Shown: positions 1 through 64,000, counted from the first letter of the stretch. The stretch: DNA of 64,000 nt from Mytilus trossulus (GCF_036588685.1 NC_086376.1:79525630-79589629); one strand, 5' to 3'. A program made the numbers and translations. The notes: generated from the letters alone by a model not told the origin.

Positions 1-323
1 TGGCATACCTCATCCCCCAAAACTTTACAAACACAAAATATACACACAAAAAAACAGTGGCTGGGGGTATCTGACCATGAGAAAAAAATATTATTATTTA
101 TGTCATTTCTTGGATTTTTAAATCAAAACTTTTGATAAAATCAGGAATAATCATATCAAAATGACAAACTTACTATTTATATTTGATATGCAGGCATGAT
201 AGATGCAAATTTTACAAAATGCAAAAAAGCAATGGTAGCATAATAACAACAAGTACAAAATTAGCCTCTTATTAAACCACTGAATCTTATTTACTATCGA
301 CTTTATCATATATATATATATAC

Positions 324-415
324 AGATATAAGAAGATGTGGTATGACTGTCAATGGACAAGTCACAATTTGTAAAAGTAAACCATTATAGGTCAAAGTAC
401 AGATTTCAACACGGA
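324..415 (-). mobile_element. 3'-end fragment of twister-bearing repeat family B
   Basis: GATATAAGAAGATGTGG...AAAAGTAAACCATTATAGGTCAAAGTAC...TTCAACACGGA is the reverse complement of the 3' end of the long copy at 21775-22608. Confidence 0.7.
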
Positions 416-691
416 TATATATACTCTGCTTAAAATTAAAGTCCTTGGTATTATATACATGTGTATCAAGTCAACAAATATCTGTTTAAGTCCTTCTCTA
501 CTTAAAAATGTCTCTAATTTTTCACATACAATTGTATATTATCTTTCCAGACAGATCTTTCTAGTAATTTTTAGCGAGTTCATAAAGTACATGTATTTGC
601 ATTAATTATGAATATATCACATCAGTCATGATCACTAAGTGTCTACAAAAAGTAGTTCAACTTTACAAAAACAATCATGTTATAGGCTGTT

Positions 692-840
692 AGAATAACA
701 TTAATGGTACCAATCTTATTGTACCAGATGCCCATATCAACAATAAATGTCACTTCAGTGAAGCTGGAGGCTGGAGGCCAATATATTTTGAAAATCCAAG
801 ACTTAATACAAACATTGAAGAGCCGATAAAACCATAGGGA
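692..840 (-). mobile_element. Decayed hammerhead-ribozyme-bearing repeat (retrozyme-like relic)
   Basis: Minus strand 765-721 reads GCTTCA CTGAAGT GACA TTTAT TGTT GATA TGGGC ATC TGGTAC: type I hammerhead layout with mutated core (CUGAAGA->CUGAAGU, GAAA->GAUA). Confidence 0.5.
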
Positions 841-954
841 CTAGTAGAATTGCTGGTACCGGGCCGGGCGGCGGCAGTTCACAGGATTAGAGATAATGCA
901 TGAAGGAAGTACATTCCTTAATTCTAAGTCAATTGATTGGTTTTCTGTGTTTTA

Positions 955-1150
955 ACTTCACTTTTATGCACCACTTTGGGGCTATTCAATGTGGCAGCCA
1001 GTTTTTTGTATTTGTGGAGTAAGCTGTGCCAGGAGAAAACCACCAACCATCCATAGGAAAACTTGCATGAGCAGGGTTGGAACTCAGAGTTTTGAATAGA
1101 ACTCAGCCATCTAAATGTTGGACAATTTTATACAATGCTCAGACCACTGT
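955..1150 (-). mobile_element. Degenerate SINE fragment, probably tRNA-derived
   Basis: GTGGCAGCCAGTTTTT...GGAGAAAACCACC motif resembles common mollusc SINE bodies as I recall them; heavily decayed. Confidence 0.4.
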
Positions 1151-1967
1151 TGTAAACGTATTTTAAATCACAAAAGGGGGGAGGGGGTACAATATTAGAG
1201 CTTCATTTGTGATTACACCTGATCTCAGGTTGTGTAACATAATACATGATATATACAAAAGAATGAAAATAATAGTGAGCTTTAACACATTCTCCTTCTA
1301 TACCCGATTGTAAGTAACACATATTTCTCAACTAATATACTCCAATCCTGTTGAAAATCTAAAAATTAACCAAGAATTTATAGCTAAAAATATAATTTTA
1401 ATGCAAAAATATTTTAACCTTCTTCACACTCAAAACAGAAGTAGAATTGGTTATTTATAATTACTTATATATGAAATATTTTAGGCAACAGATACTTGAG
1501 TATACCGCTGTTCAAATATCATAAAGTCGATAAAGTAAAATAAATTGCGGTCACAAACAACCAAAACTGATGGAATCACACCAACTATTAGAGGAAAACA
1601 CATTACAGAACAACAAAAACATTGACCAGAGTGCAACAAAAACAAACACAAAACAATGAACATATATAAAAACAAACTATTTGATAACAACTGCCAATTA
1701 TTCCTGACTTTTTACATGTGTTCTTTGACTCAGAAAATTATATCTGCACAACTCTGCTGCTTAGCTGATAATGAAATTTCCAAAAAAATCAATTGTTCTT
1801 TAGGTATTTTGAAATTCAAAATATTATTAATACAATTCTATTTAACTTCCTTATTTTGTCTGATTTAATTAAGACATTGTCAGTAGATTTTCTTGTATTG
1901 AATTTTTATTTTGAACATATAAGAAATACTTTTGATACATGTATGTTCAATACTGGATCAACTGAAG

Positions 1968-2104
1968 GTGACGCCTCAGGGTGTAGGATTTTTTTTGTTG
2001 AGTTGAAGACCCATTGGTGGCCTTCAGCTGGTTTTTTTTTCTTAGGTCTGGACCGGGGTTGTCGTCTTTTTGACACTTCCCAATTTCCATTCTCAATTTT
2101 ATTT
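1968..2104 (+). mobile_element. 3'-end fragment of twister-bearing repeat family A
   Basis: GACGCCTC...TTGAAGACCCATTGGTGGCCTTC...GTTGTCG...TTTCCATTCTCAATTTTAT matches the reverse complement of 12891-13020. Confidence 0.75.
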
Positions 2105-2229
2105 AATATAAGGTTATTCGGAATTTGTGAAGAAATTGTTATATTTTAAGTGTTTAGTACCATCAGCACTGTGATGTAACTTCATAAATTACTTAAGCTG
2201 CAATTATTTTTACATTATTATTGTTGTGG

Positions 2230-3324
2230 TTAATTTATTTACAAACTAAATTAGTCATTGTCATAAAAATAATTTATTAATTGCTATTTATAAATTACTA
2301 TAAAGGAAATCATTCTATTTATACAAATTACTTTTGCATGCAGTTTTAAGCATGTAAATGTTTTAGCAAACCAAGATAACATTCACTTATTAATTCTAAT
2401 TACTATGATCTTGACACAGAGAAAAATCAAATTAAAACTTATGGCCATAAAAAGCAGAACTAATTGGAATATTTCTGATTCTGTGCAACCTTCTGAAACA
2501 AATATCTATTTAGATGGAATCTAGATAAACCAACCTATTTACATACATAATATGTACAATAACACCCATAATGTAGAACCTACATCTAAGTGCAGTCGTG
2601 TCATTGACTTTCAAAGCAGAACAATTTCTGCAGAATTCCATTAGACACTATTGCACACATTATACTTCCTAGATCAGAAAGATTGGACTAAAACTAACCA
2701 CATTTGGCAGATTTAATGTAAAATGACATTTGGGACAATTACAGATTATATAATTTAATCTAGAAATCAGACATGGCTTTTCTAAAATTTCAATATTCCT
2801 CAGTGTAGCCTACAGTTTGGTTTATCACATAAATAGTTATACTATTTTAATGCAGCTAAATTTTTTACAGTTTTCTTATCCACTCCCCAGTGCATTATAA
2901 CTGCCATTAATCTAAATCATCTTGTTCTAAATTTTATTTAAAAACTTAGTGTAATAAATGACGATGTTCAAGGTCCAAAATTTTCCCCATTTCCATTCTC
3001 TATTTTATTTTCCATCAAAATTTCTTAAGACATTTCCTGGAAATTTGTACTTTTCATAACTTGGTACTCCTGACCGCTATCTCTTTGTTTCTACACAACA
3101 ATACGGAAACAACGTGGTCACCATTAATCTTTCTATACCTAACTACTTCATGACTCTGGTGTTATAATAGAAATAGTAAAACGTGTGAAGCAGAAGGTGG
3201 GTGGGTCCATTCATAATGTGAAGGAAACAATCATTAATAGGAGTGTACATGATCGTACAGGTGCAGGTATGAAAAAAGTTAAGGTGTGAACTTTTACGCT
3301 GTTGATACAGAAATAAAATTATAA
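2230..3324 (-). other. Possible terminal (3'UTR) exon of the minus-strand gene
   Basis: Pyrimidine-rich acceptors TTTACATTTCCGTCTCAACAG| (exon start 3324) and TATTTCTGTATCAACAG| (3298); several AATAAA on the minus strand between about 2230 and 3010; 3' end uncertain. Confidence 0.3.
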
Positions 3325-4987
3325 CTGTTGAGACGGAAATGTAAAATCGAGACCAAGAAAACAAAGAGTGTTTTAAAATTACATGGTATTTCTTTTTCCC
3401 CTATTTCTATTTTAAAAGCACCACATTTTTTAATTCTACATCTGCATGAAGCAAAATTTGACAGAGCATTGTATCTATGAATTGAAAAGCTGGAGACTTT
3501 TTGGAATATATACATCAACCTGTACATGTGTTAAATTACTTAAATACACATGACTTTAATTTGCACTTTATAAGTACATATCACTATCAGTTGAAATTGC
3601 ATTAAAAAAATTGGTCGAAAACAGTCCAAAATCTAGGACAGTGTGATTTAAGTTATCTTCTCTTCACTGTTATCTGTTCAAATTATTATGTAATTTGTTT
3701 AAATTCGAAATTTCAACAAGGCAGATTATTTAGTAATTTTGTTTATGCTAATTAAATTCAGAAGCATTGATAATTTTCATCTTGAATTTTTAGTTAATTT
3801 GTAAATGACCATCCTCATACAGCTTAAAACATAGAATAGCCATAGTCATTGTCTTGAAATATAAAATTTAGTAACAGGTAAATTGTTACGCTTCCCCAGG
3901 TGTTTCTATTCTGCTACAGCAGAGTTCAAATAAAACTTATATTTGAATATGAATATAACATTTACAATAAGATAAATATTGTATTATGTGATACCATGAC
4001 CCTTCCCCCCCCCCCCCAAAAAAAAAAAAGAATTAGGTCAAACTTAACTTCTAGCACTCGAAAAGAAACTATAGTTTATATATAATCTTATAAAAACCTA
4101 TGTAATGTTAGATGATATTTAGCAACAACAGAAGCAACACTATATCCTTATTGATCCAGAACAACTAGGTCAAAAACCTAATTAACCCACACACAAAAAA
4201 AGACAGAGCACATTGACTCCCATAGAAAACCCATTTATATTTTATGGCGAAAAATATCAAGGGAATCATAATTCCCTCATTAATATGAATAGAAAAATTG
4301 TATATATAACTCCATGATGTTATGTCTTTCTGAAACTAAATGTTTCATTTAGATGTCTCACTGTGTGATACTCTCAGCCTTTTCATTTATCATAATATGC
4401 TTAATAAATTTGTTGTACTCGTGGTTCTTCATTATTCCAAAAAAAGAGTTCTTCAATGGCAGTTTGAAAGCATAATTTTGATTTAAATTGGCCCAGAGCA
4501 ATGTTATAAATGTTGTTAAAAGTTCTAATTGACCCTGATCTGTCGGGATACTGAATGTTGTTTTAGGTTCAAATTTGTCTACAGTGGTTTCAGAGGGAAA
4601 CATATTGGTTGTTTTGCACACTTGGCCCTGTGACAGTGGTTTCAGAGGACAAGATAGTTGTTGTTTGGTTCCAATTGGTTTTAAGTGGTTTCAGAGGAAA
4701 ACATATTATTGTTGTCTGATTTTAATTGGCCCAATGATTTCATGTTTTAAGGAAGAAATAGTTATCTTGGATTGCAAGATTTTTGTAGTTTAAGAAGTTC
4801 TACATAGTCTAAGGGTACAAATAATCTAGCAACAATTAAATTGTATCAAGAAATCCAGAAATCTATCCTCCTTTTAGTGAAATCCAAAATATTAGTGGGA
4901 TAAAATCTTCTTCATGGTATTTAAAGAAAAGCAGAAAAAACTAAAATAAATGAACAGTGGACCCAAATGATGCCCCCACTTGCATGC

Positions 4988-5620
4988 AATGTTATAAAGA
5001 GACATTACTCAATGTTATAAAGAGACATTACTCAATGTTATAAAGAGACATAACTCAATGTTACAAAGAGACATAACTCAATGATATGAAGAGACACAAC
5101 CCAATGTTACAAAGGGACATAACTCAATGTTACAAAGAGACATAACTCAATGATATGAAGAGACATAACCCAATGTTACAAAGGGACATAACTCAATGTT
5201 ACAAAGAGACATAACTCAATGATATGAAGAGACATAACCCAATGTTACAAAGGGACATAACTCAATGTTACAAAGAGACATAACTCAATGATATGAAGAG
5301 ACATAACTCAATGTTACAAAGGGACATAACTCAATGTTACAAAGAGACATAACTCAATGATATGAAGAGACATAACCCAATGTTACAAAGGGACATAACT
5401 CAATGTTATAAAGAGACATAACCCATTAATGTTACAAAGGGACATAACTCAATGTTATAAAGAGACATAACTCATTAATGTTACAAAGGGACATAACTCA
5501 ATGTTATAGAGGGACATAACTCAATGTTATAAAGAGACATAACCCAATGTTACAAAGAGACATAACTCAAATGTTATAAAGGAACCAGAACTCAATGTTA
5601 TAAAGGGACATAACTCAATG
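4988..5620 (+). repeat. 23-bp minisatellite (AATGTTACAAAGAGACATAACTC)n
   Basis: About 27 tandem units with a recurring three-unit variant pattern. Confidence 0.95.
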
Positions 5621-5865
5621 GACTCAGATTTACATGTAACAACAGATATGATAAAAAAAACATATGATGAGTGTGAACATGTCCAAAAGATAACACTCAC
5701 TGAATAGAATATACCTGGTTTTCTAACTTTAACGATTTAATGAAACAATTATTCTACAAAATGTCAACACAACTTATCTATTAGCAAGTTTGTGTTTTTT
5801 AAAGATTTTTTAATATACTGTTAAATTTTAACAAGGCATGAAAAATGTCCACATGTTTTTCATAC

Positions 5866-5940
5866 CTAAATCAGCTGCAAACAGTTTTTCAGTAAGAAGT
5901 CTGACACTGCCAGGAATTTCTTGTAAACATGATAATAAAA
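5866..5940 (-). CDS. Putative coding exon FYYHVYKKFLAVSDFLLKNCLQLI* (phase 0), shared C-terminus of small proteins of unknown function
   Basis: Acceptor CTTATTTACCAG|, donor TTAG|GTATGA, 75 nt; in frame with both upstream phase-0 donors (8261 and 34038). Confidence 0.5.
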   Translation of the reverse strand, partial: FYYHVYKKFLAVSDFLLKNCLQLI

Positions 5941-8260
5941 CTGGTAAATAAGTCTTATACAAAATGTATAAACAGGTACATTTTGTACATGTGTACCCAG
6001 TATATGGTACTTTAAACTGGTTGACAAGAATACCCATACCTTTAAGTTTAAGTTTGTCCTAATGTTTACCGAGGTTAGTACATGTACATGTATTATGAAG
6101 TGAATTGTCTGGACATGTATGTACAAGTACATTATATAGCAGATAATGTTTAAAAAATCAAAAATAAATGATAACGGATTTTTTCATCACCATATACCAA
6201 GCCTGCAATAGTAATTTACCAGGCGGCAAATACATGTACAAATGTATGAATAAAAAGATTTAGGAATACTATAATTTTTAGTTAGACCCCCAGGTCAGTA
6301 CATCTAATAAAAGCAAGGAAAGATACCAAAGGGATATTCAAGTCATGTGGAGTCTTCTACAATACTGACAATTATTATTAACACTATGTTAAATTACCTC
6401 CAAGTTGACTTAAAATAGTCGAAGTGTCAAGTGCCTTCAATTCACAATTCTCCAAATAGAAATAAATACAAATTGATTTCAGATTTATAATAGTTGTACC
6501 ATGATCATTATGACCAAATTTAAATTATACTTGTAAGTTGAGTAAATCATAAGGTTCTATCATGATTTTAGTGACAATCTTTCATCAAAACATAATATAG
6601 CCTGTTTTCTATAATCACCCCAAACCAAAACAATACAGAAATACCAATGCCTAAATTCCTACATTAATTAGTTATTCAATCTTCACAGTTTAATGGCCAT
6701 ATACTATGTCGGGTGTGGCATTGCAATAACATTATTAAATTACATGTATAAGACAATACTTTATTTATGTACATTCAGGTAAGCAGTCAATGGGCGGGGT
6801 TTAATATTTTCTTACCAAATATGAATTGACTTGTTGTTTTCAATTGACCTACTTCCTGAAATTAATATCTGCATAAATTTTACTTATATGAAACTTATGC
6901 ATTGTTTAAGTATTGTTGAAGTACATTTATTTTTAGTATTTACCTAAAACGACTTGTAATAATGGAAAGGCAATTAAAGTGTGATCCATTGGTACGAAAA
7001 TATTTTTTTTTAAATTTAGTGTTTGATTCCAAAATAAAAGATAAATTGCAGCAATAAATTAAAACATATTAAAAAGATTTATTAGGTTGATTTTTATTCA
7101 GCAAACATTTGGAAAGAAATAAAAATCATCCCATGTGTGTACAGAAAAACATTTATTTTACATTATATATGCACTGGAGAGCCCTTCACTGGAGCAGAAT
7201 TCTGTTTCACATGATAAAGGTTTTGTTAGGTGTGTTTTCTCTAACTTTAACAGCCAGTCATAAAGAACTCAGATGACATTGAAAGCGACTTATCCAAGTT
7301 AGCTTAACCACACAATTATTTGAAATTAATCTATAGAAAGTCCCCATTCAGATCAGCATTGATTTTTTCATACTATTTCAATTAGTTTATTTTCTATACA
7401 GAAGTTGTTTGAATGGTTGCATAAAAAATATATATGGAAGAAAATAACACTTATAAAGCAAGAAAGAGTCAGAAAATAAAAAAAAATAGTATTTGTTGTT
7501 AAAGCCTGTTTTAAGTGTTTAAATATTAAAAGCCTTTTAAAAAATAATTTTGAACAGATTATTTTTAAATGTATTTAAATCTTAATTGAAATATGTCTGA
7601 ACTCATATCTTTTTGAAAATATTGAAAATAGTAATGGTGTTTATTTTAAAAATATATTTTTGTGTAATATGTTACAAAATTCAATTAATGGGAAATATAA
7701 AAAGTTTGTTTATACCAATTAAGCTCAAGTGCAGGTTGTATTTAACTTGATATTATTTAGGAAACAAAAGAAAATTAATAATAATAATTTCTGGAATGCA
7801 TCAAGCTATATTTCATGTCACAGTATAACAAATAATGTTCTTCCTACATAAAAATAATTGATTTCATAGTTTTTTTAAAACTTTTAAATGTTAAGAATTT
7901 AAATGGGAATATCAGTAGGTTGATTGCATTCTTTTCAAGCGTGAATGTGTTTTCAAATGTCTAGAAAGAAGGAGTTCAATTTAGATTTATTATATGAAAA
8001 TCATTATAATTTAATAATAAAAAAAATACTACAGCAAACATTCCAAGAAAGGTTTTAAATTGTTTGATAGATGTTGCAAAAAGTAATATTTTCATCAGGT
8101 TCAATACAAAAATCAATAGATATTCTATTTCCTAGACATTGACCGTGACACAGATTCTCCTGAAATATACAAATGTGTATACATACAAGAAAGACCAGAG
8201 AAAAATGAAGGCAGTGAATTGTAAACTCGTTAGAAATGAGAAATTATTTGTTTTTTTTAC

Positions 8261-8398
8261 CTGATCACTGAAGCCATCATGATCATGATGATGAAAGTCT
8301 TCCTCTATTCCATTGTGTCCAGCATTAGACGTTGTTGACACATTGTTTATATCGTTAGTCGACATATTATGAAACCAATCCGTAATACTCTCACACAT
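8261..8398 (-). CDS. Alternative first coding exon MCESITDWFHNMSTNDINNVSTTSNAGHNGIEEDFHHHDHDGFSDQ
   Basis: Strong invertebrate start context GTCAAAATG, 46 open codons, phase-0 donor CAG|GTAAAA, next to a CpG-richer region. Confidence 0.6.
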
Positions 8399-9984
8399 TT
8401 TGACTGTTGTGCACAACACTTTTACGTACGTTAAAAGATGTGCATCCAATTAAAAGAATTCTGATCGAATTAAATACACAACAACTTATAAAATAACGTA
8501 TTTTCCTCTCTTTCCTTTCCCACTGCAGTAAGATAGTAGTGTGTTTATTGCACCTTGCTTGCTAACAAACAGGTAAACTTAATTGATCATGTAGATTTCT
8601 CAACGAATCGTTGATTGCATGTGTATTGAAAAATAAACACCTTTAACCTTGTTGTCCCCGTTCAAAAGTCAATACTTGTTAGTTAATCAGTTGTAACATA
8701 AAATACATCACTATTCACGAGTAAATATTACTAAAGGATGCAACACATTGTAATCCTTTCAAGATACACACAGAACTTTAAATAAACTGTTGTTTTCTAA
8801 TCATAATAATCACCACTGAACTGATCTGTTTTTTTCACATACAAGTCTCGCGTTATTTATGTGGGTGAGAAGTGTCAATGGCACATATACCTTGATTTCC
8901 CGTCGAATATCTTTGTGAATTTAATAACCTCTAATCCTACGTAACGCGACAAACAAATTCTGCCTGTCCGTCAAGGTAATAACACTCAGGTGCGATCAAG
9001 AAAAGCAGTACTTTTTTACATGTGTATCTACGCGATCTTTCCACTCCAAATAACACGGTTAAAATCCAATCATACAGTATTTTGGTTAAGTTATGAGGTA
9101 ATTTGCCTTACGGTTTTACAACTTCATGATCTTAATCATAATTTGTTTGTAGTGAAATATAGCCTTCCTACTTATTATTTTTTCACAATGTTCTGTCTGC
9201 CCTCGTCTATTCTCTGTAAACGTTGTAATTTGATGCAACCCTCTATCAGAACTATGCCGTTAACCTACTTCAAACTATAAGTAGCAGTAAACCGCCTTGA
9301 TAAGAAAATTCAACTTTTTTTTTAGATAACCGTACTCCACGACACCGAAGTTATGCTACGCCAAGGCCATGGTAAATTAATTTTGAACTAAGATTCTGTT
9401 CACAAATTTTCTGTTGTAATCAAAGCAAATAAATACCTTAGAACTCAAACAAAAGGTCATATAAGTCCTGTTAAATGTACGTAAATATTGGCTTCATATT
9501 GACAATGGCTAGTTGTATTTTACTTTGTAAACAAGCTATTGAATGTGCTCGAATTAGAAAACTCGACAGAATTCTTTTAAAATTTCTAAAATAAATTAGA
9601 CATCCCTTGAGCTACGCTAGACTTCAATTGGCCAAAAGTCTTTGAGCATTTCTATCAACAAACTATAGCCTTGTATTTGAACGATAGCTATATACTGGTG
9701 GGATTAACCATAATTAAACATTAATTAAGTGTTCATAATAGGTTTTCAAAATTGAAAAAGAAACTCCCATTCTATCTACCGCCGACTTGCAACGTCAAAA
9801 AGAAGAAAATTCGATAAACTGACATTTACTCTCCAAAGTGTTCATGCAAAAATATTATATTCAAAGTGTGCTAATAACACTGGCCTTGGAACAAAATCAT
9901 CTCGACGCAAATTATTTACAATAGACAAATCCATGTTATGGGTAACAGTTATGGTTTTCATTTGAGTATTAAATAAGTTGACTC

Positions 9985-10075
9985 AGAGGCGGATTTTGGG
10001 AGCTTCACCTGCCCTTTTATAGGCAGAGCCCTCTTAAGCTGTCAGTGCCTCCATATGTACATTTCTGGATCCGCC
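9985..10075. mobile_element. Small MITE relic (CAGAGGCGGAT...GGATCCGCC termini)
   Basis: Imperfect terminal inverted repeats; related relics at about 27482-27582 and 57345-57440. Confidence 0.45.
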
Positions 10076-10463
10076 GAGAAAGCATTTACAGTCCTCTACA
10101 TTCGACAGGTGTCCATACAACCGTTAAATATACCCACAAATTCTATGCCGTATGATGGGCATGTTTGCATACATGCATAACTTTTCATTAATTCTGTTTG
10201 TTAAACATCGATGATTCAGGATCCTCGATTTAAGCTTGACATAATACAGATATGTGTCAACTGCTTATGAACATATGACTTTCGATAAGGACTTGTGTCC
10301 TCTGCTGAACAAATGACGGCATACGATAAAGACATGTGTCAACTTCTGAAGAAGATATGACGACATCGTTGTATAATTGGGCTGCTATATTATTTGATTC
10401 TTCACTATTCATACTGATACAAGCGAAAACATTGGGAGCCATGAGAATGCATGAACTTGTCTA

Positions 10464-10653
10464 AGGTCACACAATTGTATGATCAACGCCACATGCATCA
10501 ACATATATAATTGGCAACCGACCAAGCATGTCAAGGTCATTTACATCACGATATCTACTGTCCCTAACTGACCTCTACTTATCAGGTCACCTGTGTGTTC
10601 ATTGATGTAATGGTCAGTTGACCTTATCAGTTTACTATCAATAATCTAGGTCA
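10464..10653. promoter_or_regulatory. Cluster of nuclear-receptor half-sites
   Basis: Six perfect AGGTCA/TGACCT at 10464, 10534, 10569, 10584, 10619 and 10648, including TCAAGGTCA and TAATCTAGGTCA. Confidence 0.5.
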
Positions 10654-11204
10654 AATCCAGGCCGAAATATTAGGAAAGTTAAATACCACATTATAATTTA
10701 TACTGACAACCGAGAGCACAGGTAATAGCTGCAACCACATACAATGCTGGAATAATATGCACAAAGATTCAAAATTAACTACTATTAATGTAAATATGCC
10801 AACCCAAACTTTCCATTGTATGGGTAATTTTTATTTGGGTAAAATAAATACAACATGATCATCAGGGGAAAAGCCCGCATAATTTCCCTAGTTTTGCAGC
10901 TGAACAATGAAAGGGTGTATTGACGTTGACATCAGTTTACCACGCGGGCACTTGTTTTTGATCCGTGGCAAGATCTACTATCCCAATCTTTCCAAGGATA
11001 GAAAACAAGTGCTTGTGCAGTGTTCGATAGAGGATGTGATTGCATCCTTTCTCATTCAGTGTGTATTGGAGTTAACCAGTTGTGTACATAAAGTATGGGA
11101 TAGTGTTCAATCAGTTGTAAATTAATATGATTATTGGCGTTGGAAAGCACTATACACAGAGGAATGAAAAGTCCATACAGCTGAGAATAAAAAGGGTAAA
11201 TTGT

Positions 11205-12740
11205 AATTCGATAGTAGTGTACATAAGAGGGGTACAGACCAATCAGCTGCGAAGGAATAGGATGTAAACTCCACTGACCAGTAGTTTACATAAGAGGGAT
11301 ACAGACCAATCAGCTGTGAATGAATAGGATGTAAACTCCACTGACCAGTAGTGTACATAAGAGGGATACAGACCAATCAGCTGTGAATGCATAGGATGTA
11401 AACTCCACTGACCAGTAGTGTACATAAGAGGGATACAGACCAATCAGCTATGAATGCATATGATGTAAACTCCACTGACCAGTAGTGTACATAAGAGGGA
11501 TACAGACCAATCAGCTGTGAAGGAATAGGATGTAAACTCCACTGACCGGTAGTGTACATAAGAGGGATACAGACCAATCAGATGTGAATGAATAGGATGT
11601 AAACTCCACTGACCGGTAGTGTACATAAGAGGGGTACAGACCAATCAGCTGTGAATGCATAGGATGTAAACTCCACTGACCGGTAGTGTACATAAGAGGG
11701 ATACAGACCAATCAGCTGTGAAGGAATACGATGTAAACTCCACTGACCAGTAGTGTACATAAGAGGGATACAGACCAATCAGCTGTGAAGGAATAGGATG
11801 TAAACTCCACTGACCAGTAGTGTACATAAGAGGGATACAGACCAATCAGCTGTGAATGAATAGGATGTAAACTCCACTGACCAGTAGTGTACATAAGAGG
11901 GATACAGACCAATCAGCTGTGAATGCATAGGATGTAAACTCCACTGACCAGTAGTGTACATAAGAGGGATACAGACCAATCAGCTGTGAATGAATAGGAT
12001 GTAAACTCCACTGACCAGTAGTGTACATAAGAGGGATACAGACCAATCAGCTGTGAATGCATAGGATGTAAACTCCACTGACCAGTAGTGTACATAAGAG
12101 GGATACAGACCAATCAGCTGTGAATGCATAGGATGTAAGCCCACTGACCAGTAGTGTACGTAAGAGGGATACAGACCAATCAGCTGTGAAGGAATAGGAT
12201 GTAAACTCCACTGACCAGTAGTGTACATAAGAGGGATACAGACCAATCAGCTGTGAATGCATAGGATGTAAACTCCACTGACCAGTAGTGTACATAAGAG
12301 GGATACAGACCAATCAGCTGTGAATGCATAGGATGTAAACTCCACTGACCAGTAGTGTACATAAGAGGGATACAGACCAATCAGCTGTGAAGGAATAGGA
12401 TGTAAACTCCAGATACAGACCAATCAGCTGTGAATGAATAGGATGTAAACTCCACTGACCAGTAGTGTACATAAGAGGGATACAGACCAATCAGCTGTGA
12501 ATGAATAGGATGTTAACTCCACTGACCGGTAGTGTACATAAGAGGGATACAGACCAATCAGCTGTGAAGGAATAGGATGTAAACTCCACTGACCAGTAGT
12601 GTACATAAGAGGGATACAGACCAATCAGCTGTGAATGCATAGGATGTAAACTCCACTGACCAGTAGTGTACATAAGAGGGATACAGACCAATCAGCTGTG
12701 AAGGAATAGGATGTAAACTCCACTGACCAGTAGTGTACAC
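11205..12740 (+). repeat. 67-bp tandem satellite, about 23 highly similar units
   Basis: Unit AGTAGTGTACATAAGAGGGATACAGACCAATCAGCTGTGAATGCATAGGATGTAAACTCCACTGACC; one unit has an internal deletion near 12410; degenerate units extend to about 11040 and 12890. Confidence 0.97.
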
Positions 12741-12890
12741 AGAGGAGAAGACTGCCTTCATTCAGCTGAAAATGTATAGGATGTACTGGAGTTTGACTGC
12801 AGTGTACATAGAAAAGGAAAGGGAGTCCTTTCAACTATGAATGAATAGGATGTACTGGAGTTTGATAGTAGTGAACATAGAGGAGGGGAT

Positions 12891-13382
12891 ATAAAATTGA
12901 GAATGGAAATGGGGAATGTGTCAAAGAGACAACAACCCGACCAAATAAAAAAACAACAGCAGAAGGTCACCAACAGGTCTTCAATGTAGCGAGAAATTCC
13001 CGCACCCGGAGGCGTCCGTTAGCTGGCCCCTAAACAAATATAAACTAGTTCAGTGATAATGAACGCCATACTAATTTCCAAATTTACACAAGAAACTAAA
13101 ATTTAAATAATACAAGACTAACAAAGGCCAGAGGCTCCTGACTTGGGACAGGCGCAAAAATGTGGCGGGGTTAAACATGTTTGTGAGATCTCAACCCCCC
13201 CCTATACCTCTAACCAATGTAGAAAAGTAAAAGCATAACAATATGCACATTAAAATTCAGTTCAAAAGAAGTCTGAGTCTGATGTCAGAAGATGTAACCA
13301 AAGAAAATAAACAAAATGACAATAATACATAAATAACAACAGACTACTAGCAGTTAACTGACATGCCAGCTCCAGATTCAAT
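12891..13382 (-). mobile_element. Non-autonomous retroelement family A (about 490 bp) containing a twister ribozyme, inserted in the satellite
   Basis: Interrupts a satellite unit (GGGGAT...AGTCC); other 3' fragments in the window; no long TSD. Confidence 0.8.
13126..13215 (-). ncRNA. Twister ribozyme, type P3 (this copy lacks the conserved A of G-A-GGG)
   Basis: GGUUAGAGGU-AUA-G8-...-GUUU^AA-CCCC-GC-CACAUUUUUGCG-CCUG-UCCCAAGU-CAGG-A-GCCUCUGGCC; P2, P3 (10 bp), P4, P5 and both pseudoknots can be drawn. Confidence 0.65.
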
Positions 13383-14315
13383 AGTCCACTTAGCTGTGAA
13401 TGAATAGGGTACATTGTGAGTTTGATATTAATGAACATAGAGGAGGGGATAGAGTCCTTTCAACAGAGAATGAATTTAAGGGTGCATTGGAGATGGCAGC
13501 AGTGTACAAAGAGGAGGGTCGAGTTCATTCACCTGAGAATAAACAGGGTGCATTCGAGTTTGACAGTAGTGTAAATAGAGGAGGGGATATGCACAAATCA
13601 GCTGAGAATGAACATGCATAGTAGTTTGACAGTAGTGTAAAAAGAGGAGGGGATTGCATTAATTTAGCTGCAAAAGACTATGGTGACTATTGGAGTGTGA
13701 CAGCAGTCCTCATAAAGTAGGGGACAAAGTCAATTCAGCTGAGAATAAATAGGATTTATAGGAGTTTATTAGTAGTGAACATAGAGGAGGGGATATGATC
13801 CATTCATTTGAGAATGGAGAGGATGTAGTTGTAGTTTGACAGTAGTGTAAATAGAGGAGGGGATAGTGTTCATTTAGGTGGCAATAGCGTCCCTTTGGCT
13901 GAAAATGAATAGGGTGTATTGGAGATTGACTGTACTTACACAGAGGTAGCGATAGCATTCCTTTGGCTGAAAATGAATAGGGTGTATTGGAGATTGACTG
14001 TACTTACACAGAGGTGGGGATAGCACCCCTTTGGCTGAAAATGAATAGGGTGTATTGGAGATTGACTGTACTTTCATAGAGGTGGCGATAGCATCCCTTT
14101 GGCTGAAAATGAATAGGGTATATTGGAGATTGACTGTACTTACACAGAGGTAGCGATAGCATCCCTTTGCCTATTAATGAATAGGGTGTAATGGAGTTTG
14201 ACAGTAGTGTACACAGTAAAAGGGATAACATCCTCTCAGTTGAGAATGAATTGGTGTTGATGCTGAAAGTGTACAAATAGAAGGGGATACAGTCTATTCA
14301 GTTGAGAATGAATGA
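13383..14315 (+). repeat. Diverged continuation of the 67/68-bp satellite, with a homogenised 68-bp sub-array at about 13870-14190
   Basis: Units CTTTGGCTGAAAATGAATAGGGTGTATTGGAGATTGACTGTACTTACACAGAGG... recur at 68-bp spacing. Confidence 0.85.
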
Positions 14316-16375
14316 TTTCTTGTTTTTATTTCTGGGTTAAAAAGGAGTGGTATACTGAAACAATTTCCACTTCTAAAATGTAAAGAACAGATGTGTTTAA
14401 AACTTTTTTGCTTCAATCAATTTATTTTGAGAATATTTCTGCATAATGTACATGTAGTTGTTAAAAACAAACTGCTGCTTTGAGAATAATAATCATTAAC
14501 GTGTAACAGATTTTAATTTAAATCATAATTTAAATAAGATTTATGAATGTGAAGTTCTCAATATAAGTCTGTTTACATTTTTACAAACAGCTAAAGCTCC
14601 ATGGATCTAAATTATATTTACAGCCAGGTCCTTAGACTGTTGATGTAATGTTACTATGACTAACTTTTGGGACAGTGAAATAGAAAAACTTGACAATCAG
14701 ACAAACAAAAATATTTAAGGGGATAACTACCAGTCTACCGTATACATGGTCCAAATTTGTCCTGAATATTTAGAAGATATTTGCAACTGAACATTTATTC
14801 AATTGAATTGCAATCAATCAGCCTATTCTTGTTATGGATTTGAGTTTTGCAATGAGATATGTTGATCTTAGATTATAATAATGATGATTTTCAAATGAAA
14901 TTTAGTTCTTTGATAAAAATCTTTGTCAAAATTTCTCTGGCATGTCTGATATCAATACCTTAAGGTCACTCATCATTATATAAATTTAATTGTTTGAAAC
15001 TGCAATATGATGACTGAGGGATAATTGAGATACTAAAGACTAGCAAGATATTGGTTTGGCTTATCCTAAGAACTTACCAGTAAATACAATATGATCCACA
15101 GATAGAGCTGCTTTGAATTCTGTTGGTTCTATTACATTCAAAATAAGTATTGAATAATGTATTTATTTATTTTTATGGGCTAAAATCTTCTGCTTCTCTA
15201 TTACCTGTGAGTATTTATTTATTTATTTAATTGACTGAGTATTTCTCTCTTTCTCCAACAGTATGCACTGTTAATGGCCATGAAAAGAGCAAATCTAGTT
15301 ACAACAAGATATCAGTTAAATATAATTGCAATAAAAAACCTTACAGTTCTGCCTAGAGTTTCATAAACAATTCTAAGGTTACCAAGACATGAAATCTTTG
15401 CAAACCAAAATCAACTAATCATTCTGTAATTTGAGAATTAACCTTTTAGTGAAGTTTTATTACCCTTGTCATCGGTAATCAATAGTTGCTCAGAAGCCAT
15501 TTAGAGTGGTATACCATATATATTTTTGCAGTAATATTTCAAAGGTTTCATTATATCTTTAAGCTTTATCACCAAATCACAATGCTACAGCTGATGCAAT
15601 AGAGTATTCTATACAGATAATTTACTCTACTCTATCTTTGTCTTATTCGTGATGTGTAGGCGTTCTTAAAGTATTGGAAAAAAGAAAAACAACAAATAAT
15701 TGAATTTCCTTGGTGATAGACTAAGGAATATCGTCCTTGGATTACAGAAAGGTTGTCAACTGTGGAGAAGAAATCAATTTTGGTTTTCTTAACCTCAATT
15801 TTATTTGATAAATAAACTCCAAGGGAGAATTGGCATAACATTTAATTTCTTAAAAACAGAAAAGGCAACACTATTATGGAAAAACTGACAACAAAGTAAA
15901 ATAAATAATTTCACATCATACGCTAGAAGGAATGAAAAAAAAAAAAAAATCATGTTAAAAATGAAAAAGGGCAACAACCGGTAAATAATAACTGGTTAAT
16001 TAAGGCGAATTGGAATGGGACAACTATAATGTTTTGAATATTTATCAATTGAAAAAGGCAACAACAATTGGCTAATCTGATAATTTTCTACAAGATGCAA
16101 ATTGGAAAAGAGCAACAATGACATGGAAAAAGGTAACAACTGTAAGTCAGATAAATGAAAAAGAACAATAAAATTATGTCAAATGATAATCTGCAACAAA
16201 AACAGATTGAATATTGAAATGGATTAAAATTTTTGATTTTTCAGACTATCAGACAGTATTATAGTACTCTAAGCCTCACTAATTGTGGTTTAACTTAATA
16301 TCTTGAGTTCTTCAAACAGCTGAAACTCATGGTAATTTAATTTGGTCATCAAACAAAGTAATTTTAATAAAAAAA

Positions 16376-16685
16376 AACAAGAATGTGTCCACAGTACACG
16401 GATGCCCCACTCGCACTATCACTTTCTATGTTTACTGGACCGTGAAATTGGAATAAATTCTCTAATTTGGCATTAAAATTAGAATGATCTTATCAAAGGG
16501 AACATGTATACTAAGTTTCAAGTTGATTGGACTTCAACTTCATCAAAAACTACCTTGACCAAAAACTTTAACCTGAAGTGTAACAGACGGACGAACGAAC
16601 AGACGGACGGACGAACGAACGGACGAACAGACGCACACACCAGAAAACATAATGCCCCTCTACTATCGTAGGTGGGGCATAAAAA
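16376..16685 (-). mobile_element. Non-autonomous Helentron-like element (HINE / DINE-1-like, pearl/MgE/DTC84 type)
   Basis: Subterminal inverted repeats ATGCCCCAC (16402) / GTGGGGCAT (16672), partial IR at 16652, (GACG/GAAC)n microsatellite, terminal hairpin GTGT...ACAC, A/T-run boundaries. Confidence 0.85.
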
Positions 16686-16979
16686 TATAACAGATATTTC
16701 TTTTTTACAGCCAGGAAGTTGGTAGTTCCATCAGTTACAAATGTGTCCAAAAATTTGAAAAGAAAGAAGTATAAGAGTAACAAATTGGTAACAGTATCCA
16801 ATCATTTGTTAATGGCAGTTTGAACAGCGGTATAACTACTGTTGTCTTTATTCAATTTCTAAAATCATGTCTGGTAACTTTTAAAGATATCTAGTCCATG
16901 TGTTACAAACTTTGTCCAGCCATTTTTGAATGGAAGATAGCACTTAGGTACCAGCTACTTCATACAATAATTTATTAAT

Positions 16980-17195
16980 TACTAAGGCTTTTTTACCATT
17001 AGGAATAGATTACCTTATCTGTATTTGGCCAAATTTTAAGGAATTTTTGGTCCTCAATGCACTTTCACTTGGTTCTTTATTGGGCCTTTTTCAACATTTT
17101 GGGTTTGAGCGTCACTCAGATGAGTCTTTTGTAGAAAAAACCGTGGTGCAAATATAAAATTTAAAAATCCTGGTATCTAAAATGAGTTTATTCAT
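16980..17195 (+). mobile_element. Decayed hammerhead-ribozyme-bearing repeat (retrozyme-like relic)
   Basis: GCGTCA CTCAGATGA GTCT TTTGT AGA AAAAA CCG TGGTGC: stem I still pairs, core disrupted; related 3' fragment at about 23108-23160. Confidence 0.55.
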
Positions 17196-18139
17196 TATGA
17201 TTTAGGAAAACAGAAAGTTGACCATATACACACACTGTTTATAGATTTGATACACAGACCACAGTCTCACCACTATGACAACTTGCCAACAAAATGTTTC
17301 TTATCAGATATTTGTCTATGTGATACAACAAAATAATTCATACTTTAAAAACAAAACCCTGCATGCTGAAAAAAAGTCTATGGGATTTAAATTCCTGTAA
17401 TACTTAGATTTGCCACAAATAGAAACAAGGTTGATAAACTATTCAATTTTTAATTTGCATTCCATTATATACTTGCCTTCCTTCTTTAATTACTTTCCAG
17501 ATAAGAAAATTTTATGATAAACATGAAATTCATTTTTTTTCAAGCGATTGAACATGAATATATAAAGATGAATTATGAACTTCTAGATAAGTATGATATC
17601 ACACAATTCTGACATTATTATGCCAGCTTTAGGCAATATTTAATATTTATAACATGGAACGTGAAATCAATCATCTCCAAAACAGAATTTAATTGATCTT
17701 TCCATAACATTCTTTTTCACAGTTATTTTTTATTATGCTTCATCCTTAGTGTATTAAGGCTTTGTCCCAACTATATATTTGATCTTGGCAACTAGAAATC
17801 AACAATCAATCAACCCTGAATTGCTTGTATAAGAAACACCCAGTTAAAACATGATTGGATGTAATTCTCATTAACACCAAGATATCAGGGCTAATGCAAA
17901 AGGAAAGACTTAAATAATTTAGGAGACTGGGGTCTTTTGATAATTTGATCCTATTTGAGGTAAAGCATTATAAATGTAGGTTATCCCATTACATTTAATG
18001 AGGTCTTCAGGTTGGTGTAAATTGTTATGAATTCAGAAGTAACACTGAGAGCATATGATTACAGGAAACTATCCAATATTATGGCAACAATAATTTCACC
18101 TTTGCATAATCCAGTAAATCACTATGGTTTAAAGCTCTC

Positions 18140-19110
18140 CTAAAATTTAGATACTTGATTACAAAATTGTATGTTTGGGCTCCTGCAATTTTATCAAAAA
18201 AAATCTTTCTAAGTCAATGTTTTGCCCTTTTGAGATTTGAATCCAAGTGTTTGTGCTTATTAATAGTCTCCTATTTAAAATTGTATGTTTGGTCTCAAAA
18301 GATTTTATTTTAAATCATATGCTCATGTCCCTGGAGCTTTGATTATAAAATTGTCTGTTAGGTTGCTTGAGATTTTATTGCACAATTTTAATTTTGTTCT
18401 CCTGAGATTTGATTATACAACTGCATGTTTAGGTCCCCTAGGATTTGATAATAAAACTGTGTGTTTAGTCTCCGGAGATTTGACTGCAAAATTGTATGAT
18501 TGGTCTCTTTAGATTTGACTACAAAATTGAATGTTTCCCCTGCAAAATGTTCCATGGTTGACAATGCTTAACCATGGTTTTATCATGTTTTGTTAAATGA
18601 GACATGGTCAACCATGTGACCATGGTCAACTATATGACTATGACCATGGTCAACCATGTTTTGTGGCAGTGGTTAACCATGTTTTTTGACAGTGGTTATA
18701 AACCATGGTTGACCACTGCCATAAACCATGGTTTGGTCATATGGTTCCATATTGGTGTTTCATTTATCAAAAAGGATAACATTGGTTAGCCATGCTTTTG
18801 ACCATGGTTGATAATTGGAAATCATGGTCAGTATAATGACCATGGTTGACTCTGGTTGACCATGGTCTAACCATTATCAAAAGCATGGATAACCATTGTC
18901 AACCATGGTCAAAAGTTTGAATGACCATTGTCAACCATTCATTGACCATGGTCGACCATAGGTGTCCTCTATAGTTGATTTATCCATGGTTGACCATGGT
19001 TGACCCAAGTTTCCTAGGGGTTGGTCTCTTGAGATTTGATTACAAAATTGTATGTTTGGTTGCTTGATATAGAGGTTTGATTACAGAATTGTATATTGTG
19101 TCTTTAGAGA
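18140..19110 (+). repeat. Degenerate 35-36-bp minisatellite (GAGATTTGATTACAAAATTGTATGTTTGGTCTCCT)n
   Basis: Repeated units at 18140-18535, resuming at 19021 after an insertion. Confidence 0.75.
18537..19020. mobile_element. MITE-like element with CCCCT/AGGGG termini, built from palindromic ACCATGGT/GGTTGACC repeats
   Basis: Interrupts a minisatellite unit with an apparent TT duplication; many CCATGG palindromes; small relic at about 62560-62640. Confidence 0.7.
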
Positions 19111-21774
19111 TTTATTTAAGGTCTTGATAGTACAGAACATTAGAAGACAACAAACATACCATATAAACATGTTATAAATAATCAATTGGCATATCAAAAC
19201 ATTATGTAGTTTCTAGATACTCTTCATTTCTTTCTCATTATTTATAAGCATATCACTGTGACTGACCCTTAAAGGAACAAAGCTCATCAATGTATTACAA
19301 CTCATATTTAAAATATAAATAAAATTATTAAGTAATGACATTTTTTTACCAATTTGATTGGCATCATTTGAAGACTTTTTTTATTCTTTCATGTCGTCTC
19401 GGTACTAGAACTGCTTCTGTATCATTGTCTTTCACCAAATGCAATTTCCTTTTCCTGTGCATGTAGGCGGAGAAGATAGGTTTTTCCACATCTTTTGTGT
19501 TTATTCATTTATATCTAAGCTGTATACTTATTTTAACTTGGATGCCATGAACTATAACTAAAATGAATCCATTAAGATGTAATAAAACCCAGAAGATTAT
19601 GTTTCTTTTACAGCTTGTAAACTGGACCATTAAATATGCAATTAGGAAATAAAAACATGTGTATAGATGGAGAAATAGAAAGAAATTACTGAAGCAAATT
19701 CTACAAGATCATTACATATAACCTTTTGTTAGAATTCAAGTGATGAAAATTTAAATTCACATGCAACCACATCAGTGAAAAGGAAGGTTGTATCAAATAA
19801 TAAATATCTATATCGTAATTTAACTATTATTGACAGAAGCTATTTTTGTTTGTTACATGTACTTTTCTGCATGCAAGACCATGTTTAAAATAGGATCTGT
19901 ATTAGGTAAAAAAAAAGTCTATAAATAGTTTAAGGCTTGCCTTTTGAGAATTCATTAATACTTAAAGGTGAGGAACAGATCATGGCCACAGTTTCATTCC
20001 CTTCTTTGTTAGCCAAGGATTTCAATTTAGTCCTCTTCTCTCCTTGGTTAAAGGGAACAAGATCCTTATCCTTGGCTTGCAAAGAAGGAACGTTCCATGA
20101 TAGATGTTCACTGGGATCAATAGTTTCCAGGAACACATCATGCCAAGACTTCATCAGGAACACTCTGACAAAAAAGTGCATTAAGATGCAAAAGAAAAGA
20201 CATATATGGATTATCAATTAATATCAAAAGATCACAATGTGCACATTTAATAAAAGAAGCAAGAAAACAGTCAGAAAATAAAATAGGAACATTCAGAACC
20301 AAATGCTCCGTGGGGTCACGTGTCAGGAGCCAAAAGTCAGCAAATATTCTTGGCAAAAATTTCACAGATGGCTCTTAAGTGAAGTTCCAGCCAGAACATT
20401 CTGACAACCAATGTTGGCAACAACATTAATGAGTAAAAATTCACAAAGAATAGTTAGTTCCGAGTCAAAAATTAACTGGGTCATGAGTACCTATATGAAC
20501 ACTATGAGCCAAAATTTCTCTGGAACACTGTGAGTCAAAAAGTCAACTAAGAATACTTTAAGCCAAATGTACCTTCATGACTGAATGAGCTAAAAGGTCC
20601 AGAAGGAATACTTTGTATAATGATCCAAAAGTTTAAGAGGCACACTTCCATGAAATAGCAATTGCAACTAAAACACACACATGTTAGGAATATTGTTCAA
20701 AGTCATGAAAGCCAAAATACATTGAAATTCGGTTTGGAAGCTGTCATTTGTTTACTGAGAATTGTTTCAATATATATTTTCTTAAACTGATAAACACTTC
20801 TAAATTACACTAACTCAGACAGAAATTGGGATTTTATAAACAGCCATTTTTTAACCTGTCAAATGTTCAAGACTGTACACCTGCTTTAGATTTTCATACT
20901 CAAACTGGTTACGTACAACACATGCAATAACAGTAATATTAAACTTGATTGTCAATTAATCATACAGCAATTCTAGGTTATCTTAAACTTTTATGTTTTG
21001 TAAAAAAAAAATGGTTTAAACTTTAAGTTAACTCTACTATATATATGTACTGCAAAACTAGTGATAATGAAAGCCAGAAAAACTCATCTGCTGGTAAAAC
21101 AGTAAAAAGCTCATTGAAACTGAGTTACTGTAAAAGATGGACATATGTTGACTCCTGTAGTCTTTTAGCTATTTGTGTTATTTCAACTCTGATCCATACA
21201 TGTAGACGAAGATATGTCAATGTTCTTGGAAACATTCATGTTTTTTTTAAATCACTTTTTATCAAATATAATCTAACTTGTGAATAATGATTGTTAACAC
21301 AACAATTTCTTTCATTATACAATTATGTAAGTGCTTATCTATGATTGTGTTCCAGCAATCCATCTCCTAAATTACACTCAACAAAATTTATGTAATACAT
21401 GCATTTGGCATGCATCAAACTATACAGCACACATGTATGCCTTTACTTCAAATGTAAAAGTTTGTTTGATATCTGCACAAAAATTTGATTGTTTTATCGT
21501 TTTTTCATAGACATTAAAATGTCTGAGGGATTTGTGAAGAATTACTCAAGTTGGATTTTGATATATATATACAGGTTCTGGTGTGAACTGCTCTGTTCTT
21601 TTGTGAAGTATTACAAATTGAAAACATGCTAGAATTTGAAAGACTTATTTCATGCCATTTTATCATGATTTCAACAATATAATTTGTTTAGAACTTAAAG
21701 GCTAAAAGTAAACATATAATTACAAAATATCCAAAGATATCGGACAAAGTTCTGACACATTAGAACATTAGTCT

Positions 21775-22608
21775 CTGATGCATGATTTTTTTATTATTAA
21801 TTGGTTTTGGCTTTTAACTAGCTGTCAGTAACTGCGAGTACTCTCAAATTGTATTTTCTTATTAATTCGACCTGTTGATACTGTTTATAATGCTTTTTTG
21901 TTATTTTCTATTTACATGGATCTTGTCTGTACACCAGCTTTGATTATTTGTAATATCTTCAATTTTTCACTTATTCTTACAACATTTGTATAAACTTCAA
22001 GATTATAAAAAAACGTTTTTTTTCTAAAGTGAATATTGATTGGTTAAATATTTCTCAGAGATGTCCTGTGTTTGAATTTGTTTGTTAGCTTTTTGGTCAT
22101 GAATGTTTGTCTCTAATATTTAATTAACTGTGCATTTGTATTCAGATATCACAGATCAAATTTATTCGTTCATTGTGTAATCATACGTTTTTTTATTGAG
22201 TTTTAAGTCTGCCAATTGATATTTTATCATATGTTTTTCTATGTTGTGATGTTATGCTATTGTTTCAGAAAAAGGGAGAAGGTTTGGATCCATTAAAACG
22301 TTTAATCCCGCTGCAAATGTTTGCACCTGTCCTAAGTCAGGAATCTGATGTACAGTAGTTGTCGTTTGTTTATGTAATATATACGTGTTTCTCGTTTCTC
22401 GTTTTGTTTATATAGATTAGACCGTTGGTTTTCCCGTTTGACTGGTTTTACACTAGTAATTTTGGGGCCCTTTATAGCTTGTTGTTCGGTGTGAGCCAAG
22501 GCTCCGTGTTAAAGGCCGTACTTTAACCTATAATGGTTTACTTTTTAAATTGTTATTTGGATGGAGAGTTGTCTCATTGGCACTCACACCACATCTTCCT
22601 ATATCTAT
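21775..22608 (+). mobile_element. Non-autonomous retroelement family B (about 830 bp) containing a twister ribozyme
   Basis: Longest copy of a family with at least six 5'-truncated fragments in this window sharing the 3' end GTTGTCTCATTGGCA...CACATCTTC. Confidence 0.8.
22257..22358 (+). ncRNA. Twister ribozyme, type P3, apparently intact; predicted cleavage U22303^A22304
   Basis: P3 CUAUUGU-U-UCAGA / UCUGA-UGU-ACAGUAG; P2 GGGA(22274)/UCCC(22306); conserved GA(22278); T1 AGG(22280)/CCU(22331); U^AA; T2 GC/GU; P5 UGCAAA/UUUGCA; P4 CCUG/CAGG closing loop UCCUAAGU. Confidence 0.8.
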
Positions 22609-23024
22609 GTATGTTGTTTTTGCTTCAAATGACATTGGCCACAAAAATCAGAGACTACTGTGATTTTTTGTTAGGATGTGCATCTGATCCATATACATCA
22701 GTATAACAAATTTATTAAGGATGAAGACAGAACTACAGTCTATTTTGTTGAAGTTTATCAGTTTTTGGATCATTATTATAGGTTTTAAAAGTTCTATTTA
22801 AGTGCAAAAACACTAAATCAACTTAAAACATAATCAATATGTGTGTTTCTCCATACATGAAATTGGGAGACAAACTTTTTAATGTGTGAAATTTGTATAA
22901 CTTTACACTAAGTGGGGCATTTATCCAAGAATTAGTTGTTGAAAAAAAGAAAGTTCACTATAATCCAAGTCATGTCATAACAATAACAGTTTCTAAGAAC
23001 ATAGCACTTTAAAACAATAAGTCC

Positions 23025-23725
23025 ATATCAGGCAATGTTTATCACATCTTTCCATTTAAGACAATATTTATCATACTTTGTTGTTTAAGGCAATGTTTAT
23101 CACACATCACGCTTCTGGCGTACTATTAAAATTATAATCCTGGTACCTTTGATAACTATTATAAGGCAATGTTTATCAAAAATTGTCATTGAAGGCAATA
23201 TTTATAGTACTTTGTCATTTAAGAAAATGTTTACTGCACCTTGTTTTTAAGGCAATATTTACTGCATCTTCTCCTTATAAGCAATGTTCATTGCACCTAA
23301 GTGTCATTTAAGAAAATGTTTACTGCACCTTGTTTTTAAGGCAATGTTTACTGCATCTTGTCCTTATAAGCAATGTTCATTGCACCTAAGTGTCATTTAA
23401 GGCAATATTTATGGCACCTTTTCATTTAAGGCAATATTTATTGCACCTTGTTATTTTAGACAAAAAATATTGCACCAAGTGTCATTTAAGGCAATAAATA
23501 TTGCACCTTGTCATTTTAGGCAATATTTATTGCACCTTGTTATTTAAGACAAAAAATATTGCACCAAGTGTCATTTAAGGCAATATTTATTGCACCTTGT
23601 CATTTAAGGCAATGAATATTGCACCTTGTCTTATAAGGCAATGTTAACTTACTGCCTCTTGTCATATAAGGCAATGCTTACTGCCTCTTGTCTGTATAAG
23701 GCATTATGTTTAATTGCTCCTTGTC
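23025..23725 (+). repeat. 29-31-bp minisatellite (CATTTAAGGCAATATTTATTGCACCTTGT)n
   Basis: Tandem degenerate units, each with an internal GCAAT...ATTGC inverted repeat. Confidence 0.9.
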
Positions 23726-24274
23726 AGACCTAGCTGAAACTGTAAACTAGCTAAACTTCAAGTCATTAAAACATTGTACCCTGAGGACCAAACAAATCTT
23801 TATCCATTACAACTGATTACTAAAGCTTTTTAATCTTTATCAGGGTGAAACATTCTTAGTATAAAGATTTGTAATTTGGTAAATTAAAATCTGCACTTAC
23901 AATTATTGGAAATCTGAATCTGACAATATATATAGAGGTAGTTTCATATTGCCAAAGTCTAACATGATTTCTAACTGCAAACTGAGATTTTGATTATATG
24001 GTTTGATAAATTTCATTACATAATCCTTACGCAAGGACAGGACATGTCAGTCCAACAATTTTCCTAACAATCCTACTGGTAGTAGAAATAGTATATAGCG
24101 CTATGATAAAAGCTAAATTTACATGCAAGAAAACTTTTCATTCTTTAGGGAAAATTGGTTTCTATATAAGATAGACCACGATTTGTTCAGAGCAATTCCG
24201 AGCTAATGACAAATCTCTACTGCACCATCTTAGATATTCAGTCTATCCCTCCTTAATTAATCTTACATTCGAAA

Positions 24275-24485
24275 TATTGTACTTTTTTTTAAGGGTACTT
24301 ATTTTTCGCGAATTGTGTATTTCAAGCACGTTTGCTTGTATTTATTTTCGCAATTTTATAAGTATTGCCTTTCAGTTAAAAGGTTTGATTTGGATTCAAC
24401 GGTAGTAATTTTATTTTTGCGCTAATAAACCAATTGTGAAATTCATGAAAATAAATACACCGCGAAAATAAAAACAATTACAATA
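24275..24485. mobile_element. MITE relic with TA ends
   Basis: TATTGTA...TACAATA termini with inverted TATTTTCGC/GCGAAAATA subrepeats. Confidence 0.55.
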
Positions 24486-27400
24486 CCAAAATGCAAACAA
24501 GTTTAACTGAAATCTGTGTGTTCTGTAGAATAACATCATCAATACTGATAGTATATATAAATAACTCATCTGTTTCTCATGTGACTTTTTTTTAAGCTAA
24601 TCCAATCAGCTTCCTCAACAACAAAATTTACAGACCTCTTAAAACATAAAGGTATGGATACCAGCTTAACTCAGGGCCAATTCAATTAATTAACTTGAAC
24701 CAGTTTATTTTTAACCAAATGATTTATAAACTTATGTAAAAAGCAAGTTTCACTCCATGTTAATATGTCATGACACAAATGCTTTCTTTCAATCAATAAC
24801 ATCAAAAGTAAAAAAAAGGTGAGTTCAATGAACTTCCATGTTTTACTTGATTGCAGACAACAAACAAACACAGCAGTGTATTACATAGAACTATAAAGCC
24901 TGAAGCGTTTTTACATGTGTGCACCAGGAGACCTTTTGTTTAAAAGAAAGAACAGCAGCTTTAATGGCTGTCCCAAAATGTAGAAATGATAACTGAACTA
25001 ATAAAAAGACACAATTAAAATCTGCTTGTTAAGATGTGAGGAATTAACAAAAATTCAGTCTAATTCAGTAATGAGTCTCATTATCAGGGGTACAAATAAT
25101 TGTTATTTCACCAAACTTTTAGAAGGCAAGATAATTTCGTTATGAAAAGTATGCTGGTGGTATTTTCATTGCTTTTATGCATATATTCTGGTGCAGTTGC
25201 ATGATTTATTATAGCATCACTAAAGTGACAATTATTATCTGAATGCACATCTGATGCAGTAAAATTGGTTCTGTTTAATGTTTCAGAGGACATTTTTAAT
25301 GCTTATATTTGCTCCTCTATTGTAATTAATATTGACTTCTGCATATGCTCAGGTTAGAGAGAGAGGGCCCATCATTCTTATTAATTATAAGGTATCCTGA
25401 TTTAACAGAGAGAGGGTCCATCTTTCTTATTTAGCTATCCTGGTTACAGAGGATATGATGTATATGTATGCTGGTCACAAAAGTTCGAAGGCTGGCTATA
25501 TGCATGTTGGTCGTAGACAAAAGGATGTCTTTGTACACAATCAAAAAGGGAAAAAAGAAGATGTGGTATGATTTGCCAATGAGACAACTATTCAACAGAA
25601 TCTAAATAAGGTGAATTTAATCAATCATAGGGCACCTTACAGAGAAAGATATCTATGTATGCTGGTCACATAAGGAAGGATATCTATGGATGCTTATGCT
25701 GGTCATAGAGAGAAAAAAAGTCTACAAGACATGTTTAAAAATATTTCTAAGATAATCGTAATACAATATTAAAGCACTGGTTTTTGCAAGACCTAATAGC
25801 ACTGATATTACACATTTAGATTTAAAATATATCTTCACTTAGTTTCTTTTAATTAAATTAAGATGTATACATAGAATTATAAATTGCCTCTACGGTTTCT
25901 GTGATTTATAGTCAAATTAATTTTAAAATTTATCTCATTACCTTTATTTTCATTTAGCATGCATGTTTGATGAATGAATTCATATCACCTGAAATGTTAT
26001 TTTGTGGATAAATTTACTATAAAAATAACATTTTCAATTATTTTTTCTTATATTGACTTAATTATTTGATATATTGAAGCAACAGCAGCTTCCATAAATG
26101 TCAGTCTCACATCTCAGATGTTTCTAATAGAAAGCACTGATGTTCTAGAAGTAATTTTTCATCTTTTGTGAATACAAATATTAGCAGTCAATGGAATGAT
26201 TTTAGATATCCTATTGGCATCAACTTACATAAACAAATATTCACAAACATAACACATATTCCATTAAAAAAAATGGGACAGAAACCCCCAAAACACTAAA
26301 AGACACTAAAGATAAACATACATACAATAGACAAATGTGTTTACAATAAACAAACTTCAAATTGTCCATAACTGTGAGTCTCACTCCATAATTAATGAAA
26401 CTCACAAAAAAAAAAATCATTGAAAATGTGGTGTCTTATGATTTTTTTCTAAGAATATGAAGCATACTAATTGTTTAATAAATAATCTTAAATCAAAAGT
26501 TACTATTAATTAAACAAGGATTGAAGAACTGTTCCCAGCAAGCAAATTTAATTTATAGTTTGCTCTCAAGATTGATTTTTTTGGTATTTAAAAACATAAC
26601 ATTGACAATAAAATGAGAATGAAATTAGAACAAATGTAATCATAAGTAACGTTACAGACATGATATATGTTCTGAAATTAGGAGCCCAATGTTGCTTGTA
26701 TAGATGCTCAAAAATGAGGGACTAAAGATACCAGAGGGACAGTCAAACTCACAAATTGAAAACAAACTGACAACGCCAGTGCTCAAGTGTCCTACAATAA
26801 TGTTAAAACAACAAATACATTTGATTAAGACTTTTCATATTTATCAATTTAATGCTAGTGATCGAGTAGTGATGATTGTTTTTTTTTGTTTTTTGTTTTC
26901 CATGTCATGACAACAACCTCTAAGTATAATCCTTAACTGGAACCAAAGCTCATTGGTTCCCTGATACATTATCGAATATATCCATTAGTGTAGAGTGATC
27001 CTGATTACCTGAGGAATTAAATACTTTTAACCTTTGATTTTTTAGTTTTTACAACTCATTTCCATAGCATTGCACCAAATTTACAATTCAGATTTCTTGT
27101 GAGTAGGAAACTATTTGAAAAACAATCTGAAGAACAAAGCCAAGAACTGAGTGATCTTTTCATGTTCAGATTGATGTCAATTTCCTGTAATGAATTTGAT
27201 TCTACTGGACAAAAACAAACACAGGTTTTAAATTCTTATGGGCTGAAACATGGCCCAGATCAATAACAATACAATATTTGAGTATAGAAAATAAAATAGT
27301 GATTTAATTCCTTCAAAGTTAAATAAAAACTACTTATATAAATATATATAAATTCATGTTTACTTTACATATACACAAGTTCGTTTAAAGTTTGAGGGTC

Positions 27401-28029
27401 AAAAACAAATGTCATGTAGATCATATACATAAAAAGTATTCAGCAACAAATATGATGAGCCATTAAATAAGCCATTAATTTGCAGGGGTGGGTCCATCCA
27501 TATGTCCCAATTTAAATGCATTGATCTTCCCAAAAAAGGAGGAATCCAATCCAAGGAACACCCTTCCCTGGGTCAGCCACTGATTTGGTCTCTAAAATTG
27601 TAAAAACAGTAAAAAAAAAATTTAATTATATGAATAACTTTAATAAAACAATATGGCTCTATTTGCTAATGAAAAGGGGGGATTTTGAGATGTGAATATG
27701 TCTAACATTTATAAACACTTGTCTGATATATAAGATTAAATTACTAACAAAAGATATGGTATGCTGGTGTTCAAATATCAGAAATCAAATTTTACTATAC
27801 AAATCAAGCAAGGAAATAAAATAACATGTGGGAATCTGATAATTTTAAATGGTAACTGACAATTTTCTTTTCTGTAAATTCAAAAAAAATAAAGCATGAC
27901 AAACTAGATTAATATAATATTTAACTAAAAAAAGATAAAAAGATCAAGGCGGCAGTAGGCAGGTTTGGGGATGACAGAGAGATATCATTTTGAGTGAAAG
28001 AAGAGAGAAAGCATGAGTCTGCAGCGTTA

Positions 28030-28146
28030 CTGCAGTGTGGCTTTTACTCTTTGTTGAAGGCCATCATGGTGACCAATATAGTTGTTAATTTCTATGTCAT
28101 TTGGTCTGTTTTTGAGAGTTGTCTCATGACAACATCTTATATTCTA
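28030..28146 (+). mobile_element. Family B 3' fragment
   Basis: GTTGAAGGCC...GGTGACC...GAGAGTTGTCTCAT...ACATCTT. Confidence 0.6.
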
Positions 28147-31142
28147 TTGATTATGCAGGAATGACAAGTTTGAGATGTTACTTCCTGGTCCCCCTATTAA
28201 TCCATTAATATATCTTGTCACATAAGCTCATTGTTATCTTTTTTCTTGAACGCTTCAATAAACAATATTTCTGTAACACCATCTGTTTCTACAGATCTAT
28301 ATTTATCTTCTTTTTTTTTTTTTAAATCAGATAATTTTTGTGATCAAAAGAGATATAAATTTATAAATCATATTTATGATTAGACATGAATTTTAATAAC
28401 AGTATTTTAAACCCCTATTACGCATGGAAAATTTTTATCAATCCAAATAAAAATGCATTAAATCAACACATTACCAAAAGCTGGTTATAAATTCAAAATC
28501 GATAAGCTTTATTTAATTTTAAATCATTTCAAACCATTTATTCTTTATGACAGACAACATGACACCTATTTTAACTTTATTGTGCATTGAAATATTTGCC
28601 ATAAAAAAGATAGTGAACTGATATTTCAAAACAATTATTATTCTTTCTCAATATACTATTAACTTGTACATGATGTCTTTATTTTATTGAAAAATTGAAT
28701 AAGGCAGATTTTTATCTACTCCCTGAATTTATATTCTCTATTTGGAAGATTTCAATTAAGATCAAGGACTGAATTGAATTTATTTTAGAAAAACTAAAAT
28801 ATCATTCAACAAAAAGTTTCTGATTATTTTATATATCCTTAAAAGCTATTCGTGGTGCGTGCACATTGTATTTGATTATGTTTTTTTTTTATTATATACT
28901 CCAAATTTTTAAGTTCTCTTTTTTTCCTAAAAGCTTCCAGCTGAATGCAAATTTTGAATGGGGCATTATAATGCTTTCTTTTATTAATTCTAAAACCAAA
29001 CTGTAAATAGCATTCCAAAAGATTACCAAATTTTACTTTGGATCAGGAACAATTCTGCAGTTCTGTAACTTCAATTTTTTACTTTAAAAAATTGCTAATA
29101 TACATAGTTTGTATTTGAATATCAAACAATATCTACCGGATTTTATAAAAATCTAAAAGATCGTTTAAGTCTACATGTCCTCTAAAGTCTCAAGCTAGAA
29201 AATAGTATTTAAAATCATATCATGCCAAACTTTGAGTCTGGACTGATTTTGATAAAAAGAAAAATTTAATCAATATAATTTTTATGTCCTACAATATGAC
29301 TTGCAAATTTTTTTAAATATAAATTAATCTTTAAGGATTTGTAATAAGTATCTACATACTCCACGTAACCCTTACATATCTGGTTGGAGTTCAAATCATT
29401 TTCATACCTTGGTCTTTTATTGAGGAGTTCAGAGTTAACATGTATTTTTTCTTTTATTCAATCAATTTCATACCTTGGTCCCTTTATTGAGGAATTCAAA
29501 GTTAGCATGTATTTTTTCTTTAATTTTGGGTATTAAAGAGGCTGTTTAATCAAAGGGAATATAATAATTTGAAGTCAAGATAATATAACAGCATTGAAAT
29601 TATATATTTTGATTCTTCATCGTTCATTTCAGATTTTAGCATTCTATTTTCTTCAGTTAACACTTAGCAAGCTTCTGATATTTCACCAAATATATCTGTC
29701 TATGTTTTAATTCTAATCGCTCTGTTGAAATCAGGTTATTATCAGACATTCTAAAACTTGGTCAGCTTAGCTCTATTTACAAACAAATTTTGATGTCCCA
29801 CTGAAATAATAGATATTTCAATACACCTCATATCTCTGTATGCTTAATTAACTTGTTAAATGTTGCACAAGTTTGTGAATAACAAATCGGTGAGTTATCT
29901 GCCCTTTAAAGATGATCTGTTCTGTATTTGTATGCAAGGCTTTTCTACGTGTTATTAATTTATTTCCACTGTCAAGGTGAGACTAGGATGACATCTTAAA
30001 TATCTATTTTGATTATCTATTGTTAGGTTACTGTCACATTGATATATACTCTTACAACTCTGGTAAATAAATCTGAATACTCAAATTGTATTACTGATTC
30101 GAATATAGAAAATAATAAAGCCTCAGTCCTCTCTAAACATTGGTGATTGTGACTAGCTTTGTAATCTGAAGTAAATTGTTTAACAAACAGGTGTATAAAG
30201 CTTACTCTTAACAAAGTAAACAATTTCTAATTCAATATAACTACTTCAACTATTGACATGAGATAAGTCAGAGTGTTTAAAGGAACCAGTGGTCAGTTAT
30301 TCTAATTATTATTCATCAAAGTTAAATACATGAAACATGACCATACATCATGCTTGAATAGGAAAATTTCTTTTTGTTCAAAAGGCTCTTACAGGTGACC
30401 AAATTTTGAATCCAATATTTCATGTTTTTTCTTTTTGTTTGCATATATATTTCAGTATCAATGTTTAAAAAAAAACTATGGAATGACTGGAAAGAAACAG
30501 ATTTATTTTCATTTTGTTTCTCATAAAAAGTCTTCTATTCTAGTGCTATAAAAACATAAATACAAATGTATGTTCTGGAGAACTTAAGTTGTAGTTTTTC
30601 ATTCCTTGAAATGTGCCTAATATCAATAGATCTTGGCAAATAAAATAAAAATAGGTTGGTATTACTTAGCTCTGGGTGCTTATAAAACAGATTATACAAG
30701 CTAATGAACAATACAATTTACCATTAGGGTCTCCTTTAAAGTACTGTTTCAGGATATATTTCAATGAAATCGGTAATCTGCGATATTTAAATAGTCTATT
30801 AAGAAAGGATGACATATTTATTTCATCTGAAATATAACAAAATCTGAAGAAAAAGTATTTCATTGTTTTTCAGTTGTTATAAAGGGAGTCTTTCCTTTTT
30901 GAGTTTTCCTTGGAGTTTGGTATATTTGTTACTTTACTTTTTGATGAACTCATAGCTTAACGCAACTTAAAAACTTTTTTGAAACAGCAAATATCTTTAA
31001 TAAAGTAGTATGTAGGCCAGAAAGAAATCAGGGACCCCTGTCCTCCTGATCCATCTGAGTTCCCAAAAAAATGTTGACAGATTATAATAAACAGGATATC
31101 TTAAAAGGCTTTAGCCAGATTGCCTGTTTTCAATCACTTATA

Positions 31143-31335
31143 ATAGATATAGGAAGATGTGGTGTGAGTGTCAATGAGACAACTCTCCATTCAAATAACA
31201 ATTTAAAAAAAAGTAAACCATCATAGGTCAATGTATGGCCTTCAACACGGAGCCTTGGCTCACACCGAACAACAAGCTATAAAGGACCCCAAAGTTACTA
31301 GTGTAAAACCATTCTAACAGGAAAACCAACGGTCT
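31143..31335 (-). mobile_element. Family B 3' fragment
   Basis: Close reverse complement of 22415-22608. Confidence 0.85.
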
Positions 31336-31689
31336 GCATATTTCATTTATAAAAATAAGCTGCACCACTCTTCCCAAACTTAAGTTTGTTACAAAATGAT
31401 GTATTATGTCAGATACACATCCTAACAAAAATATGATGGTCCATGCATCTCTAAGGCAAATGTTGTAATAAGCAAAAACAGCAAGTCAAAATTTCATCAT
31501 AACTATGGACAATTTTGAGGTCACAATGACTTCATTTTTACATCATAAGCTTTTTTCATGCCTCAGTCTCAGCTAAAAACATTTTACATTTTTCAGATAG
31601 TTTTACATATTTTGTCATCAAATTTTAACTAATATTATATACTTATCAAATGCTTACTGATAATACTTCATTTGAACTTAATTTGAACC

Positions 31690-33180
31690 TTTGTGGTAAT
31701 CATGTTGCTTATAATACCACTTTAATCAAACACAGGGTCAGTTTACTACAATTGCTTTGATTTCCCCCTGTGATCAAAACAGATGGCCAAAACACTCTCA
31801 CAATGTAAAACCACTTTGTCATAACTCAGTGATCAAACACATAGTCTAACCACATCAACTTTGTTAAAATACTGTGATTAAACACATGGTCTAAACAAAA
31901 TCATGACTCCTGTTGTTAAACCATTGCCATCAAACACATGATTTAACCACACTCTTTTGGCCACACCACCACAGTGATCAAACACATGGTCTAACAACTC
32001 TCAATGTGTTACATCTGTGTGACTAAACACATGGTTTAACTACATTGCTACACCACTGTTTCCAAACACCATGGTCTTAAAACCTGTTGGACACCCCATT
32101 TTACATCACTGTGATCAGACACATGGTTAAACGACAATCACTTTGTTAAACCACAGTGAAAAAATACATGGTTTAACCACGCTATCTTTATTACAACACT
32201 GTGAACAAACACATGGTTTTTCAGCATTGTGTACAAAGACATGGTTTAACCACAATCACTGTGTTACACCACTGTGATTATACACATTGGTTTAACCACA
32301 TTGTTACACCATTGTTTTCAAACACATGGTCTAACCACACTCAATTTGTTACATCACTGTGATCACACACATGGTTTAACCGCACTATCTTTATTACACC
32401 ACTCTGATTAAACACATGGTCTAACCACACTCAATTTGTTACATCACTGTGATCACACACATGGTTTAACCACACTATCTTTATTACACCACTCTGATTA
32501 AACACATGGTCAGTAACCGCACTTACTGACTGTAACACCACTATGATTAAACACATGGTGATGCAAAAAGTATTTGATTGAAGTGTGTAACAATTAGGAA
32601 GTGTAGTTTGACCATAGTGGTCTAACCACAATCACTACGTTACACCACATGGTCGTACAAAAATGTACCACACTCAATGTGTTACATCACTGTGATTAAA
32701 CACATGGTCATACCACACTCAATGTGTTACATCACTGTGATTAAACACATGGTCATACCACACTCAATGTGTTACATCACTGTGATTAAACACATGGTCA
32801 TACCACACTCAATGTGTTACATCACTGTGATTAAACACATGGTCATACCACACTCAATGTGTTACATCACTGTGATTAAACACATGGTCATACCACACTC
32901 AATGTGTTACATCACTGTGATTAAACACATGGTCATACCACACTCAATGTGTTACATCACTGTGATTAAACACATGGTCATACCACACTCAATGTGTTAC
33001 ATCACTGTGATTAAACACATGGTCATACCACACTCAATGTGTTACATCACTGTGATTAAACACATGGTCATACCACACTCAATTTGTTACATCACTGTGA
33101 TTAAACACATGGTCATACCACACTCAATTTGTTACATCACTGTGATTAGACACATGGTCAAACCACACTTTTTTTGTTAC
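31690..33180 (+). repeat. 45-bp minisatellite; about 11 near-perfect units at 32668-33165, degenerate units upstream
   Basis: Unit CACACTCAATGTGTTACATCACTGTGATTAAACACATGGTCATAC. Confidence 0.95.
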
Positions 33181-34037
33181 ACCCTGCAAACATATAGTTT
33201 TTGGCATTTTCTTAGTCTAAGAAGCACATTATTAAGTATAAAGTGGGTCAACTAGAACAAGTTTCATAATAGTTCTGTTATTGCTCATTACACAATTACA
33301 TTTCAAATATAAATTTACATAATATCCACAGGGACAACTGAAAAAACATATATATCCCTATGGTATTAAGTTATTTCCACTCATCCTGACATTTATATAA
33401 TCATATTGATTTTTATATACTATTGACTAAGATAAGAAGATAATGACCAATTAATCTCGGATGGCTGCCATGTAGGTGCTATATAAGTCTATTTATCTTT
33501 CATTTCTTTCAGTTCGATGTTTTTACACTACATTTTATTCATCATATTTCATTGACATGACGTGAATGTAAATATATATATGTAAACACCTTCTTTTTTT
33601 TGTAACTCCTAAAGGATTGAGCCTGCACATTTTAAAACCATAATAATACTAAAGAATATTCATTGATTGTCCTGATATAAGTTTCAGATTCTTTAAACAG
33701 AGTTCCATTTAGACAGGTTTTTGGTTTTCACAGAGTTCTATTTAGACAGGTTATAAAATTAAGTTCTGCTTTAATAAGGGTTCAGCTTAAACAGGTTTCA
33801 GTAAAATTTTGAATAACATAAATAAGGATATAGTTTGACATAATCCAATCAAGTCCATTAATAACATGAATTTAAGCAGCTATAGGTCAAAACAAGTCCT
33901 GAACAATAAGAAAACCCATACCATATACATGTAGTCAGCTATAAAAGCCCATCACATGACAATGTAAAACATTTTTCTATGAAAGTCCCTCCAATGAGGT
34001 TTTTCAAATACTACATTATAAAAGACATGCAGCTTAC

Positions 34038-34147
34038 CTCTCCATTGGTTGACATAGGCTCCTCGTCCATCCGGGAGTCTATATCTTGGTACTGAAAGGG
34101 CCATCTGTCCCTCAGTGAATTTGTTGAGTCCATCATAGAAAAATCAT
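34038..34147 (-). CDS. Coding exon (D)DFSMMDSTNSLRDRWPFQYQDIDSRMDEEPMSTNGE, phase 1 to phase 0
   Basis: Acceptor GTATTTTTTCAG|, donor GAG|GTAAGC, GC-richer than flanks, only one frame fully open. Confidence 0.7.
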
Positions 34148-35692
34148 CTGAAAAAATACCAGTAAAAATCTTTTTACTTGTGTTTAATCATTTGAAAGTC
34201 AACCTAAAACTTTATAAAAAGAAATTTCTGAAAACAAAAAAATATCCTGCAAATTCAGAAATTATTGGGTGCATTTATTATTGTAATTTATGCATTATTT
34301 CTCCATTGGAGATAAATAAATTATTTAACTACCCATGCACTTCAACCTGTACAAATCTTCTGGCATAACAAAACTAACATAAATGTACGTTAGTTTCCAC
34401 ATTGTGTTTTCAGGAATAGTTTTAGTGGTGAAACTAATATTAAAAAAAAACCCAACACATGCAGCACAAGCTTTTAAAAGAGACTCATGACCGAGTTATA
34501 AAAGTAATCTCTGTCTGTCATATTCAGACATGTGCATTTTAATAAAGGAGAGCAACATAGCAGTCAGAACCTAGTGCTATATACAATAGACCAGCAGAGA
34601 ACCTGGTATTAGGCTGTCCATGGTAATATTTGTCATATATTTAAGATTTAAGATCATGATGAAATTCAATTACATTTCAATTTCTAATTTAAATAATATA
34701 AAGTGATTCTATGGATAAGAGGTCTGGGTGTTTTTAGGTCTGTTCGGTGGTTTTTTTTCAATAACCTTTTTTTATTCTTGTTGCCAACATTCAACAAATA
34801 TAAAATTCCATTGAATGGGAGATAACCTCAACAGAACATTGAGTAAATTCAATAGATGTTTCAAATATGCTTGTATCTTAGGCTTGTATTAGTACAAGCT
34901 TTCATCACAAGGTTGATGTTGGTTTTTTACTAATACTGCTAGTCAGTTCACTTTACCCCACCCCACCACCATTGTTTTAAAAATAGTGGAGTTTATGGTA
35001 CTAAATTTTGATTTTTTGAGTAGTGTTTTATTGCAGGGTGTTGGTCTTTATACATTTGGCAATGGTCATGATCTTCCACTCATGATTTTTTTAATGGCCT
35101 TTGGTATCTTTAAAAATTTTTATCTGTTTTTAAGACAACTTATTCATTTTGTAGTTTTCAGTTTCTTAAGTAGCTATTTTAAATACTGTGTCTTGATTTC
35201 ATATCTCATGTAATTATCCACTACATATTGTATCCTAATTTAATCTTCTTCAATTTCAAATAACAATAATTTTTAAATTCCTCTGAAGATGTCAGTATAA
35301 TGGGAATTTCTTAGTTATAGTGCTCTGTAAAATTATTAAAGAGGTAAAAAAGTTAATTAGGAAGGACATTTAGTATTAGTCTACCATTTTCATAGAGGGC
35401 TAATCATTCCGAGATCCACTAAAGTCAGGCCGCAATGACATTTTTTTAACACAAAGAGCTTAACTTTCCTAGATCAATAAACTTAAGGGTGCATGACTAC
35501 TTTTACAGAAAGAGTTTTTTCTCAGATAAAAATAATTCTGATTGCATTAAAAAATCTCCCATTTCATATAGGAATTAAAAAAAATCTTTCTTATTTTAAT
35601 ATTGTGGCTTGGATCTGAAAGTGTTCTTTGCAGAACTTTTGATGCTTTAATACCAATTACAAGACAATAAGAATTTATTCAGATTTTGACAA

Positions 35693-35863
35693 AATACACC
35701 TTATTGCTATTTGTCTGCCATTACTGGATTATCACACAGGTTAATTCCCCTAATATTTTGACGTCATAAATCAAAATATCTGACGCCACAATGGAAAAGT
35801 GATTGTTGTATGCGTCAAAACTTCAAGCAGCCTGGTCAGACGGGATTAGTGATAAGGTGTATT
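35693..35863. mobile_element. MITE with about 17-bp TIRs
   Basis: AATACACCTTATTGCTA ... TAGTGATAAGGTGTATT. Confidence 0.75.
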
Positions 35864-36138
35864 ATAACAGACCTTCAAGAATGAATATTTAAGGTTTATA
35901 GGACCAGCTGAAGTGTAACAAATATTCAAATAAAAGGGTGTGTTTGATTAGATTGTTTTTTTCAGCATAATATGAAACACTACTACATCTGATATTGGTT
36001 CAACAGAAAACCAGTGAGACCATGTTGGAACAAGAACATTTTATACATTGTCCCCAGTTTTCAGTCCATCAGATTCATGTTGCCTTCCAATTAAAGTTCT
36101 CCACATTTCTTTCACTTCCTTCTGCGGGCTTAACTCAC

Positions 36139-36154
36139 CATCCATCTCTCCCAT
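36139..36154 (-). CDS. Start-codon portion (MGEMD+G) of exon 36139-36307
   Basis: Acceptor TGTTTTTTACAG| (36307), donor ATG|GTGAGT (36139), AGTATGG start preceded by an in-frame TAA; phase 1 matches the 34147 exon. Confidence 0.55.
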
Positions 36155-36863
36155 ACTTTAATTCTGCTGGCAATAACTCATTTGCTCTATTACCTTTCTC
36201 TACATTTTTTCCTCTCAATATCCTATCCAAATGCCATCAACTCTCATGGTTTAAATATTCGAAAAAACATTTTTGAAGAAATTCTACACAAACCATTAAT
36301 TAAACATCTGTAAAAAACATTCTTTCAATTTACATTCAAACATATCAGTTTTACCCCTCAGCAAGGTGCTCATATTTTTGTAATTATAAAAGCATAATGT
36401 CAAAACTATCCTCTAGGGAGATAGATTTCCTAATTATAAAAAAGCACCACCTATGAACCAGCAATATACATAATTCATTATATAATACCACACCAGATTC
36501 ACTAGGCATGTTTTATGAATTAAGATTCCATTCATACAAATAGCTTATGTCATCTGAGAGATACAAACATAACAAGCACACCTTCTTCTAAAGCACAAGT
36601 GCACTATTTCTAAAATGTCTTTATCATTGTTTGTGTAAAAAACTAAAGGTACCAAAAATCAAAACATATTTACATTTCTCACAGTGATACAACAAAAACA
36701 GGAAAACATAAAACATTAACAGCACTGAATAAAAAAATAAAACTTGTTGTGACATTATCATTTCCTGAATGGTGTTGAATTCAACACCGCTTCAATTTGC
36801 ACCTGATGAATAACACAATCAATTAATTATAAATGAAACTCAATATGAAATATAAAAAGAATA

Positions 36864-37115
36864 AGGCCATAATAAATAATAGGTTTGTTTGCTCAAACGC
36901 TACCTACCCAGAAAAAAGCTGCCTACTCAAATTCTTTTATTGTCCTGATTTGAAGAAGTTTTTTTAATCAAATAGGCATGAAGACTTAAACATCTGATAC
37001 TTCAATTTCTTTTTTTGAAAAAAAAAGAAGAAAATGCCTACCTATATATACCTCATACCCACTGTCTCCACCTTAGTAGGGTTTGGGCAAACCAAAATAT
37101 TTTTAAGTGTGGCCT
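36864..37115. mobile_element. MITE with AGGCC termini (possibly PIF/Harbinger type)
   Basis: AGGCCA...TGGCCT ends plus subterminal inverted GTTTGCTCAAACGCTAC / GTAGGGTTTGGGCAAAC. Confidence 0.65.
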
Positions 37116-37793
37116 CATACAGAAAATTGAAATAAACACCTCATGGACATAAGGACAAGAAAAGACTTGTACTGTTATTATCAAGGTGCTAAACTTGAAA
37201 TGAAAATGGTTTCAAAAGGACTTCTGATGGGACACAAAAAGGAATGGTATCTTGACTACAAAAACACATATGTTTGGCAAGTTGGGAATGGATAGAAAAT
37301 TTAGAATTTTGTAGTACTTTTTCTCTTTTGCTAATCTGAAGTGGGATCTATTGAATGTGTTTGAAGCTTCATCATGCCCTCTCAACACCGGGTAACTTCA
37401 TATATATATATATTATTAATTCATATATTTTAACAAATTTGATTCGTTTAGGGATAGTCACATGTTAAACTATATTTTCGAAGGTAGAGAGAAAACGGCG
37501 GAAAGCAAAAAGCATATCGCACATTTATTTTTAGAATATCTAAAAAACGATATATTTTGTGACGTCATGTAATAAATTTCAGGAAATTGTTTAACGTTTT
37601 GAAACACATGATATCTGTGATTGATTATTTGACGAAAAAAATCTTCAAATACAGTTAGATGTAAAAAAAAAAAAGTAAATGAAATAACAACTAATATGTT
37701 GTTATTGTCAAGGAGACAATGTAATATCTATAAAATTCAAACAAACCTAAATGACGATTTTGATACAAATATGGTCGGAAATGAATAATATAA

Positions 37794-37932
37794 CAAATAT
37801 AGCCTTTGCATGAGGTCAATACAGAATATATCGACCCAAAGAAGTATATCGACCTCGGACTTCGTCCTCAGTCAATATACTTCTTTCAGGTCAATATATC
37901 CTTGTATCGACCTCATATAAAGGCTATATTTG
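37794..37932. repeat. Fold-back (long hairpin) element of about 140 bp
   Basis: Arms CAAATATAGCCTTT...GGAC, loop TTC, GTCC...AAAGGCTATATTTG; partial copies at about 57455-57545 and 58343-58392. Confidence 0.85.
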
Positions 37933-38004
37933 CATAATATATATGTAGACTGAAGTATATCAAAAGAAATTCATGAAGGTATAGATTTCTTCACTTAGTA
38001 TAAA

Positions 38005-38163
38005 AAAAGGTATGGTACCAATGAGACAACTCTCTACAAGATACCAAAAGACACAGAAATAATAAACAACTATAGGTCACTATACAGCATTCAACAATTT
38101 ACACAAAGCCCAAACCACTAAGTCAGCTATTAAAGGCCAGTGAAATCACAAATGTAAAACAAC
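38005..38163 (-). mobile_element. Family B 3' fragment
   Basis: CCAATGAGACAACTCTC...CTATAGGTCAC...TTCAACAAT...GCTATTAAAGGCC...TGTAAAACAA. Confidence 0.65.
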
Positions 38164-39790
38164 ATATCCATAGAACGCATATCAACATTGGAGAAAAATT
38201 TGAAGAAGGACCATGCATGCATTCTATATTTAAAAGCTCCATGTTCTTGAGAAAAGTTTTAGGCCAAATAAGGCCTTGTCCTTAAATTATTTTCCTATTT
38301 CCATTAGATTATTCAAGCACAAGGTAAAACTGCAAAATTTGAACTTATCTTATTATTTAAACAAGCACTGAAAGCACATCAATGCTAGCGGTTAAATATA
38401 TATTTCAAGAAAACCTTACAAAAAATATTGGTCAGTCACTTTTGCTCCTGGATGATCCAAATAGAAAACAATGCGGTAATTAAAGATGACCCACTTGGGA
38501 ATATCAGCCAAAGTCAGGAGTTCATTATGACCGTAACAGTCTAATAATATCCATTAGGAACACAATAGTTATATGACAAGAACACTTATGAAGTTTCTTA
38601 CCCTACCTAGTATTACAGACAGTGTGACACTTCTAATTATCTACGGAAACAAGGAGTGTCAAGTTTTTCTGTCATTTCTCTATTGATTTCAATATATACC
38701 AAACTAAATAACAATACCACTAGCTATTATCTTCAACTTGAGTCACAAATTATTGGCACACCACAAAGATAGATGAGTCTGGGTCATTTCTCTTGATTCT
38801 ATATCTCATTGGCAACTAAAAAATAACGTTAAAATTGGATGTTCATTTTTCATTTTCCTTTATTGATGTGCATTAGTAACGGCAACCAATATTTTCTCTA
38901 TATTAGATTTGTCAAATCAGCAAGTTCTGATAGAATAGTTCTTTATGAGTTCTCCAAATACTACACTCCTGAAGAAGGGGGATTTATTATTGTTCTTTTA
39001 AGGAAGTCTGACATGACATAATATATATATGATTGGAATATGAATTTGAGACTAGTGTTAATTATATACATCAGCGAGGCTTCGGTCATATTTGATATAC
39101 TGTATAATTTTGAACAGCTATTTCTTTCCTAATTTTATCCAGAAAATTGTTTCAATGATTTACTATACACCGGAAAGTCTACATGTACTTATAGCAAAAT
39201 GTAGGGGTAGGGTAATGATGAAAGATGGTCTAACATAATTTGATATCTACAAGATTCATTATGTAATATATATTAATGATTTGACTTTTAGATAAGTGTT
39301 AAGACATTTTGTGCAATCTTGTTGATGTCACTGACGTGTGGGAAACAAATGTACAATACAAATTCTAATAAATGTCACATCAATAATCAAATAAGGTTAG
39401 ATAAACATTGCTAAAATAACTGCAGCTCTGTTTTTATATACCCTTTACATGTAAGGTGGACATTTGTCTATAGACATAGAGTACAGGTTGTTTGCTTGAT
39501 AAAACTGGTTTCCCCATATGCAACATTTCATCACTTCACATGTTTTGGCAAGTTTTTAATGATTGTTTTCCCTTTTTCTTTTATTAAATTATAACAACAC
39601 TTTAACTTTATTAATTTCATGAGTTGAAAAGATTTTTTTCTGTAGTAACCTTTAAACTGAATATTCAAACCTAAAAGTTTTAAAGTTGTACTTGCCAAAT
39701 AAGACATTCTTATAGCCTCTTAAGGGATAACAACATATAGATCAACATATTGATTTTTCAGCTGTGCATTTTGACAACTGTTGATGCATG

Positions 39791-39900
39791 ATATGGGGAA
39801 TGTATCAAAGAGAGAACAACCACACCAGAGAGCAGAAAACAGCCAAAGGCCACTAATGGGCCTTCTTATGATACAGACAGAAAATCCTGCACCTAGAGAC
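39791..39900 (-). mobile_element. Family A 3' fragment
   Basis: ATGGGGAATGTATCAAAGAGAGAACAACC...AAATCCTGCACC. Confidence 0.6.
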
Positions 39901-42175
39901 ATGCTTGCATATCTTACTTGACAGGTTCCATTATCATTTTCTTATTTTAACCCTAAATGTAAATATAATAGCATTAACAATTCACATTACTAGAAAGACA
40001 AAGAAATGATTCAAGTGAAATAAGGTGCGTTTGAATATCAAAATAATCTTTTGTTAATCTTAAAATGCACTTTTCGATTGTAAATTTATTTTATTTTATT
40101 TTATTTTATGAAGTAAAAACTAGGCATTTTAATTATCCTCTTATTGAAAATGTCCCATAAGATGAAGAAGTCAGGCACATTTTTCACCTCCTTAAACTCA
40201 TGCCAAATAAATTCTAAATGACAGATTTATACTTTTGGAAATACATCGAAGTTATAAAAAAATCAAATTTTATGTCTTCAACTTCTGAGAATTTCTAGTC
40301 AGTCAATAATTGTTGTTTTATTGAACTTTCACAAATTTCATCCTGACAACCAATCAGACAATTATTTCAAGTTCTGGTAGTAAAATGGCATAAAATGGTA
40401 AAACTTATTTCACTTTATGATTACATGCATTTGAAGATTGCCAGATGTTGAAAATTAAAAAAAAAACATTTTCAAATATTCATAAAATCATTTAAAAACA
40501 ATAAAATTATAGCATGATTTAAAAATAAAAATGTAAGAATCAAAAGCTCATAGTAAAATAAAATAAAATATTCAGCAGAATAATTTCCATATATGATTTA
40601 ATGAGTTTGGAATTGCAATGTTCTCATCTAGACAGGATCCCCTGATTTTTTTTACACTGCTTTGAAATACAAAACCCAATTATACCATTTATAGATTTCT
40701 ATAAGAAATCAGATAATGTACTTTTATATCTCATTGTAACTGTTAAATGAGAAAGTCAAGTGACTAAATGATGATAAAGTTAACAATGATTAGGATAATG
40801 ATGATCATGATAATGATGATTAGCTAATAATAATAATATTGAAAGTTAACACAACTAGAGACAAAATGTGTGGCCATAATATAGAAGATATCAGAATAAA
40901 TGTTTACCATGATAATGACCTTATTTCAGGTAGTGGCATCAAAGATATGTTTTTGCATTTAAGCAACAGGTATATTATCAGGAAAAAAAGAATGTCAGAA
41001 TTTTCTAGCGGTGAAAAGGCCTACTATGAGATTATTTATGAGATAGGCCAATAAAGTTCACTTAAGTTCATATATGTTGTCAATTTGTGGAATGACAGCA
41101 TACTTATCTGAGCATGTTTAAAGAACATGTTATTAATATTATAGAATATTACTTAACATGGTAACATCAAGAAGTGGTATGAAATGTCATTCAAATTTGT
41201 AAAACTGTTGCATTATGTCATTGTAAATAAAAGATCATATATCACTAATATCAACAGATTACAAAATCTGTATAAAACAATAGTAAGAAATTCTTTATAA
41301 TAAGCATTAGCTTTTATCCTTTTATTCATATATAAAAAGGATGGACAACACCAAGAAGGCAATCAAATTCCAAAGATGATGGAAAATAATCAAGAGTATG
41401 TATAGCTTAAAAGAATTAGAGACAAACACTGAGACAACATTCCTTCAAACACTAAATTATAGACAACAGTGTTCAAAGCCATTGGAGAAATAGACACACG
41501 TCTCAAAACACTAAGTAAACAGAAAACATTTCTTAAAACAGTACATGTAGTATTGAGGAAAACAGATAACAGCATGACATTTATTGGACATAAGAGAATA
41601 AGACATACAACTTTCCTCTAAACACTACACAGCATTAGTTTAACCTGTTATTTGTAAAAAGTAAGCATGTTCTAGCATAATAGCTTTAACTTTTTTTCAT
41701 TTATATTCTCAACATTGTCAATGTCATGGTAACCTTATCCTCCACATATCTATTTTTGCACCAAATAACATTCTGTTTTCTTTACAGAATGGTTCTAAAC
41801 TGAACTTTACTTGGTAATAACAAATCTGATTAAAATGGACTCAATAAATATGACGAGTAATGATATCAATTGTGTACTTATCAAGAACGAAATCCAATAG
41901 ATGTTACATCATTGTAGGTTATTTTGCCTATTCTATGTAGCTGTTATTGATTATGCTGACGTCTTGGCACTGTAAGCACTGTACTGGGGCAGGTCACTGA
42001 CTTCAAAGTGTATTGTCCTTAAGGCGACTATCGTATAAAAAATATCCTGTACTTGATATTCCTTTTTTAGGTAATGACCGCCTAACTTTCAAAACACTTT
42101 GCCGTCTGACTTTGACCGTGAATCATCATATGTAGGCCCTTGAAAAAAATGTTGCCATTGGAAAAGAATCTTTGA

Positions 42176-42561
42176 ATAAAATAATTCTGAAACAAAAGCC
42201 ATTTCTGAGGTCAATCCTAGAAGAAACTGAATCAGTAAGCATTAGGTTGTACTTGTGCTCTATCTAATAGTTTATTATGTCATTTCTTCTGCATAAAAAA
42301 AAATATAAAATTATGATATAAAGCAATTTCTAAATTTTTATTTCAATTTTGAAAATGTCAAATGCAATGAATAATATATATCTAATAAAAATTTAATTCA
42401 TCCTGAATTGTGCATGCATATCCTTTTTCCTAGTTGGATTAAAATCAATATTTTGGCTGCCCCTTCAATCAAAACATGATATACCACTGCCAGAGGTTAC
42501 AAAGGAATGTTCAGTGCTCACAGATATGTTTCACCTTGTCACATTTTCCATGATCCTCTAC
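42176..42561 (+). repeat. Left arm of a roughly 385-bp inverted duplication (partner 44264-44652)
   Basis: Reverse-complement match over its whole length with scattered substitutions and small indels. Confidence 0.95.
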
Positions 42562-42794
42562 CAAAGCAGGAACCTATAATTCAGTGTGTAAATCAGATCT
42601 GTACTCTTAAATGGTTCTAGTGATCTGTTTAATTTTGACACCTGAAACCTTAAACAGCAAAAACCATTAGATACCTTCGGCTTCAGATATTATTAGATCT
42701 GTACAGATTTTAGAGTTGACATTATTATGCACTTTTGCAAATCTAAATATTTTGACAGGATAAAGAGTTTTGTACTGCATGAAGACTGGAAGTA

Positions 42795-42984
42795 TGGATG
42801 CAAAAAAGGGGGCAATAGATACCATAGGGACTTTCCAACTTATAAAAAAATAAACTGACAACGCCATGGCTGAAAAGACATACAGATAATATTAAATAGA
42901 CTGAAAAGTACTCAAAACACAACATAAAAAATAAAGACTAAGCAACACAGACCCCTAGAAAAACTGAGGGTGATCTCAGGTGCA
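42795..42984 (-). mobile_element. Penelope-like element 3' tail fragment
   Basis: AAACTGACAACGCCATGGCT...GGGTGATCTCAGGTGC, similar to the tail next to the RT relic (49090-49166 and 50991-51125); further piece at about 26712-26780. Confidence 0.6.
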
Positions 42985-44263
42985 AATGTTTGTGTAGCAT
43001 CAACTGAAACAAATGGAATATAGGGATCATTTTCATAAAAAGACTTGAAATGTTTTAAGAGTTATAGAACCAGATAAAGTTCTGCGCTGCAGCAAAGTTG
43101 GAAATCTTTGATTATAGAGACATATAGCAGCAAAGTAAGAAGTCTTTGATTACAGAGACCTATAGCTGCAAAGTTAGAAGCCTTTGATTATGGAGACCTA
43201 AAGGAACCTGAGAATAGCAGCCAAGTTGGAAGCCTTTGATTACAGAGACCTATAGCAGCAATGCTGGAAACCTTTGATTACAGAGACCTATGGCAGCAAA
43301 TGAACAATGCAATGTAATGTAAATTAAAATGTTGTTCTGTATACCTTTGTTCAACTTAGGTAATACCAGAATAAAATGATAAACAGTAAGGCTGGACACC
43401 TTGGATTACAGAGATCTATAGCATCAAGACAGGAAATATGTGATTAGAGATATACAGCAGCAAGACATGAAACATGTGATTACAGAGACCTACAGCACTC
43501 AGCAGGCAGACAGGAAACCTGTGATTACAGAGATCTATAGCAGCAAGACAGGAAACATGTGATTATAGAGACCTATAGCAGCAAGATTAGATTCCTTTGA
43601 TTGCTGCTATTTGTCTCTGTAATCAAAGGTGTCCTGTCTTGCTGCTATAGGTCACTGTAATCACATGTTTCCTGTCTTGCTGCTATAGACCTCTGTAATG
43701 AAAGGTTTCCTGCCTTGCTGCTAAAGGTCTCTGTAATCAAAGGTGTCCTGTCTTTCTGTCATATGTCTCTGTAATCAAAGGTGTCCTGTCTTGCTGCAAT
43801 AGGTCTCTGTATTCACATGTTTCCTGTCTTGCTGCTATAGGTCTCTTTAATGACAGGTTTCCTGTCTTGCTGCTGTAGATCTCTGTAATCACATGTTTCC
43901 TGTCTTGCTGTTTTAGATCACTGTAATCACATGTTCCTGTCTTGCTGCTGTAGGTCTCTGTAATCGCATGTTTCCTGTCATGCTGCTATAGGTCTCTGTA
44001 ATTAAAGGTTTCCTGTCTTGCTGCTGTAGGTATCTGTAATCACATGTTTTCTGTCTTGTTGCTATAGATCTCTTTAATTACATGTTTCCTGTCTTGCTGT
44101 TATAGGTCTCTGTAATCACATGTTTCCTGTCTTGCTGCTAATAGGTCTCTATAATCACATGTTCCTGTCTTGCTGCTATAGATCTCTGTAATCACATGTT
44201 TCCTGCATTGCTGCTACAGGTCTCTGTAATCACATGTTTCCTGTCTTGCTGCTGTAGATCTCT

Positions 44264-44652
44264 GTAGGGGATCATTGAAAATGTGGCAAGTTGAAACATA
44301 TTTGTGAGCACTGAACATTCCTCTGTAACCTTGGGCAGTGGTACATCATGTTTTGATTGAAGGGGCAGCCAAAATATTGATTTTAGTCCAACTAGGAAAA
44401 AGGATATGCATGCTCAATTCAGGATGAATTAAATTTTTATTGGATATATCTTATTCATTGCATTTGACATTTTCAAAATTGAACTGAAAATTTAGAAATT
44501 GCTTTATTACATAATTTTATATTTTATGCAGAAGAAATGACATAATAAACTATTAAACAGAGCACAAGTACAACCTAATGCTTAGTGTTTGAGTTTCTTC
44601 TAATAGTGACCTCAGCAATCTGACTGTGGCCTTTGTTTCAGAATTATTTTAT
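44264..44652 (-). repeat. Right arm of the inverted duplication, embedded in the satellite
   Basis: Reverse complement of 42176-42561. Confidence 0.95.
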
Positions 44653-45513
44653 ATATAAGTATCTGTAATCAGTGTGACCTGTATTACTGCTATAGAAAAA
44701 AACCCATGTGATTACAGAGATCTATAGCAGCAAGACACGAAACATGTGATTACATAGACCTATAACAGCAAGACAGGAAACATGTGATTACAGAGACCTA
44801 CAGCAGCAAGACAGGAACATGTGATTACAGAGATCTATATCAGCAAGACAGGAAACATGTGATTACAGAAACCTACAGCAGCAAGACAGGAAACATGTGA
44901 TTACAGAGACCTACAGCAGCAAGACAGGAAACATTTAATTAAAGAGACCTACAGCAGCAAGACAGAAAACATGTGATTACAGAGACCTACAGCAGCAAGA
45001 CAGGAACATGTGATTACAGAGACCTATAGCAGCAAGACAGGAAACATTTAATTAAAGAGACCTACAGCAGCAAGACAGGAAACATGTGATTACAGAGACC
45101 TATAGCAGCAAGACAGGACACCTTTGATTACAGAGACATATGACAGAAAGACAGGACACCTTTGATTACAGAGACCTATAGCAGCAAGGCAGGAAACCCT
45201 TTATTACAGAGGTCTATAGCAGCAAGACAGGAAACATGTGATTACAGAGGTCTATAGCAGCAAGACAGGACACCTTTGATTACAGAGACATATAGCAGCA
45301 AGACAGGAACATGTGATTACAGAGGTCTATAGCAGCAAGACAGGAAACATGTGATTACAGAGACCTACAGCAGCAAGACAGGAACATGTGATTACAGAGA
45401 CCTACAGCAGCAAGACAGGAACATGTGATTACAGAGACCTACAGCAGCAAGACAGGAAACCTTTGATTAAAGAGACCTATAGCAGCAAGACAGGAAACCT
45501 TTAATTACAGAGA

Positions 45514-45767
45514 GAATTTTTTACCTACATACTGCTGGTCTAACCCTAATATCTATAAGTTTGATTAACTGTTTAATTCATGTAATATTGTAATATTAGA
45601 AAAACTATGTAAATTTATCAAAGTTATAAATGTAAAGTCAGTCCTCAAAGTTAATTTCATTGTATTGTTCACACATCCTTGTAAAATTTGTACCTTATAG
45701 TTATATTTATGTATGTTCTCTATAACTATGTAATTGTAGTTTTATGAGAAATAAAGTCTTCGTATTC
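45514..45767 (+). mobile_element. 5'-truncated non-LTR retrotransposon 3' end (CR1/L2 group, Crack/Daphne-like)
   Basis: Translates as NFLPTYCWSNPNIYKFD*LFNSCNIVILEKLCKFIKVIN, resembling ORF2 C-termini of this group as recalled; AATAAA at 45750, short repeat tail, GAGA target duplication (45510-45513 / 45768-45771). Confidence 0.7.
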
Positions 45768-48700
45768 GAGACCTATACCAGCAAGATAGGGAACATTTGA
45801 TTACAGAGACCTATAGCAGCAAGACAGGACACCTTTGATTACAGAGACATATGACAGAAAGACAGGAAACCTTTGATTACAGAGACCTATAGCAGCAAGG
45901 CAGGAAACCTTTAATTACAGAGACATATAGCAGCAAGACAGGAAACATGTGATTACAGAGACCTATAGCAGCAAGACAGGACACCCTTCATTACAGAGGT
46001 CTATAGCAGCAAGACAGGAAACATGTGATTACAGAGACCTATAGCAGCAAGACAGGAAACCCTTCATTACAGAGGTCTATAGCAGCAAGACAGGAAACAT
46101 GTGATTACAGAGACATATAGCAGCAAGACAGGACACCTTTGATTACAGAGACATATAGCAGAAGACAGGACACCTTTTATTACAGAGAATTATAGCAGCA
46201 AGACAGGAAAATCTTTAATAACAGAGACCTGTAGCAGCAAGACAGGAAACCTTTGATTACAGACACCTGTAGCAGCAAAGCTGGTCACATTTGATAACAG
46301 AACTATAGCAGAAAGACAGGACATCTTTGATTACAGAGACCTATAGCAGCAAAATAAGAAACCTTTTATAACAGAGATCTATAGCAGCAAGGCTGGACAC
46401 CTTTAATCACAGTGACCTATATCAGCAAGACAGGAAACCTTTAATTACAGAGACCTATAGCAGCAAGACAGGAAACCTTTGATTACAGAGACCTACAGCA
46501 GCAAGATTAGATCCCTGTGATTATAGAGACCTATAGCAGCAAGATAAGAAATATTTGATTACAGAGACCTATAGCAGCCAGACAGGACACCTTTGATTAC
46601 AGAGACCTATAGCAGCAATGCTGGAAACCTTTGATTACAGAGACCTACAGCAGCAATGCTGGAAACCTTTGATTACAGAGACCTACAGCAGCAATGCTGG
46701 AAACATTTGATAACAGAACTATAGTAGCAAGACAGGAAATCCTTTGATTACAGAGACCTATAGCAGCAAGACAGGAAACCTTTAATTACAGAGACCTAGA
46801 GCAGCAAAGACAGGAAACCTTTGATTACAGAGACCTATAGCAGCAAGACAGGAAACCTTTGATTACAGAGACCTATAGCAGCAAGACAGGAAACCTTTGA
46901 TTACAGAGACCTATAGCAGCAAGACAGGAAACCTTTAATTACAGAGACCTATAGCAGCAAAGACAGGAAACCTTTGATTACAGAGACCTATAGCAGCAAG
47001 ACAGGAAACCTTTGATTACAGAGACATATAGCAGCAAGACAGGAAACCTTTGATTACAGAGACCTATAGCAGCAAGACAGGAAACCTTTAATTACAGAGA
47101 CCTATAGCAGCAAGACAGGAAACCTTTGATTACAGAGACCTATAGCAGCAAGACAGGAAACCTTTGATTACAGAGACCTATAGCAGCAAGACAGGAAACC
47201 TTTAATTACAGAGACCTATAGCAGCAAAGACAGGAAACCTTTGATTACAGAGACCTATAGCAGCAAGACAGGAAACCTTTGATTACAGAGACATATAGCA
47301 GCAAGACAGGAAACCTTTGATTACAGAGACCTATAGCAGCAAGACAGGAAACCTTTAATTACAGAGACCTTTAGCAGCAAAGACAGGAAACCTTTGATTA
47401 CAGAGACATATAGCAGCAAGACAGGAAACCTTTGATTACAGAGACCTATAGCAGCAAGACAGGAAACCTTTAATTACAGAGACCTTTAGCAGCAAAGACA
47501 GGAAACCTTTGATTACAGAGACCTATAGCAGCAAGACAGGAAACCTTTGATTACAGAGATCTATAGCAGTAATGCAGGACACCACTGATTACAGAGACCT
47601 ATAGCAGCAAGGCAGTAAACCTTTGACTGCAGAGATCTGTAGCAGCAAGACAGGAAACCTTTGATTACAGAGACCAGTCCAATACTGGTAATCAGCTTGT
47701 CAGTAATGACATCCTGGATTTGGTTATTTTTCTGTTCTTGAAATATTCAGTTCTTTGAATCAACAAGGTTTTTCAACCCTCTGGTATAGATAGTCTAGCT
47801 TAGCCAATTTGGCACATCATTTTAGAGATTTTTGGCTTTCTGTAATGTATTAAATCGATTTCATATTTGATTTGCCTTTAGAACTGTTCTAAATCAAACA
47901 CTACTTTTCTTCTAGACAACAACACACATCTGATGTATAAAATTAAAAGCCTATTATTTGTGACGAGTTTTTTGCCCAAATCATTATTTTCATAGTTCAA
48001 ACTTGATTGTACAATGGTTGGTAAACAACCTCCACAAACACTTTTCCTATATCTTGACAGAATGACAGTCATTTTTTATAAAGGAAGCCTGGGTCCGTGG
48101 GTCCTTGACGATCTGACTGACTTTGTATACCATATTGTGAATACAATTGAAAAATTTATAAATGATTGGTGTACTTAATATAATATTCACAATCTGCAGA
48201 TCATTAAAACTTCTCTATGACAGGAATGTCAGAAATATCTTTCCCTGCTGAACTCTTAAACAATTCTAATTAGCACTACCTCCTTATATTTCTATCCAAA
48301 GAACTAAAAAGTTGTGTTTTTCCTCATTTACAACACCTGGGAACAAAATCAAACATACCATCATGGCTTCACTTCATAATAAAGCATTTATGTTAATTTC
48401 TTCTAGTGTTCACAATAATGATTTCAATATTCTTACTCAGTGTTAGTTGAAGCACTCCTTTCATCTTTCTTTTTGGCAAACTGTATACATCAAAAAACTG
48501 TTTTTTACAAAATAATAGAAATACGTACTCGCTTACCTATTCTAGTATACATATTCTGTAGTCAAAATATTCGTAAATTATGTCATAATTCAAATACCAG
48601 ACTGAATAGATCAATTCAAAATGTCTGCAATGATGTCTGAAACATCAAAAGCAAAAACAATTAAAATTAGCTCAAAAATTATTTCTGCATTTTAGGGATC

Positions 48701-49166
48701 AAAGATGTTCACACTCAATAAGATGTGTACTATGTAATAAAACCAGCGTCACACTTGGGTTTATAATAAAACAAGTTTTTTTCAAGACTTTTTTTACCAT
48801 AACATGCTATTCAAGTTTAATTGCCATTTATGCATACAAAAGTATTTTGTATGTGCATTTATTCGCTGCACATGAATTAACTTTCTATTTCACTGAGCGA
48901 TATCAACCAAGTGGGTCATATTCGACATGTTTCATTGACTGCATAAAGCTAAACAAATTAATATCAAATTTGAAAGAAGTTCCAATGATAATTCTCTGAT
49001 TGTCTATCTAGTCTAAATAATTAAGACCTTTTAAATTATTATATTTGTTTTGCTTTGATGCCTTACAGCCTTTCAAGACATCATATTTATTTGGACTAAC
49101 TGTCTACTAAAAGTTATTCAAACTCAAAGCCAAAGGCTATAAACTGAAAACACCTTAACAAAGAAC

Positions 49167-50878
49167 AACCAGATGCTCCGCAGGGCGTAGCTTTATACGA
49201 CCGCAGAGGTTGAACCCTGAACGGTTGGGGCAAGTATGGACACAACATTCAAGCTGGATTCCGCTCTAAATTTGGATTGTGATTAAATAGTTGACACAGC
49301 ATAGGTTTCTGACACAGAATGAATGTATTCAAATGAACTTAAAATTTTTGTTTTCTCTTAGAGCAATTCACTATGCTGTTGAATATTAATCCTCTCAAAA
49401 AAATGTTTGAAGAAATTTTCTTTTTATTTATGAAATTTCAAATGAGAAAAATTGAACCCAATTTTTTAATCACATCCCCCTTTCCCTTATTCCAAAACTA
49501 ATTTCAATTAAAATATTCTAATGGAGTTTGCAACAATTACTACTCATTTAAATACATCATAAAATATTAAGATGTAAAAAAACTGCTTGTTATCACTGAA
49601 TGGTAAAGATTATTTTAATTTATCAGTTGGTAGTAAAAAGTGAATATACATTGTATATTGTATGTAACAAAGATTTAAGTTGATTCTGGACAAAGAAAGA
49701 TAACTCCAATTAAAAAAAAAATTTGCAGATATTTCTTGCTTACTAAACTGGACAAAGAAAGATAACTCTTAATTAAAAAAAAATTTGCAATTTCACAATA
49801 TTGTGAAATTAGATATTTCTTGCCATTGCACAATACTGTGCAATTGAAGACTTGCTATTGCACAATACTTAATATAATAATTTTAGATCCTGATTTGGAC
49901 CAACTTGAAAACTGGGCCCATAATCAAAAATCTAAGTACATGTTTAGATTCAGCATATCAAAGAGGCCCAAGAATTTAATTTTTGTTAAAATCAAACTTA
50001 GTTTAATTTTGGACCCTTTGCACTTTAATTTAGACCAATTTTAAAACTGGACCAAAAATTAAGAATCTACATACACAGTTAGATTTGGCATATCAAAGAA
50101 CCCCAATTATTCAATTTTTGATGAAATCAAACAATGTTTAATTTTGGACCTCAATTTGGGCCAACTTGAAAACTGGGCCAATAATCAAAAATCTAAGTAC
50201 ATTTTTAGATTCAGCATATCAAAGAACCCCAAGGTTTCAATTTTTGTTAAAATCAAACTAAGTTTAATTTTGGACCCTTTGGACCTTAATGTAGACCAAT
50301 TTGAAAACGGGACCAAAAATTAAGAACCTACATACACAGTTAGATTCGGCATATTAAAGAACCCCAATTATTCAATTTTGATGAAATCAAACAAAGTTTA
50401 ATTTTGGACCCTTTGGGCCCCTTTTTCCTTAACTGTTGGGACCAAAACTCCCAAAATCAATACCAACCTTCCTTTTGTGGTCATAAACATTGTGTTTAAA
50501 TTTCATTGATTTCTATTTACTTTAACTAAAGTTATTGTGCGAAAACCAAGAATAATGCTTATTTGGGCCCTTTTTTGGCCCCTAATTCATAAACTGTTGA
50601 AACCAAAACTCCCAAAATCAATCCCAACCTTTCTTTTGTGGTCATAAACCTTGTGTCAAAATTTCATAGATTTCTATTAACTTAAACTAAAGTTATAGTG
50701 CGAAAACCAAGAAAATGCTTATTTGGGCCCTTTTTGGCCCCTAATTCCTAAAATGTTGGGACCAAAACTCCCAAAATCAATACCAGCCTTCCTTTTATGG
50801 TCATAAACCTTGTGTTAAAATTTCATAGATTTCTATTCTCTTTTACTAAAGTTAGAGTGCGAAAACTAAAAGTATTCG

Positions 50879-50934
<56 letters not shown>

Positions 50935-50990
50935 CAACGTGATAGCAATATACGACGAAAATTTTTTCAAAATTTGCGGTCGTATAAAAA
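49167..50990 (-). mobile_element. Non-autonomous Helentron-like element, copy 1 (1.8 kb)
   Basis: SubTIRs TTTATACGACCGCA / TGCGGTCGTATAAA, partial IR TATACGACG, pure (GAC)n, internal roughly 130-bp and 160-bp tandem cores, terminal GC-rich hairpin. Confidence 0.9.
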
Positions 50991-51179
50991 GACAACCAAC
51001 AGCCTACACAACAGAATGAAAAATTCTACTGGGTAAAGACTGAGCTACACTACCTACCTGAACCTCGGATGCAAATCTCAGGTGCTCCAGGAGTGTAAAT
51101 AGATCCTAGTAAACATGTGGCACCTGAGTTATAACTGATTAACATGTGGCATCAGTATAACTCATGTAAGTACAAATTT

Positions 51180-51705
51180 GGTGCTGTCACCTTCAAGGAA
51201 AATAGGGTGAGATTGTGGTTACAATCACTGGAAAACATCTGTTGTCATCTACTACATCTGTAAAACAGACTTTTCATAATGTCAACAAACTCAAAGGGAT
51301 GACATCAACTACATGAATTGGTACCCTTGATTGTTTTACTCAGCTTCCTTGTTAGCAGCAACTTTTTGTCATGGTAATCATGATAGGAAATGCTACCTCA
51401 AGGTTATCCTATCAACTAGTAGATTTTACTCCATGTGAAGGTGCTGTTGGAATGTTAATTTCTACATAAAAATAGAACATTCACAATTGGGAAGCTGAAA
51501 TCATTTCTTGTGTTGTAAGTTTTGTTCTCAAACGTTACACTGATTGACAACTTCTACATGTAAGTCAAGATAAGGCAGTCTTAACCTTATCTTCGGTGTC
51601 CTTTAATTCAAGTTTGATGGGATAGATGCGATCAACATAATAAGTCACCAAACTTTGAATTATTTAAGATGACATCATCTACATTGCAGAATGTGAAGTT
51701 AAAGG
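51180..51705 (-). pseudogene. Decayed Penelope-like reverse transcriptase C-terminal region
   Basis: Minus-strand fragments FTFCNVDDV (YIDD motif relic, about 51673-51697), VDRIYPIKLELKDT, RNDFSFPIVN; many stops and frameshifts; tail continues at 50991-51180 and 49090-49166. Confidence 0.7.
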
Positions 51706-52769
51706 GTAATTTAACTTTGGGCCAAAATAATATATATAACTTGAAAGTATAGCAATAGAAAAGATTTTCAAAACAACAGATGACTTTTATCAAATATATT
51801 TTTGATTCCAGTGTTAAATTAAAAAGTATAAAATTTATGCATTATTCAATACTGTGGACAAATTAAGATGGATTTGGTTATAAACAAGAAATACATTGTA
51901 TTGTGTATGAATAACATGCTTAAAAAGATTCCATACATTTTTCTTAAATATCCAGACACAATCCATCATAATTTTAACACAACAAGTCTCAAAAATATAC
52001 ACAGAGATCCACAACTATAGGTTTACAACAACAAAATTACCATTTAAAGTTGAGGTAAACTGTAGCCACGATTTGTTGTCTGAAGTAAACACAGCTTTCC
52101 TTTCTAATAAAGCCTTCTCCAAATCAGCACAAAACATTATTACCACTGGTTCCCAATAAATCCCATAAAATAAAATGCTACAGCAATTTGTCTGAAGCAA
52201 TAAATTACAGAATAAAAATTGTCCATTTTAACCATTCTTTTTCTTGGATGCTATAATTAGTAAGGATTGGTAGGATTCTAACAAAAACACCAATCAGATG
52301 AGCATTCTTAATATAATAAAATGTACTGTATTTGAACCCTTGACCTATTTCTTTTATCAATAGAAGCAACATTTTATAAACCTAAGATGTGGGGTAATAG
52401 AAATTATTTTGATCAATATGTGTTTGAAACTGGAGAATATTGCAAATGCCAATGGCATATATGTACTCTAATTTAACCATAGCATAAACTTAAAGAACTA
52501 GATAACTGGGAATGATTGTCAAATGAATTGACAGCATAGTTTGTTTTCTAATTATTCTGTGTGGTCGTTTCAACAAAGTTAGACCTTCCAAGAATATTTT
52601 CTGTAATCAAAATAATGGAATAGAATGATTGCTTCAGTTCCTTCCAAATTGACTTTTGTCTATTACAAATATGACGAACTGCACAAGAATGATTGAATTC
52701 CACATCAAATGAATAAGCACTAGAAAAAAAGATCAGATGACATTTTGCACAATATGCATATCAACATGA

Positions 52770-54786
52770 AACCAGATGCTCCGCAGGGCGTAGCTTTATA
52801 CGACCGCACAGGTTGAACCCTGAACGGTTGGGGCAAGTATGGACACAACATTCAAGCTGGATTCAGCTCTAAATTTGGATTGTGATTAAATAGTTGACAC
52901 AGCATAGGTTTCTGACACAGAATGAATGTGTTCTAATGAACTTATTTTTTTTGTTTTCTCTTAGAGCAATTCACTATGCTGTTGAATATTAATCCTCTCA
53001 AAAAAGTTTGAAGAAATTTTCTTTTTATTTATGAAATTTCAAATGAGAAAAATTGAACCCAATTTTTTAATCACATCCCCCTTTCCCTTATTCCAAAACT
53101 AACCTCAATTAAAATATTCTATTGGAGTTTGCAACAATAAATACTCATTTAAATACATCATAAAATATTAAGTGTAAAAAAACTGCGTGTTATCACTGAT
53201 TATTTAAAGATTATTTAAATTTATCAGTTGGTAGTAAAAAGTGAATATACATTGTATATTGTATATAACAAAGATTTAAGTTGATTCTGGACAAAGAAAG
53301 ATAACTCCAATTAAAAAAAAATCTTGCTATTGCACAATAATGTGCAATAAGATATTTCTTGCTTAATATTCTGGACAAAGAAAGATAACTCTAATTAAAA
53401 CAAAATTTGCTATTTCACAATATTGTGAAATTAAATATTTCTTGCCATTGCACAATACTGTGCAATTGAAAAGACTTGCTATTGCACAATACTTAATATA
53501 ATAATTTTAGATCCTGATTTGGACCAACTTGAAAACTGGGCCCATAATCAAAAATCTAAGTACATGTTTAGATTCAGCATATCAAAGAGGCCCAAGAATT
53601 TAATTTTTGTTAAAATCAAACTTAGTTTAATTTTGGACCCTTTGGACCTTAATGTAGGCCAATTTGAAAACGGGACCAAAAATGAAGAATCTACATACAC
53701 AGTTAGATTTGGCATATTAAAGAACCCCATTTATTCAATTTTTGATAAAATTTAATTTTGGACCCAGATTTGGACCAACTTGAAAACTGGGCCAATAATC
53801 AAGAATCTAAGTACATTTTTAGATTCAACATATCAAAGAACTCAACCGATTCATTTTTTGTCAAAATCAAACTAAGTTTAATTTTGGACCCTTTGGACCT
53901 TAATGTAGACCAATTTGAAAATGGGACCAAAAGTTAAGAATCTACATACACAGTTAGATTGGGCATATCAAAGAACCCCAATTATTCAATTTTGATGAAA
54001 TCAAACAAAGTTTAATTTTGGACCCTTTGGGCCCCTTTTTCCTAAACTGTTGGGACCAAAACTCCCAAAATCAATACCAACCTTCCTTTTATGGTCATAA
54101 ACCTTGTGTTTAAATTTCATAGATTTCTATTTACTTATACTAACGTTATGGTGCGAAAACCAAGAAAAATGCTTATTTGGGTCCCTTTTTGGCCCCTAAT
54201 TCCTAAACTGTTGGGACCTACACTCCAAAAATCAATACCAATCTTCCTTTTGTAGTCATAAACATTGTGTTTAAATTTCATTGATTTCTATTTACTTAAA
54301 ACTTAAGTTATTGTGCGAAAACCAAGAATAATGCTTATTTGGGCCCTTTTTTGGCCCCTAATTCCTAAACTGTTGAAACCAAAACTCCCAAAATCAATCC
54401 CGACCTTTCTGTCGTGGTCATAAACCTTGTGTCAAAATTTCATAGATTTCTATTAACTTAAACTAAAGTTATAGTGCGAAAACCAAGAAAATGCTTATTT
54501 GGGCCCTTTTTGGCCCCTAATTCCTAAAATGTTGGGACCAAAACTCCCAAAATCAATACCAACCTTCCTTTTATGGTCATAAACCTTGTGTTAAAATTTC
54601 ATAGATTTCTATTCACTTTTACTAAAGTTAGAGTGCGAAAACTAAAAGTATTCGGACAACGACGACGACGATGCAGACGACAACGACGCCGCCGCTGACG
54701 AAGCCGACAACAACGATGCAGACGACGACGCCAACGTGATAGCAATATACGACGAAATTTTTTCAAAATTTGCGGTCGTATAAAAA
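52770..54786 (-). mobile_element. Non-autonomous Helentron-like element, copy 2 (2.0 kb)
   Basis: Same termini and body as 49167-50990, one extra 160-bp core unit, interrupted GAC microsatellite. Confidence 0.9.
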
Positions 54787-55029
54787 GCAGCCGATATGAA
54801 ATTAAATTTGTAAAAGAAGAAAATAGTTTGAAAAAAATGTGTCAATGAAACAGCAATCCAAAGATGATGACTTAATACAATCAAGAGATTCTATTAACAG
54901 TATGACATTGAACAATAATATATTAAATCAGTTAAATGTCAAGAAATGGTCTGCCCTTAATTTGTCCTAAAAATCGCCTGCAGAAATAAAATCCTTTCAT
55001 TTAATAAACATTATCTACAATTCTTCTGC

Positions 55030-56180
55030 CTTCAATCATTCAATTATAAACCTGTGTCTGCCTAAAATCACTAAATCATAAACTGGGTCTGCCTCTAATC
55101 ATTCAATCATAAACTGGGTCTGCCTCTAATCATTCAATCATAAACTGGGTCTGCCTACAATCATTCAATCATAAACTGGGTCTGCCTACAATCATTCAAT
55201 CATAAACTGGGTCTGCCTACAACATTCAATCATAAACTGGGTCTGCCTCTAATCATTCAATCATAAACTGGGTCTGCCTCTAATCATTCAATCATAAACT
55301 GGGTCTGCCTCTAATCATTCAATCATAAACTGGGTCTGCCTACAATCATTCAATCATAAACTGGGTCTGCCTACAACATTCAATCATAAACTGGGTCTGC
55401 CTCTAATCATTCAATCATAAACTGGGTCTGCCTCTAATCATTCAATCATAAACTGGGTCTGCCTACAATCATTCAATCATAAACTGGGTCTGCCTCTAAC
55501 CATTCCATCATAAACTGGGTCTACCTCCAATCATTCAATCATAAACTGGGTCTACCTCCAATCATTAAATCATAAACTGGGTCTGCCTACAATCATTCAA
55601 TCATAAACTGGGTCTGCCTCTAATCATTCAATCATAAACTGGGTCTACCTCCAATCATTCAATCAAAAACTGGGTCTGCCTACAACCATTCAATTATAAA
55701 TCAGGGTCTGCCTCCAATCACTCAATCATAAACTGGGTCTGCCTCTAATCATTCAATCATAAACTGGGTCTACCTCCAATCATTCAATCATAAACTGGGT
55801 CTACCTACAATCATTCAATCATAAACTGGGTCTGCCTCTAATCATTCAATCATAAACTGGGTCTGCCTACAATCATTCAATCATAAACTGGGTCTGCCTC
55901 TAATCATTCAATCATAAACTGGGTCTGCCTCTAATCATTCAATCATAAACTGGGTCTGCCTTTAATCATTCAATCATAAACTGGGTCTACCTCCAATCAT
56001 TCAATCATAAACTGAGTCTACCTTCAATCGTAAACTTGATCTGCCTACAATCATTCAATCATAAACTGGGTCTGCCTCAAATTACTTATTCATAAACTGG
56101 GTCTACTTATTTATAAACTGGGTCTATCTCCAATCACTCAATCATAAACTTGTAATGCCTCATTCCTTCAATCATAAATT
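55030..56180 (+). repeat. 31-bp minisatellite (AATCATTCAATCATAAACTGGGTCTGCCTCT)n
   Basis: About 35 tandem units. Confidence 0.97.
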
Positions 56181-56370
56181 TTCTGTTTTCTTATTGGCTA
56201 AAAGCATAGGAAATCTTTTTTGATAAAACATTATATTCACAAAAAGAGGTTAATATAAGATTTGGAACAGTGTCCATGTACCTAAATATAGATTATTCAA
56301 GGTAACATCAATGACGTACGTATAGTAGTTTTTTTACGTCATGTAAATTCCTGTTTTTTCTTTTTCTTCT
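56174..56370 (+). repeat. Roughly 195-bp direct repeat, second copy at about 57097-57287
   Basis: ATTGGCTAAAAGCATAGGAAATC...TTACGTCATGTAAATTCCTGTTTTTTTCTTTTTCTTCT occurs twice. Confidence 0.9.
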
Positions 56371-56744
56371 TGATAACAAAAAATTGAGGCAACACTTGAT
56401 TTGTTCCTATGTCGGTAAAAGTTCTAATTTAGAACTGATTTCCAGTAGCATTTCATCAAAGAGATCACACTTACAGACTAACTGAAAGATATTGATTGTA
56501 AAGAGCAATAATAAGTAGATTAGTTTCCAGTGGGAAGGTACCTTAATATATATATACAATGATCAGTCAGGTGGAAAAAAAATGTTTTCCCAATGAAGGA
56601 AGGGGGTACAAATAAATGTTTACCACAATATTCAACTTTCTGACTTTTGTTTCCAATTTTAGATTTTTTTTGTAAATTAAGGGAAACAACCCCTATATAT
56701 GAAAAAATGTATCTCTGCTAATATCAACCTGTATGAGGGAAACA

Positions 56745-56842
56745 TAAAATTAAAAAAGGAAATGGGGAATGTGTCAAAGAGACAACAACCCAACCATAGA
56801 GCAGACAACAGCGGAAGGCCACCAATGGGTCTTCAATGTAGC
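56745..56842 (-). mobile_element. Family A 3' fragment
   Basis: GGAAATGGGGAATGTGTCAAAGAGACAACAACC...GGTCTTCAATGTAGCG, as at 12904-12991. Confidence 0.85.
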
Positions 56843-58559
56843 GATAATAACAGCAATAACAGTATGTTTTGATATGAGTAGCTTTTATGAATTTTTTATC
56901 ACCTATTTCACAATCCTATTTTACCATAACTGTGTATTATGCAGTACACAAATATTGTCCTGCATAACTCACCATGCTCACTATACTTGCTTTGTATAGC
57001 CGCAGGGAATCCTTTTTTTGTAATACCTAGGTGTTTACTAATTAATTATTTTACTCATTTTTGTATGAATGTCCAATAATCATTATCATTGTGACTATAA
57101 ATTTTCTATTTTCTAATTGGCTAAAAGCATAGGAAATCCTTTTTGACAAATCATTATATTCCCAACGAGAAGATAATATAAGATTTGGAACAGCATCCAT
57201 GTACCTAAATATAGATTTTTCAAGGTAACATCAATGACGTATAGTTTTTTTACGTCATGTAAATTCCTGTTTTTTTCTTTTTCTTCTAGTTTTTGGTGTA
57301 TCTATCATCTTGTTGTTTTCAGTAAACTTTATTAAAAATTTTTGACTCAGGCTTCAGTGATTCCCTAAACATGTATAATCAACCAAATTTCTCCACAAAA
57401 GGAGAGGGGGCAGGCTCCAAGTGCCCCCTGGATCTGCCTTTTATTTATCAATCTAAAGGAGTATATTGACCTCATACTTCATCCTCAGTCAATATCTTTT
57501 TTTTAGGTTTATATTTCCTTGTATCGACCTCATAGCTATACTTGTTTTAAGGAATATCAATCCTGAAAAGGTAAGCAAACTGTGCCTGACATTTAAAGAT
57601 ATCTGTCAATAAAACTTAGTAACATTTTTCCTATTGCTACCTCATTGTAAATAATGTCTGACATGTTGGCAACAGACACATGGATGGACGGACTATACGA
57701 TGGACGGACAGACATGAAACTGTATACCATAATACATCCCATAAATGGGCATATAAAATTGACACAGCAAATTAAAACTGAAGTATTATACTATAATCTT
57801 ATTTAATACATTTCAAGCAGAAATAACTATCATGCAAGGTAAAAATTTCTCTTGAATGAAATCAATTCTAGAGCCTCATGTGATGTATGTAGGAGGTGCA
57901 TATTAAAATATGATATAAATAGTAAAATAGGTCAGGATTTATGAGCAATCAAAGTCATGAATAACAATAATGTTAATTTACAGACAATTTATCTTGTCAG
58001 AATTATGCAGTTATGAAATATTGCTATTTGCTCTTTGTGTAGGGTTTAACAGATTTAATGATAACAGAAAACGTCATTGATAGTCTTATGTCATATGGTT
58101 ATGCTTTTTTGTTGTTTGTAGAATTTGAAGTTAATAATTTCAGATCTTTAGTAGTTTTTTTTTATCTAATGAATCTACAACTTAAAATACAGTTGTAAAA
58201 GACAATTTTGAGCTAACATATTACATAGACACATTTCTTTGATGAAGTTTGTACACTGTTCATTGTCTGTTGCTGTTATCATTGCAGTAAAAGCTGTACA
58301 CCATCTTTAATAAGTTGAGACAAGGACAGCAGCAGATATGTTAAAGGAGTATATTGACCTCATTCTTTATCCTCAAGTCAATATACTTTTTTTCATACTT
58401 TATATCCAAATTCTTAATACCAATTTAGCTCTTTTAGAATTAAGATTTTTACATTTGCCTTTTTTTTCTATTGCCATAAATTAATTACTAAATTATATCT
58501 TCCCTACTTAAGCAATGTGTCAAAGAATGGCACAACAAATTCAAAGGAAACAGAGACAT

Positions 58560-59700
58560 GTATCTGTGCATGCCAAAACAATGTCATTGTAAACATAGCA
58601 TGACAAATTAAAGACAATGTGTTACAGCATGACACAATAAAGTCAATGTGATACCGCATGACACAATGAAGACAATGTGTTACCGCATGACACAATGAAG
58701 TCAAAGTGTTAAAGCATGACACAATAAAGTCAAAGTGTTACAGCATGACACAATGAAGTCAATGTGTTACAGCATGACACAATGAAGACAATGTGTTACA
58801 GCATGACACAATGAAGTCAATGTGTTACAGCATGACACAATGAAGTCAAAGTGTTACAGCATGACACAATGAAGTCAATGTTTTACAGCATGACACAATG
58901 AAGTCAATGTGTTACAGCATGATACAATGAAGTCAAAGTGTTACAGCATGACACAATGAAGTCAAAGTGTTACAGCATGACACAATGAAGTCAATGGTTT
59001 ACAGCATGACACAATGAGGTCAATGTTTTACAGCATGACACAATGAAGTCAAAGTGTTACAGCATGACACAATGAAGTCAATGTTTTACAGCATTACACA
59101 ATGAAGTCAATGTGTTACAGCATGACACAATGAAGTCAAAGTGTTACAGCATGACACAATGAAGTCAATGTTTTACAGCATGACACAATGAAGTCCATGT
59201 GTTACAGCATGACACAATGAAGTCAAAGTATTACAGCATGACACAATGAAGTCAATGTTTTACAGCATGACACAATGAAGTCAATGTGTTACAGCATGAC
59301 ACAATGAAGTCAAAGTGTTACAGCATGACACAATGAAGTCAATGTTTTACAGCATGACACAATGAAGTCAATGTGTTACAGCATGACACAATGAAGTCAA
59401 TGTGTTACAGCATGACACAATGAAGTCAAAGTGTTACAGCATGACACAATGAAGTCAATGGTTTACAGCATGACACAATGAGGTCAATGTTTTACAGCAT
59501 GACACAATGAAGTCAATGTGTTACAGCATGACACAATGAAGTCAATGTTTTACAGCATTACACAATGAAGTCAGTGTGTTAAAGCATGACACAATGAAGT
59601 CAAAGTATTACAGCTTGACACAATGAAATCAATGTGTTACAGAATGACACAATGAAGTCAAAGTCAACAGAACAATGTGTTACAGAATTACACAATTGAG
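58560..59700 (+). repeat. 29-bp minisatellite (ACAGCATGACACAATGAAGTCAATGTGTT)n
   Basis: About 37 tandem units with degenerate edges. Confidence 0.97.
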
Positions 59701-62700
59701 ACAAAGCAGAACAAAGCCATGCCACATAGCTTGAGACATCAAAGGCAAAGCAAACAAGCACACATTTCTGTTTGAATAATAATACAACACAGCAACAATT
59801 GTGTATTGAGTCTTATGATGTTAAAGAGGCCACATCATTTAAGCATAATAAAAACAGGTTAAGACAACAACACAACAACATTGCATATTCAATAAATGGA
59901 TGTAAAAGAAGCCACAACATTTGCTTTTGGGTAAACATGTTGACAGCAACCCCACAACATATTGGAACCATGGATGTAAAAGCAGCCACAACATTTGTGT
60001 CTATCTTACCTGCTTCACTCTTCCACATCTTGATTCATAACCAAGTTCAATGGGCCTAGTAGAACTGCTAAAAATATAATATCTAAACATTTAATAACCA
60101 TACATCTCCTATTACAAATCCTAAAATTGTTTCAAGGAGAAAAGACAAATCAAAAGTGGACATGCTGAAAGTAATGTCTGCTTAACTAATTATCACTGTA
60201 TCATATTTTGAATGGTTTTAAATGATATTCAGGAAGACACAACAAAACTTAAAAGATGCTAAAGACCAAAATTAAACAATGACCCTGTACTATTATAGAC
60301 AGGGCATAAAAAACTTTTCTTTTGCATACATTGTACCAAGAAAGAAGGATCAAGGACAAAATTATGCCCTACACAAAAATCAGACTATCATGGGGGTCTC
60401 TAAAGTAACAAGACATAGATTAACTAACTGAGACTACTTGTTTCTGAATTATATAGATTTTAATAGTTAATGTTGTTGTTGCCACTTCCAGATTAGCATT
60501 CCTATTTCTAGAATTCTGTGAGACATTCATGACAGATTACACAAAAACTGCATCAATATATTCAGTCATTTTAACATTCCTATGCATACTTATAGGAATT
60601 GTATATCTAAAAAGGTTACAATGCCCCAAGCTCTGCTGAACAGATTATCTTTGTCGCCATTCTGTGACATTCATCACAAACAAGACAATAAAAAATATAA
60701 ATCTCTCAAAACTAAGATTTTTATAAATGGTACAAAATGTATTATTATCCCAAAAAGTGATATGTACATCAAGATATGTTGATTCTAAAATCCAAAATAT
60801 GGACACAAAAGTCTCAGCCAGTCTAGCTTCACAACATATTTACTTTTATTATTTTGTGAAAAGTTAATATAACTATTAAACAAATTGAGATAAATTATAG
60901 TGTAAAGTATTATACATTCCAATGCAAGGAATAGAGTAGAGAAAATTTCCAGTCCCAAGATTCAGTTCTCAAAATTTGAAATGTTTATATAAGGGTTTTT
61001 TTTATTTTATTTTCCATTTATTATATGATATGCATATAAATCTTATAAAAATAAATGTCTAACTATTGTATTCTTCTCTCTATAATTTATTTCTTAAAAG
61101 AACTCCTGGTACTTAAAGGAACTCTGTTATGTTATCCCACTAATCATAGACAGAAAGGTGATAAAACATGAAAAGACCTGCTATGTATCAGATCTCTATA
61201 TCTACATACATACTACAAATACAAATTCTCAATGATACAAGATTTATTAGCAAAATTTTCAAACGCCAAGACATTAATAAATAATATACCACCTATAAGT
61301 AGTATAAATGTTCACTTAAGGTGTTATAAGTCATATCTCAATGTCACCTGAAGCGTGAATATCTACCAGATCACAGTCTCAAGACGACATATTTAAGAGT
61401 CTGTTTGTCTGATACAATGATGGATTACTACAAGAATTTGTATGTTATGGTGAACGACCTTCCCCTTATTTTTCAAAAAATAACCTTAAGGTGACGACCA
61501 CCTTTGACATATATTTCTGGTGGTCTATAGAGGACCATTCTCCTACAATCTCTTCCTGTGACTACATACAAGACCTCTACAGGCATACAATACTTCCCTA
61601 TCAAGTCATGAGCTGTCAACATTTAAGGCTCCAGTCTGACTAACAAAAGGGAATATGGTAATATCTAATGCCTATAAATAGACTAGACCACAGTAATGGG
61701 AAAGGGTTCAAAAGCCTGGCCATATATTTTAATATGGAACTAAATGAGAGGCTACAACTCTTCCAACTTCTGGAGAGCTTACTGGTTGCATCCATACAAA
61801 AAAAGTTACTGTATATTTAATAACTTGAAAATTTAATGAAATATACACTAGGGTCACAGGCATGCATTTCTTTACTTTGAACATACAGCAACTTTCAGAG
61901 TGTTCCTCGTAGTTTTTATAGTAAAGTACATTTTTTTGGAATTTTAGTTTATTTCTGAAAACAGTTTTAGAGCATGCCTGAGTTTGTTCATAATGTTAGC
62001 ACTTTATAAATAGATCTTTCCAATATGTGTACATGTATTTGCAGTTTTCTCAATGTTATGGCATTTCATGTTTACATAGGCATATGGTTTGTAATGAATT
62101 TGCCCAGTGACTAATTTAATTCAAAAGTATCATTCTTTTCTGCATATCAATCAAAACACTGTTTTAGTGATGCATGTGAAAAAAAGAATCTGAGACTTGT
62201 TGAGTAGAATTAAAATTATTAGAACAATGTCCTTTAAAATCAAATTTAGTGTTTCAATCAAAACTTGTCTGCTACAAATTACTTGGAATTTTTCTAACTT
62301 ATAAGTGAGCAACAGTTTTTTGAAAATCTAAGAAAAAAGACTATTGATTATCTAATTAAATATTAAGAAAATTAAATTACTTGCTGCTTTTTTTTTAACA
62401 ACATAAGGAAAAGGAAGAAGGCAATTAGTGACACCTTTGTTAATGTGCTTTCTATCTACTTTTACCAAGTATGTATTGAATAAACCAACAGTTCTTCTAG
62501 TTCACTGACATGGTAACCAGTTGAGCGCTAATTGGTTAATGTCTGTGGTTGTTGCTGCACCCCCTGTCAATGTGCAGTTTCTAACCATGGTACCATTTCA
62601 ACCATGGTTAACCATATGCATAGTCAACAATCATCAGGTTGCATGGAGCACAGTACACTTCTATTATTGAAAAGAGCAAAAGGAAGGAACCAATAAAACT

Positions 62701-63644
62701 GGAAGTATTTTAAAATAGACCATACTTGATACAGTAAAACATCAACTTTACTATGTATTAGTCTTGTTATTTTTTTAATTAAAAAAAACAGGCGCAATTA
62801 AGTTCAAACAAGTCCAATTTTTTTCCTTATTTGTCAATTCATTTATTCTAATTTATTTGTTATAATTTATTCATAATATTCTGTTCCAAGGGACATAACA
62901 CAAAATATTTAAATGTTGTCTTTATACATTCCAATATAAATTTTATTTATGATGGAAAATAATTTATTTTTCTTGAAATAATGGTGTTTAAATTATGATT
63001 TATCACAAATCTGCAATGTATCATAATGAAGTACACTTAATTTTACCTTTCCTAGATGTGATGTGTACTTTTAATACAAAAATAAATGTGACAACTCGTT
63101 AATTGATACATAAATTTGTCAACACTCGCATAACTTATCTCTATGCCTAAAGGTTGTGTCATGTGCAGTGTGTTTGCATACAATGCACTTTTAAAAATAT
63201 AGAGTCACTCGATTCATCCTGATAAAAAATGAAATTTGATCAGAACTTGAACAACAGACTTTGGATTTTAATCATTCTTAAATATCAAAGTTCTTTTAAA
63301 TACTAATTATAAAGTAAGGATAACATTTTCTGTTTTTACACACTTTTTTTTTGCAATTAAGTTTCTCAAAAATGAAAATTTAAGTGCGAATCTGCCTAAG
63401 AATCAGGTGATAGTGAAAACATGACATACAAAGTCCTCATTTGAGTTCAAAATGTATATAATAATGATGCAAGAATAGAACATTTGTTTCCTTATTCCTG
63501 TTCTGGTATATCAAGATATATCATTTGGTTGAAATGTACTAGAAATTAACAATAAAGGGGAGCTAACTCAGTAATTTACAATCATTCTTACTAAAATTTA
63601 TCAAGACATTTCTTAATTAACCATAAACGCAGAACTAATAGACC

Positions 63645-63857
63645 TACTGTGGATGCATTAATATTCGTTGGATACCAATTTTCGTGGATTTCGTGGGTAC
63701 AGGAGAACCACGAATTTAAATGTCCAACGAATAACAAAATTTGCTAAAGGAATGAGTGTAGACTTTGCCAAAACCACAAAATTAAGTATCCACGAATATG
63801 TAAATTTTCCTCAAACCACGAAAATTGGTACCCACGAAAATTAATGAATCCACAGTA
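63645..63857. mobile_element. MITE with TA target duplication and TIRs of about 40 bp
   Basis: TACTGTGGATGCATTAATATTCGTTGGATACCAATTTTCGTGG ... CCACGAAAATTGGTACCCACGAAAATTAATGAATCCACAGTA. Confidence 0.9.
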
Positions 63858-64000
63858 TCATTTTTAACTCCTGATTAGGTTAACTTCAAAATAGGATAGT
63901 TTATAGTTGAGGATTTGTTTTGCCTTCTGAACTTTGTTGACCTGTAGTTACAGAAGAGTAATGTTAATGCAAGGGCGACTGTAAAACATATTTTTGATAC

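Follow-up and report, generated by a model that had tools for sequence, protein, structure and literature searches.

Two questions are raised by this locus: whether the twister-like motif at positions 22265-22348 (+ strand) is a genuine self-cleaving ribozyme, and what kind of element carries it. The window, that is the whole stretch of DNA that was analysed, comprises 64,000 nt of Mytilus trossulus sequence (GCF_036588685.1 NC_086376.1:79525630-79589629), and positions are counted from its first letter. A sequence-only reading had described a type-P3 twister within an abundant SINE-like and retrozyme-like repeat. The explanation that we favour, and consider rather probable, is that this is a type-P5 twister-class ribozyme motif in the 3' tail of a Naiad element, cleaving between U22303 and A22304. 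The motif's architecture and conservation and the identity of its host are established; the cleavage, its regulation and its role are what we infer.

The letters, their order and the key coordinates (U22303/A22304 and G22278) were re-read on the plus strand and are as the sequence-only reading gave them. The module begins with the 5' arm of P5 (UCAGA, 22265-22269), which pairs with UCUGA at 22344-22348 in the minimum free-energy (MFE) fold and whose pairs covary between families. The tract AAAA (22270-22273) separates this arm from P2' (GGGA, 22274-22277), the partner of P2 (UCCC, 22306-22309) by both letters and covariation. A conserved G-A follows (22278-22279), in which G22278 is the candidate general base and which in family B aligns with the GA of the Rfam Twister-P5 consensus. 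The T1' strand (AGG, 22280-22282) covaries with CCU at 22331-22333, the two forming pseudoknot T1, and a 20-nt linker (22283-22302) occupies the place where P1 would be. The predicted cleavage site U22303/A22304 lies in the U^AA at 22303-22305, at the position that the Rfam consensus gives it with respect to P2 and T2. Beyond P2, the G-C at 22310-22311 belongs to the predicted pseudoknot T2 and meets G22336-U22337 in the alignment rows through one G-C pair and one G.U wobble. An optional 14-nt P3 hairpin (22312-22325) is present in the MFE fold, and families B and C have different pairing hairpins in its place. P4 (CCUG/CAGG, 22326-22341) closes the loop UCCUAAGU, giving CCUG[UCCUAAGU]CAGG, and this loop aligns to the consensus UCC(C/U)AAG; AA and the 3' arm of P5 complete the module. 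The MFE fold of 22262-22351 is the P5/P2/P3/P4 four-way junction expected of a twister, with a z-score of only -1.55. The candidate general acid at A+1 (A22304) is present together with the general-base G and the A that follows it, and the scissile U^A step immediately 5' of P2 is kept in families A, B, C and G. The module at 22265-22348 is a complete twister-like motif of the self-cleaving type, for which catalysis itself is predicted.

A strict descriptor was used to compare the motif with chance expectation. Its first part demands UAA-N4-GC and a 4-bp P4 with the loop U-NNN-AAG-N, and its second an upstream P2'-G-N-T1' that is complementary to both P2 and the loop. The descriptor gave 40 matches in 360 kb of genome, none in the reversed sequence and zero or one in each of 20 shuffles. 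The motif is real, far beyond chance.

Relatives of the module were collected with a covariance model (CM R1) built from two family-A and two family-B copies, which yielded 67 matches in the window plus 75 loci and more in metagenome contigs; four human-gut metagenome loci (L097, L098, L125 and L140) were excluded from all subsequent work. Family A is represented by the copy at 22265-22348 (95.7 bits), which reads GGGA-GA-AGG ... UAA-UCCC-GC with the loop UCCUAAGU and the P5 arms UCAGA/UCUGA. Family B (L060, L047, L015 and the window at 13131-13212) reads GGGG-GA-GGG ... UAA-CCCC-GC and has the loop UCCCAAGU, a 9-bp P5 and a 3-bp P3. The window copy of family B, on the minus strand (92.7 bits), lacks the A of 'GA', which is kept in the intact copies L060:476-558 and L047:4263-4345. 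This copy (~12892-13382, - strand) is inserted within a satellite array with a 67-69 bp unit that extends over 11213-14216. Family C (L031:6323-6402) reads GGGG ... UAA-CCCC-GC with the loop UCCCAAGU and other P3 and P5 helices, and in this copy a run of eight G, without A, replaces P2'-GA-T1'. Family G (L014:2379-2463 and L204:616-697) reads AGGG-GA-GGG ... UAA-CCCU-GC, and the deviant lineage D/H has GUGA-GA-GGG and the loop UACCAAGU. Two further relatives in the window are decayed: one at 42491-42576 (+ strand, 33.9 bits) with UCA for UAA and an altered loop, and a partly deleted one at 44267-44333 (- strand, 16.5 bits).

Some module copies lie in contigs of other provenance. The 16-mer of P4 has only chance matches in bacterial-genome contigs, except for L204, which is filed under a Bacteriovoracaceae MAG and holds two decayed module copies (616-697 and 6831-6892); it is probably invertebrate DNA binned in error. 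Six metagenome contigs (L095, L105, L132, L118, L111 and L106) carry a dispersed repeat with type-P1 twisters (28-48 bits with Rfam twister-P1) that have the identical P4 module, CCUG[UCCCAAGU]CAGG, and also the identical GAGGG-UUG continuation. These contigs apparently derive from another invertebrate host. Type-P1 twisters that share this P4 module on invertebrate contigs reach 40-48 bits in Rfam, which counts in favour of the twister assignment.

The families differ by changes on both sides of their helices. Across 46 distinct alignment rows, 92.5% of the cells pair, compared with 31-42% when the partners are slid by 1-3 columns, in an alignment that was fitted to P2-P5 and so favours those helices, T1 and T2 being outside the search model. 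Both-sided changes occur in 17 of the 19 pairs, and not one of 500 shuffles attains the observed values. Compensatory changes between families are found in P2, P3, P4, P5 and pseudoknot T1. P2 appears as GGGA/UCCC, GGGG/CCCC and AGGG/CCCU, with 95.2% of its cells paired and double changes in all four pairs. T1 alternates between AGG/CCU and GGG/CCC by family, its pair 18-124 being A-U in 25 rows and G-C in seven. T2 varies little (GU in 36 rows and AU in five at one pair, CG in 34 at the other), with a wobble in all families. The independent events are few and lie at the level of families rather than copies, since family members, at 95-100% identity, contribute no covariation information. The covariation that had been read from the sister family at 13131-13212 (- strand) was confirmed for both GGGG/CCCC and GGG/CCC and extends to further families; the twister order, the conserved core and pseudoknot T1 that had been proposed are likewise supported by the letters and by this comparison, and T2 by its letters.

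Rfam models searched over the whole window at gathering thresholds gave no match, a result that would suit a chance resemblance to a twister within a repeat. We regard such a coincidence as very improbable, since it would have to account for the excess of descriptor matches over controls, for covariation that includes T1 and for a full-length alignment of Twister-P5 to family B. In this alignment, positions 1-58 of the Rfam Twister-P5 model (RF02684) extend over L060:486-552, scoring 22.7 bits (136-nt search, E 0.0042), below the gathering score of 37.6 bits. A permissive Rfam search of 22150-22450 matched only the 3' half, to twister-P1 at 14.4 bits; searches of family A as a whole gave twister-P1 scores of 14.4-14.7 bits, and no Rfam twister model (clan CL00120) reaches its gathering score on family A or B.

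Because the alignment puts the open ends between the 3' strand of P4 and P2', the permutation is of the kind that PMC5408937 defines as type P5. The earlier assignment to type P3 has to be replaced, as the ends open between the P4 3' strand and AAA-P2', where Rfam Twister-P5 opens. The stem names change with it, so that the arms previously called P3 are P5 and the hairpin previously called P5 is P3. Each capital of the Twister-P5 consensus is either kept, compensated by pairing or, at the last loop position (C to U), converted into a wobble (G.U) in T2. Of the imperfections in twister pseudoknots, G.U wobbles are tolerated best (PMC11662667). The canonical P1 is absent: UUUGG... after T1' and ...ACGUU before U-1 cannot pair. 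Loss of P1 does not abolish twister cleavage (PMC5408937; PMC11662667), and since P1 is dispensable for catalysis its absence is no argument against activity; it lowers the fit to the family more than the function.

The linker in place of P1 contains two self-complementary tracts, Pal1 (UGGAUCCA, 22285-22292, + strand) and Pal2 (AAACGUUU, 22296-22303, + strand), the latter including U-1. In family A, Pal1 is UGGAUCCA or UGGGCCCA, and UGGUACCA occurs in ~45% of the RNA-seq reads; in this RNA variant (GGUACC) positions 22288 and 22289 change jointly. Sister families have other palindromes at this place (UGAGAUCUCA in B, AGCGCU in G and UAGCGCUA in D/H), and the cores GGAUCC, GGGCCC and GGUACC are all found within one family. 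The versions of Pal2 (AAACGUUU, AAACAUGUUU and AACAUGUU) each end at U-1. The palindromy of both tracts survives through paired changes (AU, GC, UA) of the adjacent central bases. A hairpin is unable to explain these changes, since it leaves adjacent central bases unconstrained, whereas an intermolecular duplex constrains them. A short helix, GUU(U)/(A)AAC, is able to present Pal1 in a loop, and Pal2 can fold into a 5-6 bp hairpin that hides U-1, A+1 and A+2. The palindromes suggest gating or dimerization, and Pal1 resembles a dimer-initiation site. A homodimer cofold exceeds two monomers in stability by 8-16 kcal/mol; this was not taken as evidence, as any palindrome gives such a gain.

The second question concerns the carrier. 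The window copy is a 5'-truncated Naiad-type copy of family A, 841 nt long (21768-22608, + strand) and composed entirely of 3' UTR, with a constant 3' end at 22608; 30 genomic copies have this common 3' end and differ in their 5' ends. It aligns to L034:3009-3599, downstream of the stop codon of a reverse transcriptase (RT) at L034:2821 and of a SECIS, and longer copies extend into an ORF with RT (YLDD). A SINE, as claimed in the sequence-only reading, is ruled out by this collinearity with the 3' UTR of an RT-encoding element whose longer copies reach the ORF. The twister module lies on the sense strand of the element, ~260 nt before its 3' end. The element spans ~4.4 kb from L056:520 to the 3' end, and was described from real individual copies. 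An alternative 5' end at L048:1501 was discarded when ~980 nt more and a pseudo-LTR were found upstream. This pseudo-LTR is a partial upstream copy, twister included, that lies directly against the 5' end in six of the 30 full-length loci. Within the KR-rich region of one copy (L058:2028-2656), the 100 nt that immediately precede L048:1501 occur as four tandem repeats spaced 180 nt apart.

Relatives of the RT protein are numerous (4,021 within the E-value cut-off), and the best 120 of the 4,021 have no informative name; a search of viral contigs with the RT alignment gave no relative. Upstream of the RT, in another frame, there are a CxC-like motif (U-D-C..P.GH) and a KR-rich block; the element also has a DKA rather than a DKG motif (VPADKAANN). 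In copies that reach ~980 nt further, a GIY-YIG-like domain at L056:1002-1520 can be traced at the motif level (LIY..YVGQT, R..EH and E..FWI..GLN). Pfam finds no endonuclease domain in the pieces between UGA codons and only a weak RVT_1 match for the RT; since it recognizes neither domain convincingly, the endonuclease call rests on the motifs.

Five in-frame TGA codons occur at cysteine positions (L056:1002-2081 and L034:379-2821): in a CX2-5CxxC finger, before GIY, at the first Cys of CCHH, in the CxC motif and eight residues after DKA. That the upstream stops mark a dead ORF was ruled out, because all stops in the N-terminal frame are TGA at Cys, apart from one frameshift in an A-run. Within an A-rich run near L034 ~1330-1380, a one-base offset separates the N-terminal frame from the RT frame in copies 99% identical to one another; either a non-autonomous subfamily that still amplifies shares a frameshift mutation, or the offset reflects recoding. 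SECIS_1 matches follow the stop codon, with 27.9 bits at L034:2957-3014 in family A and 27-29 bits in family B against a gathering score of 35. DKA and CxC are diagnostic motifs of Naiad elements, in which the Cys before GIY and the position eight residues after DKA are selenocysteine sites in all four families, and the first Cys of CCHH is selenocysteine in the clam families (PMC8557442). Three of the five TGA positions match these reported positions. Judged by these sequence features, the host is a selenoprotein-coding Penelope-like element of the Naiad clade.

Several observations concern the extreme 3' end of the element. The last ~60 nt (22548-22608) have a read depth several-fold above that of the rest. 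The last ~190 nt recur at 31143-31335 (- strand) and 318-415 (- strand) in copies without the twister part; this points either to a tail module that is shared or to truncated copies of very small size. In RNA reads, 22607 is followed, after a few extra letters, by 22578, 22576 or 22557, a duplication of the terminal 30-50 nt reminiscent of the 30-40 bp 'tail' extension of Penelope-like insertions. In a flank of locus L031 there is also a weak type I hammerhead-like match (3216-3259; 20.8 bits, E 1.2), which may belong to a different Penelope-like element.

The high copy number that had been claimed is upheld: the 24-mer starting at A22304 has 3,688 exact copies in the 1.3-Gb genome. A first genome-wide pass with CM R1 gave ~488,000 rough candidates, of which 150 were scored, all above 102 bits, and the stretch is represented in sequencing runs assigned to three organism labels. 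The 24-mer across the site (22290-22313) has 3,273 copies, or 89% of the count for the 24-mer starting at A+1. This ratio is about equal to the general 5'-truncation gradient of the depth tables, so no group of copies begins at the cleavage site, and these counts show no excess of 5' ends there in the 1.3-Gb genome. In the raw reads of one RNA-seq run, both strands are transcribed and the depth rises toward the 3' end as genomic copy number does; in this single run there is no pile-up of molecule ends near 22303/22304 and no circular joint. The depth in one read orientation dips in the bin 22278-22307 (45.9, compared with 65 and 77 in the adjacent bins), which was not counted as support. The comparison with retrozymes made in the sequence-only reading is not sustained, as this is a solitary copy with a coding parent, it carries no hammerhead and the reads give no circular joint.

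Every copy continues for 304 nt past the site, where its 3' end lies, so reverse transcription must use RNA that is uncut at this point. This, together with the lack of read ends at the site, the lack of an excess of truncated copies starting at A+1, the sub-threshold Rfam scores and palindromic tracts that look like dimer-initiation sites, would be expected if a twister-derived or twister-shaped structure were kept for a non-catalytic role such as RT recognition, dimerization or packaging, with little or no cleavage in vivo. We consider this reading unlikely, though deserving of some weight. It does not account for the retention across families of the catalytic and pseudoknot positions, including A+1 and G, which are structurally needless, and twisters that have such cores and lack P1 are generally active in vitro (PMC5408937; PMC11662667).

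An active ribozyme could also be hitch-hiking on the element as a parasite of a parasite, with no role in retrotransposition, spreading in the part that survives truncation. Craig et al. raise this idea for the hammerheads of Penelope-like elements (PMC8557442), and the motif does lie within the 3' part retained by every truncated copy. When the 3' regions of families A and B were compared with BLAST, however, only 22281-22342 aligned; the motif is therefore the single conserved island between the two 3' UTRs. Compensatory changes moreover keep it in at least four lineages. Together these observations argue for selection at the level of master elements, and make the hitch-hiker an improbable explanation.

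The reading that we prefer is that of a genuine and probably cleavage-competent twister, placed where other Penelope-like elements carry hammerheads. The RNA would fold into the twister core and cleave at U22303/A22304, producing 2',3'-cyclic phosphate and 5'-OH ends. A transcript extending from the pseudo-LTR into and through the body would contain two motifs, which would excise a unit-length RNA; the same function has been suggested for hammerheads in other Penelope-like elements. The site lies within the template from which DNA is copied, which requires that cleavage be partial or gated. For copying, the single 3' motif has to stay largely uncut; the Pal2 hairpin might ensure this, or cleavage might require a partner motif. 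A tentative and rather doubtful extension is that the twister is gated by dimerization, with the two self-complementary tracts standing in for P1. A lone 3' motif would then remain mostly uncut, leaving the template copyable, and two motifs (in tandem, in a pseudo-LTR transcript or in two RNAs) would pair before cutting. If true, this mechanism would have arisen in parallel, by convergence, with that of the dimeric minimal hammerheads in other Penelope-like elements. Hammerheads were reportedly described in these elements by Cervera and de la Pena in 2014, and their dimeric minimal variants by Lunse et al. in 2017.

Twisters are known in many eukaryotes. The type-P5 twister (RF02684; Roth et al. 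2014 via PMC5408937) has the same order, P2'-GA-T1'-[P1 region]-U^AA-P2-GC-(P3)-P4, and shares the loop UCCYAAG, the opening at P5, pseudoknot T1 and the predicted T2; family B aligns to the full model. The mussel motif differs in scoring below the gathering level, in the 20-21 nt linker with two palindromes that replaces P1, in having U instead of C as the last loop base, hence the T2 wobble, and in being eukaryotic and borne by a retroelement. A 2024 survey that focused on type-P1 permutes listed bivalves among the groups with putative twisters (PMC11662667).

The hammerheads of Penelope-like elements are likewise small motifs of the self-cleaving type that lie near the 3' end, in the pseudo-LTR and in every 5'-truncated copy (PMC8557442; PMC7761336). 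They too have self-complementary sequence at the position of the closing helix, suggesting action as dimers, although the ribozyme class differs, the mussel Naiad carrying a twister. The Naiad clade is reported to be without the canonical hammerheads of its relatives (Craig et al., PMC8557442). The clam elements Naiad_Mmer and Naiad_Scon resemble the mussel element in their N-terminal GIY-YIG, which in the mussel is a motif-level match, in CxC and DKA, in UGA codons before GIY, at the first CCHH Cys and eight residues after DKA, in the 3' UTR SECIS and in their 3.4-4.4 kb body, pseudo-LTR and 5' truncation (PMC8557442). No ribozyme is reported for them, whereas in the mussel element the twister follows the SECIS by ~200-470 nt.

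The T-variant twisters of the Schistosoma mansoni Perere-3/RTE elements similarly have a weak or absent P1 and are carried by a retrotransposon in thousands of copies (PMC8501958). They are, however, of type P1 and located at the 5' end, where cleavage defines the 5' terminus beside the target-site duplication (PMC8501958), whereas the mussel motif is of type P5, lies ~300 nt from the 3' end and is spanned by the copies. Metazoan retrozymes are also abundant ribozyme-bearing repeats in mussels and other invertebrates, but they are short non-coding tandem units with type I hammerheads and circular RNAs (PMC7229834), in contrast to a twister in the tail of a coding element. Among the papers searched that name Penelope-like elements together with twisters, Naiads with ribozymes, or twisters with retrozymes, none reports a twister within a Penelope-like element.

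Penelope-like elements are known for their hammerhead ribozymes. Naiads dominate bivalve genomes, and their missing hammerheads have been taken to mean that a ribozyme is needless for proliferation (PMC8557442). A conserved twister at the equivalent place, if true, would mean that Naiads have not lost the ribozyme requirement but satisfy it with a ribozyme of another catalytic class, through functional replacement or convergence. The copies, thousands to tens of thousands of them, would also rank among the largest populations of twisters in an animal genome, and the element lends itself to testing how a self-cleaving RNA can persist within the template that a retroelement must copy.
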